Shown: positions 1 to 64,000 of the stretch, piece after piece
Layout: each line of letters opens with the position of its first letter
Numbering within the stretch: the first letter of the stretch is position 1
Assembly: GCA_024704765.1 (NCBI GenBank)
Contig: JAKMXF010000144.1
Location: 620,001 to 684,000, forward strand
DNA from: Oopsacas minuta
Taxonomy: Eukaryota; Animalia; Porifera
Length of the DNA stretch: 64,000 nt
Reading direction: 5' to 3'
The notes under the pieces: model-generated
Told to the model about the DNA's origin: nothing
The model's input: the letters and a program-made list of their open reading frames with translations, nothing else
Databases searched by the model: none
Program-made: the position numbers and the translations under genes

Positions 1-42
1 TCTAGTTAGTTGTATATTTATTGGTGTATCTATCTTGTCAAG

Positions 43-3000
43 GTATGGGGATAGGCACTGAAGGGAAGAGATATAGAGTTGTGACACTGAGTGGAGATGT
101 GGTGGATAAGAGTGGTACTATGTCAGGGGGAGGGAAACAGGTTTCTAGAGGAAGAATGTCAGCTAACATTCAACAAGAATTCAGCCCTGTGCAGGTTCTT
201 ATCTTTTTCATTGTTCTTTCCTTCCTAATTACTTTCAAGACGAAGAATTGCTACTAATACGCATAGGCGCCGAAAGTGGGAGGGTCAGAGAGGATAGGTA
301 CCCCTACGCCCTAGTATTGAGGGAGCGTATACCTAAACTAGTAGTCAATGAGGTACATCCCCTGAGCTTAGGGAGGCTTCGCAGTCATGCTAGTAAGTAA
401 GAATTGAGTATGACGTCATAATTTTATGAAACTAATCAAAAAGGCAAGGTTCGTCTGGGTCTCGAACCCAGGACCTTCTGCGTGTAAAGCAGACGTGATA
501 ACCACTACACTAACGAACCAAGATTCTTATTAATTCTTACTGTTATGACTTTTGTAAAAACATCTTAAGAAAGTTGCTACAAAATAATTGAATGTTTTTG
601 TTTTAGAAATACACAAATTTGCTAGTATTATTCTATAGAGAGATAAGACTGACGTTGCGAATGTGTATGTGTATAGTAGCAGTTTTGAAAACACTGACTT
701 ATCATTGTATTTATGTCCCTATTTATGTCCAATCTGTATATAATATGCATTATCATAAGTTCTGGCACAATCTATTGTTAATATTTGCAAACATAATCTC
801 TGCCAGAGAAACTTGTGTTGATAATATGTAATTCCTAAACTGATTAGCTTACCGGCCTTTCGGATACGCGTATTAGCCAAGTAAAGGAAATGTCAATCCA
901 AATAGGATACAAGATTAGTGTTGCACGTAATCGCATTTATAACTGCCCTTATTAAATGTGTTACTTGTTTTATCTATTCCTCGTTACGCTACGTGTATAG
1001 AATTGCCCTGTGATGAGCTGTATTACAGCATATTGCTCCTACTGAGTGTGTACTTGATGAGGTGTTATACTGAGGGCTTATGATGCAAATTCGTTTGCAA
1101 AATATATCTAATTAATGGTGGAAAAATATAATTTTTGTTGTGGTTTGTGTTTACTTAACCCATTATTTGGAATTTATTTTCCACTCATTTTCAGATTGAA
1201 AGTCTTGAGAAAGATACAGCTAAGCTAAAGCATGAACTGGAAGAGTATCAGAAACGCAAGCGAGTAGCTGAAAGCAAGTTATCTCTCCTACAAACTGAAG
1301 TACAGGAGAATGAGAGTAGATTACAGAAAGCTAGCCTGGATATTGACTTCTGTTCTGCACAATGTGAAGTTTACAAAACCCAGCTGAATGAGCTCATGAG
1401 TAACAGAGTTACTGTGGATCCTAAGGAAGTAGAGAGGCTAGAGAAAAGATACAAGGAATGTCAGGACGTGTATAATCAAATACATACCAAGTTCTCTAAG
1501 TCTGAAGCTGAAGTAGAGAAGTTAGATGAACGGATTAATGCAGTAGGAGCTGATAAGGTTCAAGCACAGCAGAAAAAAATTAATTCTGTCAAGAAAGAAT
1601 TGGATGATCTGAAAAGTAATATCTCTAAAGCAAATGTAAGTTTGTAAATTCGTACAATACCAAGTTTTTTGGTTTGGGATTCGCTCTAATGTCAATATTT
1701 CTTATACTTTTATAACAAACAAACAACAGGTGTAAACATTTCACCATATTTATCCACACAAAATGAGCTTAATATAAAATTTATTATCATGCAAGAATTC
1801 ATTCTCAAGAAATAATGTTTGCTAATTAGTCTTCATTCACAGTTTGAGGTAAAATGTCTTCCATTTCTATTCCGTGGTCATTCAGCAATATTCATTCGTT
1901 CATGAATTCTATACTTTCTATGGAGATAGTATCGTTTTGTAGCTAATATTATCCATGGTATTAATGAGAGAATCACAACTATTGCTGTAATTGAGTATGC
2001 TACAGCGATCTGATATGAGATATTATCATTAGTAATTAATCCACATGTACTTGTATTATTCGTACCATTTGCTAATTCAAATCCTGGATGACAAGTACAC
2101 CAGTGAAATGATCCATTATACTCACATATCTGTTCACATCCACCATTCCTGATGACACATGGAGACAGACATATGAATGAGTCTACTGTGTTAACACACA
2201 TTCTGTCTCCACAGGGGGCGGGAATACGAGAACATGAGTCTAGATCTACACATCTGTAGTCTGACACCTGTCCATATCCAGGAGGACATGCACTACACTG
2301 GTAGCTGTTAACTGTGTTGTAGCAGGAGAGATTAGAGGGACAGAGAGGAGTAGACTTATTCATACACTGTAGAGAAAGTGAGAGAGGAGGACATGACTCG
2401 TATACATATGGTGATGTAGCTGTTAGGTCGTTATATGGATACTGACAAGCAGGGGCTATAAATGGGAAATCGTATTTCTGTATAGCTACAGATATCCATT
2501 GGAGAGCACAGGAACAACAATTGAGAGGATTATCTGACACATCAATACTTGATAATTGTGGAAATTGTTGAAATGTTTGTAAGTAGAGATTTGTTAAGTT
2601 GTTGCTCTTGAGAGATATGTTGTTGAGTGCATGAGAGTCTGAGAACTGATTCTCTGAGATAGACTGAATGTTGTTATTATCTAAATTGAGTGAAATGAGA
2701 GAAGAGAGATCTTTGAAAGCTAGTTCTGATATTCTGGAGATTGGTGGAGAGGAATCATTTATTTGTAAGTCTTTAAGTTGATATAAACCTCCTACAAATT
2801 CCTCTTGTATACTTCTGTTGCTATTATTTGAGAAGTATACGTGATTAATATGGAGATAAGTTAGAGAGTATAGATGAGTGAAGGATGGGAGAGATTGGAA
2901 TATTACATTAGAGATACTTATCTTCTCGATTCGTGGAAAATGTGAAAAGAATGAATTATTGTCGATAGAATATTTCCCTGTAACTGCATTGTCAGTAAAT

Positions 3001-6000
3001 AACGTTAGTGTACGTAGATTCTCACTATTATTTGTTGAAGTTAGAGATATTGATGAGTTCTGTCGATTAATTATAAAAGATATAATATATTATCAGCTAT
3101 CTGGTCCAGTTTAATTTCTCCAACTAGAGGGATCATTATGTTTAACTCAAAACCTGTTAAACTACAGTTACTAGTACAATCATTGATAGCTTTATTTACT
3201 AAAGCAGCACTGTTTTTATTTGTTAGATTACATATCAGTATCCTGCCATTATTCTTGCAGCTGAGAGCATCGCTGAAGTTTGTATCTGTTATATCAGCAC
3301 CCGCAATAGCACAGCTAATTATTGCCAGTATAAAATATATTAACTTCATATTATTTGTATGTTATAGGTCTTCGAGTCGGTTTAAATAGTAACATTTAAA
3401 TTTTCCTATTGTAAGAAGATATCTAGCTTAATGTCCTACAGCATGAATAAAAACATACTGATATAGCATTATACTACTATGTGTAAGCATAACACAACAT
3501 ATTCATGTTATTTGCATTAATGGTAATATCATATCTTATCCGTCTTCCGTTTTAACAAGAGCCTATTATGTATATACTGTTGGTTTCTATACTGAATAAC
3601 AGGCAGTGGGAGCTGGTACGGCACCAATAATTCGCAATTTCTATTAATGCAGTACCGATACAATATACCTCGCTTCACCAATGATTTTTGCTTCCTACGT
3701 CTAATACTGTCCTAATACAACATATATTTATTCTATCATAGAGCCTGCAATACATTTTCATAGTTAATGATAACACATGAGTGGTGAGATCTACTTCTAT
3801 TATACAAAGTTTCAGCCTTCTGTTCTGTCCAAACTTTTTGAATATGTACTTAATCTGGTGGGAGTATTTGTAATTAATATCTAGGCTCATAACAATAGTA
3901 ACTTATATTGTACATATTGCAGGTATAACTAGTCCATACAGTATAGTTATAGCAAATATGAAGTTAATGTATTTTATACTGGCAATAATTAGCTGTGCTA
4001 TTGCGGATGCTGATATAACAGATATATGCTCCAGTAATGCTCTCAGCTGCAAGAATAGTGGCAGGATACTGATATGCAATCTAACAAATACGAGCAGTAC
4101 TGCTTCAGTAAATAAAGCTATCAATGATTGTACTAGTAACTGTAGTTTAACAGGTTTTGAGTTAAACATAATGATCCCACTAGATGGAGAAATTAAACTG
4201 GACCAGATAGCTGATAATATATTATATCTTTTTATAAATAATCGACAGAATTCATCAATATTTCTAACTTCAACAAATTATAGTGAGAATCTACGTACAC
4301 TAACGTTATTTACTGACAATGCAGTTACAGGGAAATATTCTATCGACAATAATTCATTCTTTTCACATTTTCCACGAATCGAGAAGATAAGTATCTCTAA
4401 TGTAATATTCCAATCTCTCCCATCCTTCACTCATCTATACTCTCTAACTTATCTCCATATTAATCACGTATACTTCTCAAATAATAGCAACAGAAGTATA
4501 CAAGAGGAATTTGTAGGAGGTTTATATCAACTTAAAGACTTACAAATAAATGATTCCTCTCCACCAATCTCCAGAATATCAGAACTAGCTTTCAAAGATC
4601 TCTCTTCTCTCACTTCACTCAATTTAGATAATAACAACATTCAGTCTATCTCAGAGAATCAGTTCTCATACTCTCATGCACTAAGCTACATATCTCTCAA
4701 GAATAACAACTTAACAAATCTCTACTTACAAACATTTCAACAATTTCCACAATTATCAAGTATTGATGTGTCAGATAATCCTCTCAATTGTTGTTCCTGT
4801 GCTCTCCAATGGATATCTGTAGCTATACAGAAATACGATTTCCCATTTATAGCCCCTGCTTGTCAGTATCCATATAACAACCTAACAGCTACATCACCAT
4901 ATGTATACGAGTCATGTCCTCCTCTCTCACTTTCTCTACAGTGTATGAATAAGTCTACTCCTCTCTGTCCCTCTAATCTCTCCTGCTACAACACAGTTAA
5001 CAGCTACCAGTGTAGTGCATGTCCTCCTGGATATGGACAGGTGTCAGACTACAGATGTGTAGATCTAGACTCATGTTCTCGTATTCCCGCCCCCTGTGGA
5101 GACAGAATGTGTGTTAACACAGTAGACTCATTCATATGTCTGTCTCCTAGCAACCCATGTGACATCAGGAATGGTGGATGCGAACAGAAATGTGAGCATA
5201 ACGGATCATCTCATTGGTGTACTTGTTATCCAGGATTTGAGCTCATAGCACTACTGGAGAATGTGCTAATACAGTTTCCAGCTTCGGGCAAGAAATATTT
5301 TATCTGATGCTAGGAGTTATATTGATTCTAGCCATCATACTATGGATTATAATAGCTGTAGGGTTTATTATGCTATGTTGCTATTTGAACCGAAACAAAT
5401 TCAAACAGTACCACATTCTAAAACCTGAGAGAGAGCCACCTCGCCTACATCCCATGAGTTATGACGTAATCCCTCTCCTTGGTATGGATAACTCTGTAAC
5501 CGATCCAAACTCTAATGATAGTTTAGATGAATACGACTAAGTTCTGTATCATACATTTACGTGAAGTATATTTCAGTGGTATTTATATGTTTTATTGTTA
5601 CACAATATAGTGTTTGTACAAGTAATATTTTCTTATGAATCAATAGTTATTATACAATATTTTCAGGTTAGCATTGCTTCCAATGAACGTAACATAGCTA
5701 AATGCAGTGACCAGATAGAATCCTGCAAACAGGATATAAAGGAAGCAGAAGAGAGGAAGATTAATATATCAGAGGAGTTGTCTAACTTAGAACAAGAAGT
5801 TATGCGTGTGATGAGTCAGTTTGAGAAACATATAGAGGGTAGAGACGATATTAGAGAGGAAGTAGAGCTGATTAAGAGCGAGCTAACTGAACTAACTAAC
5901 TCACTAAATAAACAGAAGTATGATTTACAGGATCTTAAGAATGAGAAAGAGAAGTATGAGCAAAACTCTACATAATATTTGATACAGACATTTGTTATAT

Positions 6001-7485
6001 TACAAATTATATTCACATAGATTAGACAGTGTAATGAAACAATACAAAGATAAAGATAAATATTACAAAGATCAGCTCAAGAAACTAAAATTTGACTCTA
6101 CTCCTCCTTCTCCTCCCACTGAAGAACAGCTGCAAGAAATGATTAAGGAAGATTTAACCACAGAAGTTTCTGTAGAAGAAGAGAGATTGAGTGTAATGAA
6201 GCCTAACCTAGCTGCTATAGAGGAGTACAGGAAGAAGGAAGAAGTATACAAGAAAAGGTAGATAAACATTATTTGCATTATAAGCATTTTGAGCATAGCT
6301 GAGATACTCCCAGGATAGACATGATTATTGTGTGCATTTTGACGAAATAATAAATTTATGTGTCTTTTAATCCTACTTATTTCTCCAGAGTAGAAGAAGT
6401 GGATAAAGTAACAGGTGATCGTGACGTAAAGAAGAAGGAGTATGATGACTTAAGAAATCGTAGACTTACAGAGTTCATGGCTGGGTTCATTCAGATTACA
6501 ATAAATCTCAAAGAAATGTATCAAATGTTAACATTAGGAGGAGATGCTGAGTTAGAACTAGTAGATACACTAGATCCATTCTCAGAGGGAATAATCCTGA
6601 GTATTAGACCTCCTCGCAAGAGCTGGAAGAATATCAAGAATCTGTCTGGAGGAGAGAAGACACTCAGTTCATTAGCATTGGTTAGTAAATTTCTCATATT
6701 CCCGATACAGTCAACTCCTCCGTTATATAGAACACAGATATACCAAAATACCCGCTTATATCCAAGTCTGTAATTGTACAAATATGGTCCCAATCCGTCA
6801 AAGTAACATATTTTTCATTGGTTACATCGAATTTCATTTATATTGAATTATCGCGGTTTCTTAACCTTCGATATACCGGGTGTTGACTGTATTTCTTATT
6901 AACTATTTTCGTATTTACGAGTACATATTAGATATTACTCTTTTTACGAATGAATATTTAAATAATTAATGGTTAATATCATTATCTAAATACAAATTGA
7001 GTGTAGCTTCTTGCTGTTGTATCTGCTGAGCCTGTTGTTGTACAGTACTCTCTAGCTCTCCTATGTACTCTTGTAATCCCTCTATGTATTGCATCAGTTT
7101 CAGTTTCCTCTCTATTTCATCTCGGAGTCTGTTACGTGTATTCTCCAGCTCTGCTCGTAGAGTGTCAGTGTCTAAATCTGTGTTGTTTTCATTGCTATTC
7201 TCCATTAGAGCTAAAATCGCAATACAGTGTAACGTTATTAAATATTATTTTTAGATATTCGCACTACACCAATACAAGCCTAGCCCCTTGTACATAATGG
7301 ATGAAATAGATGCAGCGCTGGACTACAGGAACGTATCATTATTAGGACATTATATCAAAGAACGGACAAAGAATGCTCAGTTCATTGTAGTCAGTCTAAG
7401 GAATTATATGTTCGATCTAGCTGACAGACTGGTGGGTATATACAAGATTCATGACGTCACAAGTTGTATTACTACTACACTCTGA
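43..7485 (+). CDS. SMC4: Structural maintenance of chromosomes protein 4 (condensin), 5'-partial, spliced
   Basis: Exons 43-194, 1195-1635, 5667-5953, 6021-6257, 6389-6680, 7255-7485 join in frame at GT-AG sites. Hinge RVVTLSGDVVDKSGTMSGGG, coiled coil, signature LSGGEKTLSSLAL, Walker B/D-loop FALHQYKPSPLYIMDEIDAALD; stop at 7485. Confidence 0.95.
447..519 (-). tRNA. tRNA-Val, anticodon TAC (inside SMC4 intron)
   Basis: Reverse complement GGTTCGTTAGTGTAGTGGTTATCACGTCTGCTTTACACGCAGAAGGTCCTGGGTTCGAGACCCAGACGAACC folds as a cloverleaf (acceptor GGTTCGT/ACGAACC, anticodon loop TT-TAC-AC, T-loop TTCGAGA). A T5 Pol III terminator follows at 438-442. Confidence 0.95.
1878..3349 (-). pseudogene. LRR-LRRCT-EGF transmembrane receptor, copy 1; 1-nt frameshift at ~3075-3078 (pseudogene or assembly indel)
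   Basis: Signal peptide MKLIYFILAIISCAIAG at 3349. The T-run is 4 nt versus 5 nt in the + copy, giving a stop at 3071. The downstream frame matches the + copy LRRs and is open to 1878: LRRCT NPLNCCSCALQW, three EGF-like modules, TM IAVAYSITAIVVILSLIPWIILA. Confidence 0.85.
2065..5240. repeat. Inverted duplication: arms ~2065-3349 and ~3958-5240, spacer ~608 bp
   Basis: Line-by-line reverse complement of 2521-3060 matches the + copy with only a handful of substitutions. Homology begins near the ATGs and ends after the last EGF. Confidence 0.95.
3958..5540 (+). CDS. LRR-LRRCT-EGF receptor, copy 2; 1-nt frameshift at ~5245-5247 separates ectodomain (3958-5307) from TM/tail (to 5540)
   Basis: Signal peptide, LRRs (LTSLNLDNNNI, LSYISLKNNNL), LRRCT, EGF repeats. 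The -1 frame after GFEL reads STTGECANTV...MLGVILILAIILWIIIAVGFIMLCC, supplying the missing sixth EGF Cys and a TM helix. Intronless, inside SMC4 intron 1636-5666. Confidence 0.85.
6706..6891. mobile_element. MITE family A (Tc1/mariner-pogo-like, TA-flanked), in SMC4 intron
   Basis: TIRs TA-CAGTCAACTCC...GGGTGTTGACTG-TA; internal GAAATTGTACAAATATGGTCCCAA-like core shared with seven other copies in the window. Confidence 0.85.
6966..7205 (-). CDS. Small 79-aa predicted coiled-coil protein, antisense in last SMC4 intron
   Basis: ATG-to-stop ORF with heptad-like AELENTRNRLRDEIERKLKLMQYIEGLQEYIGELESTVQQQAQQIQQQE; less AT-rich than the flanking intron. No recognised homologue. Confidence 0.5.
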   Translation of the reverse strand: MENSNENNTDLDTDTLRAELENTRNRLRDEIERKLKLMQYIEGLQEYIGELESTVQQQAQQIQQQEATLNLYLDNDINH

Positions 7486-7790
7486 TTTAGATATTAGGTA
7501 GACCAATCACTTCAATTTTATTAATTCAAATGAGACAGAATTATCCTACTTTGTAATGTCTGTTTATCGAATTGATTACTGAATTTGTTGTAGCCTTATA
7601 ATTACATACAAATATATTCTAATTGAAATTCTGCTTGAATATTCATCTAAGGTTATTATTAAATGAATGTTTGTATGCCTCAATCTAAAATGCGAAATTC
7701 TCAAGAACTTTTAGTCAATGATTTATATATGGCGAAATACAATTTCCTCTTTTCACTTCAATTGAATTCGCTATTAGGTAGGTATCTTCC

Positions 7791-9815
7791 ATGTTATACC
7801 GAAGATATTTCATCCTCATTCCAATCTTATTCCACCTGGCCTACGGACTACTAGATACAGGAAACCAGAACATTTACGTGAATATTTTCAAGTCTGCACA
7901 CCCTTATAAGAATCTAGAGACTGCATTCCAAGCTACCTCTGGTCTCTCTAAGCTAGTGCATAGTATCGCGAAACAAGATAAGATATGTGAATTTGTCAAA
8001 CAGAGAGTAAAGGATGAATTAGATTCTCTCTTCTATGCAACTTCTATAAAGAAATTACTGAAAAAATGCTCTTTTGAGATCAGTAAATCAGCTGAGGATC
8101 TGATAGCTAAAACAATCACGAATCCTGGTAATGACGTAACAGCTTTATACTATGCACTTGAGATACAGAAGAATCTGGGAACGAAAGATAAGTTTGATTC
8201 TCTGACAGAGATATTGAGAGGAGTGAATAAATCTACTGTTATACAACACTCGCGACTTTTGAAGGTTGCTACATTCTTACCAGAATCTGCTGCTGATGAA
8301 TTTCTATCTGAAATATCTACAATAATAGATCGAGCAGATGAAACAAAAATAACTCGTTATTTCTCGGAAGGATTTCCTGCAACAGTAGAATTCCTAACTC
8401 ATGCTTTTGCATTAGCTGATTATGTCAATGAGAAACCTCCAATCGATCCTGAGACTATACAGAAGTTCTTGACAGAGATAGCATTCCATAAACACATGGA
8501 AACGGTAGTTGATAGCTATGGAGTATTATCTATAATGTCTGCTATGAGTCACAGTACATTATATTCTCCCATCTCAGCTCGTATTCCTGAAGAAATGCCT
8601 TACCTCTCTAAGTCAAATTCCAATCTTGATATCCTAGTTACGGACCTCATGAACAACCCAGCTGTTACAGGTGTCACTGTAAGTGTAAGGGAGTATATTT
8701 ATGGTGATAAGAAGGAAACAGTGTCAGTTAACATGATGATGGAGTATACTTCTAAGGGAATATATAGGATAAGTCTCCCTAGCTTACCTCCCTTAGGACT
8801 GGTTAGCTTCACATTAGATATCAGAGCTGATAATACATATATACCGACTGAAGTAACTGTTCTGACGAAAGTAATTACAACTATAGAGGTAAGAATAATG
8901 TAGATTTGTGGGTACAGTGTAACCTCCATCAACGGGGAATTTGGCAGAAATGGAGAAATTCTGATTTTTCGGCTCCCTGACAATCCCGTTTGTGGAGGTT
9001 ACATTATAATATATCTAGAAAAATTATTTCTTCAATAGGTGGATAAACTTGAGTTTTCAATTCGAGAACGAGAGCACACGATGTCTACTACTGAAGAAAC
9101 AGTGAGATATCCTGGTACTCTATCCTCTCAACAATCAGCTGATCACCGTCAAGTTATTGTTATTAAACTTAACATATTCAATACAGTAGGTGAGCCATTC
9201 AATCCACAACAAGTGTTCGCTTGTTTTGTACAGAATAAGACTTCTAATGAAGTGTTCTTTATCGGACAACCTTCAACAACTGGAGATGATCATTACGTCA
9301 TCACAATAGATCTAAGTGCAGTAGAGAAAGAATCATTTCGTCTCATATCAGGTGTATACGATTTCTCTATGATAATGGGAGATGTGTTGATTTCTAACCC
9401 AACTAAATGGAATATTGGTACAATAGAGTTTACATTCCATCCCAAACCACCTGCTCCAGAACCGGAAATTTATTTTGAACCACTTCCTGAAATTCATCAC
9501 CAGTTTAAAACTCCTGAGCCAAGACCTCCTGCTATTTTGTCGAATATATTCTGCATTGTTGTTCTGAGTCCATGGTTAATCCTGCTGGTTATGTGGCCTC
9601 AAGTAGGAGCTAATATTCGCAATCTCTTCTCTTTCGGGTTATCAGGAATGGTATTCCAAATCTCATTATTTAGCATAGCCTGTCTCTACTGCTTATACTG
9701 GTGGAAGCTAAACATGTTTCAGACTCTGTTCTATCTCAGCGGACTCACTCTAATCGCGTTTCTCTCCGGACATAGAACGCTTAGGAATCGTGCTGCTAAC
9801 AGAATGTCTAAGTAA
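7791..9815 (+). CDS. RPN2: Oligosaccharyltransferase subunit ribophorin II
   Basis: Exons 7791-8888 and 9039-9815 (phase 0), ~624 aa. Signal peptide, FNPQQVF, IMGDVLISNPTKWNIG, LPEIHHQFKTPEPRPP and three C-terminal TM segments typical of RPN2/Swp1. Confidence 0.9.
8913..9008. mobile_element. Short TA-flanked MITE in RPN2 intron
   Basis: Imperfect ~22-bp TIRs CAGTGTAACCTCCATCAACGGG / CCCGTTTGTGGAGGTTACATTA, with TA on both sides. Confidence 0.7.
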
Positions 9816-10116
9816 TTATCTATGCTACTGGAATAACCGGAAATTGATATGGTAACATAGTTCAATTTAGTTTGATAGGTTTATTGAATTGTTATTAGCC
9901 TAATAGCTTGTGAAGTAGAAATGGTAAAATATTCTGGCATAATATTGGAGGGACTCAAGTTTAATTATGAGAGCATGTGTTGAGAGCTTTTTTGAAATAT
10001 TGCCCGAATCGGATAAAGAATTGGTAAAATGGTAATATTCGACATGTCACATGTGTTACATAATTGAACATGACAGATCAAGGAATAATTTCTAATATTT
10101 GTGAGAAATAATATAG

Positions 10117-10356
10117 AACGTATTTCCATGAATAAGCGCTAGGGGCTAGGAAAAGGTTCCAAGACTTCTGAATAAAAATGTATCACCACCCTCTATAATA
10201 CTTTTCGATGAAATATACACTTCTTTTGACTATGCAATAATTAGGATAATTATTTTCCAACAATCATTTGTATTTTCAAAAATTGTTAAAATTTTACGCG
10301 AAAAAATGGCGACCAAAATATTTAGCTGCCAGACGCTTATTCAGGGAAATACGGTA
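10117..10356. mobile_element. MITE family B (pogo/Tigger-like TIR), upstream of PI3K
   Basis: Left ACGTATTTCCATGAATAAGCG and right CGCTTATTCAGGGAAATACGGTA are inverted repeats; the same TIR occurs at 26546-26604 and 32471-32529. Confidence 0.7.
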
Positions 10357-10407
10357 TTCATTATTAATCCTCTTTTCTGACTTCTATATTATTAGTTTCT
10401 GTGTTTC

Positions 10408-13400
10408 ATGTCCGATCAATCTCGACGAGCCTTTCCCTCTAGGCCTGGCTCTGGCTTAGAGAGAATGAGTGGATATGGAGATAGTATCGAGGTTGATATT
10501 CTCCTTCCTTATGGAGTACTAATACCGTTACAGTGTAAGAGAAATTTCAAACTGGTTGACATTAAGACAAAAGTATGGAGAGAAGCACAGAAGTACCCAC
10601 TAGCTAAGCTCTTATGGAATGATCCATCTCGCTACCAGTTCATGTGTGTTAATCAGCGTGCTGAAAGAACTGAACTATTCGATGAGACTAAGACACTAGG
10701 TGATATCAAGCCTTACAAACATATTCTACAACTATTCGAGAGAGTAGGAGATAGAGAAGAGAAAGAATTCAATGCTAAGATGAGTGTGTTGATAGGGAAG
10801 GGTGTATATGAAATGGAGCAGAGCAATGAAGAAGAGGTTTAATACAAATTTATTTACGAATATATGTTTTATTGATATTTTGCAGGTGGTTCATTTCCGT
10901 GCTAAAATGCTTGAGAAGTGCAAACAGGCTGTATTGAAGAGAGCTAAAGCTTCTTGGGAAGAGAGAGCTATGTATAAATACGCTCCTAGCATCAATCAGT
11001 TGGAGAGGGAACTTCCAGCATCACTAGAGCTTCCATCTAGCAAGGAAATTAAATTTAAAATTCATGTCTTAGTGAAGGGTGATTATCTGAAGCAACTCAA
11101 TGATGAAGTATTGGTGAGTTAAAATGAATATTATAATTATTTACACTAATAGTAACTATTGTTAATATATTTTCCTTACAGCTGAGCATCAGGAATAGAC
11201 CTAAGATCCTAGCTGCATTTGTTCTACAAAGCTGTCAAAACCATGGACTCTACAAGGACAAATCTCCACCAGATTTTGTCTTAAAGATATACGGACGAGA
11301 GGAATGTCTCCTTGGTGATGAACCAATGATTAATTATGAATATGTAAAGGGTTGTGTGATATCACATCAAATTCCTGAACTTATATTCCTGCTGAAGCAA
11401 GATTTAGACCTTAACATTAAAGAGGAGTTTCCTCGTCTTCCTCCAGCTGCTATTCCCTCTGCTCCCAAGGACACTAAATACTTATGGGATCTGTATGGAG
11501 TATTCTATGTAAGTTTTATGTACAGTCAACTCCGGTTATATCGAACACTGATATACCGAAATACGCGATTGTATCTAAGTCTGAAATTGTACAAATATGA
11601 GTCCAAACCTTCAAAGTAACAAATATCATCAGTTTATATAGAAGTGATTATCACAATCCGTTAGGTTTCAATAAAACGGAAGTTTACTGTACTTTTCTAT
11701 TTTAAATGTTTCTCCAACTGTGAATTATTTCATTTGTAATTCCTAGGTAAAAGCAGTAGAGGCTAGTGGTATAAACGTTCATAACACAACTCGTATACAG
11801 CTATACCTAGGTCTCTGTCATGGTAGCTCTCATATTACTAGTGTTGAGTCCACTAAGGCAGGTCATGGTTCTAACCCAGTGTGGAATGAGACCGTACTGT
11901 TTGATGATATTGAAGCGTCCAATATTCCGAGAGGTGCACGTCTCTGCTGTGTACTCTACAACTCACTGGATACTAAGAATGCTAAGAGGAAACAGAAAGT
12001 TCCGTTGGGTTGGGTTAACCTACCAATGTTTGATTACCGTTGTCATCTACGTACTGGATCATTAGAGCTAGCATTGTGGAGTATGGAGGACAATGAGGGT
12101 ACCTTAGAGGAGGATCTTCATCCCTTGGGCGTGGCAGGACAAAATCCTACCGGACAGATGAAAATAATCCTAGAATTCGTTGCCACAGAGAAACCAGTAA
12201 AAGGACCTACTCAATTACAAATGATAGAATACGCTAGCACTTTACCAATGGACAACTTTGGAGCTTCTAAGCTGTATATAAACGATCTACACTTGATCGT
12301 GAATAAAGATCCATTAGCTGAGCTTACTGATCAAGATACTGAGCTTATATGGAGACTGAGAGGGTATCTAATGCAGTATATCCCTATCGGATTGCCTAAA
12401 TTAATGTCATCTGTCAAGTGGAGCTCCAGAGAACAGGTAAGTCATAGGTTGGACATAATTTTATTGTACATTGATGCTCACGCTTCTAACTATAGTGGAG
12501 TTCGCCTATTAACAAATCGTATTTTGCATGAATTCTCCTTGCTAAAATACTCGAATTTACTATTATATAATCACACAAAATACACTCAATTTCTGTTATA
12601 AAGTTTCTAATAGGAGAAAACCATTTTCTGTCATATTTCACATGACTATGCTGTATAGGTCTCTCAGATGTTGCTATTACTGAAGAGCTGGCCTCTCCTC
12701 AGCCCCTCTGTAGCTCTAGAACTACTGGATTATAATTACCAAGAACCTGCAGTTAGATTATTTGCTATAAGATGTCTTGAGAGTGCTAGTGATGCAGAAA
12801 TCTCTCGCTACCTCTTACAGCTAGTACAAGCTCTCAAATATGAAGCTTATCTAGACTGTGATTTAGCTAGCTTTCTGTTAGATCGTGCTTGGAATAATCA
12901 AAGAATAGGACATTATTTATTCTGGTATTTGAGAGCTGAAATGAAGTCTCCTATAGTGAGAACTAGATTCGGTTTGATGCTAGAAGCATACTGTCGTGGG
13001 AGTATCAGTCACTTGCCTATTCTCCTCAGACAGATTGAAGCCGTTAGAGTTATGAAGCGGATTAGCAAGGAAGTACAAAATTTGAAAACTCGTGACAAAG
13101 ATAAAATCAAAACTACTCTAATGAATCAGCTACAAAGCGAGGCTAATATTGCTTGTCTAACTGGCATAAACTCTATACTCAATCCGTCGTACAAGCTAAC
13201 ATCATTTATAGCGAAAGCTTGTAGAGCTTTTGACTCTAAAATGAAACCTCTTCTTCTAGCTTATGATAACAGAGATACTAAGGCTAATGCTATTACAGAA
13301 TCTCCTACATTATCTGTAATATTCAAACGTGGTGATGATCTACGTCAAGACATGCTAACTCTACAGATATTTGAAACTATGGATAAGATTTGGCAAGAGG

Positions 13401-14140
13401 CTGATCTCTATCTTAAAATTCTCCCTTACGGTTGTATCGCTACTAGTCATAGAGGTGGACTGATAGAAGCAGTTATGAATGCTGAAACTATTGCTAATAT
13501 ACAGAAGAATGCTGGTACTTTTGCTTTTCTTCCAAAGAAGTCTGTATACCAATCACTTTACGCTTGGCTCAGCAAGAACAATCCTGGAGAAGAGGCCTTG
13601 GCTAAAGCAATAGATAACTTCACGAAATCATGTGCTGCTTACTGCGTAGCTACTTATGTGTTAGGTATCGGTGATAGACACAGTGATAATATTATGCTTA
13701 GGAGTGATGGTCAGCTGTTCCATATTGATTTTGGACATTTTCTTGGACATTTCAAAACGAAATTTGGTTTCCGTCGTGAGCGTGTTCCTTTTGTATTGAC
13801 ATATGATTTCGTGTATATTATTTGTAACAAGAATGAGAATTTCGCGAAAACAGCTGATTTCAAACAGTTTGCGACTATGTGTGGAAAAGCGTATCTCGCA
13901 TTGAGGCAGAAAGCTGGCATAATACTTAATCTGTTAGCAATGATGTTGTCTACTGGTATTCCACAGTTGAGGACTGTTAATGACTTGAATTATGTAAGAG
14001 ATGCACTTGCGTTAAACTACACGGATGATGAAGCTTTGACTCATTTCGACAAACAAATGGAAGAAGCTCTCGATAAGACTTGGAGCACATCAATGAATTG
14101 GTTCTTTCATAGTCTTGCAAAAGATAATCGCAACAGGTGA
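10408..14140 (+). CDS. PIK3C (p110): Class I phosphatidylinositol 3-kinase catalytic subunit p110 (beta/delta-like)
   Basis: Exons 10408-10836, 10886-11113, 11182-11508, 11747-12436, 12659-14140. ABD, RBD, C2, helical and kinase domains: IFKRGDDLRQDML, GIGDRHSDN, FHIDFGHFLG, RERVPF, and a class-I C-terminal WSTSMNWFFH. Confidence 0.93.
11521..11691. mobile_element. MITE family A copy in PI3K intron 3
   Basis: TA-CAGTCAACTCCGGTTATATCGAA...GGAAGTTTACTG-TA. Confidence 0.85.
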
Positions 14141-14356
14141 TGTAGCAATCTTCTCTCAATACTGTATTATGATAAGGCATTACTGTATATTTGAATTATC
14201 TGCTTTTACAACTCTAACCAGTTGTAATACTCTTCTCTATAAATATTTATAACTTTGTGAATTAAATTATTCAGAATAAGGAATTGTAACTGGTGTGTTT
14301 ATAGTTAATATTATTTTGTGGATGCAGCAATTATTATTATAATATTTTAATTAGTT

Positions 14357-14483
14357 TATAGTCAACTCTGTCTGAAATTGTACTAAAATGGGCCCAAACC
14401 GTCAAAGTATTATAAATTACATCGGTTATATCGAAGTAATTATCGCGGTCCCATTAGCTTCGATATAACAGGAGCTGACTATA
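14357..14483. mobile_element. MITE family A copy (internally deleted), intergenic
   Basis: TA-TAGTCAACTC...TTCGATATAACAGGAGCTGACTA-TA with the shared internal core. Confidence 0.75.
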
Positions 14484-15008
14484 TGTACTTTCTAGCTAGA
14501 TGTTACAATATTAATAAATGGATTGCTAGAGCCTCGATGTATTTTGATGTGGCCAGAAGAGAGATGTAATTTAAAACATCAGTTGGTAGAGAGTTTGGGC
14601 TCAAGCACAATCAAATATGTTAACTGTTGGTTTCTGCTTGATCGAGATTCGAACCAGAATCCTATCATTGCATACAATGCAATACTATTCTATATGTATT
14701 TTAGCATAATTTGATTATCACTTGTCTACAATAAATTCAACTGTCCCTACTTGTTATTCTAGATTCTCCGAATAATTTTGATAGTGACAATATTTCTACG
14801 TACACATTTCCATTAATTACTCTCGTATGTATTCGAACACATTCAGTTCAACTTTACTCAATCCATACATCTTAAACCCATCAGTACATACATCAAACCA
14901 CTCAATTGCAATAATAATTATTAATTATCTCTTTCAGCTGCTAATTCTATGTAGGTATATATCATTCTTCTACATATTAGTTATAAATTAAGAGCATAGA
15001 TATATAAT

Positions 15009-17025
15009 ATGACACACCGTAAGCAACAAAAAGGATCAAAGTCTAAGAAAAAACAATTCCCTAGTACTGAGGAATTAAAAGATTCATTCAGTCCATCTCC
15101 AATGGATCGCGATTTCGCGACTTTATGTCAAATTTGTGGAGTTATACATGGACAAAGTCATCCACATCATTTCGAGTACACAGAGGAAGTGAATGACGAT
15201 CTGTTGTGTGAGATTTGTATGCAACCTCTGGTTGACCCAGTTGATACCCCGTGCAGACACACATTCTGTTACCTGTGTCTCAGTAACCATATGCGTTTGA
15301 GACAATCCTGTCCTATAGACAGGAGTCCTGTTACACCTTCTGACGTCAAACCGAGTAGTGTGATTGTTCGTCGTATGGTTGGGAAGATTTTTGTAAAATG
15401 TCCTAACAGAACACATTGTCGAAAGGTATGTACAAAGATACGTTATTTTCATGTATTTATTTATATTAATAAGCCCTATTAGGTTGTACCTCGCTCTAGT
15501 CTACAGTCTCACCTCAAATCCTGTCCTGGTACAATAGTCTATTGTCCTAAGAGGGACCAGGGGTGCAACTACTCCTCTCCCATGTGTCTCCTGGAGCATC
15601 ACCTCTGGGATTGCCTTAAAGATCTAGGAAACCAACACTCAGAGATCGTCACTGGTGTAGAGACTTGGCTAGAGATACCAGCTGGTTGTAGCACACCTGT
15701 AGGCTTGAGTATTATAGGAGGAAGTGATTCTACTATGAAGTCTATCATGATTCAATCTATTGAGCTAGATGGAACTGCAGCTAAAGATGGTAGACTTAAA
15801 CCTGGAGACACTATACTAGAAATAGATGGATGCTCCTCTTCTCTTATGAACTATACAGAAGCTTCCCACTTTCTGCACTCAGCTACTCCTTTGGTTAGAT
15901 TGAAAGTGTTAAGGGGTGTGGAACAGGATCTGAAGGCTGTGTTGAATGATGCAGATATAGAGGTATGATAAACTTCCCTCGTCTACTTTGTTATATCTTA
16001 TGCTAATCCCCTATTTCTAGGTAGCAGAGATATCGCGTTCTGGAGAGACCAATACATTCAATCTGGAGTTAGCTAAGCACAAGACATTACCAGGAATATA
16101 CGTGTTGAATATGACTAATGCATTTGTTAATAAAGGAGACCTCTGTGTAGCTGATAGAATACTTGATATTGATGGTAGAGACACACGATATCTTACAATA
16201 GAAGAAACAGAGAATATATTAAGTCAAACAGGTCAAGAAGCCAAGCTTCTGGTCTCTAGAGTACCACACATTATGCGAGTAAAGATACAAGCTGATTTGG
16301 TCACAGCTGCAGATATTGATGTCATACAAACTGATCCCGCTTATGAAGAGATACCCACCAAGGAGTATAAGGCTGGAGATACTAAAACTGTAGTATTACA
16401 GAAGAATAATGATGAATTCTTTGGTATGAATGTTGCTGGAGGTACAGCTACCCCTAAAGGAGATCTCCCTGTATTTATTTCTGGGATAAGAGCTGGAGGA
16501 GTTATAGATAAATCACCTTATATACAGAGAGGTGATATTATATTGGCTATTAATAATCATAGTTTGTTACAAAAAACTCATGAAGAAGCTGTTGATATAA
16601 TAAAAGCTAACGTTGGTAGTACAAGTGTACAACTTAAATTGTTACAAGGAGATCCTTATGTTCCTGAACCTGGTCTATCTAGCCAATGGACAAAATGGAT
16701 TGAGCCTAGAAGTGCTATAGGTATGGAAAGAGATATCGTGTTAATGAAAGATAAACATATGGGACTAGGATTCAGTATAGTTGGTGGGAAGAATAGTCCA
16801 AGAGGAGATTGCCCTCTTTACGTAAAGAAGGTTCTAGAAGAAAGTATAGCTGGGTTAGATGGTAGATTATGTGAAGGTGACGTCATACAGAGTATTAATA
16901 ATATACCAGTTAATGACTGGACACAACAGGACGCAGTTTTGTATATAAAAGAGTGTGAATCTAATTTATTTCTTCACGTAACATCGAGTGGAACTTTAAA
17001 CGACTCAAAGGCTTCATCTTTATGA
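15009..17025 (+). CDS. LNX: LNX-family RING E3 ligase with four PDZ domains
   Basis: Exons 15009-15425, 15483-15962, 16021-17025. N-terminal Zn motif LCQICGVIH, RING EEVNDDLLCEICMQPLVDPVDTPCRHTFC, post-RING Zn fingers, four PDZ (GLSIIGG, GIYV, FGMNVAGG, GLGFSIVGG), C-terminal SSL. Confidence 0.9.
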
Positions 17026-17709
17026 GTGTTTATGTGTTGGTACAGGTTGTAATATTTGCTTGTATGTATATATTATTTCTGGACTCTTTAACTACACATT
17101 TACTCGTTTCTATCCTTCTATATATTGTGCTCATTACGATAACTCAAAATATACATACGTACATATTCATAGATCAAAACATATTCTGGTATTTATACTA
17201 TATGATAAATTCAATTCTTTGCTGGTTAGTTAGAACCTTGTTATTACTTTCTAGTATTCCTCCTTAATAGCATTTAAACAGGCTAAAAGGCATAGTATTA
17301 ACCTTTATATGTATATATGAATGGCTATCTTCCAATGGCTAATGATTTTTCACTATTTTGTAACTTTTGATAAGGGCTAGTATAAGCCATGCCTCATTAA
17401 TTATCACTATTCATTATTTGATGCCATTTGTCATATTCTATAAGTATCATAGGCTTTGCTATTTTGCTTCGCTTCAAAAATTGATAATTAGCAGAGTTCA
17501 GTAATTTTATACACTGTTACATTGTCCTGTTCAGGTCGTTTTAGCTTATGTGTATCTTTTACACATTTGAAATTAATGTAGGCATAGAGTGCCATAGGGA
17601 TAAAGTGTATTATACTCAGTACATTTCTGGAGAATGATAGAATACATAAGTTTACTTCAAACATGTCCTCACACATTATATGGCATTATTTTTGCTGGAA
17701 CTTATTAGA

Positions 17710-17792
17710 CGACAGCTGGGGGTCTACAGAATCTATTGTAGTCTATGGGGCCCACAGAATGTGTTCCATGGGTGAAAAGGTTGAGAACGCTG
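17710..17792. mobile_element. hAT-like MITE remnant
   Basis: End TCCATGGGTGAAAAGGTTGAGAACGCTG is the reverse complement of the start of the element at ~51725 (TAGCGATTCCCAACCTTTTCACCCATGGA). Left boundary is approximate. Confidence 0.55.
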
Positions 17793-17925
17793 CCTTAGTA
17801 TATATTTTGAGGAAATAATTTATCTTACAAAAGTTGTTGTGTTGTCTTTGTCTACTAATAAATATAACAATACATATTTGTTAGTTTGTTATAGAAATAG
17901 ATCAGATCTGTTATGATAGATAGAT

Positions 17926-20900
17926 ATGGCAAGATTATCCTTCATATCACTACTGGCTGTATTGATTCTATTCATTCAGATATTATGTATTGGTAAGCTG
18001 CCCCACATTTCCCATATTTCCTATGTTTTAATATTTCTTATTTTGTAGAGTCACAATGTTCGACATCTAACTACTGTTTTCCTGGTGAGTGTGGATCATC
18101 ATGTACTTGCTATGATGGGTATTCGAGCTCTGCATCTTGTACTGATTGTTGTGATCATGGTATGTGAATTCTAATACATTTATCAACTCAATACACATTT
18201 TCTTGTGCTCTTATCCTGAAATTTTATTTATTTTCATATAAACTTTTCATTTCAGAGCAATATTTGGCAGTTAATATAAGCAATGTTTTCTTTATTAGCG
18301 GATGGATCTCCTACATTTGTAGACGCTAGTTTAGACTTCGAAAATTTTGAGCTTACACAATCACTCTCTGCAATTAGCCAAAATGGGTATATCCATAATG
18401 ATAGATTCACTTTTTTCTACACTAAATACCCGTTGAATGTAATCTCACAACTATCTTACTTAACTTCTGTTGATTTGAATACGGGAATTCCTCAAGATAT
18501 TAAAGATAAGTTAAGCAATGGTGAAGATTTAAACTGTGCTCTTGGAGGGTGTAGTTTCATAATACAAGGCTTCAAATCTGGTCTTGTTGATGTTGGAATA
18601 CTTTACCAGTATATATATAAGAACCGTAAGTGTAAATTGATTTAAATACGGTACACCCTCACTAATAGGATAGGCTAGAATGGCTCTACATTTTCCTTCA
18701 ATAATCTGTATTGTTCTTCTGAATAGTGAAGATATACTGTATTCTTAATTAACCTGTCTATGCCCGTATAATTACCAGTATTTCCAACGTAAATTTCGAA
18801 AAACCCAAACTGAAGCACAAAATAATTCTAACTTGAGAATATAATCCTAAGTCTTGGGATTTTTTCCTACACTTGAAAGAAAATCCAAGAACTTGGGAAA
18901 AAACCAAAGCGTTGGAGACACTGATACTTTCTTACGTACTATAATTTCTAGAAACTACAGTTGAATTTACAGAATCAGCTCCACTTCCAACCTGTCTAGG
19001 AAAAGCTGACAACTTCACACTTTACTCTAGCATACCAACACCTACTGGTGACACATTTGAATGTAAATATACAGCAAACGTCTCTATTCCAGGTCCTCTG
19101 GAATACGAAGACAGGTAGTTTACGATAGACCCAAAAATTTCGCCCTCCTAAATATATTTTCCCACAATTCGTACCTCTAAATACATACCGCTAGGTAACA
19201 CCCTACTAATACTTGTTCCGATTATAGTGTGGCGATCACATATAGTGCTAGAGGTGGAACAGAAACATTGGTGTATGACCAGGTTGCAATGACGTCATCC
19301 AACAGAACTGGCGATTCAACGGAGGGATTTGCTGTTAGAGTATTGTATTACGACTATATTGAGCCGTATAATTGCTATTTAAATAATAGTTTACATTGCT
19401 CTGAGTTAGGTATCACTAGTGATGATATGTTCTACACCCTCAACCACTATTCTACCACAAATCAGACCATAACCATTACATCAGTACATGGTTTTGTTGA
19501 TGAGTTAGCTCCCTATGTAAACTACATGTATTCTGTTTATATGCTGGTAGAGGGAGCTGCTAATCACAGTCTGCATGAGGATTTTGGTTTGGGAAATGCC
19601 GTACCTTTCAATCTTACTGATCTTCCATTGACAATCACCCTACCAGATACAGCTGGTGCTTATTCTGTTGTACTTCGTGTGATTGATTTGGCTGATAATA
19701 TGCGTCTCTCCAGAAGATTTGTAGTATCAGATAATTCTTCTGTTCTAGAGAGGGTACCAGCTAACTTACCCACAAGTCCTAACTCAATATTACAGGATGT
19801 TTCTACTCATAATATATACTGGCAATCTGATACACAGGCACTATTATATTATCAATGGAAAGACTACTATAAAAACGAGCAAATTGTTACACACCCTTGG
19901 TTGAACCCTGTTCTATCTTATAATAACCAGGATGTTGAATACATATACTCTGGATATGATGATGATATACCTCCCATGGCTATACAAGGCACAGTCAATG
20001 CTCACGGTATTATAGAGTTCGCGTATAACCTTATTCGTTACACGGATGGAGCATTTGAATATAACGTAACAACGGCTCCTACACTCTGGACTGCTATACC
20101 AGACGTAATGCCAGAGTACAGTCAGCAGCAGGATGCATCTGTGTCTGGAGACGCTTGGGTACTGTGGATTAGAGCTATAGATATATTCAATCATGAGTTG
20201 ATTGATTATATAGTTATTTATACAGAATTCTCTTCTCCAATGATAACTGATCTAGGATTAAGTAAGTTTAGTTAATATTTAATACGTATTTTTATAGAAA
20301 ATGTATACTAATATGGGAATATTTGCGAATTTCTGAGAAATTCTTGTATTCAAATCAACAGTAGTTAAGTAAGTTAGTTCTATTTTGTCCAATAATAACC
20401 TGAATTGTTATTTATGGATATAAAACTGGAGATGATGGAATTTTTCGAAACCCACAGATTAGGCAAATATAATCTCAGGAATTGATTATAAGTGGTTTGT
20501 AAGTATGCTATATGAAACAAATTTCTTTTAGAGGTAGATGATCGAGTGACACAGTTTGTGCAGAAATCAAAAGATATTACAGATCTAATAATATCTTTTA
20601 AAGCAATAGATCTTGAGAGTGGTATAAAGTCTGTGTACTGGGATATTGAGTATGAGAATCAGACTATTATAGCTACTGATACAGTCACTGTTGATATGCT
20701 TTCTGTTGTAAGTTTTGAATTCATTGGTATAAATGCATAATCTACTTATAGTGATAGTTATATCTGATGATATATGGAAATTTCACGTAGTGGCGTCAGC
20801 GCTGGTTATGTGGCGAATTACTAATTATTGTAGCGCTATTTCTACATGTCTTCCTGCAACCTATTTGGTGATATGAATCATGTAGTTGTTGGGATATTTT

Positions 20901-23900
20901 GTATATAGCAATCTAGGTTGCTGGTTAGAATAATCTTATCTTTAATTCAGCCGACTATTCACTCTGAAAGAATTACTATTTTATTTCAAACATATTTCAT
21001 TTTTGCATGATATTCAGGGCAAAATATCCTGAACTTCATGCAGAAATGATCTGTAATAGCAATTCAATAACCTTCGCAGGGACACTGGCGTAGCAATATG
21101 CGGTCAGGTGGTTCATTGAACCAGAGCTCCCTCCCGTTGTCTAGGGCCCAAGAGTTCCACAATTCGGCATATACAGGATTGCTGATATATTTCTTTTTAG
21201 GAAGAATGCAGTCAACTAGAATCAACTATTTGCTACTGTACTACAGCACATCTCTGTTTCAGACGTCTCTACGACATTACGCCAAACCCTGTCAAGTTTA
21301 ATATTACAGAACTACCTCATTTGGATACATTTATACTTAAGGTTGTTGTCACTAACTATGCTAACCTTACAAATACTGACTCCAGGACTATCATAATAGA
21401 TGAATCTCCTCCAATAGCAGGTACTTATATGCATATATGTATATGCCATTATTTTCTAGAATCCTTAAAATTTGTTTAAATATCATATTTGTTTTTTAGC
21501 ACTCCTTTATTATTATAATATATACAAATACATAACACGATTACCGGACTCTAATGCTAACTGAGTCCTTCTAGGCCTAAGCTCAGTAACTACTACCTGA
21601 ACTAACATACTAGTAAACTAATCTATATAGCACTAAGATGAGTACATAATTACCTTATTGAGAATTCTAAGCAGATCCTCTCTAAAAAGGAGACATGATC
21701 TCTTACAATATCTTTGAGGGTGCTAACTCCATCATTGATTCCGATGTTAGACTCTCACTCTGCATCAGTATTTGCTCTTGCTTGGCAAGGTTTTCATACT
21801 GGATTGCTTTCTGTTGGTTCCCGCGTTTTGCTTCTGCCTTTGATTTGATCATGAAATACCTGTACATATCAAGGGAGTAGTTTTGTTTTGCTGTATCCTT
21901 GAGACTCTGTATTTGATCTTTAATTTTTCCAAGTAATTTGTTCATCTTTTCTTGAGTTTTAGCTTTCTCCCTCTCAAGTGACACTCTCTTTTGGTCATAG
22001 ATGGAAAGTCGTTTGTTCGCGTCATCTAACTGTTGTTTCACATCCTTCACAAATTCTTCACTTTCTACTATTTCGTCTTTGTAGATGTAACGCTCATTAC
22101 TGTGCCAATCCCATTTACATCTTTCTGGACAGATTCTACAATACCCATCTGTCATTGCCCAGCATCTTGCTTTATCACTATCGTTTTGAATGCTGCAATT
22201 ATCATGACACGTGTAGGTGCATTTTTTGCAGAATGTTGTTATGTTATTGGTAGCAACCGGTACCTTTTTATGTGCTGTAACTTTCTTTGTAAAGTGCCTC
22301 TTGCGTTCAACCTCACCTTTTCCAGCTTCCAGGTTCCTTAAGTTCTCTTCACCAATATTCTTGATTACAAGAGCTTTGTCTAACTCAGAAGTGATAGCAT
22401 TGATATTCATTTTTAGCTTTTCTCTATCTTCTATGACTGCTTTAGTTGTTGTTAAGCTAAAGGCATGTTGATGACCGACATCTCTGAAGAATTTTTCGAT
22501 GCTATCAATTGTATTATCCCAATACATTTTAGTGAATGGAGTCCTTTGTGAGGGATTTTTGAATAGATCTGCGTTATTAAAGGCGAACCAGCGTTTTTCA
22601 TCGAATGGAAAATTACTTTTTTCTAACGCACTTAGCATCTCAGGATGACTCCCATCCTCGAATGTAGCCAGTAAATATATATTTTCTTTCGCTTCTTTCC
22701 CAAAGAATAACAGTACTCTATCAATGATGTACCTTTGTATGTCTGTTAGTCTGTTCACGTTAGCCTTCACTACAAAACATACTGCATGACATTCATCTTC
22801 TATTTTGAGTAGTTCATTGATTTGTTCTTTTATCATTTCATCTCTTTCTATCCCTTGCGTATCCCCAAATCCTGGAATATCCCAAATTTGAATGTCATAT
22901 CCTAATAGAGTATCCTCTATTAGGTATCCAGAGATATCTGTTGTTTGACTGATACTCTGATCGCCTGCACTATCAACTTCATCAATGACTAGCTTGAATC
23001 TTAATGGATCTTCCATCTCTACCCCAGCTGCATAGTTAATGAATGCATTGATTAGTGTGCTTTTCCCACTTCCAGTTTCTCCCATCATGATTATATTTTT
23101 CGGGTTCTTCTTTGTTACCTTTTGATAGTCACTGACTGATATTTTCTCTGCTGGAAAGGTATACATGTCCAATTCATTGTCATATTGATTTGGAATTTTC
23201 GTACTTTTTCCTTTCCAAGTTTTCAATATTGATTTTTCCAGTGTTCTATCAGGTTTTGAATGTTCTACTTCAGTCATTACAGCTTATTGTTTGCAATCGC
23301 TAAGTTGTTATCTAGTAGATAATATGATATTGTTATCCTTTGAATTTATTATTTAAATATCTTCGAGTCAGTTACATCATACAATCTAATCGAATTTGGG
23401 ATTAATAGTATATGCCTTGTTGTTGGTAATGTGCATGTGTATTTGATGGAAATTTCCTGTGTACATTACAGAGTCAGTGACTGATAAACGAAATTCAAAA
23501 ATCCAATATAGTAATTTTTTTCTGAAGTTGAAATATAATTTGATTGAATTTTTTGTTTTTTTATGCAAAAGTTCATCTATAATTTTATTATGACATCATT
23601 GAGTAATTTGGTAATTCGTTATTCTATGAGTATAAGTTTTCTTATGAATTGTTTGTGAAAGGAATTTTTTGTCTTTTTATATTCAGATTACCTTTATGTA
23701 ATATTTTTGGGAATTCGAAGGAATATATAATTATCTATTGTCTCTCCTTTTATATTCGTACTTGTATCGCTATATTTTGCTTATTTTTTGCTTATTATTT
23801 GCTATATTTTCATTTTCGCGAATTATTCCTATTATTTTAAATAATTGTGAGGTTATTTGTGGTAACTTTTGCTAACGATAATTGAACATTTGAGAATACT

Positions 23901-26900
23901 CAGACATTCTGTATTATTAACTTATCTAAAATTCTTTTAATATTAATTATATTATAACAATTCATTAATCATTTGTAGATATTTCATATGATTCTCGTTA
24001 CGTAATACAATCAAGAATCTTTGTTTTTCTTAACGAATTTCGCATTAACCGAAATTATTTTAATATTTGCATTTAAGAGAACTTACTACTTCTATATCGT
24101 AAAGATTGTTTATACTTATCCAGAATTTGTAATAACGATATTCCTTCATAATTTGGAGTCTTTCAAAGGGTAATTACTAATGCAAATGAAGGATGGTGTT
24201 ATGTGTGTGTGAAGAGTGTAACAGGTCCATTTCTTCGTATTACAAATTTTCATATATCGTGACGCACAGAGGAAGGTAGTGTGTCAAAATTTTGGAAATT
24301 TAGAGTTACGTAACGTTTGAACGGCACCTTGATATCAATAAATATTCATTACTTAAGTTAGAAAGAGCTGATGATGTTTTCAAACATGCACACACATAAC
24401 TACAAATCTAAATATTCTATTCTAAACAAAACATACTAACCTATACAGAACTTAGCTAGTATAGCAGCTAATAACTAGTCAGTATAGCTACATTATACAT
24501 ACATTCTTCAGAGAAGAGGGCTTGTGAAAGACATTTCCTTTTCAAGCTCTATTATTTCTGATTTTATCTTTTCCAGTGCTTCCTCTGGATTGACTTTCTT
24601 GTGATTAACCGCTTCAGGTCGAGACATAGTCTGAGACATCCTCACTACAATATATTGTATTAGGAATGTTTCTATTTCGAATGGTGTACAATGTTCGTGT
24701 CTGGACTTCTTTTGCTGTTTTATGAGTTCTAAATAGTTGTATGTGCTATCAACATCAAAGTATGGTGCTATTCTCTTCAATTCTGTTAGATTTGATTGAA
24801 CTTTGATTTGCCACTCTAATGCTTCCTTCGTTAGCTTTGTATACTCATTGGTACAATTCTTTATGTCAGCTTCAATATGAGTCAATTGTGCCTTTGCTTG
24901 ATCGAATATTACTTTCTTGTTATAGTTCCTGTTTTGTTTGGTAGTTTGTTTCTCTTCAATAATGTAAGGATGATCCTCGTGATATTTGGCTGAACACTTG
25001 TGTGGACAATACTGGCAGTTTCCGTTTATGTCGAAAGCTTCACATTCCTTTTTATCTTTTTTGAGACAATCAGCATGACACGTGAATACGCACACAGTGC
25101 AGTACGTAGTATTTTTCTTAGTTGCTTCAGAATATTTGATTGTTGATGTCTCTTCCGTATAGTAATTCGTGTTATCTCGTATTATCCCTTGTTTTATGGA
25201 TTTCTCATCTTCAAGTTTCTGACACTTGATCGTATGTCCCTTCATTAGGTCTAGGCTCCCCAAGAACCCTTTACTGTTAACATTCAGTTGATGTTTTTGT
25301 TCCAGAATGTTATTATTAGAATATTCTAATTGTATTACCTTTCTAGCATGAAGCTTGTCAATGAAGTTATTAATTAACTTCATATTTCTATCCCAGAACA
25401 GTTTGCTTATTTGAGGCATGCTAGATTCTCTCTCAAACATTACTCCATTATTGATAGTGTATACCTGTTGAGGTAGGAAAGGAAATGTATACTCTGTTAA
25501 GTCAGGTAGTATTTCTTCATAATGAGATGGAAATGTGAGGAATAGGTAGACATATGGTATGATCTCTTTCCCGAAGTAGGACAACATTTGGTTGAAGAGA
25601 TACTTCTTCACTTGCTTTGTCTTCTCGCTACTTTTCTTACTTATCACATCATTATACTTCTCAACAACCACTACAGCATCTAGATGTTGTATTTTGTGTA
25701 GAAAGTCTGCTATGGATTTAGATATGTTCATGTCATGTTCAAATCCGTTAGTATTGGAAAACCCAGGTGTATCCCAGAACACGTAGCTGTTGGTAGAATG
25801 CTTCACCTCCAGTTTATAGCCTTGTATTGCATCAGTTAAACTGGTACCTGTTTGCTCTTCATTATCTATAGCTTTGAATCTGAATTGGGTGGATTGCTCC
25901 ATTTTGAGAAGAACGTTAGCAATAGAGTTAATAAGTGCACTCTTACCACATCCTGTCTCTCCTAGGATCAGTATCTGCTTGACTGTATCTTCTTGATTTG
26001 CAAAACCACTTTGAGTGATTTGGCATGACAGTAGTTTGGTATTCATTTTGTTTTGCTGCTTTTGTTTACCTTCTGCAAGTGCTAACTCTATTATGACCTG
26101 TTGGTTGTATGTTTTGATGCTAGACTGAGCTAGATCTTCATTATGTACTACTATACCTCCAATAATTGGTACACCATATCGCTTGTAATTCTCTAACAGC
26201 TGTAGGAAATCTGTTCTTGTATCTTGACATGTTATCTTCAAATCTTCTTTTAATTCTTTGTCTGTTAAGGAAAGAAGAATGTCTCCTTTAATGTCACCTA
26301 AATCTTCAAAGTTTATTTTCTTGAACTCGTTTGGAAATGTGAATTCAAGGATCGATTTCGTTTGAGTCTCAGTCAGATCTTCTACTTTCACAAATGTGCA
26401 TTGTTCTGTCATCTTCTAATGTCTCAGATAATTTGTGCTAGTTCATTTACCATAACAAGAATTAATATTTTGATATTTGATTGCACTTTTTTGGAATTAT
26501 TCGACATTACCGACGAATTCAAGCCACCTTCCTTTGTTTAATTAATACCGTATTATCCTGAATACGCGCCGAGGCGCCCGAGGCTTATTCAGGGAAATAC
26601 AGTATTGATATGTATATACGTACAGTTTGAATATATTTCTTACTGATTGAATATATAAGGGATGGACTCTACTAGTCCTTCTAAGCTCAGTGACTACTAC
26701 CTGAGCTAACATACTAGTAAACTAATCTATATAGCACTAAGATGAGTACATAATTACCTTATTGAGAATTCTAAGCAGATCCTCTCTAAAAAGGAGACAA
26801 GATCTCTTACAATATCTTTGAGGGTGCTAACTCCATCATTGATTCCGCTGTTAGACTCTCACTCTGCAATTGTATTTGCTCTTGCTTGGCAATTTTTTCA

Positions 26901-29900
26901 TACTGAATTGCCTTCTGTTGGTTCCCGCGTTTTGCTTCTGCCTCTGATATGGTCGTGAAATACTTGTACATATCTAGTGAGTAGTTTTGTATTGCTGTAT
27001 TCTTGAGACTCTGTATTTGATCTTTAATTTGTCTAAGTAATTTGTTAATATTTTCTTGAGCTTTAGCTGTCTCCCTCTCAAGTTCCACTCTCTCTTTGTC
27101 ACAGATGGAAAGTTCTTTGGTCGCATCATCAAAGAGTTGTTTGTCATCATCCTTGACAAATTCTTCACTTTCTACTATTTCGTCTTTGTAGATGATAGGC
27201 TCATTACTGTGCCAATCCCATTTACATCCTTTTGGACAGATTCTACAATACCCATCTGTCATTGCCCAGCATCCTGCTTTATCACTATTGTTTGGAATGC
27301 TGCAATTTTCATGACATGTGTGGGTGCATTTTCTGCAGAATGTTGTTATGTTCTTGGTAGGAACTGGTACCTTTGTATGTGCTGTAACTTTCTTTTTAAA
27401 CTGCTCCATGTTCTCAACCTTACTTTTTACAGCTTTCAGTTTCATTAAGTTCTCTTTACTATTTTTCTTAATTTCAAGAGCTTCGTCTAACTCAGAAGTG
27501 ATAGCATTGATATTCATTTTTAGCTTTTCTCTATCTCCTATGACTGCTTTAGTTGTTGTTAAGCTAAATGCATGTTGATGGTCGACATCTCTGAAGAATT
27601 TTCCAATGCTATCAATTGTATACTCCCAATACATTTTTGTACATTCAGTCCTTTGTGAGGGATTTTTGAATAGATCTTTGTTATTGAAGGCGAACCAGCG
27701 GTTTTCATCGAATGGAAAATTACTTTTTTCTAACGCACTTAGCATCTCAGGACGATTCCCATCCCCGAATGTAGCCAGTAAATATATATTTTCTTTCGCT
27801 TCTTTCCCGAAGAATAACAGTACTCTATCAATGATGTACTTTTGTATGTCTGTTAGTCTGTTCACGTTATCCTTTACTACAAAACATACTGCATGACATT
27901 CATCTTCTATTTTGAGTAGTTCATTGATTTGTTCTTTTATCATTTCATCTCTTTCTATCCCTTGCGTATTCCCAAATCCTGGAGTATCCCAAATTTGAAT
28001 GTCATATCCTAACAGAGTATCCTCTATTAGGTATCCAGAGATATCTGTTGTTTGACTGATACTCTGATCGCCTGCACTATCAACTTCATCAATGACTAGC
28101 TTGAATCTCAATGGATCATCCATCTCTACCCCAGCTGCATAGTTAACAAACGCATTCAGAAGTGTACTCTTCCCTGTTCCCGTTTCTCCCATAATGATTA
28201 TCTTCCTCAAGTTCTTGCTTGATGATTGCTTATATTCGCTTATTGATGTCTTCTTTGCTGGGAATGCATATATATCCAATCCTCGTATACATTCCTTTAC
28301 AATCTTTGTGCTCTTGTTTACAAATTCATCAAATATTGTTCTTTTTGGCTTTTCAATAATGTTTCTATCTGGTGTTATCCTGAATAATTTTACTATAGCT
28401 TTTCTAGTTTCCGTTGTTATCCTGAATGGTAGTTGATGGGCTAGTGTATTATGGAATCTGATGATGCTGTTAATGGTAATATCCCAATATTGTTTAGCTG
28501 CGCTGCTCCTTTCAGATTTAGATTTAAACAAATCTGCATTGTTGAATGCGAAAAAGCAGTTTTCATCGAATGGGAATTTGCTCTTCATTGACTGGCTTAT
28601 ATCCTTTGGACAATCTTCGTCACCGAATCTAGCGAGTACGTATGTGTTCATTTCTGCTTTTCTCTTGAATAATTGTTGTATACTATCAATGATGATCTTT
28701 TGTGTGTCTGTCAGTCTGTCTACGCTTGGATTGATCACAAAACAAATTGCATGAAATTCATCAATATTAAACAGGTCATCAATTTGTTGTTTTATCTTTT
28801 CATCTCCATCCCCAAACTCTGGAGTGTCCCATATCATGATAGGATATTCCAAAAAAGTATCTTCAATGAGATATCCAGATATCTCCCTTGTAAGAGATTC
28901 ATTTTCATGATTAACTAACTTGAATCTTAATGGATCCTCCATCTCTATTCCAGCTGCATAATTAATGAATGCATTAATTAGTGTGCTTTTCCCACTTCCA
29001 GTTTCTCCCATCATGATTATATTTTTCAGGTTCTCCTTTGTTACCTTTTGATAATGACTGACTGATATTTTCTCTGCTGGAAAGGTATACATGTCCAATT
29101 TATTGCTACATTGATTTAGAATTTTCGTACTTTTTCCTTTCCAAGTTTTCAATATTGATTTTTCCAGTGTTCTATCAGGTTTTGAATGTTCTACTTCAGC
29201 CATTACAGTTTATTGTTTGCAATCGCTAAGTTGTTATCTAGTAGATAATATGATATTGTTATCCTTTGAATTTATTATTTAAATATCTTCGAGTCAGTTA
29301 CATCATACAATCCAATCGAATTTGGGATTAATAGTATATGCCTTGTTGTTGGTAATGTGCATGTGTATTTGATAGAAATTTCCTGTGTACATTACAGAGA
29401 CAGTGACTGATAAACGAAACTCAAAAATCCAATGTAGCAATTTTTTTAAAGTTGAAATATAATTTGATTGAATTTTTTGTTTTTTGTGCAAAAGTTCATC
29501 TATAATTTTATTATGACATCATTGAGTAATTTGGTAATTCGTTATTCTATGAGTATAAGTTTTCTAATGAATTGTTTGTAAAGAATTTTTTGTCTTTATA
29601 TATTCAGATTACCTTTATGTAATATTTTTGGGAATTCGAAGGAATATATAATTATCTATTGTCTCTCCTTTTATATTCGTACTTGTGTCGCTATTTTTTG
29701 CTTATTTTTTGCTTATTATTTGCTATATTTTCATTTTTGCTAATTATTCCTATTATTTTAAATAATTGTGAGGTTATTTGTGGTAACTTTTGCTAACGAT
29801 AATTGAACATTTGAGAATACTCAGACATTCTGTATTATTAACTTATCTAAAATTCTTTTAATATTAACTATGTTATAACAATTCATTAATCATTTGTAGA

Positions 29901-32900
29901 TATTTCATATGATTCTCGTTACGTAATACAATCAAGAATCTTTGTTTTTCTTAACGAATTTCGCATTAACCGAAATTATTTTAATATTTGCATTTAAGAG
30001 AACTTACAACTTCTATATCGTAAAGATTGTGTATACTTATCCAGAATTTGTAATAATGATATCCCTTCATGATCCTGAGTCTTTCAAACGGTAATTACTA
30101 TTGCAGATGAAGGATGGTGTTGTGTGTGTGTGCATGATGTAACAGGTCCATTTCTTCGTATTACAAAGTTTCAAAAATCTTGACACACAGAAGAAGGTAG
30201 AGTGTCAAAATTTTGTAAATTTAGAGCTAGAGTTACGTAACGTTTGAACGGCACCTTATTATCAATAATTATTCATTACTTAAGTTAGAAAGAGCTGATA
30301 ATGTTGTCAAACACACACACATAACTACAAATCTAAATATTCTATTCTAAACATAACATACTAACCTATACAGAACTTAGCTAGTATAGCAGCTAATAAC
30401 TAGTCAGTATAGCTACATTATACATACATTCTTCAGAGAAGAGGACTTGTGAAAGACATTTCCTTTTCAAGCTCTATTATTTCTGATTTTATCTTTTCCA
30501 GTGCTTCCTCTGGATTGACTTTCTTGTGATTAACCGCTTCAGGTCGAGACATAGTCTGAGACATCCTCACTACAATATATTGTATTAGGAATGTTTCTAT
30601 TTCGAATGGTGTACAATGTTCGTGTCTGGACTTCTTTTGCTGTTTTATGAGTTCTAAATAGTTGTATGTGCTATCAACATCAAAGTATGGTGCTATTCTC
30701 TTCAATTCTGTTAGATTTGATTGAACTTTGATTTGCCACTCTAATGCTTCCTTCGTTAGCTTTGTATACTCATTGGTACAATTCTTTATGACAGCTTCAA
30801 TTTGAGTCAATTGTACCATTGCTTGATCGAATTTTATTTTCTTGTCGTTATTCACGTTTTGTTTGGTAGTTTGTTTCTCTTCAACAATGTAAGGAAAAGC
30901 CTCGTGATGTTTGGCTGGACACTTCTTTGGACAATACTGGCATTTTCCGTGTTTGTCGAAAGCTTCACATTCCTTTTTATCTTTTTTGAGGCAATCAGCA
31001 TGACACGTGAATATACACACAGTGCAGTACGTAGTATTTTTCTTAGTAGGTACTGAATATTTGATTGTTGATGTCTCTTCTGTATAGTAATTCGTGTTAT
31101 CCCGTATTATCCCTTCTTTTATGGATTTCTCATCTTCAAGTTTCTGACACTTGATCGTATGTCCCTTCATTTTGTCTAAGCTTCCGAAGAACCATTTGCT
31201 GTTAACATTCAGTTGATGTTTTTGTTCTAGAATGTTATTATTAGAATATTCTAATTGTATTCCCTTTCTAGCATGAAGCTTGTCAATGAAGTTACTGATT
31301 AACTTCATATTTCTATCCCAGAACAGTTTGCTTATTTGAGGCATGCTAGATTCTCTCTCAAACATTACTCCATTATTGATAGTGTATACCTGTTGAGGTA
31401 GGAAAGGAAATGTATACTCTGTTAAGTCAGGTAGTATTTCTTCATAATGAGATGGAAATGTGAGGAATAGGTAGACATATGGTATGATCTCTTTCCCGAA
31501 GTAGGACAACATTTGATTGAAGAGATAGTTCTTCACTTGCTTTGTCTTCTCGCTACTTTTCTTGCTTAACAGATCATTGTACTTCTCAACAACCACTACA
31601 GCATCTAGATGTTGTATTTTGTGAAGAAAGTCTGCTATGGATTTGGATATGTTCATGTCGTGTTCAAATCCGTTAGTATTGGAAAACCCAGGTGTATCCC
31701 AGAACATGTAGCTGTAGGTAGAATGCTTTACCTCCAGTTTATAGCCTTGTATTGCATCAGTTGAACTGGTACCTGTTTGCTCTTCATTATCTATTACTTT
31801 GAATCTGAATTGGGTGGATTGCTCCATTTTGAGAAGAACGTTAGCAATAGAGTTAATAAGTGCACTCTTACCACATCCTGTCTCTCCTAGGATCAGTATC
31901 TGCTTGACTGTATCTTCTTGATTTGCAAAACCACTTTGAGTGATTTGGCATGACAGTAGTTTGGTATTCATTTTGTTTTGCTGCTTTTGTTTACCTTCTG
32001 TAAGTGCTAACTCTATTATGACCTGTTGGTTGTATGTTTTGATGCTAGACTGAGCTAGATCTTCATTATGTACTACTATACCTCCAATAATTGGTACACC
32101 ATATCGCTTGTGCTTCTCTACCAGCTGTAGGAAATCTGTTCTTGTATCTTGACATGTTATTTTCAAATCTTCTTTTAATTCTTTGTCTGTTAAGGAAAGA
32201 AGAATGTCTCCGTTAATATCACCTAAATCTTCAAAGTTTATTTTCTTGAACTCGTTTGGAAATGTGAATTCAAGGATCGATTTCGTTTGAGTCTCAGTCA
32301 GATCTTTTACTTTCACAAATGTGCATTGTTCTGTCATCTTCTAATGTCTCAGATAATTTGTGCTAGTTCATTTACCATAACAAGAATTAATATTTTGATA
32401 TTTGATTGCACTTTTTTGGAATTATTCGACATTATCGATGAATTCAAGCCACCTTCCTTTGTTTAGTTAATACCATTTTGTCCTGAATACGCGCCGAGGC
32501 GCCCGAGGCTTATTCAGGGAAATACAGTATTGATATGTATATACGTACAGTTTGAATATATTTCTTACTGATTGAATATATAAGGGATGGACTCTACTAG
32601 TCCTTCTAAGCTCAGTGACTACTACCTGAGCTAACATACTAGTAAACTAATCTATATAGCACTAAGATGAGTACATAATTACCTTATTGAGAATTCTAAG
32701 CAGATCCTCTCTAAAAAGGAGACAAGATCTCTTATAATATCTTTGAGTGTGATAACTCCATCATTGATTCCGCTGTTAGACTCTCATTCTGCATCTGTAT
32801 TTGCTCTTGCTTGGCAAGGTTTTCATACTGGATTGCCTTCTGTTGGTTTCCGCGATTTGCTTCTGCCTCTGATAAGGTCATGATATAACTGTACACATCT

Positions 32901-35900
32901 TTTGAGTAGTTAAGTATTGCTGTATTCTTGAGACTCTGTATTTGATGTTTAATTTGTCCAAGTAATTTGTTCATATTTTCTTGAGCTTTAGCTTTCTCCC
33001 TCTCAAGTGACCGTTTCATTTCTTCATAGATGGAAAGTTGTTTGGTCGCATCATCAAACTTTTGTTTCACATCCTTGACAATTTCTTCTTTTTCTACTAT
33101 TTCCTCTTTGTAGATGTAAGGCTCATTCTGGTGCCAATTCCATTTACATCTACCTGGACAGATTCTACAATACCCATCTGTCATTGCCCAGCATCTTGCT
33201 TTATCACTCTTGTTTGGAATGCCGCAAGTTTCATGACAAGTGTGGGTGCATTGTATGCAGAATGTTGTTATGTTCATGGTAGGAACACTTACTTTTTTGT
33301 GTGCTGTGACTTTCTTTTTAAACTGCTTCGTGCGTTCAATCTGACCTTTTTCAGCTTCTAGTTTCCTTAAGTTCTCTTCGCAAGTATTCTCGATTACAAG
33401 AGCTTTGTCTAACTCAGTTTTGATAGCATTGATATTCATTTTTAGCTTTTCTCTATCTTCTATGACTGCTTTAGTTGTTGTTAAGCTAAAGGCATGTTGA
33501 TGACCGACATCTCTGAAGAATTTTCCAATGCTATCAATTGTATTATCCCAATACATTTTAGTGAATCCAGTCCTTTGTGAGGGATTTTTGAATAGATCTG
33601 CGTTATTAAAGGCGAACCAGCGTTTTTCATCGAATGGAAAATTACTTTTTTCTAACGCACTTAGCATCTCAGGACGATTCCCATCCCCGAATGTAGCCAG
33701 TAAATATATATTTTCTTTCGCTTCTTTCCCGAAGAATAACAGTACTCTATCAATGATGTACTTTTGTATGTCTGTCAGTCTGTTCACGTTAGCCTTCACT
33801 ACAAAACATACTGCATGACATTCATCTTCTATTTTGAGTAGTTCATTGATTTGTTCTTTTATCATTTCATCTCTTTCTATCCCTTGCGTATCCCCAAATC
33901 CTGGAGTATCCCAAATTTGAATGTCATATCCTAACAGAGTATCCTCTATTAGATATCCAGAGATATCTGTTGTTTGACTGATACTCTGATCGCCTGCTCT
34001 ATCAACTTCATCAATGACTAGCTTGAATCTCAATGGATCATCCATCTCTACCCCAGCTGCATAGTTAACAAACGCATTCAGAAGTGTACTCTTCCCTGTT
34101 CCTGTTTCTCCCATAATGATTATCTTCTTCAAGTTCTTGCTTGATGATTGCTTATATTCGCTTATTGATGTCTTCTTTGCTGGGAATGCATATATATCCA
34201 ATCCTGGCATACATTCCTTTTCAATCTTTGTGCTCTTTCTCTTGAATTCGTTCAAGACTGTTTTATTTTGTTTTTGTGTTATATCGCCTTCATATTGTAT
34301 GAGGTCCAGAGGTACTCCCTTTTTCCTATATTCAGCTATTTTCTTTAAAAAGAGTTTTCTTTTAATGCTACTTTTAACTTTTAACTCATTTTTGAGAGTT
34401 TTATCATCTATGACATTGAATATTTCCCCTGTTACTTCTCCATAATTCCCTGATAACAATAGTTGTGTGATACTTTGGAATTTCATTTGCCCCAGCAAAT
34501 GTTGTGTTTCTTTTTCAGTTAGTTTGTTCAATTCTTTAGTTTTCGTACAGGAAGCCATCTATGTTGTATCTAAAATTTGTTTTAATTCATTCATAATTAT
34601 ATGACTTAAAGTGCACATCTAGACCCCAAATCTTTCTATAATGAGATACCATTTATGACCGCACAGATCACTCGCATACTACGTATTCAGGTATAGTGCA
34701 ATGATAATTCACACCTGCCAACCGTACAGGGATTTTAGTTGATACAATTAGTGAGTCTAATAATACATAACACGTGTACATTTGTGTGTGTAAATTAACA
34801 ATTCTTATTCAAGAGTACAAAGATCCTCTGTACAATCTGTGTTTCACAACTCAGTTGCTTCTGGTTAAAACTAGATTTCATAAACTCAAGCCTTCTTATA
34901 CCGGGCTCTTACTCTACGCATTTTAACCAACTAATATTTGACCATTTCAGAGGTTAAGAGTTATATGTATTATCTGAGGTATGCACTCTAATCGAATTTG
35001 GCTAAATCCATTGTATATTGAACATGGATTTTGCTAACCTCAGCAACCTGGATTGCTATATACAAAATCCTAGCAAACTCATGATCCTCGTCACCAAAAA
35101 GGTTGCTGGAAATTTCTATGTAACAACCTAGGTTGCTGGGAAGTTTGTATATAGCAATATTGGTTAGGTAGACCTATTAGATATTTGTATTCTCTAAATG
35201 TAAAACTTAAGAAAAGAATTTATTACTTACTTAGACTTGTCTTTGGAATCTTTATTGGGAAAATATGTTTTCAGCGTTGAGTTTTATAATTTGTTAATAT
35301 TCCCAATTTCAAACTGGTATATATAGCAGTGTACTATAAATTTGTTTTGTGAATGACTCATTCGATATCTCTTTAGTATTATAGTAAAGTTTATTTTGTA
35401 GATAAACTATTAGAATGACTCATTCTAATAATAGCATAATTTCTTGAAACTTTTAGAATGACTCATTCTAATAGCTTATTTTGTTGGATCAAATTCAAAT
35501 TCATACACAGATAATATATTAGTTAATGTAACTCATTTTGAAAGCCACAAATACACTCACATACGTATATATACTGTATTTAGGTTTCGTATCTGATAGT
35601 GAGGTGGGTCAAGACGACATAGACTATCAATCTGATTCTCTGCTTCATGTCTCTTGGACTGGATTCTTTGACAGAGAATCTGGTGTATATTTCTACTTGT
35701 ATGGTTATTCAGACAGCTGTTTGACTACAGATGTGTTTGTATTGTTTGATAATTCAACGGTAAATAATCTTTATCCACATAATCTGTTTATTGTTTTGAT
35801 ATATTTTATTACAATATATTCTCTATTATAGCTGAACTTAACTTATTCAACTTTCGCATCATACGATGCTCCAACTCCAGGTCTCTATTACGTTACAGTA

Positions 35901-38900
35901 GTTGCGTATAATCTAGCACTAGCTAAATCAACTCCTGTATGCTCTAATGGTATAACATATGATATAACACCGCCTATAATACGGAGCATCAATGTTGTAC
36001 ATGCAAAGATTATCCCAGGCTTGGCTAAAATACAAGTAAACAGCTCTTTATATGAAGTTTGGCTCTTAGACGAGAATAGAGAGAGAAGAATGTTACGACA
36101 GAGCAATGTGTCACAAGAATGTATTGACAAAGCAACTCTAATAAATGACGTCATGATATTTCCTCCTTATACTATTAAGCTACGGAATAATACTGTAGTA
36201 GATGATATTGAACTGAGCGAAGAGGAAAGCTATTTCATTTGTCAATCAGTCAATGCTTATTCTAGTTTAAGTTATATGTATACTGTTCATGAGTTGGATG
36301 TAAGATGGGAAGGAGAAGATGCTGAGAGTCCAATTCACAACTACGAAGTTGGAGTTGCGGAAACTTCCTCGCAAGAAGCCGCGCCCGATTTGTTATCGTA
36401 TCATTCTACAGGGACAATAGAACAGTTTATATCTCACCATGTCAATACCATGAAGATGTTTTATATCTTTGTTAGAGCTATTAATAGAGCAATGCTTGAA
36501 ACTACTATTACGTTAGGTCCATTTATCGTCGACACTACAGCACCAGTGTATGACAATAGTGTTATAAGTGTTACTCTACAGGAAGTATTTATACTAGGGA
36601 ATTGGAGTAGTACTGCTTTTCAGGATTCTGATGAACCTCAACTATTAGCTTATGAAGTTGCACTTGGTAAGGATAAATACAAACTAAATATTAACTTTAT
36701 TCAATACGTATACATTTTTCGTCCAAGTACCCATTATCAATTTTCCTGAGCACCCCTCATAGATAACACCGCCTATCCGTCGACACCCAATTACGAGCCG
36801 TGAACGTCTTAATAATCCATATACACTCGCTCGGAGACATATAACTAGATATCTGATTTATAACAGAATTTACAGTTAACTAGCTCCCGTTATATCGAAG
36901 ACTGAAATTGTACAAATCTGGACCCTAACCTTCAAAGTAACATAATTTCATTGATTATATCAAAGTAATTAACGCTTTCGATATAACAGAGTTGACTGTA
37001 TTTGAATATTCAATCGTAAATATTTTAAATCAATTGAGTATGTTTGACGTTTATATTTTATGCTATACTTTTAGGTACTGAGAAAGGTCTAGAAGATGTA
37101 ATAGCATTCCAATACATAACAGTAGTAGCAGCATGTACAGGGTTCTGTACTGATTGTGTGTGTGCTGGGTTAGACACGAGACAGCTAGGAGATTTCCTAC
37201 ACAGTGATCACACATACTATCTCACGGTACGAGCTAGTAATGGTGCTGGGCTATTCGCAACAGGAAGTTCAGATGACTATACTCACGTAGCAGAGTTCCC
37301 AGACATTGGAGTTGTAATTGAAATAAATCCTGAATCAACCCATATTGATACTGCTGATTTTAAACAGATAGACGATGTTGATTTTCAGATCGGGACAACT
37401 GATATAGCTTGTAGATGGGATGGCTTTGAACATCCACACGTTGAAGTCACATATATGGTTGCCTTAGGAACTGCACCTGGCACAATTAACAATATAACCG
37501 CGTTTATATCAACAGGACAACACACTTCATACAAATTCATCAATCTATCACTAACAGAATATACGAAATACTACATCACTGTAATAGCTACGAATGTAAT
37601 AGGATCTGTGACTGCGTATTCAAATGGTGTAACTGTTGTGCCTCAAAACGCACCAATAATGAATACTGTGAACGTCTCTATTGGCCTTGGATGTGGTGTA
37701 GAGAACACTAATTATGTTCAGGATTCAGATTTCAGCCAATTGTACATGAATACAAGTTCTAGCCCTTGGAATATTACATCTGGTCAGGTTTTGAAGAACA
37801 CAAATTTTACATACGTCTACCTAGCTAACAATACAATGATAATGCAATCATTGACTTTATTGCAAGGGAATTTCTATACACTGGTAGTTAGTGTATCTCA
37901 GCTGGCGAATACTTCTGATAATGAGGTGACAATAACAGCTGATCCTATGACGACTCGTCAATTCACTCTCACACAAAACATGTCAATATCTTATTCCTGT
38001 GAATTCTTAGCAGATCTCAATACGGTAGAACTGACGATATTTTCACTCAATTCCGGTCTGCGTTTATCTAGCATATCAGTGAAGCAGTGTGTTGACAATA
38101 TAGAGTATCAGGTGTCTACGTCACAGGTAGCAGCTAGATGGCTCTTCCCTTCTTCCCTAGAGCCATTCATTACGTATTATGAATGGGCTGTCTTACATTC
38201 TAACGGAGACTACGTACAGCCTTATATTAACGTTGGTAAAGTGTATTCTGCTCAAAATCCTAAACTTGAACTAAGCAATGCTAATTCATATTACGTATCA
38301 GTACGCGCGTGTAGTCTCCAGATCAGCTGTTTCCAAGCTGTCAACTCTAATCTATTTAAAGTTATTTCCTACCCTCCTGTAACCGGCGATATAGACGCAA
38401 CATATGTAGCTGCTGAGTATGGAGGAATCCTGAATATTACTTGGGAGAGGTTTGAGAATCAAAACTCTACAGTTGATCTATACGAGTGGATCTATGGATT
38501 TGGGACTGATACTATCGAGTTTGCTCTTTCACCATGGACGCTAATAACTCAAAATGAGCTTCAGGATCTAACAATCATACGAAACCTCACTCTAGACCCG
38601 ACACAGTATTATTACGTATCAATTAAAGGCTACAATCTCGCTGGGCTTTCCACCATGGTAACAGAATTAGTACTGTTTAATAGTACAAAAGATGAAGGTG
38701 ATGTATACGTCATTGACATATTTCCTGAGAATTTCAGAGTGTTAGGCGTGGAAGATAGTTGGACTGATCCTAACAGGGCTTATACTAAGAATCAGACTGC
38801 ATTAGCAGCTGTTTGGCCCAAATTGATGAATACAAACTTTGATTACTGTTTTACAACAAAACCAACTGTACCTCCGTATAGTGAATGTATGGAGAAACCG

Positions 38901-41900
38901 GAGCTAAAGACGCCACATAATTCCGCTATTATTACAAATCTAATGCTAGATGAAGGAGTGAAATATTATTTCTGTATTTATACACAGAATGAGACTATTC
39001 CTTTTGGAGGAGGGGAACCGGTAGTCATTCCTGCTAGGAGTATCTGTAGTAATGGAATTGTATTTGATAACTCTGCTCCAGAACCAGGTATAGTACAGTG
39101 CTTATATTCATAGAATAAAGGAACTAAAATACTTGGACAATAGTGTATTTCTAATACAAATTTTTATACCAAAATTTCTTGTTTCTTTTTGATTTTTGCT
39201 ATAAAGCAAACATTTTATAGCCTAGTTAATATTAGTATATTTCTCCAGGTAAGGTATACATTGGCTTTGACTATGGTATGTCCTCTACACAATACCAAGT
39301 ATCCACAACAGATCTCCCAGTACGTTGGAATGGCTTCATGGATGAAGAAGAGACACGAGGAGATCATCACCATGGTATCGCCTATTACGAATATGCTATT
39401 GGTTCTACACCAAACGGAACAGATGTTGTTTCATTTCTAAACGTAGGATTCAATACTCATATCATCGCTACCAACTTAACACTAGTTAGCGGATTCACTT
39501 ATTATGCTACTGTATTCGCCTATGATTATGTGGGTCTCTCAATGTCTGCTATATCAGATGGAGTTACTATTGATAACACTCCACCCGTGGCCGGAATAGT
39601 AACAATTGGATATACTGACTTAGGACATTCTGACTATCTGTCTGAGATAAATGTACAGGCTCATTTCAAAGGATTTACGGATACAGAGAGTGGTGTTAAG
39701 GATGTTTATTGGGCTATTGGAACGGCCAAGGGACTGGCTGACATTAAAGGATTCGAAGAAGCTCAGGAATTGGATTTGGCCTACACTGAAGAGGCATTAA
39801 CTGATATTAAAGATGGCCAAACTATTTACGTTACAGCTAGGGTAATTGATACTTTCTTATTATTAGATTGGATACATTTTAAACGATTACGCCTTCTCCG
39901 TTACGAGCGTAATGAATCAGAACACTGAATTTTAGCACTGCGTTTTTCCCAATTCCTCAAAAATTCGATATTTTTACACTTTTTGATATTCAAAATTTCA
40001 AATTTTGCCGCTCGTAAGAAGTTAAGCGATAGACTTTGAACGCTAAAAATGGTTGTTTACAGAAAATTAATCATCGAAGTACTGCCAAATTATTTTATTT
40101 GTTATTGTTAATTCACCTAAAACTGCGCTATTGATTACTCTATATTAGGTCTTTAACGATGCTGGTCTGTACACACAAGCCTACTCTAATGGAACGATTA
40201 TAGACTCCAGCCCTCCTACCAGAGGCTTTGTGATAGACGGACTCGGTGAGGATATAGATTTCACAAAAGATTTACACACATTCTCTTCTCACTGGGATGG
40301 ATTCTTGGATCCACATTCTGACATTGTTGAGTATGAGTGGGCTATCGGAACTTGTGAAACCTGTTCAGATGTCAGAGCTTTCATTTCTACTGCACTTGTA
40401 CAGAGTGAGTTATTCATGATATATTTAATTGTGATAACTAGTACACATATATTAATAGAAGGATATACTGGTAGCTGTATATATCTCTAATAGAGGACAG
40501 TATATGATTCTACGTAGATAATAGTTGTTCAATCATTTTTACCAACTATTGCCTTCCCTACATACTCATCAAGCTCTCCAAACAGATCAATGTTCTGTCC
40601 TTGTAACACCTTAGCTATCTCTTTCTCTAAACACTCATTGCTACCGAGCATCCCCTTGATAACGTGAGCTGACCAGAGGAAGTACTCTTTCACTCTATCC
40701 TCCTCCCATCCTTCTGGTACCTGCTCCGCCAAGTCTCTCAGATTGTACAGTTTGTCTGCTAGCTTCACCAGTTTAGCTTTAGAACTCTTCTTAGGACTTT
40801 TTTTAATCTGATTCATCTTCCTCTCTAGCTTAGGTAGTGACTTATCATCAGAAACTTCATCCACCAGACATCTCACTTCTGCTCCGAATATTAACTCTAT
40901 CTCTTCTAATGTTGTGTCTGTGTCCTCAACAGTATCATGGAGTATAGCTGCCTACAAATTTATATAGCATTATCTTCAACAATATACATATTATTTATTA
41001 CAGCGAACTCTCGTTATAACAGAGTGCTCCCCCGGTTTCATTCTTTATAAGCGGTATTTCTTTGAAAACGGCAATTACTTTAAAGTTATAGAGGGCAGAG
41101 AACCACTTCGTTATATCCTACTTGGTTATAACAGGAGCTTAATGTAATTAATTACTTACATTTACAACATACTAATATACTAACATATCCATGGTCCTAT
41201 ATTCTATTACAAATTTACACTTTAAGAGTGCATCGAATTAATAAACGTAATTTTCCATAAAATATTATTTGTTGCTTTGATAGAATTAATCAAAGGCTGT
41301 AGAGTATTACTACATCTTCTGTATGTATCAACTAGCTTGATTGTCTACGATTTGCATACACATCTACAAGTTGAAACATATGCGTATTGACTATTTCAAT
41401 GGGAATATCTCTGACTTTAGGAAGTTCTTCTTTACTAGAATCTTGCTCCATATCTTCCTCACCAGCCGGATACGAATACGGATCATACCCGAGGGTCCTA
41501 GGGTCGTTTAACTCTGGTACATAAGTGAAATTAAGTCCTATATAGAATACAATTCCACAAATTATGAAGAATGGTATATAGGTTGGCACAGCGATTGCCC
41601 AGTATTTCTTTGGTATATATGTTATCCCGAGATCGTGTAGACTCTCATCTGGTACGTATGCCCATACAAGGTATGCTATCATTAATATGAAGGATGCTTG
41701 ATAAGCTACGAAGCCGTAAATAGCACGTGATGGTTTTGGAAATGGATTGCTCTCTGGTTCGATTCGAGGCATAGCGTGAACTTAATTAAATAAAGCTATA
41801 GTAGTGATTCTTATTATTAAGCCATAAAGCCAGTCTTAAAGAGTGGTTCAATATAAAGAATTATTCATGGATGTCTAGCTATTTGTAATTTACTTAGTTA

Positions 41901-44900
41901 GAACTGTTTATTATCAGCAAATATTATATTTATGTAAACAACTTTCTACACGTATGTAATTGGGTAAACTGACAAATTACGAAAATATGTTCTTACCTGG
42001 ATTACTGCAGGATCCGTGACTTTTCCCTCCTCTATAAGAATGTTAGCAACTCCAATAGGATGGTTTATATACGGGGTCTTTGCTGCATCTTTCCTACGTT
42101 GATCTTTGTGCTTTATTGCTGCGAAATTTGTCGCCTTTATTATGACACCAATACTGTTATCTTCTATATTTGCCATCTTATCTGTTATAAACTATGTAAT
42201 CACTACAACAACAATATAACTAGTCGTAATTGTTAATACCAATTATTTTAGGTACCTAATTAGTTGCATAGCCAATTTTGGCTAATACGTAAGCTTCATT
42301 GAAAGTTTATTCTAGAGGGTGGGAATAAATTTATTCACAAGTTTTGGAGCCTTTTTCTGGTCCCCGACGTATATCCAGGAAATACGGTATATAGTAAATA
42401 ACCGAAAGATATACACCTGCATCATTATCACCACATTTCCCAATCGGATGTTACAATCTCGTCGTGTTCCCTCATTATCATAGCTGCCATGGCCAGTTAT
42501 CGCTAGAAACAATTTTGACAGGTATAATTTGTATCACAAGCCATGTTACGCATCCATTTGTACTTATAATGATAGCGTTTTATTTACCTAAATATTCTTA
42601 TATTTATACTTCTCTAAAAACACATGATATAGACAAGTGATTCCTAATTCAAACAGCCTGACACTATTCTGATTATCTAAGTTCATTTAGAGATTTCTAA
42701 TCAGCGTTAGGTCCGTATAATGCCTATCCTCACACTCATAGACATGATAGTATTTTATGGATTCAATGGTTTCAATCATAAACAGCTCTACTGGAGACTA
42801 AATGGAGCTAATATTACAGGACATTAGCAAGTATTATTGAATTGTTTAGGTTACCAGATTGTGTTTATGCTAACCTTGCAAAAGTTGTACTGGTTCGTTC
42901 CATAATCACTGTAGTAACCAATCTAAAGTTGATCCGGTTGAAACTTGCCCAACCGGACCATCCCCTCGGCCATGTATATGATTTTCGCATTATTTCTCTT
43001 TTCAAAAGATATTAGCATTTTACGAGATTACTGTAATAATGCTTTATACTAAATATCTTGTCTTTGGGCTCGAAATAATATCAGTTTGTTCGTACTTAAA
43101 TTCTTTATTATTTATGACAGAATGCTAGTCAATATCTGTACAGATCTTGCCGGCATTACAGCAAGCTGTAACTGTGTGTATGTAGCAGAATATGAACCAC
43201 AAAATCTAATCTCTTCTACCCCAGTGTTACGGTCATATGGATTTAGAGCAGAGCGTTACGTCAGAGGTTCTGTTATTGTTAATATAGACCTCAGTAGTAT
43301 GAAAATACCATTCAGCATTGCTGCTATTGTAATGAGAGGAGCGATGAGAGAAAACACTAGTTTTGTAGCGGACGTTTTCGTCAGTGATGGAGATCTAGAA
43401 AAGTCTATTGGTCGATTATCATTCGGTGGTCCCAACCGCTCAAGTCCTATTGGTTCATTGGTTCGTGACAGAGGCGTGTGTGTATTTGATTTAGCATCAG
43501 TTGTTAGAGGTAGTTACATTAGCGAGGCATTGGTATTGAATAAAATATCACAAAGTGTGAATATGCAGAATACTTTCTTTATTAGGAGGACAGTTAAGGG
43601 TGTGTCTGTGAAGATGAATAATTTACGTGGCGGTATATCAGCTGGTCTACACTGGTTGGAGATATGGTCAGAGTGTAGGATGGAGCCTTACGTCATATCT
43701 CCTTCTCTCCCATCCTTATATACAGGGACTGAAATTAGAAACCTGTATTCTTCAAAAGAGGGTATAATTTCTACTCCACCCACCTCAAAAGTTGAGCCTA
43801 CCTGTGTACCTGAAGAAACACCTCATGAATTCATAGATCAGCTGACTTATGAGTTAATGAAGAACCCAGTCACCCTCCCATCTGGTAACACAGTAGATAT
43901 GGAGAGTATACGTAAGCTACTTAATCAGGATAAACCTCCAATAGATCCCTTTACTGGATTATCTCTTGGACAATTCACGCCAGTTACTAATATTATTTTA
44001 AGAGATAAAATTTCTAAGTTTAAATCTTCGAAATATGGAGCTAGTGAGATTGGGTATCCTCAATCTAACACCTGTGCTATACAACATAATACAGAGTTTA
44101 ATGGAACATTACCTCCCGAAATCTCTACACCAGTTGATCTGACAGAGATCCGTAAAAAGCGACTTGCCCATTTTCAAAACGATACAACTTTTACTAAAAG
44201 AAATAAAATTGAAAGACCCCATAGAGAGCTGTTACTCACGACACAACTACCCTTTGAATGTACAGTTGTAGAGCAGAAACCTAAGCACAATTCCGATACA
44301 ATAGATTTAACTATTTCAGAAGATTCTTCTTGATATCCAAATTTGAAATTTAATATTTACACTAATGGTTTAATTGATTTGTATCAATTTTATTTCTCAA
44401 CAAAATAATGTACATTTCTCGTTTTCTGTCACTCTCTGGCCATTATAGGACTAATCTGCCCACCATAATTCATAAGAAACGTAATTCTTTAAAGACAAGT
44501 TTGACTGTATTTCCTCTATTTACAGGTGCAGTAGTACAGAGCATCAGTCTAGAAACAGGAGTGAGGTACTACAGTTTAGTGAGAGCTTGTAACAAAGCAG
44601 GTCTCTGTGTTACAGCGAGTTCTGATGGATTCCTTGTAGACATATCTCCTCCTATTGCAGGGATTGTATGGGATGGATTCTCTGCTGTTGATCAGGACTT
44701 TCAATCTTATAGGTATATGCATTGTAAATTCTATACTACTGTAGCTGTACTCTATTTGTTTCGTAATTATCCAAAAAATCTAGTTTCCTTATACGGTATT
44801 AACAAACTTTGGCCTGAAATGAATGAGTGTTTGACACATTTATTTCTCTAGATGGGTAGTTGGAGCACATTGGTACGGATTCCATGATACAGAGAGTGGA

Positions 44901-47900
44901 ATACAGAAATTCGAATGGTGTGTAGGAACACAGCCTGGGGAGTGTGACATCAGGACATGGATGAATATATACAAATCTGAATACGCATTCTTAACATTGA
45001 GAGACACGAATACTTCAGTTGAACTACCTCTGAATACTATTATATACTCTACAGTTAAGATATACAATAATGTCGGTTTATCTGCACAGAGTTCATCTGA
45101 TGGTTTTCTCATCGACGATACTTTTCCATTCTTTACACAACAACCAACATTTAATCTTACCCTCGGCTCGATCGTACCAGGCACACAGATCTACAAAACT
45201 TATCTCAGAATAATGTGGAATTCTAATGACACTATTAGTCATGTTATTTCACATAGAGTAACAGTACATGCACATGTCAGCAATATATCAGCTGTTGCAG
45301 CGCAAAATATCGGTAATGAACAACAGGTGTTATTCTCAGAACTTGAGTTGGTGGATGGTGTAAGGTATTTTGTTAGAGTAACTGCTTGTGATCAGTCACA
45401 TTTATGTAACAGTTCGAGTTCAGACCTTTCTGTGCTAATAGACACAACACCACCCACTGTAGGCACCTTCGCATTTGACACATTCACATTACACAACCAA
45501 TTGAATCGTACCTTACCTGGTACAATGACCTGGGAGAATGTAAATGGTTTAGGTCAACTGCAGCTGGCATGGCTTGGTTTTGCAGATCCACATTCGGGTA
45601 TAAGTAATTACAGCATTATCGTAGGATCAGGATACACACAAGATGATTTGTCTGGAGGAATAATAGTAGTAGTGGATAACACAACCACTGAGAATGAGAT
45701 CCTACAGGCTACAATACAGCTCAATGCTGAACTCTCTACACACGATCCTAATAACGTTATATATATTTCTATATGGGCGCTGAATGGAGTAGGATTACGT
45801 AGTGAGACTAATCAGCTGAGCTTTCTAGTCACTCCATCAGCTGATTTACAAGATCAGGGTATCTTAGAACATCAGAGACTTGACTGTACAATTGCTAGTT
45901 TCTATCAAGAATGTACTTGTGCAGCTCTGAGGAGATTATGTGCTGCTAGGACCGGAAATGAGACAACTCAAGAGTGTCAACCTGTTACCAGTGATCCGTA
46001 CTTGAATATTTCTAATATTGTTAATTTCCATCGAATCAATGAAGACCATAACGCACTGGTAACACCATCATTAAGCCTACTGGCTGGTTCCTGGGCTTTC
46101 AATTCAGTAGGAACAGAGGTATTCACTCGCTATCAAATATCAGTTGGTAGAAAAGCAGGTCCTGGTGAGGGATTATTTAATATACAGACTGAGAATATTT
46201 GGTTTGATGTTGGTTTAGAGACATTCGCTTCTCTCTCACTCTCTGCTCTAAATAAAATATTGACATCTAACACAGATTATTCTTTCTATGTAAGAGCATG
46301 GGTTGACTATTCAACTTGCTATATATTCCAGTCACAGGTTATAAGAGTTGATATTACACCTCCTCAACTTGCTAATAGGTACAGACCAACTGACGTCATT
46401 AACAGTACCTCTACCACTGATATTGACTATCAGAGTTCTACAGATACAGTTATGTTCAATTGGAATAGAGTGTTCTTTGATGCTGAGAGTGGTCTTGATT
46501 ATTATGAAGTGAGTCTGGGGACAACTGAAGGAGGTGAGTCATACTATTTCGCGCTTTTAACATTTTTAATTCGTTTGTAATACTTTCGTAATTTTTCCAT
46601 GTTTGCTTAATTGTGAGTAGTACCATTATTTTCTATTGACGGAAACTTACTATTTTGCCATTAGATCATTCTTAATACAGTATACTCCCATTATACCAAG
46701 ACGGATATAACGAAACTCCCATTATAACGAAAACATTTCCTACTCTATAACTTGAAAGTAATTGATTTTACTCCGCTTATAACGAAATGCGAAATGCGAA
46801 ATGAAATCAGGGTCCCAAGTAATTCGTTATAACAGAAATTTCAAAATTTGATATCTTTATTCTAATCATATTCTAGGTAGTTCATTAAGTTACGGATTCA
46901 TAAGGCTAGCATCTACTGTAACGTTTTATGAGTTCACTGGTCTCTCCCTAACAGCAGGACGTAGATACTATAGTACTGTATGTGCTTATAATACTGTTGG
47001 ATTTCAAACATGTCTGTCAACAGACGGAGTCCTTATTGATACAGAGATACCTTTGGTGGGCGTGGTAACTGATGGAGTAACATTACATGATTTGAGGTAT
47101 CAAAACTTTACAACTTCTCTAGGGGGAAGATGGCATGGATTTGTAGATTTACATTCATTTATTCGTTATTATGAGTGGGCTATTGGTACTTCTCCTTATT
47201 CAGATTCTAATGATGACTTTAAAAACGTAATGACTTGGGAGAGAGCAGGGCTTAATTTAACAATGCGCAGAGAAGGACTTTCCTTACAACATAATACTAT
47301 GTATTACGTGACTGTGAGAGCAGTAGATGCAGCAGGATTCACTTCTGATGCTGTGTCTTCTAACGGAGTCTTAATAGACACTACATCCCCACAGTTAATG
47401 GAATGTGACCAGCTAATCCTAGAGGAGGATTTCGAAGCATTCACTTACAGATTAAATGATGAACTTCCTGTATTAGCATCGAATCAATCTATCCTCACAG
47501 AGCCAGTATACGACACTACTCCATGTACATGTAGATGCTCTACAGCTAGCCATACAGTTGTTCTAGATTTTCAATCTCATTGTTGCTGTGCGTGTGGAGT
47601 AATATCACTCAATACTGGTATACAACCGGGTATATTCCATACATCTTATGTAGATCAACAAGCTTATCTTCAGCAATTAACTCATTGCTGTTGTAGCTAT
47701 ACAAACACACAATTTGATGATGAATACCATGATTGTATATGTGACATAGAAGATATTACAGCTGATCAATTGGGAGGTTACGTTGTTATGGGTAACTGGG
47801 AGCTGAAGAATAATTCACTTTCTCAGACTCTATCTGACAGTCAGTTTATACCTAGATCAGGTGATAGAAGCTTCTTATTGAGAGATGCAATTATTACCAA

Positions 47901-50010
47901 GCAGTTCTTTCTTGATGCAGGGGTTCTGCATAATATAGTATTCTATGCTAATTATTTGGGAGTGAGGGGAAATTCGATATTGACACCGCCTAAGGGTCGC
48001 GTAATGGGAGCAGGAATAGATCATGTGTTTGATTTGAATTCTCATATTTGGGAGTCAAGCCTTGCATACGGTTGGAGAAGATTCGCATACCAATTCGTTC
48101 CCAGAGTATCTACGGTTGATTTTACATTTGAACCATATGACAGTTCGTACACAATTGTTCTAGATGATATTGCTATATTTCGGTGTGTAGAAGTGTCTAG
48201 TTCTACCAAGGGAGTAACTCTATACGACACATACTATACTACACCCAATTTACTTCAAGCTAGTTGGGTTATGTATGATCCAGAGAGTGCTATGAACTTC
48301 TATTACTGGGCTATTGGTACAATATCAGGAGGACAGCAACTACTGCCTTATACATTGATAGGTAATACTTCACAGGTATCTGCTATGCATTTGGACATGC
48401 AACAAGGTACCACTGTGTATGTGAGTGCTGTTGGGATTAACAATGCGTTGCTGTCTAACTTTACTGTTTCTATTGGAGTTAATGTGGAGCTGACTGCGCC
48501 AATTCTTCCGGGTGTATGGGATGGACCAGGAGATGAGGATATAGATTATCAGCTGCTTTCTACTACAGTTTACATGGGATATGATATTCCTTATGATAGA
48601 GAGAGTGGGATAAAATCTTGTGAATGGGCTGTAGGTATGTTCAATCTTATATCTTAATATATTTATTTGTCGATGGGTTTTTGTCCGGAATTGATTGAGG
48701 AACGGGTAAGAGCTAGAGACTTGAAATTTGGCATGTATATGGAATGTGAAAAAATCTAGGAATAGTTTCTAAGATCTAAGCGATATCTCAAAAACTCTCA
48801 TATATATCCATTATCTACTGTAGTGACTTTTTCATAGACAGAAATTCATTTGTTGAATGCAATTGTGCTACAAGCCCATATTCTTCTAAAAAAAAGATTT
48901 GCGGAATCCTCCCTAAAATTGATCATTACTTGGATAAAATGAATATAGTTATATTGTTTGGAGGAGACTCGATAATTATAAATATAATTGTATCTTTTAG
49001 GTCAATCAAAAGGCTCTGCAAATGTACTAGAGTACATGAAAATACCAGACTACACAGTAGGTCATGTACAAGCTAGCCATGAGATGTTTGCTGATGACAC
49101 AACTCTATACTCTACACTCCGTTGTTTCAACGGAGCAGATTTAGAAGCTACTATTACAACCAATGGATTTACTATTGTAAATGAACCACCCATATCTGAT
49201 GGAGCCAGTGTAACAGTAATATACCCACAGTATACCCCATTTCCTAAGAGAGGGAATTATCAAGCTACTTCAGATCATGTTCAGTTCTATTGGGAAGGAT
49301 TCCAGGATGTTACAGGGCTAGAAAGCTATGAGTGTAGAATTGCAGGTGAGTACCCTCGTAACAGTGTTTAAATCAACATCTATATTTAACCTTTGATTGT
49401 AATTGTAGGTAAATTCACTGCTATTATTGACTGGGTTAATGTTGGTCTCGTACATCAGGCCTATTTTGATGATCTCAAACTGGTGGACAGACAGATATAC
49501 TATATCTACGTGAGGGCTATTAACATGGTTGGGCTTAAGAGCGAACCAGTGTATGCTTCGTTCTATGTAGACATCAAGCCACCTTCAATCATAGGTCAGT
49601 AGAACATCAAATATTCGCGGATAGGAGGAAATCTTAATTGCGAATTTTTCAAATTTGCCACTGTTTTTCGAGAAATTGATATCTTAATATATTTCATAGC
49701 TACTTAATTAATGAATTGATTCTGTTACATAGGTTACATTCGAACTTCTTGGGACAGAAGAGGCTATCTCAACATAGACTGGACAGACAGTTTCTCTCAC
49801 ACTTCTGACCTAAAGTATGAATTCATAATGGGAGACCCCCCTGGCTCTGACAGCGTGAAATCTCGCCTAAGCACTGGATTGAGTACATTACAGCTTCCTC
49901 CCTCAGAAGTTAATCCGTACTCTTTCTACTCTGTTACTGTTACTGCTATCACCATTTCAGGACTCACCAATACTATTAGTCGCCTCGTATACCCCGCTAG
50001 TGATAGTTAG
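17926..50010 (+). CDS. Giant secreted multidomain protein (~3,468 aa): signal peptide, EGF-like module, many FN3-like repeats, two jelly-roll/CBM-like modules
   Basis: 18 exons: 17926-17992, 18049-18159, 18299-18625, 18952-19114, 19228-20261, 20532-20707, 21201-21420, 35584-35759, 35832-36666, 37075-39087, 39249-39841, 40149-40404, 44526-44712, 44852-46533, 46877-48634, 49001-49345, 49409-49594, 49733-50010. All phases are compatible and the sum is 10,407 nt, divisible by 3. Repeat motif D.TPP..G.V.DG...D.DYQ...W.GF.D.ESG..YE..IGT; the DESPPIAG|[15 protein letters not shown] junction spans the 14-kb intron. No TM seen. Confidence 0.85.
18776..18923. mobile_element. hAT-like MITE in giant-gene intron 3
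   Basis: TIRs CAGTATTTCCAACG / CGTTGGAGACACTG (12/14 match); degenerate 8-bp TSD ATAATTAC / ATACTTTC. Confidence 0.65.
20830..20928. mobile_element. MITE family C remnant
   Basis: TTTTGTATATAGCAATCTAGGTTGCTGGTTAG matches the inverted ends of the element at 35034-35167. Left boundary is approximate. Confidence 0.55.
21703..23277 (-). CDS. Septin/AIG1-like GTPase + Cys/His module + coiled coil (type A1, 524 aa)
   Basis: G1 GETGSGKS, G3 WDIPGFGD, G4-region [11 protein letters not shown], CxxCxxTCHxxC...CxxCPxxCxxxxH, C-terminal coiled coil; intronless. Confidence 0.9.
   Translation of the reverse strand: MTEVEHSKPDRTLEKSILKTWKGKSTKIPNQYDNELDMYTFPAEKISVSDYQKVTKKNPKNIIMMGETGSGKSTLINAFINYAAGVEMEDPLRFKLVIDEVDSAGDQSISQTTDISGYLIEDTLLGYDIQIWDIPGFGDTQGIERDEMIKEQINELLKIEDECHAVCFVVKANVNRLTDIQRYIIDRVLLFFGKEAKENIYLLATFEDGSHPEMLSALEKSNFPFDEKRWFAFNNADLFKNPSQRTPFTKMYWDNTIDSIEKFFRDVGHQHAFSLTTTKAVIEDREKLKMNINAITSELDKALVIKNIGEENLRNLEAGKGEVERKRHFTKKVTAHKKVPVATNNITTFCKKCTYTCHDNCSIQNDSDKARCWAMTDGYCRICPERCKWDWHSNERYIYKDEIVESEEFVKDVKQQLDDANKRLSIYDQKRVSLEREKAKTQEKMNKLLGKIKDQIQSLKDTAKQNYSLDMYRYFMIKSKAEAKRGNQQKAIQYENLAKQEQILMQSESLTSESMMELAPSKIL
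24305..24330. mobile_element. DNA-transposon terminal-repeat remnant (superfamily undetermined, Harbinger/Kolobok-like)
   Basis: GTTACGTAACGTTTGAACGG(C/T)(A/C)CCTT recurs at 24305, 30232 and 50303; the last copy ends in TTAA. Confidence 0.45.
24508..26412 (-). CDS. SAM-like + septin/AIG1-like GTPase + Cys/His module + coiled coil (type B1, 634 aa)
   Basis: N-terminal [28 protein letters not shown] (SAM-like pattern), G1 GETGCGKS, G3 WDTPGF, same Cys/His spacing as type A; intronless. Confidence 0.9.
   Translation of the reverse strand: MTEQCTFVKVEDLTETQTKSILEFTFPNEFKKINFEDLGDIKGDILLSLTDKELKEDLKITCQDTRTDFLQLLENYKRYGVPIIGGIVVHNEDLAQSSIKTYNQQVIIELALAEGKQKQQNKMNTKLLSCQITQSGFANQEDTVKQILILGETGCGKSALINSIANVLLKMEQSTQFRFKAIDNEEQTGTSLTDAIQGYKLEVKHSTNSYVFWDTPGFSNTNGFEHDMNISKSIADFLHKIQHLDAVVVVEKYNDVISKKSSEKTKQVKKYLFNQMLSYFGKEIIPYVYLFLTFPSHYEEILPDLTEYTFPFLPQQVYTINNGVMFERESSMPQISKLFWDRNMKLINNFIDKLHARKVIQLEYSNNNILEQKHQLNVNSKGFLGSLDLMKGHTIKCQKLEDEKSIKQGIIRDNTNYYTEETSTIKYSEATKKNTTYCTVCVFTCHADCLKKDKKECEAFDINGNCQYCPHKCSAKYHEDHPYIIEEKQTTKQNRNYNKKVIFDQAKAQLTHIEADIKNCTNEYTKLTKEALEWQIKVQSNLTELKRIAPYFDVDSTYNYLELIKQQKKSRHEHCTPFEIETFLIQYIVVRMSQTMSRPEAVNHKKVNPEEALEKIKSEIIELEKEMSFTSPLL
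26546..26604. mobile_element. 59-bp hairpin mini-MITE (family B)
   Basis: TA-CCGTATTATCCTGAATACGC-GCCGAGGCGCCCGAG-GCTTATTCAGGGAAATACAG-TA. Confidence 0.7.
26807..29203 (-). CDS. Double-GTPase chimera (type A2, 798 aa): degenerate GTPase domain + intact GTPase domain + Cys/His module + coiled coil
   Basis: Two G1 motifs ([16 protein letters not shown]). First G3 is DTPE, second is DTPG. The second half is nearly identical to gene C after its SAM region. Confidence 0.9.
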   Translation of the reverse strand: MAEVEHSKPDRTLEKSILKTWKGKSTKILNQCSNKLDMYTFPAEKISVSHYQKVTKENLKNIIMMGETGSGKSTLINAFINYAAGIEMEDPLRFKLVNHENESLTREISGYLIEDTFLEYPIMIWDTPEFGDGDEKIKQQIDDLFNIDEFHAICFVINPSVDRLTDTQKIIIDSIQQLFKRKAEMNTYVLARFGDEDCPKDISQSMKSKFPFDENCFFAFNNADLFKSKSERSSAAKQYWDITINSIIRFHNTLAHQLPFRITTETRKAIVKLFRITPDRNIIEKPKRTIFDEFVNKSTKIVKECIRGLDIYAFPAKKTSISEYKQSSSKNLRKIIIMGETGTGKSTLLNAFVNYAAGVEMDDPLRFKLVIDEVDSAGDQSISQTTDISGYLIEDTLLGYDIQIWDTPGFGNTQGIERDEMIKEQINELLKIEDECHAVCFVVKDNVNRLTDIQKYIIDRVLLFFGKEAKENIYLLATFGDGNRPEMLSALEKSNFPFDENRWFAFNNKDLFKNPSQRTECTKMYWEYTIDSIGKFFRDVDHQHAFSLTTTKAVIGDREKLKMNINAITSELDEALEIKKNSKENLMKLKAVKSKVENMEQFKKKVTAHTKVPVPTKNITTFCRKCTHTCHENCSIPNNSDKAGCWAMTDGYCRICPKGCKWDWHSNEPIIYKDEIVESEEFVKDDDKQLFDDATKELSICDKERVELERETAKAQENINKLLRQIKDQIQSLKNTAIQNYSLDMYKYFTTISEAEAKRGNQQKAIQYEKIAKQEQIQLQSESLTAESMMELAPSKIL
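30433..32337 (-). CDS. SAM-like + GTPase + Cys/His module + coiled coil (type B2, 634 aa)
   Basis: Paralogue of 24508-26412, same length, all motifs intact. Confidence 0.9.
   Translation of the reverse strand: MTEQCTFVKVKDLTETQTKSILEFTFPNEFKKINFEDLGDINGDILLSLTDKELKEDLKITCQDTRTDFLQLVEKHKRYGVPIIGGIVVHNEDLAQSSIKTYNQQVIIELALTEGKQKQQNKMNTKLLSCQITQSGFANQEDTVKQILILGETGCGKSALINSIANVLLKMEQSTQFRFKVIDNEEQTGTSSTDAIQGYKLEVKHSTYSYMFWDTPGFSNTNGFEHDMNISKSIADFLHKIQHLDAVVVVEKYNDLLSKKSSEKTKQVKNYLFNQMLSYFGKEIIPYVYLFLTFPSHYEEILPDLTEYTFPFLPQQVYTINNGVMFERESSMPQISKLFWDRNMKLISNFIDKLHARKGIQLEYSNNNILEQKHQLNVNSKWFFGSLDKMKGHTIKCQKLEDEKSIKEGIIRDNTNYYTEETSTIKYSVPTKKNTTYCTVCIFTCHADCLKKDKKECEAFDKHGKCQYCPKKCPAKHHEAFPYIVEEKQTTKQNVNNDKKIKFDQAMVQLTQIEAVIKNCTNEYTKLTKEALEWQIKVQSNLTELKRIAPYFDVDSTYNYLELIKQQKKSRHEHCTPFEIETFLIQYIVVRMSQTMSRPEAVNHKKVNPEEALEKIKSEIIELEKEMSFTSPLL
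32471..32529. mobile_element. 59-bp hairpin mini-MITE (family B), duplicated with the tandem unit
   Basis: Same hairpin as 26546-26604, offset by 5,925 bp. Confidence 0.7.
32732..34558 (-). CDS. SAM-like + GTPase + Cys/His module + coiled coil (type C, 608 aa)
   Basis: N-terminal [34 protein letters not shown] (SAM-like), G1 GETGTGKS, G3 WDTPGFGD, Cys/His module; intronless; first gene of the array in transcription order. Confidence 0.9.
   Translation of the reverse strand: MASCTKTKELNKLTEKETQHLLGQMKFQSITQLLLSGNYGEVTGEIFNVIDDKTLKNELKVKSSIKRKLFLKKIAEYRKKGVPLDLIQYEGDITQKQNKTVLNEFKRKSTKIEKECMPGLDIYAFPAKKTSISEYKQSSSKNLKKIIIMGETGTGKSTLLNAFVNYAAGVEMDDPLRFKLVIDEVDRAGDQSISQTTDISGYLIEDTLLGYDIQIWDTPGFGDTQGIERDEMIKEQINELLKIEDECHAVCFVVKANVNRLTDIQKYIIDRVLLFFGKEAKENIYLLATFGDGNRPEMLSALEKSNFPFDEKRWFAFNNADLFKNPSQRTGFTKMYWDNTIDSIGKFFRDVGHQHAFSLTTTKAVIEDREKLKMNINAIKTELDKALVIENTCEENLRKLEAEKGQIERTKQFKKKVTAHKKVSVPTMNITTFCIQCTHTCHETCGIPNKSDKARCWAMTDGYCRICPGRCKWNWHQNEPYIYKEEIVEKEEIVKDVKQKFDDATKQLSIYEEMKRSLEREKAKAQENMNKLLGQIKHQIQSLKNTAILNYSKDVYSYIMTLSEAEANRGNQQKAIQYENLAKQEQIQMQNESLTAESMMELSHSKIL
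35034..35167. mobile_element. MITE family C
   Basis: Left CTAACCTCAGCAACCTGGATTGCTATATACAAAAT and right GTTTGTATATAGCAATATTGGTTAG are imperfect inverted repeats. Confidence 0.6.
35351..35473. promoter_or_regulatory. Cluster of three palindromic AP-1/TRE (TGACTCA) sites upstream of the GTPase array
   Basis: GAATGACTCATTC at 35351, 35413 and 35456; 35408-35430 is the 23-bp palindrome TATTAGAATGA-C-TCATTCTAATA. Function is inferred only. Confidence 0.45.
36871..37000. mobile_element. MITE family A copy in giant-gene intron 9
   Basis: TA-CAGTTAACT...TTCGATATAACAGAGTTGACTG-TA with the shared core. Confidence 0.8.
40529..42176 (-). CDS. HDDC3: MESH1 (ppGpp hydrolase/NADPH phosphatase, HD domain), two exons
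   Basis: Exons 42176-41997 and 40951-40529 (phase 0). [49 protein letters not shown]. Lies in giant-gene intron 40405-44525. Confidence 0.93.
40999..41146. mobile_element. MITE related to family A, in HDDC3 intron
   Basis: TA-CAGCGAACTCTCGTTATAAC...GTTATAACAGGAGCTTAATG-TA. Confidence 0.65.
41332..41772 (-). CDS. PIGP: GPI-GlcNAc transferase subunit P, intronless, nested in HDDC3 intron
   Basis: [38 protein letters not shown], two TM segments, and a C-terminal ...DIPIEIVN motif. Confidence 0.9.
   Translation of the reverse strand: MPRIEPESNPFPKPSRAIYGFVAYQASFILMIAYLVWAYVPDESLHDLGITYIPKKYWAIAVPTYIPFFIICGIVFYIGLNFTYVPELNDPRTLGYDPYSYPAGEEDMEQDSSKEELPKVRDIPIEIVNTHMFQLVDVYANRRQSS
43122..44333 (+). 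CDS. UBOX5: U-box domain protein 5 (RNF37)-like, lacking a recognisable C-terminal RING
   Basis: N-terminal YEPQNLIS...RSYGFRAE characteristic of UBOX5; U-box [26 protein letters not shown]...DPFTG. Intronless; likely ATG at 43122; same strand as the host gene. Confidence 0.85.
   Translation: MLVNICTDLAGITASCNCVYVAEYEPQNLISSTPVLRSYGFRAERYVRGSVIVNIDLSSMKIPFSIAAIVMRGAMRENTSFVADVFVSDGDLEKSIGRLSFGGPNRSSPIGSLVRDRGVCVFDLASVVRGSYISEALVLNKISQSVNMQNTFFIRRTVKGVSVKMNNLRGGISAGLHWLEIWSECRMEPYVISPSLPSLYTGTEIRNLYSSKEGIISTPPTSKVEPTCVPEETPHEFIDQLTYELMKNPVTLPSGNTVDMESIRKLLNQDKPPIDPFTGLSLGQFTPVTNIILRDKISKFKSSKYGASEIGYPQSNTCAIQHNTEFNGTLPPEISTPVDLTEIRKKRLAHFQNDTTFTKRNKIERPHRELLLTTQLPFECTVVEQKPKHNSDTIDLTISEDSS
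46676..46840. mobile_element. Partial MITE related to family A, giant-gene intron 14
   Basis: TA-CAGTATACTCCCATTATA... with repeated TTATAACGAA motifs; right TIR eroded. Confidence 0.5.
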
Positions 50011-50477
50011 AAATAAATAAATACTTTCATTAATTATTGCTCATATAACTTCATTTATTTTATACCGCTTGAGAGTGAGAGTCTCATATACATAGAATTT
50101 GTAGTGTATGTATTGCTTTTGTGTTTGATAAATTTAAGATATTGTGTGCTATTATTTTCGACATTTTCATATTTACGATATCAGCGAATCCAGCGATAAT
50201 GCTCCATATTCAAGTTCAAATGTTACCTAAATTTTGACCCCCTCACCTGTGTAAAACAAATGCGGTTGTCACACTTCGGATACCATCACCTCCTCTTGTG
50301 GTGTTACGTAACGTTTGAACGGTCCCTTAAATAGTATGTTCGAAACAATGTATTTTATGCCACTGACTTTTGGGTGACGTACTAAATTGACAATTTATGA
50401 TGTACTATATATATTGCCGCAACACACCTTGCACCATTTGAACCCCCACTTAAACATGTAATCATATCCATTACTAG

Positions 50478-50969
50478 ATGTTATCACTATTGAGGCAATC
50501 TCGCCTTCTTATGAGGCCGAACACACTCACTCTTGCCAACAGAACTCCAGCAGTTGCATGGTACCACAAGAATGTATTAGATCATTATGAAAATCCTAGA
50601 AACGTTGGTTCATTGGATAAGAGCAAGAAAAACGTAGGAACTGGGCTAGTAGGAGCACCAGCTTGCGGTGACGTCATGAAACTACAAATAGAAGTTGATG
50701 ATGAAGGTAAGATCGTAAATGCCAAATTCAAAACATTTGGCTGTGGATCAGCTATCGCTTCTAGCTCGCTTGCAACAGAGTGGGTGAAAGGGAAGCGAGT
50801 GAACGATGCCGGTAAGATCAAGAATTCTGAAATTGCAAAAGAATTGAAACTCCCACCTGTAAAACTCCACTGTTCTATGTTAGCAGAGGATGCTATCAAG
50901 GCTGCTCTCAAAGATTATCAGCGTAAACAGGATGATGCTAAGAATACTCAGAGTGCTACAGCTAACTAA
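50478..50969 (+). CDS. ISCU: Iron-sulfur cluster scaffold protein, mitochondrial
   Basis: Presequence, then YHKNVLDHYENPRNVG, GAPACGDVMKLQI, FKTFGCGSAIASSS, LPPVKLHCSMLAEDA; intronless. Confidence 0.97.
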   Translation: MLSLLRQSRLLMRPNTLTLANRTPAVAWYHKNVLDHYENPRNVGSLDKSKKNVGTGLVGAPACGDVMKLQIEVDDEGKIVNAKFKTFGCGSAIASSSLATEWVKGKRVNDAGKIKNSEIAKELKLPPVKLHCSMLAEDAIKAALKDYQRKQDDAKNTQSATAN

Positions 50970-51334
50970 CTTCTAATTTACATTCCTTTAGTTATTATAA
51001 ATCAAACCTTAAATTCTCCCTACCTGCTTGAATTTGTGATCAATGAGGATTATATCAACTAATATATTCAGAAATTTACTAGGTAAATTGCATGCTTGTC
51101 TTCCCTAGCCAGACTGCTAGAATCAGTGATCAGAAAGGCAGCCCTATCTGTCCTTTTACTGGCTACAAGACCCTGTTTATTCTGTATTATTCGTCCATTT
51201 TTTACAGTGACCTTTCTGGCAAACACTGGCTGCTGAGCCAAATCCCTATTTCCTTCATATTTGCAAATAGTAATATTCTGTGGTTTTGTGTTTATTTTTA
51301 GAATGAAATTCTTCCTCATGAACTCGTGACTCTA

Positions 51335-53280
51335 ATGTTTGCTAAATTCTCCACATACTGTTTATACATCCATAAACGAACTCAAAAAATCAAATTATTC
51401 ACTCGAATTGCTCATAGAGCCAAATATGTTACGAGTAACAACTATAAGCAATGCAATTCCGCTAACCACTGGACACGTGACCGAATGCTGAGATCTAATG
51501 AAATAGCTAAACCCCAGATGACACGAAGAGGATTAGATAACTCCGATAAACCATTCATTCCCTCATTAGTGGGAGGAGTTAAGCCTAATGCTCTGGATCC
51601 TGTTAGAGACGTGGATAGTCCTTCTATACATCCCTACTATAATGAATTACAGAATTTAGAATATTCTAATGCTGTATTACAGAGCAGGTAAGTGTAGGTA
51701 GAATATTCGGCATACTGTTTAGGGTAGCGATTCCCAACCTTTTCACCCATGGATACTTCTATCTATTTTCACAGTCTACAGGATCACCTCCCATAAACTG
51801 CAAATTGAATTTGAGATCCTGTGGACACCCTGCTATATTCCGTCTTCCGGGAAGGGATCCATGAACCTGGCATAGGTTATAAATACCTTGATAACACAGG
51901 AATGTAGGAGTAGGAGTATTGTGATTAACATTCATAATATGTTCCAGCAAATAAATTTACTCCTCTCTTTCAATCTATTATATTATTTTAGCGAACCAGA
52001 TGATCCTGGTCCTCTGGACAATCACACCTACGAGTTCATCACTACAGAAGATAGGATAGACGTGTTGGTACAGAAACTGAATGAAGTGACAGAAATCGCG
52101 ATTGACTTAGAACATCACGACTATCGATCTTATTTAGGGTTTACTTGTCTTGTACAGATCTCAATCAAAGGACATGATTATGTCATTGATCCTCTATGTG
52201 TGGGACACTGTTTACACAAGCTATTGGACCCCTTCACTAATCCTCAAATCATAAAGGTAAACTAAATTCACATAGAATTATCATATATATCATTATATCG
52301 ATAAATTTCCAGGTATTACATGGAGGAAATTCTGATTTGCTATGTCTACAGAGAGACTTCAGCCTCTATCTGGTTGGAATGTTTGATACTTATACATCAG
52401 CTATAGCTTTGCGATTACCAAAACTATCACTAGCATTCCTACTCAATCATTATTGTAATGTTACTGCGAGCAAAAAGTTCCAAATTGCAGATTGGCGTTT
52501 GAGACCACTCCCCCCTCAGATGGAGAGATACGCCCGAGAGGACACTCACTACTTACTCCACATCTACCATAGAATGAGAGATGAACTAATCAGGAGAAGT
52601 ACCAAGGATACATATTTACTAACTGAAGTAAGTAATAGATTTACAGTAGATTATTGTTATGTTACTTATGTATAATTCTAGTTACTTGACAAGAGTAGAA
52701 AGGTTTGTTTAAAAGTATACACAAAACCGATGTTCTACCCACAAGGTTATCTAAGACTGCTCTCTAAGAACGCTCGCTCAATAAACCCCTTCCAGAGAGA
52801 GATAGCTAAGAGATTGTACGCCTGGCGTAACCTCATTGCTCGTGAGAAAGATGAGAGTTTTGAGTACGTTCTCCCTACGTACATGTTGAAACAGATATCA
52901 AGGAACATTCCTTCTGGTCATCATGGTATCCTAGCATGTTGTTATCCTATTCCTCCTATAGTAGAGAGCTGTATTGATGAATTGGTTATCATTATAGAGA
53001 ATGCGAAGAAAAACTGTTACGAGCTATCATATCGATGCAAATCTCCTAAGAGTAAGAGTTATATATTAAAAATTTCTTGGAAATTCCATTAACATCATCC
53101 AATCTGGAAATCACTGTTTAGTTGAGCTTTGTTCTTCTAAAATTCAAATTGCATATACTATAATATCTATTTTTAGATATTTGTCCTGATATGCATCAAA
53201 TAAGTGAGTCTCTAAAACGCAAGAGTAATTATGTTTGTTCATGTCACTATGACCTAATTAAAGAAAAGATTGAATTATAG
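51335..53280 (+). CDS. EXOSC10-like: Short Rrp6/EXOSC10 paralogue (468 aa): basic N-terminal extension + DEDD-Y exonuclease + HRDC; no PMC2NT or long C-tail
   Basis: Exons 51335-51687, 51992-52256, 52313-52627, 52682-53051, 53177-53280 (1,407 nt, in frame, TAG). IAIDLEHH, HGGNSD and YAREDTHYL retained; same intron positions as the full-length copy. The last exon is less certain. Confidence 0.8.
51725..51890. mobile_element. hAT-like MITE in intron 1 of the short Rrp6 paralogue
   Basis: 5' end AGCGATTCCCAACCTTTTCACCCATGGA matches the reverse complement of 17765-17792; 3' end is degenerate. Confidence 0.55.
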
Positions 53281-53704
53281 AGACGCAAATATTATGTCCG
53301 CCCTTCCCTTGAGCCTCCCGACACTATAATCCAGGCAAGATATTACCTCGAAGACAATATCTGGGAATTAAGACGTCAAACGATTGATTATACTGAATGT
53401 GTTAGGAATTGGATTGTCAGGTAAGTACCAAAGGTGCACATGTCGGTTAAGATGCTATGATATTAAACATCATTTTGGGACAGGACAATGCTTGCTCAAT
53501 CTTATAATACCATTAATATATTTCTATACTTTAGTGCCTACAATTATAAACATTAATAATACGTATACGAATTCAAGAATATTCTTAGTATTTGATAATA
53601 CTTCGATCTCAAATGTAACCCACATGATATATGTTAAAACTATGTATGGAAACACTCCTGACATAACTCTCTACTATTAGTTTGTATTTATTTAATCCTA
53701 CCGT

Positions 53705-56700
53705 ATGCAAATGGAGACTAAACCATCTGAAGAGTTAGACCCGTCTCCTCCCTCACTGGAGATTGAATCATTCTCGAAAAATGGATTCCAGAACCTTGTC
53801 CTCTTGACTCGTCTCTCCCACGGCCTACCGCACAAAACAACAGACTATGACTACTACTCATCTTTTCCAGGTTTCCAGTTCTTTACTGCTAAAATGCGAG
53901 AGCGTAGTTTTTCTCTAATACAGAAGCTATCCACTGGTATCAGTCCACTTCTCCCGCGATTAGCTAGCAACGAGCATAACCCCCTCCCTGAGATCGAAGA
54001 ATTATTTGATAAGTTAGTGGAGACAAATGACAGTGGATTGGAACAAGTTGGGCATCTCATTGATATACTAAATGGTGTCATACCTCCCCCAGCTCTTATA
54101 CCCTCCCCTCTTACAGCTATAGAGACAGATTCAATCTCCCACGCACCCTCTACCTCATCTGTCTCCACATCAACAGTTCCCTACTCCTCCAGCCTTCAGT
54201 TACCCACATGGAACAGGCTACAAAGAGGTCAGGGTCCTACTAATCACTGGGTACGTGGTCAGTTGTTAAGATCTAATCAGATACCAAAACCACAAATAAC
54301 ACGACTTGGATTAGATAACTCTGATACTCCATTTATCCCCGCGTTAAGAGGAGGTGTTAAGCCTAATGCTGTAGACCCTGTTAGAAGTGTTATTGATCAT
54401 TCGTCTCTAGATGACCTGCTTTCTAGGATGAGAGCACAGGATTCAGCTAGGTTACATCCTTACTACGATGAGTTACAAGATGTTAATTATTCTCAAACTG
54501 TATTTCATAACAGGTCAGTTTTTCAGAAATTTATTCACTAAATAATTAATTATTTATCATTAGCGTGTTTCTTAACTTTACTGACACGAGGCAGCTGTTT
54601 TGTTGCCTTGGAAAATTGACATTAATCAGCGATTGTATAAATTGACATCCATGGTATTTTAAGAACACCAATATACTGACATCTAGCTCTTCTATACTTA
54701 TAACTGTGTTATAGCGAACCAGATGATCCTGGTCCTCTGGACAATCACACCTACGAGTTCATCACTACAGAAGATAGGATAGACGTGTTGGTACAGAAAC
54801 TGAATGAAGTGACAGAAATCGCGATTGACTTAGAACATCACGACTATCGATCTTATTTAGGGTTTACTTGTCTTGTACAGATCTCAATCAAAGGACATGA
54901 TTACGTCATTGATCCTCTATGTGTGGGACACTGTTTACACAAGCTATTGGACCCCTTCACTAATCCTCAAATCATAAAGGTCAAATACATTGATAACATT
55001 CTGTTTAGAAACAGATAGAAATACAATTGTTTAATGCATGTACGTATAGCTTTTACTGCCTTTCAACGCTCTACAGGTATTACACGGAGCAGATCATGAT
55101 GTACAATGGCTACAAAGGGATTTTGGTCTCTATCTAGTTGGAATGTTTGACACTCATCAATCCTCTATCGTTTTGGGATTACCGAAAAAGTCGCTCGCTT
55201 TTCTACTCAATTATTGTTGTAATGTTACTGCGAGCAAAAAGTTCCAAATTGCAGATTGGCGTTTGAGACCCCTCCCCCCTCAGATGGAGAGATACGCTAG
55301 AGAGGACACTCACTACTTACTCTACATCTATCATAGAATGAGAAATGAACTAATTAGGAGAAGTACCAAGGATTTATGCTTACTTACTGAAGTAAGTAAT
55401 AGATTTACAGTAGATTATTGTTATGGATATTCAACTCCCTTTATATCGATATATAGAAGTCTGATATTTTATAAATATGGTCCCAAACTGTCAAACTTAA
55501 ATTTCATTTGTTTATCGAACTCCGCTTATATCAAAGTATTAATCGCGGTCCCTTGAGCTTCGATATACCCAGAATTGACTGTATAATTCTCTCTATCTAT
55601 TTGTAGGTACTTGACAAGAGTAGAATGATTTGTTTAAAAGTATATACAAAACCGATATTCGACCCACAAGGTTATCTGAGACTGCTTTCTAAGAACGCTC
55701 GTTCAATAAACCCCTTCCAGAGAGAGATAGCTAAGAGATTGTACGCCTGGCGTAACCTCACTGCTCGTGAGAAAGATGAGAGTTTTGAGTACGTCTTACC
55801 CAGTAGCATGCTGTTCCAGATATCTGATAAAATTCCAACTGGTAAACAGGGTATTCTAGCATGTTGTGATCCAATACCTCCTCTAATGAGCAGCTCTCTA
55901 GATGAATTAGTTATGATTCTGCAGGAAGCTAAAACCTATTGCACTCAGAATCCTAATTTTGAAATGCTTCCTGTCAAAAGGAGAAAGAGTGAGAGATTAA
56001 ATTCCACACCAATTAGCTCACTGGTAAATACAAGCTGTCCAGATGTATTGGAGGTAACTGTAGATCAAAATAATGATCCTAACCATTTTACTCCAGCTAA
56101 GGATTATATGACAATTCCAGAAGGAAAAGCTTCTCTCTCAATTTTAGCAGAATGTCCTTCTCAAGGGGAGGAAGATGTAAAAGCATTAATTAATAAAGTG
56201 CTGGCTAGTTTTACAGATCCTTTTGATTTGTTCCTAATGCGACCAGCTGATTCAACTGAACCTACTGCTAAACATGATCTTCAAGGGGCTATATCGCTAC
56301 CCTTAGAAGATGGTATTCTAGAACAAGATATTATATATCTAGCTCCAGATAAGGACAAACCTAAGGCGTATAACCCTCTTGTATTTACAACTATTAAACC
56401 AGACAAATCTGACGTCACAGAACCTATTGAAGTTATTAATAACAGTAATGAGTTAGTTTTGGATGAGGTTACAGTACCAAAAGATTTTATAGTAATCGGA
56501 GATATGATGAGAAAGGAAATGAAGAACCAACCAACTCAGAATGGGGAATATAAAAAATCTAAAAGAGGAAGGAAAAGGAAGCATTTTAGAGAACCTGGTC
56601 AAACCATACAGACCCAAATTAGGCCATTTAAATCGTTCAACTATTCCGCTATGCCTCCTCCTCCCGTTATTCATCCCATGCCTCCCCCTAAACGTATGCG

Positions 56701-56890
56701 ATTTCAAAACCCTTTTCCTCGACACCCCATGCCTCCTGTACCCCCTCCGTTCATTGTCCCTGGTTCTCGGAATATGTATCCGCCTCCAATAAGGCCTTTT
56801 AGGCTTTATGATAGAGGGTTTAGTGTTTTCAATAGGTACCCACCTCCTCAGCACTTTGTGAGGCACCAAGGAGTCCCTTGGCCCAGTTGA
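53705..56890 (+). CDS. EXOSC10: Exosome component 10 (Rrp6), full length, 890 aa
   Basis: Exons 53705-54513, 54715-54979, 55077-55391, 55607-56890. PMC2NT (DYDYYSSFPGF), DLEHH, HGADHDVQWLQRDF, YAREDTHYL, HRDC (LYAWRNLTAREKDES), basic NLS KKSKRGRKRK. Confidence 0.95.
55428..55583. mobile_element. MITE family A copy in EXOSC10 intron 3
   Basis: TATTCAACTCC...TTCGATATACCCAGAATTGACTG-TA; absent from the paralogous intron 52628-52681. Confidence 0.8.
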
Positions 56891-57895
56891 ATCCCTGACC
56901 AGCTTCTCCACCTGTCCAGGTAAGTTGTATTTAACTTAGCACTAACTTCATACGTACTTTTACTTTAAATAATTATTTTGTGTTCCCCATATTTATAGCG
57001 GTATTCGTAAATAGTAATCCATTTGATTCTCAAGTTAACTGTTCTGTGCGTATTTTCACAATATTGCATTCATAATTTATGATTTTCTACATACAAACAT
57101 ACAAACATACATACTACATCAAATTTTATGCTGGACTATAATATGATTTGTTGTTTTGTTTGTATTGTTATTTAATTACGTACTTTTGAATACCTTACTT
57201 TGGAATTTATATATCATATTTGTTGTAGAAGCATTTTAGGGGAAATCAAAATGTTTGTATACTTATTATGTATTAACGTAGTTTCTGGCGTTCTTTCTTG
57301 ATTTATGCATTTTTGATTCGTTTGTGTTCTAAGTTTTGAATTTATGTTTGCATTTTCACGGATTTATAATTCTAAGAATTGTTTTCATTGAATTCTCTTA
57401 TAAAAACACCTAATTTTCGTAATGAATTTTATTATTGAATATTTATTATTAATAATAATTTCTCGTATTTTGCCTGATTTGCAATGTGAATAATATAAGA
57501 ATTGAATTTTTATCAAATTTTGTATAAATATATTAAATGGTTCTACAGAATTAACAAATATATTTTTCGGAAGGGTTCCGTTAACAACTTATTCATGTAT
57601 CTACAATATTCTACGATATTAATTGACTATTTCAAAACTATCACTTATACATTTGTCCCTTTACGCAATATATAATTGTAGTCCAAATATACACGCATTC
57701 TTGTTATATTTTATGAATAGAATAGAAGAATTAGAATATCTAGCAATTAGTTTATTAATATTTATATTTATGTAACATTATAATTACTCTATGAAATTAC
57801 GTAATATATTTGATTGATGCAGAATCCTTGCTATTTATCTTTCCTCGTAATCTTACTTGTAATTCTGTCTTTTGGTGTTCTCAGAACTCCCTTTA

Positions 57896-57930
57896 CTCTC
57901 TCTTTCTGTCTCTCTTTCTGTCTCTCTCTC
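57896..57930. repeat. CT-rich microsatellite
   Basis: CTCTCTCTTTCTGTCTCTCTTTCTGTCTCTCTCTC. Confidence 0.7.
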
Positions 57931-59100
57931 AATTTTAAGATGAATTTGATTTGTGAGCCATCTGTCACGTCATAGCTAAAAAATAGACATATACCACGCA
58001 AATACCAAGGAATTCGAGTTATATTGGTAGTTGTATATTACCTTTGTACTTCTCTGTTGTCATCCGATAAGACTGTCTGCATATGTGCTAGTGAATATTT
58101 CTTCCAGACATATTTCCTAGAATTATAGATTCTGTTAAATATAGCCTAATGGGTTACTATAGAATTGATCCAGCTTAATTGTCCAGCTAAGTTGACCTGC
58201 AAATTCATTATCTAAAACATTGTATTATCTCAATGAACCATTCCTTAAAGTTTGCCAAACTAAGCAGAGTATAACTGTTCGTATAAATGGCTTAGAAGAG
58301 ACCTTACATTCTTCGACGTCTTGATGGGACATGTCTTGCCTGAGATCAACAATTAATATGCTATCACCTCACTATGCTGTTTTTATTGATAGCTTTAAAT
58401 GAAGAAAGATAATCTTAAGGTTGTCTCGGTGATTTCTAAATTCTATAGATTTGTTTGCTGGTTCGTGTAACATAAATATTTGGAGAAGGACTGTGCACTG
58501 AAATACATTTTGACGCCAGAGGGATGGAACCTTCATTTAGGGATATGAAAAGTAAATAAATGGGAATATTGCATATATTATTTGGTAGATAACATCCTCC
58601 TCTGTATTTTGAGATGACATAATTCACGAATCATAGCGTGAATTTGATCCGCTTCCATTCAGAATATATACGAATATGAATACGAATACGTATATTTTAT
58701 GGAAACTTAATTGAATACTTAAACCATCAAATACTCGGTAGTAGCAGCATATCAATACTTCATATCCATATGTTAATTCATTCAAAATATCATCTCATCT
58801 TCGGTCACTCTGGCTTCTCGAATTCTCTGTACTATAATTCAAAGAAACTACTGTAACTTTTATACTAAAGCACATTGAATAATTCACTTTGTTATGGACA
58901 GATTTAACTTTGTACCAATGAATGCAACCCTAATGGAATCTGATAAATTTCTTGTCGTTATTGGAATCAGTGAAAGACATTTACTGAGGCTATTGAAACC
59001 TTTTCAATTCAACATTGTTTGCACGGATTCCTCTCTACTATAAGTGCTTGCTTTCAAGCAATCTTTTATTCTAATTCTTAAATCTTGTACTGTCTTCAAA

Positions 59101-59391
59101 ATGTCTTTGGAAGTGAAACATACTTGCATACGTTTGGTGAAGTCTAAAAATCGTTGGGTAGATTATGACATAGAAGATAAAGAAGGGAAATTTTGTCACC
59201 GACAAAATATTATCATGAATCCGGAGAAGAAAAGCTCATTTAAGTTCAAATTTAGAAAACTTTTTCTGGCGAAACTGAAGATTAAAAAGTCAAAGAAACA
59301 GAAGATTGCAGAAGTTGAAAATCGCTTAGAGATTTCAAACCCGGAAGACTTTAGACATATTGTCCATTGGCCTATCTATGTGACAATTTAA
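59101..59391 (+). CDS. Small (96 aa) basic protein with a C-terminal CRIB (Cdc42/Rac-binding) motif
   Basis: ISNPEDFRHIVH fits the CRIB consensus ISxPxxFxHxxH and follows a polybasic stretch KLKIKKSKKQK. The canonical VG after the last His is missing. Confidence 0.55.
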   Translation: MSLEVKHTCIRLVKSKNRWVDYDIEDKEGKFCHRQNIIMNPEKKSSFKFKFRKLFLAKLKIKKSKKQKIAEVENRLEISNPEDFRHIVHWPIYVTI

Positions 59392-61077
59392 CATCACAGG
59401 TCTCTCTCCTCTCTTGTGAAATTCCATCTAGTTTTAGTAATAACTATCTGTTGATTATAACGGTGTTACCAATATGATACGGAATTACTTTCTTCCTTAT
59501 ACATTTTGCTATTTGCGCTCAGTTATACAATTCAATTGATCATCTCGGCCAGTGTATAGTACTATTGTGATTATTTCATTTACAAACTACTATTCTGTAT
59601 TATTATTTAATGAACAAATAAATCAATGATCACCATTTATTTTCCTAAAAAATCTTTATTCAGGAATTCTTGATAAAAATAATATTTTCATAAACTTTTT
59701 AGCCAAATTTGTCATTATTTATTTTCAGTTTTGATGATAGTTTTCCGATATGAAAAAATATTGATAAATTTATGATTGAGATATATCCCATCCATTCAAT
59801 ACTTGTGTGATTGATTCTGTCTCTCTGTTCTAGTTCCGTGACAGGAATTTGATATGATCGTCTCAAAGGATTCAATTTCTTTCCTGTTTAGAGAAATCTT
59901 CTATTTATGTTTAAACTATTTGATCAGACTTTCATAAATTGAAATAAGAGATTGATACATAATTCGAATCTTGTAGATTTTGAATACATAAATATTAATG
60001 AATTGATAATTTGGTAAATTGAATTTAGTAAATTCTCATATACGAGTATGTGTAATGCATTTTTCGATTGTATTTCACATTTCCGCTACACCATTCGCTA
60101 CACTGTATACTCTTAAATTACTACAGGATGCGAAGGTATGTTGACTTGGTGCATTTGAATATTCTTGATCTTTTGGATGTTCGTATTATTCGTTTCGTCA
60201 ATGTTAATGTTCAGATCTTGTACCTTTCAATCATATCTCTCCGTCAAAATGAACAATGTACCATCGATGATAGGAACTACCTGTTTATTTTGGATAAGGT
60301 AGTAGGATGAAACGAATTCTAGCTCAATTATAGACTATATCAGCTAATTTTGTCGCTATATAATATGATACAACATTCTATGTATTAAGTTCAATTATAC
60401 ACACGTTGATAATGAAATGTCTGAGGAATTAGGAATTTGAATACTCTACATTATAGTATTGTAGTCTGCCTGAACTTGGATATTTTCCAATCATTTGATA
60501 ATTATCAGTATGTTAAAACTACTTTAGTCTGCTCGAAATCCGTATTATAATTTTGTGAAACTACTTTTGAATTCCCTCTTCCCGATTGTCCCTATTTTAT
60601 AGATTATATTATTCATGACAGATGTATAATACACTTACATTCTTTAGGAGAGCTGCAACTGGGTTGTCTTGTGCTGAGTTGGTGAGTTGTGTTCTAATTA
60701 ATATATTCATTACAACCGCGTTCCCTTTCGCATAAGAAACTCGTTAAAAACTATTAAATTTTCGCCAATGTGGGAACTACCATATTCTTTAATCTCTCTA
60801 CATGAGTATTTAATAAATTCCTCTTTATTCAAAATTTAATAATTTGACTGCTATGAAAAGAACGATTTTTACTATTTATTGTCACTGGCTAGTTTACACC
60901 TTTTAATTATATTCTATATAATATTTACATTACGTTAATAAATATCTTGTGGTTTGAAAATATTAATATTTTTGGCCGATACAAGCAAATATTTGTATTT
61001 ATTCTTAATATCAATGACCAAATAAGGTAAGGCTGATACTGCTATTTGTTATTGAAGTGTAATTCAAGTGAATCGAG

Positions 61078-62799
61078 ATGGAGCAAAATGAAAATTTCGC
61101 AGACGCAGTACGTCGAGCGAGAGAAATCGCAGCTAAGATGAATAACCCTAACGGAAGTGAGAAAGATATGGGTGGTAATATGTCTCGCAAGCGCGGGTTT
61201 AATGACGAAGTAGACCTCCCAGAGAGCAAGCGAGCACTGAGTGCTGATCCAGATGATCTTGGTAAAGGAATGAATCGAGTCGCATGGGCTAGAGATGGTA
61301 CCATCAAATACGAGACTGATATCCCCAGTCGTTATGTGGGCCTAGTGATTGGAAAGGGAGGAGAAACTATCACCAAACTTCAACAGGAGTCACAAGCTGT
61401 TATCCAAGTAGCACCTGATCCACCTGATGGTCTCACCCAGCCCCAGAGACACGTGACCATCTCAGGACGTGAAGAGAATGTAGAAATTGCTAAACGGCTG
61501 ATTAACAAGATAATTGATGATGCCAATATAGTATCTGACCCCCCTTTAGGTATGGGGAGTGGACAGAAAATGGAAACACAAGAAATGATGATACCAGCTG
61601 GTAAGGTGGGGCTAGTAATAGGCAAGGGAGGAGAGATGATAAAAAGTCTCCAGGAGCAAGCCAGCTGTAAAATGCAAATGATTCAGGACGGAGGGTATCA
61701 AGGTGCTCCAGAAAAACCCCTCCGTCTGCAAGGAAATCATTACAATATCGAGAAAGGAAAGCAACTTGTGAGAGAGCTCCTGGACCAAAAAGACGCAGAG
61801 GCAAGAGGTCTGACAGGAGACTTCAGTGGTCCCACTCAAACTCTGGAGATACAAGTACCTAGAGATTTGGTGGGCGTAATAATAGGAAGACAAGGAGAGA
61901 CCATCAGGCAGATACAAACCCAATCAGGAGCTCGTCTACAATTTCAAAACGATTCTAATGCTACGTCACATCGTATAGCTACACTCACCGGACCTCCAGA
62001 CGCGGTGCAGAAGGGACAACTGATGGTATCTGACGTCATGAATGAGGTGATACAGAAACAGGGGAAGGGTGGGCCAACTCCAAACCCACAAGGTCCAGGT
62101 GTTATGACCGTATCTGTAGCTGTACCAGCTGGTAAGTGTGGATTGGTTATCGGTAAGGGTGGTGAAAAAATCCGCGAATTACAGAGGCAATCAGGTGCAC
62201 ACATTGAAATAAATAAAGCAACACAGAACAACCCTCATGAACGGTTATTCAACATCCGTGGTACTCAAGCTCAAATAAACCACTCTCAAGTGTTAATCCG
62301 TCAAGTTGTAGAGAATAGTACTGGCGCTCAAACTACACAGTCCTACGCTCCAGTAACCTACCCTGCTAACCCTGCTCAATCAGCTGTGTATCCGTACCAG
62401 TTACAAGGAGCTGGAGCAGCTGCTAACCCGTGGGCAGCATTCAATTTTTCCTATCCAGGTCAGCAAGCTGCAGCTCCTACACCAACAAGTACTGCTAATA
62501 CTGCTGCAAATGCTGCTATGTCCCAGCAGATGAAAGAACAGCAATTATTATGGACTGCATACTACCAGCAGTACTACGCAGCAATGGCAGCAGCTCAACA
62601 ACAGGGTGGTACACCTGGACAAGCAGGTGTACCACAGCCCGGTGCCACCCCTGCACAACAAGCCCAATCCGGTGCTCAACCAGGTGCAACAGCTGGAATA
62701 CCACAAGACTTGCAAACTCAATGGGCAGATTACTTTAGACAACTCGGTTACCAATACCCTGTCCCTGGTCAACCCCAGCCTAAGGAGGGTAAGAATTAG
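61078..62799 (+). CDS. FUBP: Far upstream element-binding protein / KHSRP family (4 KH domains)
   Basis: Four GxxG KH loops (GLVIGKGGETI, GLVIGKGGEMI, GVIIGRQGETI, GLVIGKGGEKI) and Tyr-rich C-terminal repeats WTAYYQQ and WADYFRQ. A G|GTAAGA donor at 62789 may splice to a short last exon near 62922. Confidence 0.92.
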   Translation: MEQNENFADAVRRAREIAAKMNNPNGSEKDMGGNMSRKRGFNDEVDLPESKRALSADPDDLGKGMNRVAWARDGTIKYETDIPSRYVGLVIGKGGETITKLQQESQAVIQVAPDPPDGLTQPQRHVTISGREENVEIAKRLINKIIDDANIVSDPPLGMGSGQKMETQEMMIPAGKVGLVIGKGGEMIKSLQEQASCKMQMIQDGGYQGAPEKPLRLQGNHYNIEKGKQLVRELLDQKDAEARGLTGDFSGPTQTLEIQVPRDLVGVIIGRQGETIRQIQTQSGARLQFQNDSNATSHRIATLTGPPDAVQKGQLMVSDVMNEVIQKQGKGGPTPNPQGPGVMTVSVAVPAGKCGLVIGKGGEKIRELQRQSGAHIEINKATQNNPHERLFNIRGTQAQINHSQVLIRQVVENSTGAQTTQSYAPVTYPANPAQSAVYPYQLQGAGAAANPWAAFNFSYPGQQAAAPTPTSTANTAANAAMSQQMKEQQLLWTAYYQQYYAAMAAAQQQGGTPGQAGVPQPGATPAQQAQSGAQPGATAGIPQDLQTQWADYFRQLGYQYPVPGQPQPKEGKN

Positions 62800-62981
62800 C
62801 TGACTAGTCTGTAGTTGTTACATCAGTCAGTGTAATGTGTAGTCCAGAATACTCTAGCTCACTAAGGATTACCCCCTTTGATATCTTAAGACAAGTAATA
62901 GTCTAATATCTGTTCTGTTAGGATTCCTATGCTATTAATATTATAATGTTAAAGCAATGATTTTCTGTTAACAATTTTAAC

Positions 62982-63138
62982 TTGATCAACTCCCGGTATA
63001 TCGAACACCCTGAATTGTACAAATATGGTCTCAAAAGGTAAAAGTAACATATATATTATAGCTGTTATACCGAAATCCGCTTATATCTGAGTAATCATTG
63101 CGTTCCCTTAAGCTTCGATATAACAGGAGTTGAATGTA
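62982..63138. mobile_element. MITE family A copy between FUBP and ATG13
   Basis: TCAACTCCCGGTATATCGAA...TTCGATATAACAGGAGTTGAATG-TA. Confidence 0.8.
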
Positions 63139-63206
63139 ATTGACAATCATATTTAACAAAGGGGGGTGGTTACTATTCTACTACTAATATTAATGATATT
63201 TTAGTT

Positions 63207-64000
63207 ATGTCAAAGCTCTCTAGAGCAGATTTTGACAAATTCTTAAAGAATTTCTGCTTCAAATGTTTTGAATTATTCCTACAATCTCGAGACGGTAACA
63301 AACAGCACACTCACTCAGCAGCTAACCCTCATATCCCATCCTGGTTTAACCTAGCTGTTGAGGGAGTAGAATCAATTAAAGATGAGATTAAATCATTCCC
63401 TAATCTCGTACCTACCTCAGATAAAGCAATTGGCTTAGAAGTATACGCTGATATGGATGATCAGAGATTGTCAATAGAAATATGGAGTATACACTTTCTA
63501 ACGGATATTATAGACTCGTCAGCAACAAATGTATACAATCATATTTCTATTCTCCTTAGATCTGTTCTCACCGCTACGCGTACTACTCCTTCGTATTCCC
63601 TCGCTAGGCAAGGCGACCAAACTAAAATCAGACACGCCTTCATAAAAGGAGACCCTGATTATTCAAGCCTGGGTCGTGATATGGTAGAGAAAGAGGTAGC
63701 ATTCACTTGTACCCCTTATGGCAAAATCCTAGTAAAGCTAGCTTACCGTACTTCCTTAATATTAACACAAGATATCTCTACACTCGATAGTTTCATTCAA
63801 AATGGATTGACAACTTTGCCAGAACGACCTTTCGACTCTGAGAATGAGGATAACATTAAGGGTGTATTTGGATACGAAGACACACCTCTACAACGATCTC
63901 TTAGTTTACAGCTACAAGGACCGTTCGCTGCTCTTGGAGAGCTACAACCTATGACATTAAATATACCTGATATTCCATTGGAAGAATCTATACTATCTAT
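63207..64000 (+). CDS. ATG13: Autophagy-related protein 13 (HORMA domain), 3'-partial; not in the supplied ORF track
   Basis: ATG at 63207, frame open to the window end: DFDKFLKNFCFKCFELFLQSR, WFNLA, EIW, YNHISILLRSVLTATRTTPSYSLARQG match the ATG13 HORMA pattern. Confidence 0.9.
   Translation, partial: MSKLSRADFDKFLKNFCFKCFELFLQSRDGNKQHTHSAANPHIPSWFNLAVEGVESIKDEIKSFPNLVPTSDKAIGLEVYADMDDQRLSIEIWSIHFLTDIIDSSATNVYNHISILLRSVLTATRTTPSYSLARQGDQTKIRHAFIKGDPDYSSLGRDMVEKEVAFTCTPYGKILVKLAYRTSLILTQDISTLDSFIQNGLTTLPERPFDSENEDNIKGVFGYEDTPLQRSLSLQLQGPFAALGELQPMTLNIPDIPLEESILS

Follow-up and report, generated by a model that had tools for sequence, protein, structure and literature searches.

Paired SAM-GTPase genes in a tandem array of a sponge genome: a candidate intracellular defence sensor

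Genes and layout of the array

The window, that is the whole stretch of 64,000 nucleotides analysed, holds at 21703-34558 five intact ORFs in the transcription order C, B2, A2, B1, A1, as found by ORF calling; all lie on the minus strand, and their coordinates agree with those of the first-pass annotation. Its description of the genes as intronless is correct for the coding part, to which the judgement is limited (each coding region is a single ORF). The two diverged types it proposed are clearly seen, A/C-type and B-type proteins being about 27% identical and B1 and B2 94% identical, and the B-containing unit was indeed duplicated as a block, with a repeat period of 5,925 bp that relates C+B2 to A2+B1. 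Opposite-strand ORFs flank the array and may be exons of one host gene.

32732-34558, minus strand: gene C, 608 aa, full-length A/C-type, with SAM, G domain, putatively zinc-tipped beta-hairpin and helices
32338-32731, minus strand: A/C-to-B spacer from C to B2, 394 bp, AATAAA absent
30433-32337, minus strand: gene B2, 634 aa, B-type, with SAM, divergent G domain, putative zinc hairpin and helices
29204-30432, minus strand: B-to-A spacer from B2 to A2, 1,229 bp
26807-29203, minus strand: gene A2, 798 aa, a chimera with two G domains
28388-29203, minus strand: first G domain of A2, aa 1-272, G3 = WDTPEF, older and degenerate
28232-28483, minus strand: degenerate SAM remnant (second half) and linker inside A2, located by tblastn
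26413-26806, minus strand: A/C-to-B spacer from A2 to B1, 394 bp, one ATTAAA
24508-26412, minus strand: gene B1, 634 aa, B-type
23278-24507, minus strand: B-to-A spacer from B1 to A1, 1,230 bp, twin of the B2-A2 spacer
21703-23277, minus strand: gene A1, 524 aa, A-type without SAM, single G domain (WDIPGF), a mosaic
23008-23028, minus strand: approximate crossover in A1, codons ~84-90, just past the P-loop, placed by sliding identity

Gene C is the nearest of the five to the ancestral form; its orthologues measure 607-614 aa and match its layout. A2 carries two P-loops, at aa 66 and aa 339. With tblastn, its aa 1-272 align with C aa 99-366 (54%) and the rest of the protein with C aa 52-608 (78%). 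For the first G domain, dS is 0.70 against A1 and 1.28 against C. The SAM remnant within the gene aligns with C aa 52-135 (46% identity, E=1e-18, tblastn). A1 is 91-98% identical to the N-part of A2 over nt 1-250 and, from about nt 270, 96-100% identical to both the C-part of A2 and to C. The two copies of the B-to-A spacer share 95% identity and contain several AATAAA/ATTAAA and TATA-like motifs; going by these motifs, this spacer probably holds the promoter of the A gene and the 3' end of the B gene.

Domains of the encoded proteins

34304-34537, minus strand: SAM domain of C, aa 8-85 (profile, Pfam and AF2 model)
33485-34153, minus strand: G domain of C, aa 136-358, with GETGTGKS, switch-I Thr196, WDTPGF, NRLT Arg and TFGD
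33077-33322, minus strand: C aa 413-494, long beta-hairpin that bears the 8-Cys/2-His knot on its tip, seen in both AF2 models
32870-33229, minus strand: fast-evolving stretch of the A/C-type, C aa 444-563, covering the second half of the knot, the returning strand and the first long helix
24838-25062, minus strand: aa 451-525 of the B proteins, a variable patch that covers the second half of the knot and the following part

The AF2 model of C (pLDDT 81.5) displays, in order, the SAM domain, the G domain, a helix, a long hairpin and further helices, with no signal peptide or transmembrane segment. Foldseek and profile searches run domain by domain led from the G domain to GIMAP7, GIMAP2 and Toc34 and from the SAM domain to SARM1, and left the hairpin without a match. 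An N-terminal SAM domain had been assigned to three genes, and both profile and Pfam place it in C, B1 and B2; it is missing from A1 and A2, the latter retaining the degenerate remnant only. Pfam SAM_1 is matched by 11 of 14 members and SAM_2 by 10, and the model of C forms at residues 15-80 the five helices of a SAM fold. When the N-terminal domain profile is compared with the PDB, the first SAM of SARM1 is matched at E=2.8e-12, far above the next-best SAM at 4e-3. SARM1 is a death executor that consumes NAD and assembles through its SAM domains into an octamer; unlike the sponge proteins, which have one SAM and neither ARM nor TIR domain, it has a tandem SAM pair.

The P-loop GETGxGKS occurs in every G domain of the five proteins, as annotated. 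The G3 motif WDTPGF holds for C, both B proteins and the second of the two A2 domains but not for A1 or the first domain of A2, which read WDIPGF and WDTPEF. A/C-type proteins have all of GETGxGKS, DTPGF, NRLT, FGK and TFGD, which supply the AIG1-type G1-G4 motifs and the conserved stretch from G3 to G4 (R-[FL]-T ... FG ... T-x-x-D). The B-type proteins lack both the NRLT Arg and the TFGD Asp: the arginine is replaced by Lys with a 7-residue insert directly before it, TF(G/A)D becomes TFP(S/T)H, and switch I is altered, all of which is kept in four species. The NRLT Arg of the A/C-type aligns with R133 of pea Toc34, a residue whose role as an arginine finger is itself disputed in the literature.

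In placing the G domain among known GTPases, no single family stands out. Pfam AIG1 (PF04548, threshold 27 bits) scores 34.1 for C, 33.9 for A1, 56.6 for A2 (two domains), 28.3 for B1 and 25.1 for B2, and MMR_HSR1 scores about equally (33.8 bits for C). The Septin model (PF00735, threshold 26.2 bits) is not reached by A1 (20.9) or C (23.1), finds no match in B1 or B2, and is passed by A2 (39.8 bits in total) only through two domains summed; across 47 members of the wider family, Septin matches 34 and AIG1 matches 23. Structurally the best Foldseek match is GIMAP7 (E=2.6e-7), followed by GIMAP2 and Toc34. The family G-domain profile searched against PDB sequences reaches Toc34/33 at 2e-10 to 9e-9, GIMAP4/7 at 1e-7 to 5e-7, and septins from 5e-7. 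The profile is no nearer to GIMAP/IAN proteins than to other septin-like GTPases. Judged by these comparisons, the G domain is a distinct clade about equally far from Toc34, GIMAP and septins. No NACHT or NB-ARC type domain scores above threshold, the matches to STAND/NLR NTPase models in Pfam being weak and confined to the P-loop (for example NACHT 13-24 bits, nSTAND3 13-24 bits).

Likeness to GIMAP/AIG1 extends to helical extensions after the G domain (in the model, a helix at 331-353 and then a long stalk helix), to lineage-specific tandem expansions and to members with double G domains; within that family, GIMAP7 reportedly stimulates its catalytically weak heterodimer partner GIMAP2, the source of the idea of an activating paralogue. 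GIMAPs, however, have neither the Cys/His hairpin module nor a SAM, and B2 falls under the AIG1 threshold. Toc34/Toc33, which act with Toc159, share the G3, the R133-aligned Arg, FGK and a T-x-x-(D/Q) G4. They function as a heterotypic pair, as proposed here for A and B; however, Toc proteins are plant-specific, membrane-anchored parts of a translocon and lack SAM, zinc module and long stalk.

The 8-Cys/2-His module was correctly described and follows the pattern C-x2-C-x3-C-H-x2-C...C...C-x2-C-x3-C-x4-H in all five proteins, its ligands varying hardly or not at all among the fish, Daphnia, starfish and mussel homologues. As a putative two-zinc knot it sits at the tip of a two-stranded hairpin of ~20 residues in the AF2 monomer model, which may be partly a modelling artefact. 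No solved fold matched the Cys/His hairpin (Foldseek E>1; VIA Z <=2.3). The annotated coiled coil corresponds to long predicted helices at 360-402 and 507-546 of the model. The layout recalls a stalk and can be aligned, loosely and with high rmsd, to SynDLP, mitofusin and BDLP.

Change is fast around the tip of this stalk, in both gene types. Over C aa 444-563, C against the C-part of A2 gives a pN/pS of 5.0 (46 non-synonymous and 2 synonymous differences, binomial P=0.005), while A1 against C gives 1.8 and A1 against the C-part of A2 gives 1.1, two of the three A-type comparisons not being significantly above neutral. In the B paralogues, aa 451-525 hold 21 non-synonymous against 2 synonymous differences and the rest of the gene 23 against 22 (pN/pS 2.1 and 0.26; Fisher P=0.001); both P-values are optimistic, since the windows were picked after inspection of the data and the pairwise counts come from two or three paralogues that undergo gene conversion. 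Synonymous divergence is not raised within these stretches, and pN/pS in the G domains is 0.25-0.38 (0.33-0.38 for the A/C-type).

Gene pairing and the wider family

An A/C-type gene followed by an adjacent B-type gene on the same strand is found in all six of the other assemblies (probably glass sponges), with a gap of 355-1,029 bp in L001, L002, L003, L004, L005, L007 and L008. In L001, L002 and L007 the flanking genes are those of the window and enclose a single A-B pair, the insertion site and flanks being common to at least four assemblies; two pairs occur in L008 and in L003/L005, and frameshifted or fragmentary copies in L004 and L007. As relatives carry just one pair at this syntenic position, the window array is, from gene order, read as a lineage-specific expansion of a two-gene cassette in what is itself probably a glass sponge. 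Transposase genes flank the pair in L003.

A and B form deep clades with similar internal branching, within which paralogues group by assembly. In another species, P0015 (L005:1515-4277) is an in-frame fusion in which a SAM and an A-type G domain precede a B-type G domain with zinc module and helices. The constant gene order, the roughly parallel divergence of the two clades and this natural fusion all lend weight to the two-component arrangement, A/C plus B, put forward in the first-pass annotation.

The domain combination had been called unrecognised, which does not hold for its core: G domain, Cys/His module and helices define a very large family, the module profile retrieving 1,541 representative clusters from animals and protists at E<=1e-3, of which 653 reach E<=1e-10. 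No named member is characterised, whether from fish, Daphnia, starfish, mussel, rotifer, ostracod or the ciliate Stentor; apart from one protein with a DUF name the annotation is just "uncharacterized", and a literature search found no paper on the G + Cys/His + helix family. The family is patchy, with no mammalian member in the searches made; an Oopsacas minuta homologue has 58% identity. Particular to this locus are the SAM head and the paired genes. Family members differ chiefly in the N-terminal part, where relatives carry FN3, stonustoxin MACPF/helical/thioredoxin, B-box, ankyrin, kinase or PYRIN domains. The Stentor protein P0081, named DUF8206 by UniRef, contains seven stretches that match the module profile and is otherwise free of Pfam domains; DUF8206 is thus probably the Cys/His module, the link being the UniRef name of this one protein.

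In this exchange of heads, along with a central nucleotide switch and a fast-evolving C-terminal part, the wider family resembles NLR/STAND proteins, but its switch is a TRAFAC GTPase instead of a STAND ATPase, and LRR, WD and TPR repeats are absent. Two cooperating large GTPases also make up Eleos (LeoA/LeoBC), a dynamin-like bacterial anti-phage system. In the PADLOC LeoBC model, profile positions 42-163 of 601 match the C G domain (E=1.1e-9); as this match of ~120 positions is restricted to the G domain and the remaining protein is unrelated, the family is not an Eleos member.

Proposed function and competing explanations

The reading favoured here, and held to be somewhat probable, is that of a tandemly expanded A+B cassette encoding a GTP-regulated hetero-oligomer whose stalk meets a variable ligand and whose SAM assembly signals or kills. 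A and B would associate through their G domains, A bringing the arginine that matches the Toc34 dimer-interface arginine finger and B, which lacks it, serving as regulatory or substrate partner. The fast-evolving stalk, with its presumed zinc-binding tip, may contact either a pathogen-derived product or a host target under guard, and the SAM domains could then convert the GTP-bound state into a higher-order assembly, much as SAM, PYRIN and death-fold heads do in other innate sensors. An immune-like character fits the changes in copy number with decayed copies, local pN/pS above 1, the SARM1-like SAM, and the fusions to PYRIN and stonustoxin-MACPF in relatives. An innate-immune role is well motivated as a hypothesis, and the locus looks like a candidate intracellular defence sensor; one conserved pair that keeps its syntenic position in several species is equally expected of housekeeping genes.

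A broader proposal is offered tentatively: proteins with G domain, zinc-tipped hairpin and helices may be the GTPase counterpart of NLRs, with swappable SAM, PYRIN or pore-forming MACPF heads. In glass sponges they would then act as an obligate heteromeric pair in which arginine-finger A activates arginine-less B, fast-diversifying zinc tips recognise ligands from pathogens, and rings of SARM1-like SAM domains carry out the response. If true, this would constitute an unrecognised class of intracellular innate sensor in animals and protists.

The most serious alternative, although rather unlikely, is that of two housekeeping GTPases that remodel membranes or the cytoskeleton and form, for some ordinary process of the cell, a heteromeric scaffold similar to septins, Toc33/Toc159 or dynamin-like proteins, the extra copies being neutral. 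The single pair at the shared site in L001, L002 and L007, purifying selection on the G domains, the loose resemblance of the stalk to SynDLP, mitofusin and BDLP, and a G domain as near to Toc34 and septins as to GIMAP are all consistent with such a role. Less easily accommodated are the differing copy numbers and decaying copies among close relatives, the excess of amino-acid change that A/C- and B-type genes alike show at the tip of the stalk, the defence-like heads (PYRIN and stonustoxin-type pore-forming domains in relatives, a SAM nearest that of SARM1), and the patchiness of the family.

Allorecognition or control of self-non-self fusion in place of anti-pathogen defence, in which variable stalk tips mark individuals and SAM and GTPase trigger rejection, is improbable. 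Allograft rejection is known in sponges (PMC8195603), and a diversifying tip, copy-number change and a candidate oligomerising head would suit this role, being features shared with the defence-sensor reading; however, the model shows neither signal peptide nor transmembrane segment, so that direct contact with a neighbour's cells is impossible, and the family is present in solitary animals and ciliates.

There is comparably little likelihood that A and B belong to a single transcription unit, be it bicistronic or spliced to yield a protein with two G domains like GIMAP8. The A/C-to-B spacer of 394 bp is short and highly conserved, AATAAA is absent between C and B2, and P0015 demonstrates an in-frame fusion; but every species examined retains the A/C stop codon as well as the start ATG and full SAM of B, and the spacer length varies among species. 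Last, cargo of a mobile element or virus, that is, intronless genes that entered a host intron and were then multiplied by the element, would agree with the single-ORF coding regions, the flanking opposite-strand ORFs and the L003 transposases but is highly improbable, as the window array and the sequence next to it contain no transposase, integrase or terminal repeats, the insertion site and flanks are kept while A and B co-diverge, and the family is widespread in animals and protists.

A conserved A-to-B cassette and its turnover

The five minus-strand GTPase genes of the window belong to a cassette that is conserved in A-to-B order and has undergone expansion, decay and domain shuffling. 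All five are intact, co-oriented ORFs, transcribed in the order C, B2, A2, B1, A1 and lying at the coordinates assigned in the first-pass annotation.

Features of the array and its borders (window coordinates)
19229-20275, plus strand: long ORF without its own ATG, on one side of the array
21703-23277, minus strand: A1, intact ORF, 524 aa
24508-26412, minus strand: B1, intact ORF, 634 aa
26413-26806: A/C-to-B spacer, one of two nearly identical 394-bp copies
26807-29203, minus strand: A2, intact ORF, 798 aa
30433-32337, minus strand: B2, intact ORF, 634 aa
32338-32731: A/C-to-B spacer, the other 394-bp copy
32732-34558, minus strand: C, intact ORF, 608 aa
36021-39113, plus strand: long ORF without its own ATG, on the other side of the array

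The proposed division into two diverged types holds, with about 27% identity between A/C-type and B-type proteins and 94% between B1 and B2, as does the proposed block duplication: the repeat period is 5,925 bp, and the unit copies are C with B2 and the C-like part of A2 with B1. Spacers measure 394 bp from A/C to B and 1,229-1,230 bp from B to A. An assembly artefact is excluded, as the copies differ sufficiently (3-20%) and in structured ways, with distinct chimeras among them. The P-loop GETGxGKS is found in each G domain of all five proteins, and the module of eight Cys and two His (C-x2-C-x3-C-H-x2-C ... C ... C-x2-C-x3-C-x4-H) is present in all five. The WDTPGF G3 motif, earlier ascribed to every gene, is present in C, B1, B2 and the second domain of A2; the only corrections to that description are A1, which reads WDIPGF, and the first domain of A2, which reads WDTPEF.

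B-type proteins were found solely in ENA assemblies, from which seven loci in six assemblies were compared; in 7/7 an A/C-type gene is followed by an adjacent B-type gene on the same strand. Three loci (L001, L002, L007) hold a single pair and share the window's flanking genes, namely PI3K, PDZ, RING and a ~349-aa ORF on one side and ORFs of 216 and 690 aa on the opposite side. L008 reads A-B-A-B, while L003 and L005 lie on one contig at a different genomic site and read A-B, a 920-aa gene, A-B. A decayed second pair accompanies the single pair of L004, and L007 holds frameshifted copies. In a maximum-likelihood tree A and B form two deep clades with 100% support, paralogues cluster by assembly, and the branching is broadly similar in the two halves; the A/B split is thus older than the species compared, and expansion of the copies, or their homogenisation, took place within individual lineages. 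Ancestrally both A and B bore a SAM domain, and the window retains this form of A as C.

The remaining A-type genes are rearranged. The N-terminal part of A2 is a G domain that is older and has diverged (dS 0.7-1.3 from the others), its G3 spoiled to DTPE, and it is fused in frame to a C-like gene inside the latter's SAM domain, leaving a SAM remnant at the junction that is 46% identical. The first ~250 nt of A1 are 91-98% identical to this N-terminal part, and from ~nt 270 A1 is 96-100% identical to the C-like part of A2 and to C; unequal crossing-over within an A2-like gene, between its two G domains, appears to have produced this mosaic. A SAM domain is absent from A1 and A2, and no SAM-coding remnant was found upstream of either. 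Even if an immune function were wrong, the locus is a clean case of birth-and-death evolution in a sponge gene family, and it also illustrates gene conversion and domain-level unequal crossing-over.

Several minor features accompany the array. Fragmentary or frameshifted A- and B-type copies in A-to-B order at L004:12585-15152 and L007:4405-9521 suggest birth-and-death turnover, or assembly errors, in related species. AT skew is -0.14 to -0.24 across 22000-36000 and near zero in the rest of the window, consistent with dense coding on the minus strand in which Lys and Glu codons are abundant. The A/C-to-B spacer lacks AATAAA, has a single ATTAAA in one of its two copies, and begins with a good splice-donor-like AAG/GTAATT ~47 nt past the stop codon; co-transcription of A and B, or an intron in the B 5' UTR, is possible from these motifs. 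Counterparts of the two plus-strand flanking ORFs also border A-B pairs in L001, L002, L007 and L008. The two ORFs showed no similarity when compared with each other, and they may be exons of one large glycosylation-site-rich gene, with the array antisense within its intron.

Domain anatomy and the wider family

Pfam recognises only the G domain of the window proteins, with AIG1 and MMR_HSR1 at or near threshold and Septin below it; the C-terminal half has no match, and NCBIfam returned nothing beyond generic sub-threshold P-loop matches. As a single query against PDB sequences C gave weak matches only (E>0.01), so profiles were needed. C as modelled by AlphaFold2 from 42 homologues (mean pLDDT 81.5) consists of a five-helix N-terminal domain (aa 15-80), the G domain (aa ~120-355), a 43-residue helix (aa 360-402), a two-stranded β-hairpin (413-434 and 476-494, ~20 residues per strand) whose tip carries the Cys/His knot, a long helix running back (507-546) and, up to the C-terminus, a small bundle of helices.

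The N-terminal domain, previously described as SAM-like, proved to be a true SAM: a 14-sequence profile matches the first SAM of SARM1 at E=2.8e-12, the next-best PDB SAM reaching only 4e-3, and Pfam finds SAM_1 in 11/14 and SAM_2 in 10/14 of the profile members. The G domain is closest in structure to GIMAP7, GIMAP2 and Toc34 by Foldseek (E from 2.6e-7), and a representative-wide VIA search places EngB (Z 14.8), Toc33 (14.3) and GIMAP7 (13.7) at the top. Its sequence profile matches Toc34/33 at 2e-10, GIMAP4/7 at 1e-7 and septins at ~5e-7, scores which argue for a separate branch of the AIG1/Toc/septin-like group, outside GIMAP in the narrow sense.

The hairpin and its module were also modelled separately (pLDDT 78.7). 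A fold search of solved structures with the isolated module gave Foldseek E>1 and, by VIA, Z of at most 2.3 to rubredoxin-like zinc knuckles, and its sequence profile gave only non-significant C1/PHD zinc-finger matches in the PDB (E>=0.12). Assignment as a RING, PHD, C1, B-box or NFX1-type finger is supported by neither kind of search. A transmembrane, pore-forming β-hairpin was rejected, since Lys and Glu are abundant in both strands. This Cys/His-tipped hairpin, having no solved structural relative, is a structural target by itself.

The first-pass annotation recognised the domain combination from no named family. No characterised member was indeed found, and no paper on the G domain, Cys/His and helix family turned up in open-access literature and preprints; the implied rarity did not stand, as the core is widespread in animals and protists. 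Full-length searches recovered the same layout in Dreissena, Daphnia, Acanthaster, several teleosts and protist-like sequences, and a 98-residue module profile matched 1,541 of 1.84 billion cluster representatives at E<=1e-3 and 653 at E<=1e-10. A profile re-search of a 5.8-billion protein set gave essentially the same 57 proteins, adding only an Oopsacas minuta homologue; the closest named homologue is from Oopsacas minuta, at 58% identity. In most of 47 long members the module is preceded by a septin-like G domain, and their N-termini include FN3, stonustoxin-type MACPF/helical/thioredoxin, B-box, ankyrin and kinase domains, with a PYRIN domain in a tuna member. Relatives within this huge uncharacterised family thus bear inflammasome-type (PYRIN) and pore-forming (stonustoxin MACPF) heads, under source names such as 'uncharacterized', 'hypothetical', 'septin-1-like' and 'golgin ... 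like'. P0081, a 1,513-aa Stentor coeruleus protein named 'DUF8206 domain-containing protein' by UniRef, has seven tandem modules, no G domain and no other Pfam match, indicating that the module is able to exist alone as a repeat. The partners of AIG1/GIMAP domains listed in two papers (PMC7053062, PMC12373286) are death-fold, CARD, Hint, kinase and ARM domains, and the Cys/His module is not among them.

Asymmetric G domains and a possible immune function

The two G domains of the A/B pair are asymmetric, both partners bear a SARM1-like SAM, and the stalk with its putative zinc tip changes fast. B-type G domains from four species retain the P-loop and DTPGF and share three derived changes: Lys stands in place of the NRLT Arg and is immediately preceded by a 7-residue insert; the G4-like TF(G/A)D becomes TFP(S/T)H; and switch I has changed. 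When HMMER aligns the family with pea Toc34, the NRLT Arg falls exactly at R133, as counted in the printed alignment. This residue lies at the Toc34 dimer interface, and published work has it and the GIMAP7 arginine acting across a G-domain dimer. An asymmetric heterodimer would follow, in which A could supply the arginine and B could not.

A natural fusion of the two types hints at the same cooperation. The 920-aa gene between two intact A-to-B pairs (P0015, L005:1515-4277, ENA ERZ20067936, contig ptg000095l) encodes in a single frame a SAM and an A-type G domain, then a B-type G domain, Cys/His module and helices, and may be read as a 'Rosetta-stone' sign of A and B G domains working together. 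It parallels A2, the window's double-G chimera, and is of independent origin.

Amino-acid change is localised. The G domains are conserved (pN/pS 0.25-0.38), and two stretches, C aa 444-563 and B aa 451-525, show amino-acid change in excess with unraised synonymous divergence.

Substitutions in the two fast-changing stretches
C aa 444-563, C vs C-like part of A2: 2 synonymous, 46 non-synonymous; pN/pS 5.0; binomial P=0.005
C aa 444-563, A1 vs C: 4.8 synonymous, 41.2 non-synonymous; pN/pS 1.8; P=0.17, not significant
C aa 444-563, A1 vs C-like part of A2: 6.5 synonymous, 33.5 non-synonymous; pN/pS 1.1; P=0.45, not significant
B aa 451-525, B1 vs B2: 2 synonymous, 21 non-synonymous; pN/pS 2.1 vs 0.26 elsewhere; Fisher P=0.001

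Each stretch takes in the latter half of the putative zinc knot and the sequence beyond it (in C, the returning strand and first long helix), the same structural place in A/C-type and B-type genes. As both stretches were chosen once the data had been inspected, and sequence is clearly exchanged among the paralogues, diversifying selection there is suggested, not proven.

An immune function, as first proposed, is slightly more likely than not: A and B would assemble as a GTP-gated hetero-oligomer, a variable ligand would be bound by the putative zinc-bearing tips of the stalks, and the SAM domains would build a signalling or killing assembly. The main rival, that A and B are a housekeeping remodelling pair, is rather unlikely. 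The proposed immune logic parallels that of NLR/STAND sensors, with a swappable N-terminal head, a nucleotide switch and a variable C-terminal part, and that of the septin/GIMAP-like GTPase switches proposed in bacterial conflict systems (PMC8195603). LeoBC of Eleos, a bacterial two-GTPase system, matches the G domain weakly (E=1.1e-9) and is a functional analogy only. Immune-type AIG1/septin-like GTPase expansions are a known kind; what is new is that members carry a SAM head, that a conserved pair of unlike genes includes a partner lacking the arginine, that a natural fusion of the two types exists and that rapid evolution is localised. If correct, the immune function would mean that an animal lineage among the first to branch off has a compact innate-immune cassette of two genes, and would provide the first functional hypothesis for >1,500 clusters, including the PYRIN- and stonustoxin-fused fish members. 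Given the conserved A-to-B pairing, the A-B fusion and the missing arginine of B, the proposed heterodimer lends itself to direct testing in vitro.

Further sponge GTPase genes

In a third sponge subtype (L006:8001-9881; P0018-P0035) a SAM domain is combined with a shorter form of the Cys/His module, C-x2-C-x3-CH-x2-C ... C ... C-x2-C-x-C-x5-H; at L006, the single locus examined, the gene is not followed by a B-type one. At 228-2720 the same locus (ENA ERZ25072730) encodes a protein of 830 aa that lacks the Cys/His module; its G domain is typical of the AIG1/GIMAP type (GITGAGKS, DCPGF) and is accompanied by a coiled coil and a large, unassigned domain at the C-terminus. If this assembly is from a glass sponge, as is assumed here, GIMAP-like genes proper exist in sponges, against the older literature, in which GIMAP-type genes are described as absent from them (PMC8857920, PMC7053062).

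What the first reader, a model, noticed from the sequence alone, without database searches (positions are those of the whole stretch)
51335..53280. Rrp6 duplicate remodelled into an RNase D-like enzyme with a mitochondrial-presequence-like N-terminus
Seen: an intact 468-aa spliced ORF with the DEDD-Y residues (DLE, HGGNSD, YAREDT) and HRDC retained. PMC2NT, the long C-terminal region and the basic NLS of the neighbouring full-length EXOSC10 are absent. The ~42 non-homologous N-terminal residues (MFAKFSTYCLYIHKRTQKIKLFTRIAHRAKYVTSNNYKQCNS) contain 9 K/R and no D/E. Established: PMC2NT binds C1D/Rrp47, the C-terminus tethers Rrp6 to the exosome core, exonuclease+HRDC is the bacterial RNase D architecture, and presequences are basic and acid-free. 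Inference: a neofunctionalised exosome-independent 3'-5' exoribonuclease, possibly for mitochondrial RNA processing.
Basis: partly seen in the sequence, partly recalled or inferred. Interest (0 to 1): 0.75.

Follow-up and report, generated by a model that had tools for sequence, protein, structure and literature searches.

The report
Conserved short Rrp6 nuclease in glass sponges
Next to its normal EXOSC10/Rrp6 gene, the glass sponge Oopsacas minuta carries an expressed, shortened copy with only the catalytic core and a new basic N-terminus; at least four other glass sponges have it too, so it is a real, selected gene, but whether it enters mitochondria is untested.

Summary
The window comes from Oopsacas minuta. 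It is a four-exon, 447-aa copy of EXOSC10/Rrp6, lying between ISCU and the full-length gene. It keeps all five DEDD-Y residues and the HRDC domain. It lacks PMC2NT and the C-terminal tail.

Two corrections:
RNA runs straight through it, and the unspliced tail (..ISWKF) is conserved in two relatives. The stop is at 53092.
- The copy is old. Intact copies sit in the same synteny in Vazella and three unnamed hexactinellid assemblies.

dN/dS between orthologous short copies is 0.2-0.37; for the full-length gene it is 0.12-0.17. Exon 2 is kept nearly identical to the neighbour in every species tested, by gene conversion. The segment around the ExoII motif stays copy-specific.

The basic, acid-poor N-terminal extension behaves as coding sequence and is conserved in all five lineages.

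Against this, the only O. minuta RNA run starts at 51406, which is 71 nt downstream of that ATG. No import predictor could be run. The gene model and age are new; the localisation is still open.

The parts
50478..50969 (+). Intronless ISCU gene (mitochondrial Fe-S scaffold), the conserved upstream neighbour of the short copy in all five lineages
   Evidence: Pfam NifU_N, E 8e-54. Same position in L001, L005, L006 and L008. RNA coverage falls to zero between it and the short copy.
51299..51334 (+). Conserved 36-nt leader: an acceptor-like TAG (51299-51301), an 8-codon upstream ORF (51303-51329) and a GAACTCGT..CTC motif before the ATG
   Evidence: The in-frame TAG lies exactly 12 codons upstream of the ATG in Oopsacas, Vazella and species 3. 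Vazella and species 3 are 89% identical here with no gaps, against 72% with many gaps in the rest of the intergenic DNA. Not covered by the O. minuta RNA contigs.
51335..51421 (+). N-terminal block (29 codons) with no homology to EXOSC10: basic and acid-free, the candidate targeting peptide
   Evidence: 13 of 28 aligned positions (27 compared, one gap) are identical to Vazella, shuffle z 8.5. Vazella vs species 3: dN/dS 0.18, substitutions by codon position 2/2/6, no indels. The Vazella transcript-derived protein P0121 starts at the homologous Met.
51335..51687 (+). Exon 1 of the short copy. Homology to EXOSC10 begins about 51462 (NHW). Met51 (51485) is the GenBank start
   Evidence: RNA contig 51406-51687 at depth 539, and the joint 51687|51992.
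51406..51406 (+). First base covered by RNA contigs in run X4. A TATA-like CATAAA (51371-51376) and an Inr-like TCACTC (51399-51404) lie just upstream
   Evidence: Depth is zero in 51150-51349, and the depth of bin 51350-51549 is fully explained by the one contig that starts at 51406. The promoter motifs were read from the sequence and are inference only.
51992..52256 (+). Exon 2 (ExoI motif DLEHH), kept nearly identical to exon 2 of the neighbouring EXOSC10 by gene conversion
   Evidence: 1 difference in 265 nt to 54715-54979. The same holds inside Vazella (3), species 3 (2) and species 4 (8), while between species dS is above 1.
52313..52627 (+). Exon 3. The first 168 nt (ExoII, HGGNSDLLCLQRDF) stay copy-specific. 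The last 147 nt (ExoIII, YAREDTHY) are homogenised with the neighbour
   Evidence: 35 vs 12 differences to the neighbour. Identity matrices. Joints 52256|52313 and 52627|52682 are seen in RNA.
52682..53092 (+). Exon 4: linker, HRDC and a short conserved tail, with the true stop at 53090-53092
   Evidence: Pfam HRDC. The exon is 411 nt in Oopsacas and Vazella. The ISWKF tail is conserved. The RNA contig 52939-53333 is unspliced.
53093..53333 (+). 3' untranslated region.
   Evidence: A continuous RNA contig and no 53051|53177 joint. No homology to the EXOSC10 tail.
53705..56890 (+). Full-length EXOSC10/Rrp6 (890 aa; exons 53705-54513, 54715-54979, 55077-55391, 55607-56890), the partner of the short copy in the tandem duplication and in gene conversion
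   Evidence: Orthologues in Vazella (P0044, P0121) and three other assemblies.

Best explanation
This is a conserved, expressed, 'core-only' paralogue of the nuclear exosome nuclease EXOSC10/Rrp6.

Origin. A tandem partial duplication arose before the Oopsacas/Vazella split, and possibly earlier in glass sponges. It kept only the region that forms the crystallised catalytic core of Rrp6: the N-terminal wrap, the DEDD-Y exonuclease and the HRDC domain.

Likely activity (inferred). It has lost PMC2NT, which docks Rrp47/C1D and Mtr4. It has also lost the C-terminal exosome-association region and the basic NLS. It should therefore act as a free, distributive 3'-5' exoribonuclease, in the manner of bacterial RNase D. 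All five catalytic residues are retained in all five lineages, which is shown. Activity itself is inferred.

Evolution (shown). The gene is a mosaic. Exon 2 and the ExoIII half of exon 3 are continually overwritten by gene conversion with the neighbouring EXOSC10. The ExoII flank, the second half of HRDC and both termini keep copy-specific sequence under purifying selection. This points to a distinct substrate or partner specificity.

N-terminus. A new N-terminal extension of about 30-45 aa is conserved coding sequence. It is net positive (+3 to +7 in the first 25 residues) and acid-free for 17-48 residues in every lineage. My best single reading is a mitochondrial targeting peptide (about 45%), inferred from composition only.

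Expression in O. minuta. The one RNA data set shows transcripts starting about 51406. These would give a shorter protein from Met51 without the extension. Two isoforms, or a lineage-specific shift of the start, are possible.
For: - Gene structure and domains.
- Expression and splicing of three introns, and no splicing of the fourth proposed intron.
- GenBank LOD99_1381 is this gene.
- Orthologues in conserved synteny: Vazella L001, L005 (39, 41, 44), L006 (56, 57, 59), L008/L007 (69-72).
- Purifying selection between orthologous short copies: dN/dS 0.37 (Vazella vs species 3), 0.26 (species 4 vs 5), about 0.2 (Oopsacas vs Vazella). The full-length gene gives 0.12-0.17.
- Concerted evolution of exon 2 in four species, with persistent divergence of the ExoII segment.
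- N-terminal block: conserved ATG, conserved 36-nt leader, open frame in five lineages with in-frame indels only, dN/dS 0.18 and 0.31, third-position bias. It is transcribed in Vazella (P0121).
- Charge contrast with EXOSC10 N-termini, and similarity to the ISCU presequence controls.
- Precedent for a mitochondrial RNase D-family enzyme: TbRND (PMC7797062).
Against: - O. minuta RNA contigs do not cover 51302-51405. They begin at 51406 with no foreign leader, and the genome authors' model starts at Met51. The extension may therefore not be made in the sampled tissue.
- Contigs cannot prove a transcript start.
- No TargetP, MitoFates or DeepLoc run was possible. My charge and hydrophobic-moment scores are crude.
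- In Vazella and species 3 the first acidic residue is already at position 18.
- In that pair the block is more constrained than its neighbouring copy-specific segments (0.18 vs 0.55-0.9). That would also fit a specific binding motif.
- Enzymatic activity and independence from the exosome are inferred from domain content only.
- Species 4's copy groups with its own EXOSC10 in the tree (83/97), so a single origin for all five is not proven.
Confidence: 0.7

Rival explanations
1. Same free core-only nuclease, but not mitochondrial. It works in the cytoplasm or nucleus. The N-terminal block would be a partner- or RNA-binding or nuclear/nucleolar motif that replaces lost functions. Alternatively, in O. 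minuta it is simply not translated and the protein starts at Met51.
For: - RNA contigs start at 51406 and GenBank starts at Met51.
- Specific residues (T, C, L, H, K, T, LFT, A) are invariant across Oopsacas, Vazella and species 3, and the block has the lowest dN/dS of the copy-specific segments.
- There are basic clusters such as HKRTQKIK and RKHKPTR.
- Plants have RRP6-like paralogues with non-exosome roles (PMC8894942).
Against: - The second clade's extension (MRTLS[LI]QKLLT..) has dispersed rather than clustered basic residues, and shares only weak sequence similarity with the first clade (z about 3).
- What is conserved across all five is the physico-chemical pattern typical of presequences.
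- The upstream ORF and its ATG context are retained in O. minuta.
Confidence: 0.4
2. The upstream copy's first exon(s) act mainly as an alternative 5' end of the downstream EXOSC10. Splicing of short-copy exon 1/2 to EXOSC10 exon 2/3 would give a PMC2NT-less enzyme that still has the exosome-binding tail.
For: - Vazella Trinity isoform P0121 is exactly short-copy exon 1 + exon 2 followed by EXOSC10 exons 3-4.
- A joint 52256|55077 was reported in O. minuta RNA.
Against: - Exon 2 is nearly identical in the two genes, so both observations are what an assembly or mapping switch inside exon 2 would give.
- The depth of the 52256|55077 joint (1377) matches EXOSC10, not the short copy.
- The short copy's own contig and joint depths agree with each other (exon 1 539, exon 2-3 joint 551, exon 3-4 joint 622).
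- Exons 3 and 4 of the short copy are intact and under selection in five lineages.
Confidence: 0.1
3. A transcribed but decaying, truncated duplicate (a pseudogene in the making) that looks intact only because gene conversion keeps repairing it.
For: - Protein evolution is faster than in EXOSC10: 20 vs 4 lineage-specific changes against the Vazella orthologue.
- dN/dS is about twice that of EXOSC10.
- Upstream ATGs lie in the leader.
Against: - The reading frame is intact in five lineages and two haplotypes, including segments that are never converted.
- dN/dS is 0.2-0.37 between orthologues in unconverted parts.
- Copy-specific residues and indels are shared across species.
- Introns are correctly spliced.
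Confidence: 0.03
4. The conservation upstream of Met51 reflects promoter elements for a start near 51401 (TATA-like CATAAA, Inr-like TCACTC), not protein-coding sequence.
For: The two best-conserved peptide motifs (HK and LFT) coincide with CATAAA and T[CT]ACTC, spaced about 28 nt apart and just before the RNA contig start.
Against: - The frame is open from a conserved ATG in five lineages, with indels only in multiples of three.
- Substitutions show a third-position bias and low dN/dS.
- In Vazella the region is inside a transcript-derived ORF.
Confidence: 0.05

Closest known systems
EXOSC10 / Rrp6 (nuclear exosome 3'-5' exoribonuclease)
   Same: It is derived from this gene by tandem duplication. 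It is 44% identical to human EXOSC10 over the exonuclease and HRDC domains (E 4e-89 to 7MQA/3SAF). The DEDD-Y residues and the N-terminal wrap region are the same, and exon 2 is nearly identical to the resident EXOSC10.
   Different: It has no PMC2NT, no C-terminal exosome-association region or lasso, and no basic NLS. It has a new basic N-terminal extension. The ExoII surroundings are altered: HGAD.DV.W becomes HGG..D[LM][LQ][CAV] in four lineages and HGASSDLLA in species 3. It evolves about twice as fast.
Bacterial RNase D
   Same: A free-standing DEDD-Y exonuclease followed by HRDC, with no complex-docking domains. It matches E. coli RNase D 1YT3 at E 8e-15.
   Different: It is a eukaryotic Rrp6 derivative by descent. 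It has one HRDC rather than two, and it keeps the Rrp6-specific N-terminal wrap.
Arabidopsis RRP6L1-3 (plant Rrp6 paralogues)
   Same: Lineage-specific multiplication of Rrp6, with at least one paralogue dispensable for exosome-mediated decay (PMC8894942).
   Different: An independent duplication in plants. No tandem mosaic gene conversion with the parent has been reported there.
TbRND, the mitochondrial RNase D-family exoribonuclease of Trypanosoma brucei
   Same: A eukaryote that has a nuclear/cytosolic Rrp6 plus a second RNase D-family enzyme working in the mitochondrion (PMC7797062). This is the precedent for the proposed localisation.
   Different: TbRND carries zinc fingers instead of HRDC and is not a recent Rrp6 duplicate. 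Its role is trimming guide-RNA U-tails, which has no known equivalent in sponges.

Membership tests
RNase D / Rrp6 group of DEDD-Y exonucleases | ExoI (D.E), ExoII (D) and ExoIII (Y...D) catalytic residues in a DNA_pol_A_exo1 fold | tested here: met
   Pfam PF01612 on exons 2 and 3. Alignment to human EXOSC10 and yeast Rrp6 structures. The residues are retained in all five lineages.
RNase D / Rrp6 group of DEDD-Y exonucleases | HRDC domain C-terminal to the exonuclease | tested here: met
   Pfam PF00570, E 3e-8, on exon 4. It aligns to the human HRDC structure 2CPR.
Exosome-bound Rrp6/EXOSC10 proper | N-terminal PMC2NT domain (Rrp47/C1D and Mtr4 docking) | tested here: not met
   No Pfam hit on exon 1. 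No remnant found by tblastn in 50970-51500. Absent in all orthologues.
Exosome-bound Rrp6/EXOSC10 proper | C-terminal region after HRDC that binds the Exo9 core, with a basic NLS | tested here: not met
   The ORF stops 23 residues after the last alignable HRDC position. No remnant downstream. All orthologues stop at the same place.
Exosome-bound Rrp6/EXOSC10 proper | Physical association with Exo9 / C1D / MTR4 | not testable with these tools
   Needs co-purification.
Mitochondrial matrix proteins with a cleavable presequence | N-terminal 15-50 residues that are net positive, lack acidic residues and can form an amphipathic helix | tested here: inconclusive
   Net charge +3 to +7 in the first 25 residues and first acidic residue at 18-49 in five lineages, against -4 to -6 for EXOSC10. 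The maximum 11-residue hydrophobic moment in the first 25 residues is 0.40-0.93, against 0.71-0.80 for the ISCU controls scored over their first 30 residues. These are home-made scores, not a validated predictor.
Mitochondrial matrix proteins with a cleavable presequence | The presequence-encoding ATG is present in the mRNA | tested here: inconclusive
   Present in the Vazella transcript-derived ORF P0121. Not covered by O. minuta RNA contigs, which start at 51406.
Mitochondrial matrix proteins with a cleavable presequence | Import into mitochondria, or presence in a mitochondrial proteome | not testable with these tools
   Experimental.

The most novel reading that the evidence does not exclude
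Glass sponges have retargeted a copy of the nuclear exosome nuclease Rrp6 to mitochondria as a free RNase D-like enzyme. This would be the first animal case of an exosome nuclease recruited to organellar RNA processing. Long (imported) and short (Met51, cytosolic or nuclear) isoforms would be chosen by alternative transcription start or by the conserved 8-codon upstream ORF. Gene conversion with EXOSC10 would keep the catalytic exon identical, while selection holds the specificity-determining ExoII and HRDC segments apart.
Probability: 0.35. Interest if true: 0.72.

Novelty: new variant of a known kind. Interest (0 to 1): 0.55.

Why it matters
EXOSC10/Rrp6 is normally a single-copy gene in animals, and its function is tied to the exosome through its terminal domains.

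A paralogue stripped to the catalytic core, kept for a long time in a whole sponge lineage, is a natural experiment on what Rrp6 does without the exosome. It is also a clean example of mosaic concerted evolution. One exon is kept identical to the parent in each of the four species tested, next to a segment that selection keeps different.

If the N-terminal extension is a presequence, it would add an unexpected nuclease to animal mitochondrial RNA metabolism, with the trypanosome enzyme TbRND as the only parallel.

In practice, the public annotation (LOD99_1381, 'hypothetical protein') has a wrong C-terminus and probably a wrong start.

Tried and rejected
1. Pairwise dN/dS of the two copies inside O. 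minuta (0.30), and a relative-rate test with the Vazella EXOSC10 as outgroup (20 vs 4 changes). Both first suggested a young, fast-evolving duplicate. Gene conversion makes the copies look young, so I dropped this once the orthologues were found.

2. Search for remnants of PMC2NT upstream and of the tail downstream, by tblastn and local DNA alignment. Nothing was found, so the duplicated segment, or what survives of it, is 51462-53000 only.

3. Taking the RNA contig start (51406) as proof that the upstream ATG is unused. I weakened this after finding the ATG, its 36-nt leader and the N-terminal block conserved in relatives. The conflict is reported, not resolved.

4. 'Promoter, not coding' as the reason for N-terminal conservation. 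Rejected on codon-position bias, retention of the frame in five lineages, and the Vazella transcript.

5. Derivation of the extension from the neighbouring ISCU presequence. In Vazella and species 3, R.NTL.L....PT matches (shuffle p 0.002-0.007). It does not match in Oopsacas or species 5, and nucleotide identity is only 19-22 of 39. Kept as a weak lead.

6. A word-index search with EXOSC10 exon 4 found only the O. minuta protein. The whole-library HMM search with the short-copy exon 4 profile found no such exon outside these sponge assemblies.

7. No structure prediction was run. The core is 44% identical to solved structures, and a shallow alignment would not tell a presequence from a motif.

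8. The species behind ENA assemblies ERZ25069837, ERZ25766962 and ERZ25072730 could not be named.
Full report
**What is at the coordinates**

The window carries three genes on the + strand within 6.5 kb:
- an intronless ISCU gene (50478-50969);
- a full-length EXOSC10/Rrp6 gene (53705-56890, four exons, 890 aa) with PMC2NT, the exonuclease domain, HRDC and a long proline- and basic-rich tail.

Pfam finds the 3'-5' exonuclease domain on exons 2 and 3 and HRDC on exon 4, and nothing on exon 1.

Against solved structures it aligns from the pre-exonuclease wrap through HRDC with human EXOSC10 (E 4e-89) and yeast Rrp6. The motifs DLE..SD and Y...D sit at the catalytic positions.

Homology to the neighbour runs only from about 51462 to about 53000. 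Neither tblastn nor local DNA alignment finds any remnant of PMC2NT upstream or of the tail downstream.

The 42 N-terminal residues do hold 9 K/R and no D/E. Only 0.3% of stop-free 42-residue windows in the six frames of this window match that.

**Organism and annotation**

A word-index search returned one protein, 'hypothetical protein LOD99_1381 [Oopsacas minuta]' (P0001, 418 aa).

The O. minuta genome paper mentions neither the exosome, Rrp6 nor trans-splicing (PMC10280926).

**RNA evidence**

Only four runs of one study hold this DNA. One of them, X4, behaves as RNA-seq. It has TruSeq adapters and GT..AG joints, and depth is 7 over intron 1 against about 540 on exon 1.

What X4 shows:
- All three introns of the short copy are spliced, at exactly 51687|51992, 52256|52313 and 52627|52682.
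- Depths agree with each other: exon 1 contig 539, exon 2-3 joint 551, exon 3-4 joint 622.
A contig runs unbroken over 52939-53333.
- Coverage is zero between the end of ISCU and 51349. The depth of the next bin is fully explained by a single contig that starts at 51406 and carries no foreign letters. The ATG at 51335 is therefore not covered.

No AG lies between 51345 and 51405, so 51406 is not a splice acceptor. A TATA-like CATAAA (51371-51376) and an Inr-like TCACTC (51399-51404) sit just upstream; that is my reading only.

If transcripts really start there, the first in-frame ATG is Met51, preceded by two out-of-frame ATGs. Contigs cannot prove a start, so I treat this as evidence against use of 51335 in that sample, not as proof.

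**The turn: relatives**

A hit at 68% identity, P0044, is the Vazella pourtalesii EXOSC10 (EukProt). Its cluster led to a 46.8-kb Vazella contig, L001. That contig has the same order: ISCU, a short HRDC-containing copy, then EXOSC10.

The Vazella short copy is an intact four-exon, 441-aa gene. Its exon 2, 3 and 4 lengths (265, 315 and 411 nt) are identical to those of Oopsacas.

A profile of short-copy exon 4, followed by the whole-library search, found three more assemblies of unnamed hexactinellids with the same synteny and intact short copies:
- L005, 446 aa;
- L006, 432 aa from its first ATG;
- L008, 442 aa, with L007 as a second haplotype.

All copies keep D-E-D-Y-D and HRDC. All begin their homology at the same point (N.W) and all stop just after HRDC. 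No short-copy exon 4 was found outside these sponges.

**Gene model corrections from conservation**

Read unspliced, the Oopsacas C-terminus ..ILKISWKFH aligns with ..ILNISWKFL.. in Vazella and ..ILHISWKFL.. in L005. The stop is therefore at 53092 and the protein is 447 aa from 51335.

The N-terminal extension is conserved:
- 13 of 28 aligned positions (27 compared, one gap) are identical between Oopsacas and Vazella, shuffle z 8.5.
- The same ATG is used.
- The nearest in-frame stop lies exactly 12 codons upstream in three species.
- The leader is conserved (TAGAATGRAA...AACTCGT..CTC..ATG) and holds an 8-codon upstream ORF.

Between Vazella and L005 the 29-codon block has:
- dN/dS 0.18;
- substitutions at codon positions 1/2/3 of 2/2/6;
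- no indels.

In the same pair, introns are 75-82% identical with gaps, and the intergenic DNA barely aligns.

The L006/L008 clade has a different-looking extension, MRTLS[LI]QKLLT.V..IR...R.SRY. Its dN/dS is 0.31, and its similarity to the first clade is weak but detectable (z 3.2-3.7). The extra upstream ATG of L006 is not an open frame in L008.

The Vazella transcript-derived protein P0121 starts at the homologous Met. The extension is therefore coding sequence, and in Vazella it is transcribed.

**Selection and concerted evolution**

| Comparison of orthologues | Short copy dN/dS | EXOSC10 dN/dS |
|---|---|---|
| Vazella vs L005 | 0.37 | 0.17 |
| L006 vs L008 | 0.26 | not computed |
| Oopsacas vs Vazella | 0.21 | 0.12 |

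The short copy is constrained, about half as tightly as its parent.

Differences between the two copies within a species:

| Segment | Oopsacas | Vazella | L005 | L006 |
|---|---|---|---|---|
| Exon 2 (265 nt) | 1 | 3 | 2 | 8 |
| First 168 nt of exon 3 (ExoII flank) | 35 | 58 | 58 | 35 |
| Last 147 nt of exon 3 (ExoIII) | 12 | 13 | 12 | 5 |

- Between species, the same exon 2 has dS above 1. Exon 2 is therefore being homogenised in every lineage tested.
- In Oopsacas the first half of exon 4 is also homogenised, at 91% amino-acid identity to the neighbour.
- The ExoII flank stays different although it lies between converted tracts.
- Copy-specific states are shared across species: HGG in place of HGAD in four of the five lineages (HGAS in L005) and loss of the Trp after ExoII in all five; a 16-18-residue deletion in exon 1, SRNIPS and the ISWKF tail in the Oopsacas/Vazella/L005 group.
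- A tree of the less-converted segments groups the Oopsacas short copy with those of Vazella and L005 (83/93). It places the L006 copy with its own EXOSC10 (83/97). A single origin is not excluded but is not proven for that clade.
- My earlier inference of a young duplicate was an artefact of conversion.

**How it probably works**

Shown:
- a transcribed, spliced and selected gene that encodes the Rrp6 catalytic core alone;
- absence of both docking regions in every lineage;
- retention of the catalytic residues.

Inferred:
- It is a free 3'-5' exoribonuclease, like RNase D, that does not ride on the exosome.
- The persistently distinct ExoII flank and HRDC half encode a different substrate or partner preference.

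**Localisation**

The C-terminal NLS is gone. Every short-copy N-terminus is net +3 to +7 over 25 residues, with no acidic residue for 17-48 positions. The EXOSC10 N-termini are -4 to -6.

Maximum 11-residue hydrophobic moments in the first 25 residues are 0.40-0.93. The ISCU presequences of the same species, scored over their first 30 residues, give 0.71-0.80.

The conserved feature across both clades is the physico-chemical pattern rather than the sequence, as is typical of presequences. A mitochondrial RNase D-family enzyme exists in trypanosomes (PMC7797062).

Counting against this:
- the O. minuta RNA start;
- the early acidic residues in two species;
- the unusually tight constraint on the block in the Vazella/L005 pair;
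- the lack of any validated predictor here.

I put mitochondrial targeting at about 45%, another role for the extension at about 40%, and the rest on the minor rivals.

**The Vazella chimera**

P0121 is short-copy exon 1 plus the shared exon 2, followed exactly by EXOSC10 exons 3-4. Because exon 2 is identical in the two genes, a Trinity switch is the simplest reading.

The O. minuta joint 52256|55077 has the depth of EXOSC10 (1377), not of the short copy. Real cross-splicing remains possible, at about 10%.

**Novelty**

Rrp6 paralogues are known in plants (PMC8894942). I found no description of this animal paralogue. The locus is annotated only as a hypothetical HRDC protein.

It is a new variant of a known kind. 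The gene's reality, age, mosaic evolution and corrected model are solid. The mitochondrial role is an attractive but untested inference.

Noticed in passing
window 53679-53704: An RNA contig of EXOSC10 carries 11 foreign letters (AAAAAACTTAC) directly before the acceptor AG at 53679-53680, 24 nt upstream of the ATG. The string occurs nowhere in the window. This looks like a trans-spliced leader, as earlier notes on this genome proposed and as reported for Aphrocallistes (PMC10282587).
   Followed up: partly
window 51307, 51736, 51808: DNA contigs of runs X1-X3 match up to 51307, or only from 51736 or 51808, and then continue into unlike sequence for 135-255+ letters. This could be a structural variant or a divergent haplotype spanning exon 1 of the short copy. 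It might bear on the missing RNA coverage upstream of 51406.
   Followed up: no
window 51303-51329; L001 6315-6362; L005 6897-6923: A short upstream ORF starts 2 nt after the acceptor-like TAG. It ends at the same place (..NS-stop) in Oopsacas and species 3, 5 nt before the main ATG. In Vazella it runs on over the ATG. It could regulate the choice between Met1 and Met51.
   Followed up: partly
window 56918-56921: An RNA contig leaves the genome at 56920, at a GTAAGT donor 30 nt after the EXOSC10 stop codon, and continues with AGAGCTGCAACTGGG.. This points to an intron in the 3' UTR or a further exon.
   Followed up: no
window 55495-55548: All three DNA runs carry a variant in EXOSC10 intron 3 in which about 52 nt are replaced by GTAGCT. 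This is an indel polymorphism or an assembly difference.
   Followed up: no
L001 6356-6394 vs 5460-5498; L005 equivalent: In Vazella and species 3 the short copy's N-terminal R.NTL.L....PT resembles the presequence of the adjacent ISCU (RPNTLTLANRAPT; shuffle p 0.002-0.007). There is no such match in Oopsacas or species 5. It is a weak hint that the extension came from a duplicated piece of the neighbour's presequence.
   Followed up: partly
L005 10512-11688; L007 1803-3024: Species 3 has a 1.2-kb EXOSC10 intron 3 full of GGTCCGG-type repeats, where the other species have 145-215 nt. One haplotype of species 5 has a 1.2-kb insertion between ISCU and the short copy. Both are probably mobile-element insertions.
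   Followed up: no
window 50478-50969 and the four related loci: ISCU is a single uninterrupted ORF in all five hexactinellid lineages, and its presequence is highly conserved (about 80% identity between Oopsacas and Vazella).
   Followed up: no
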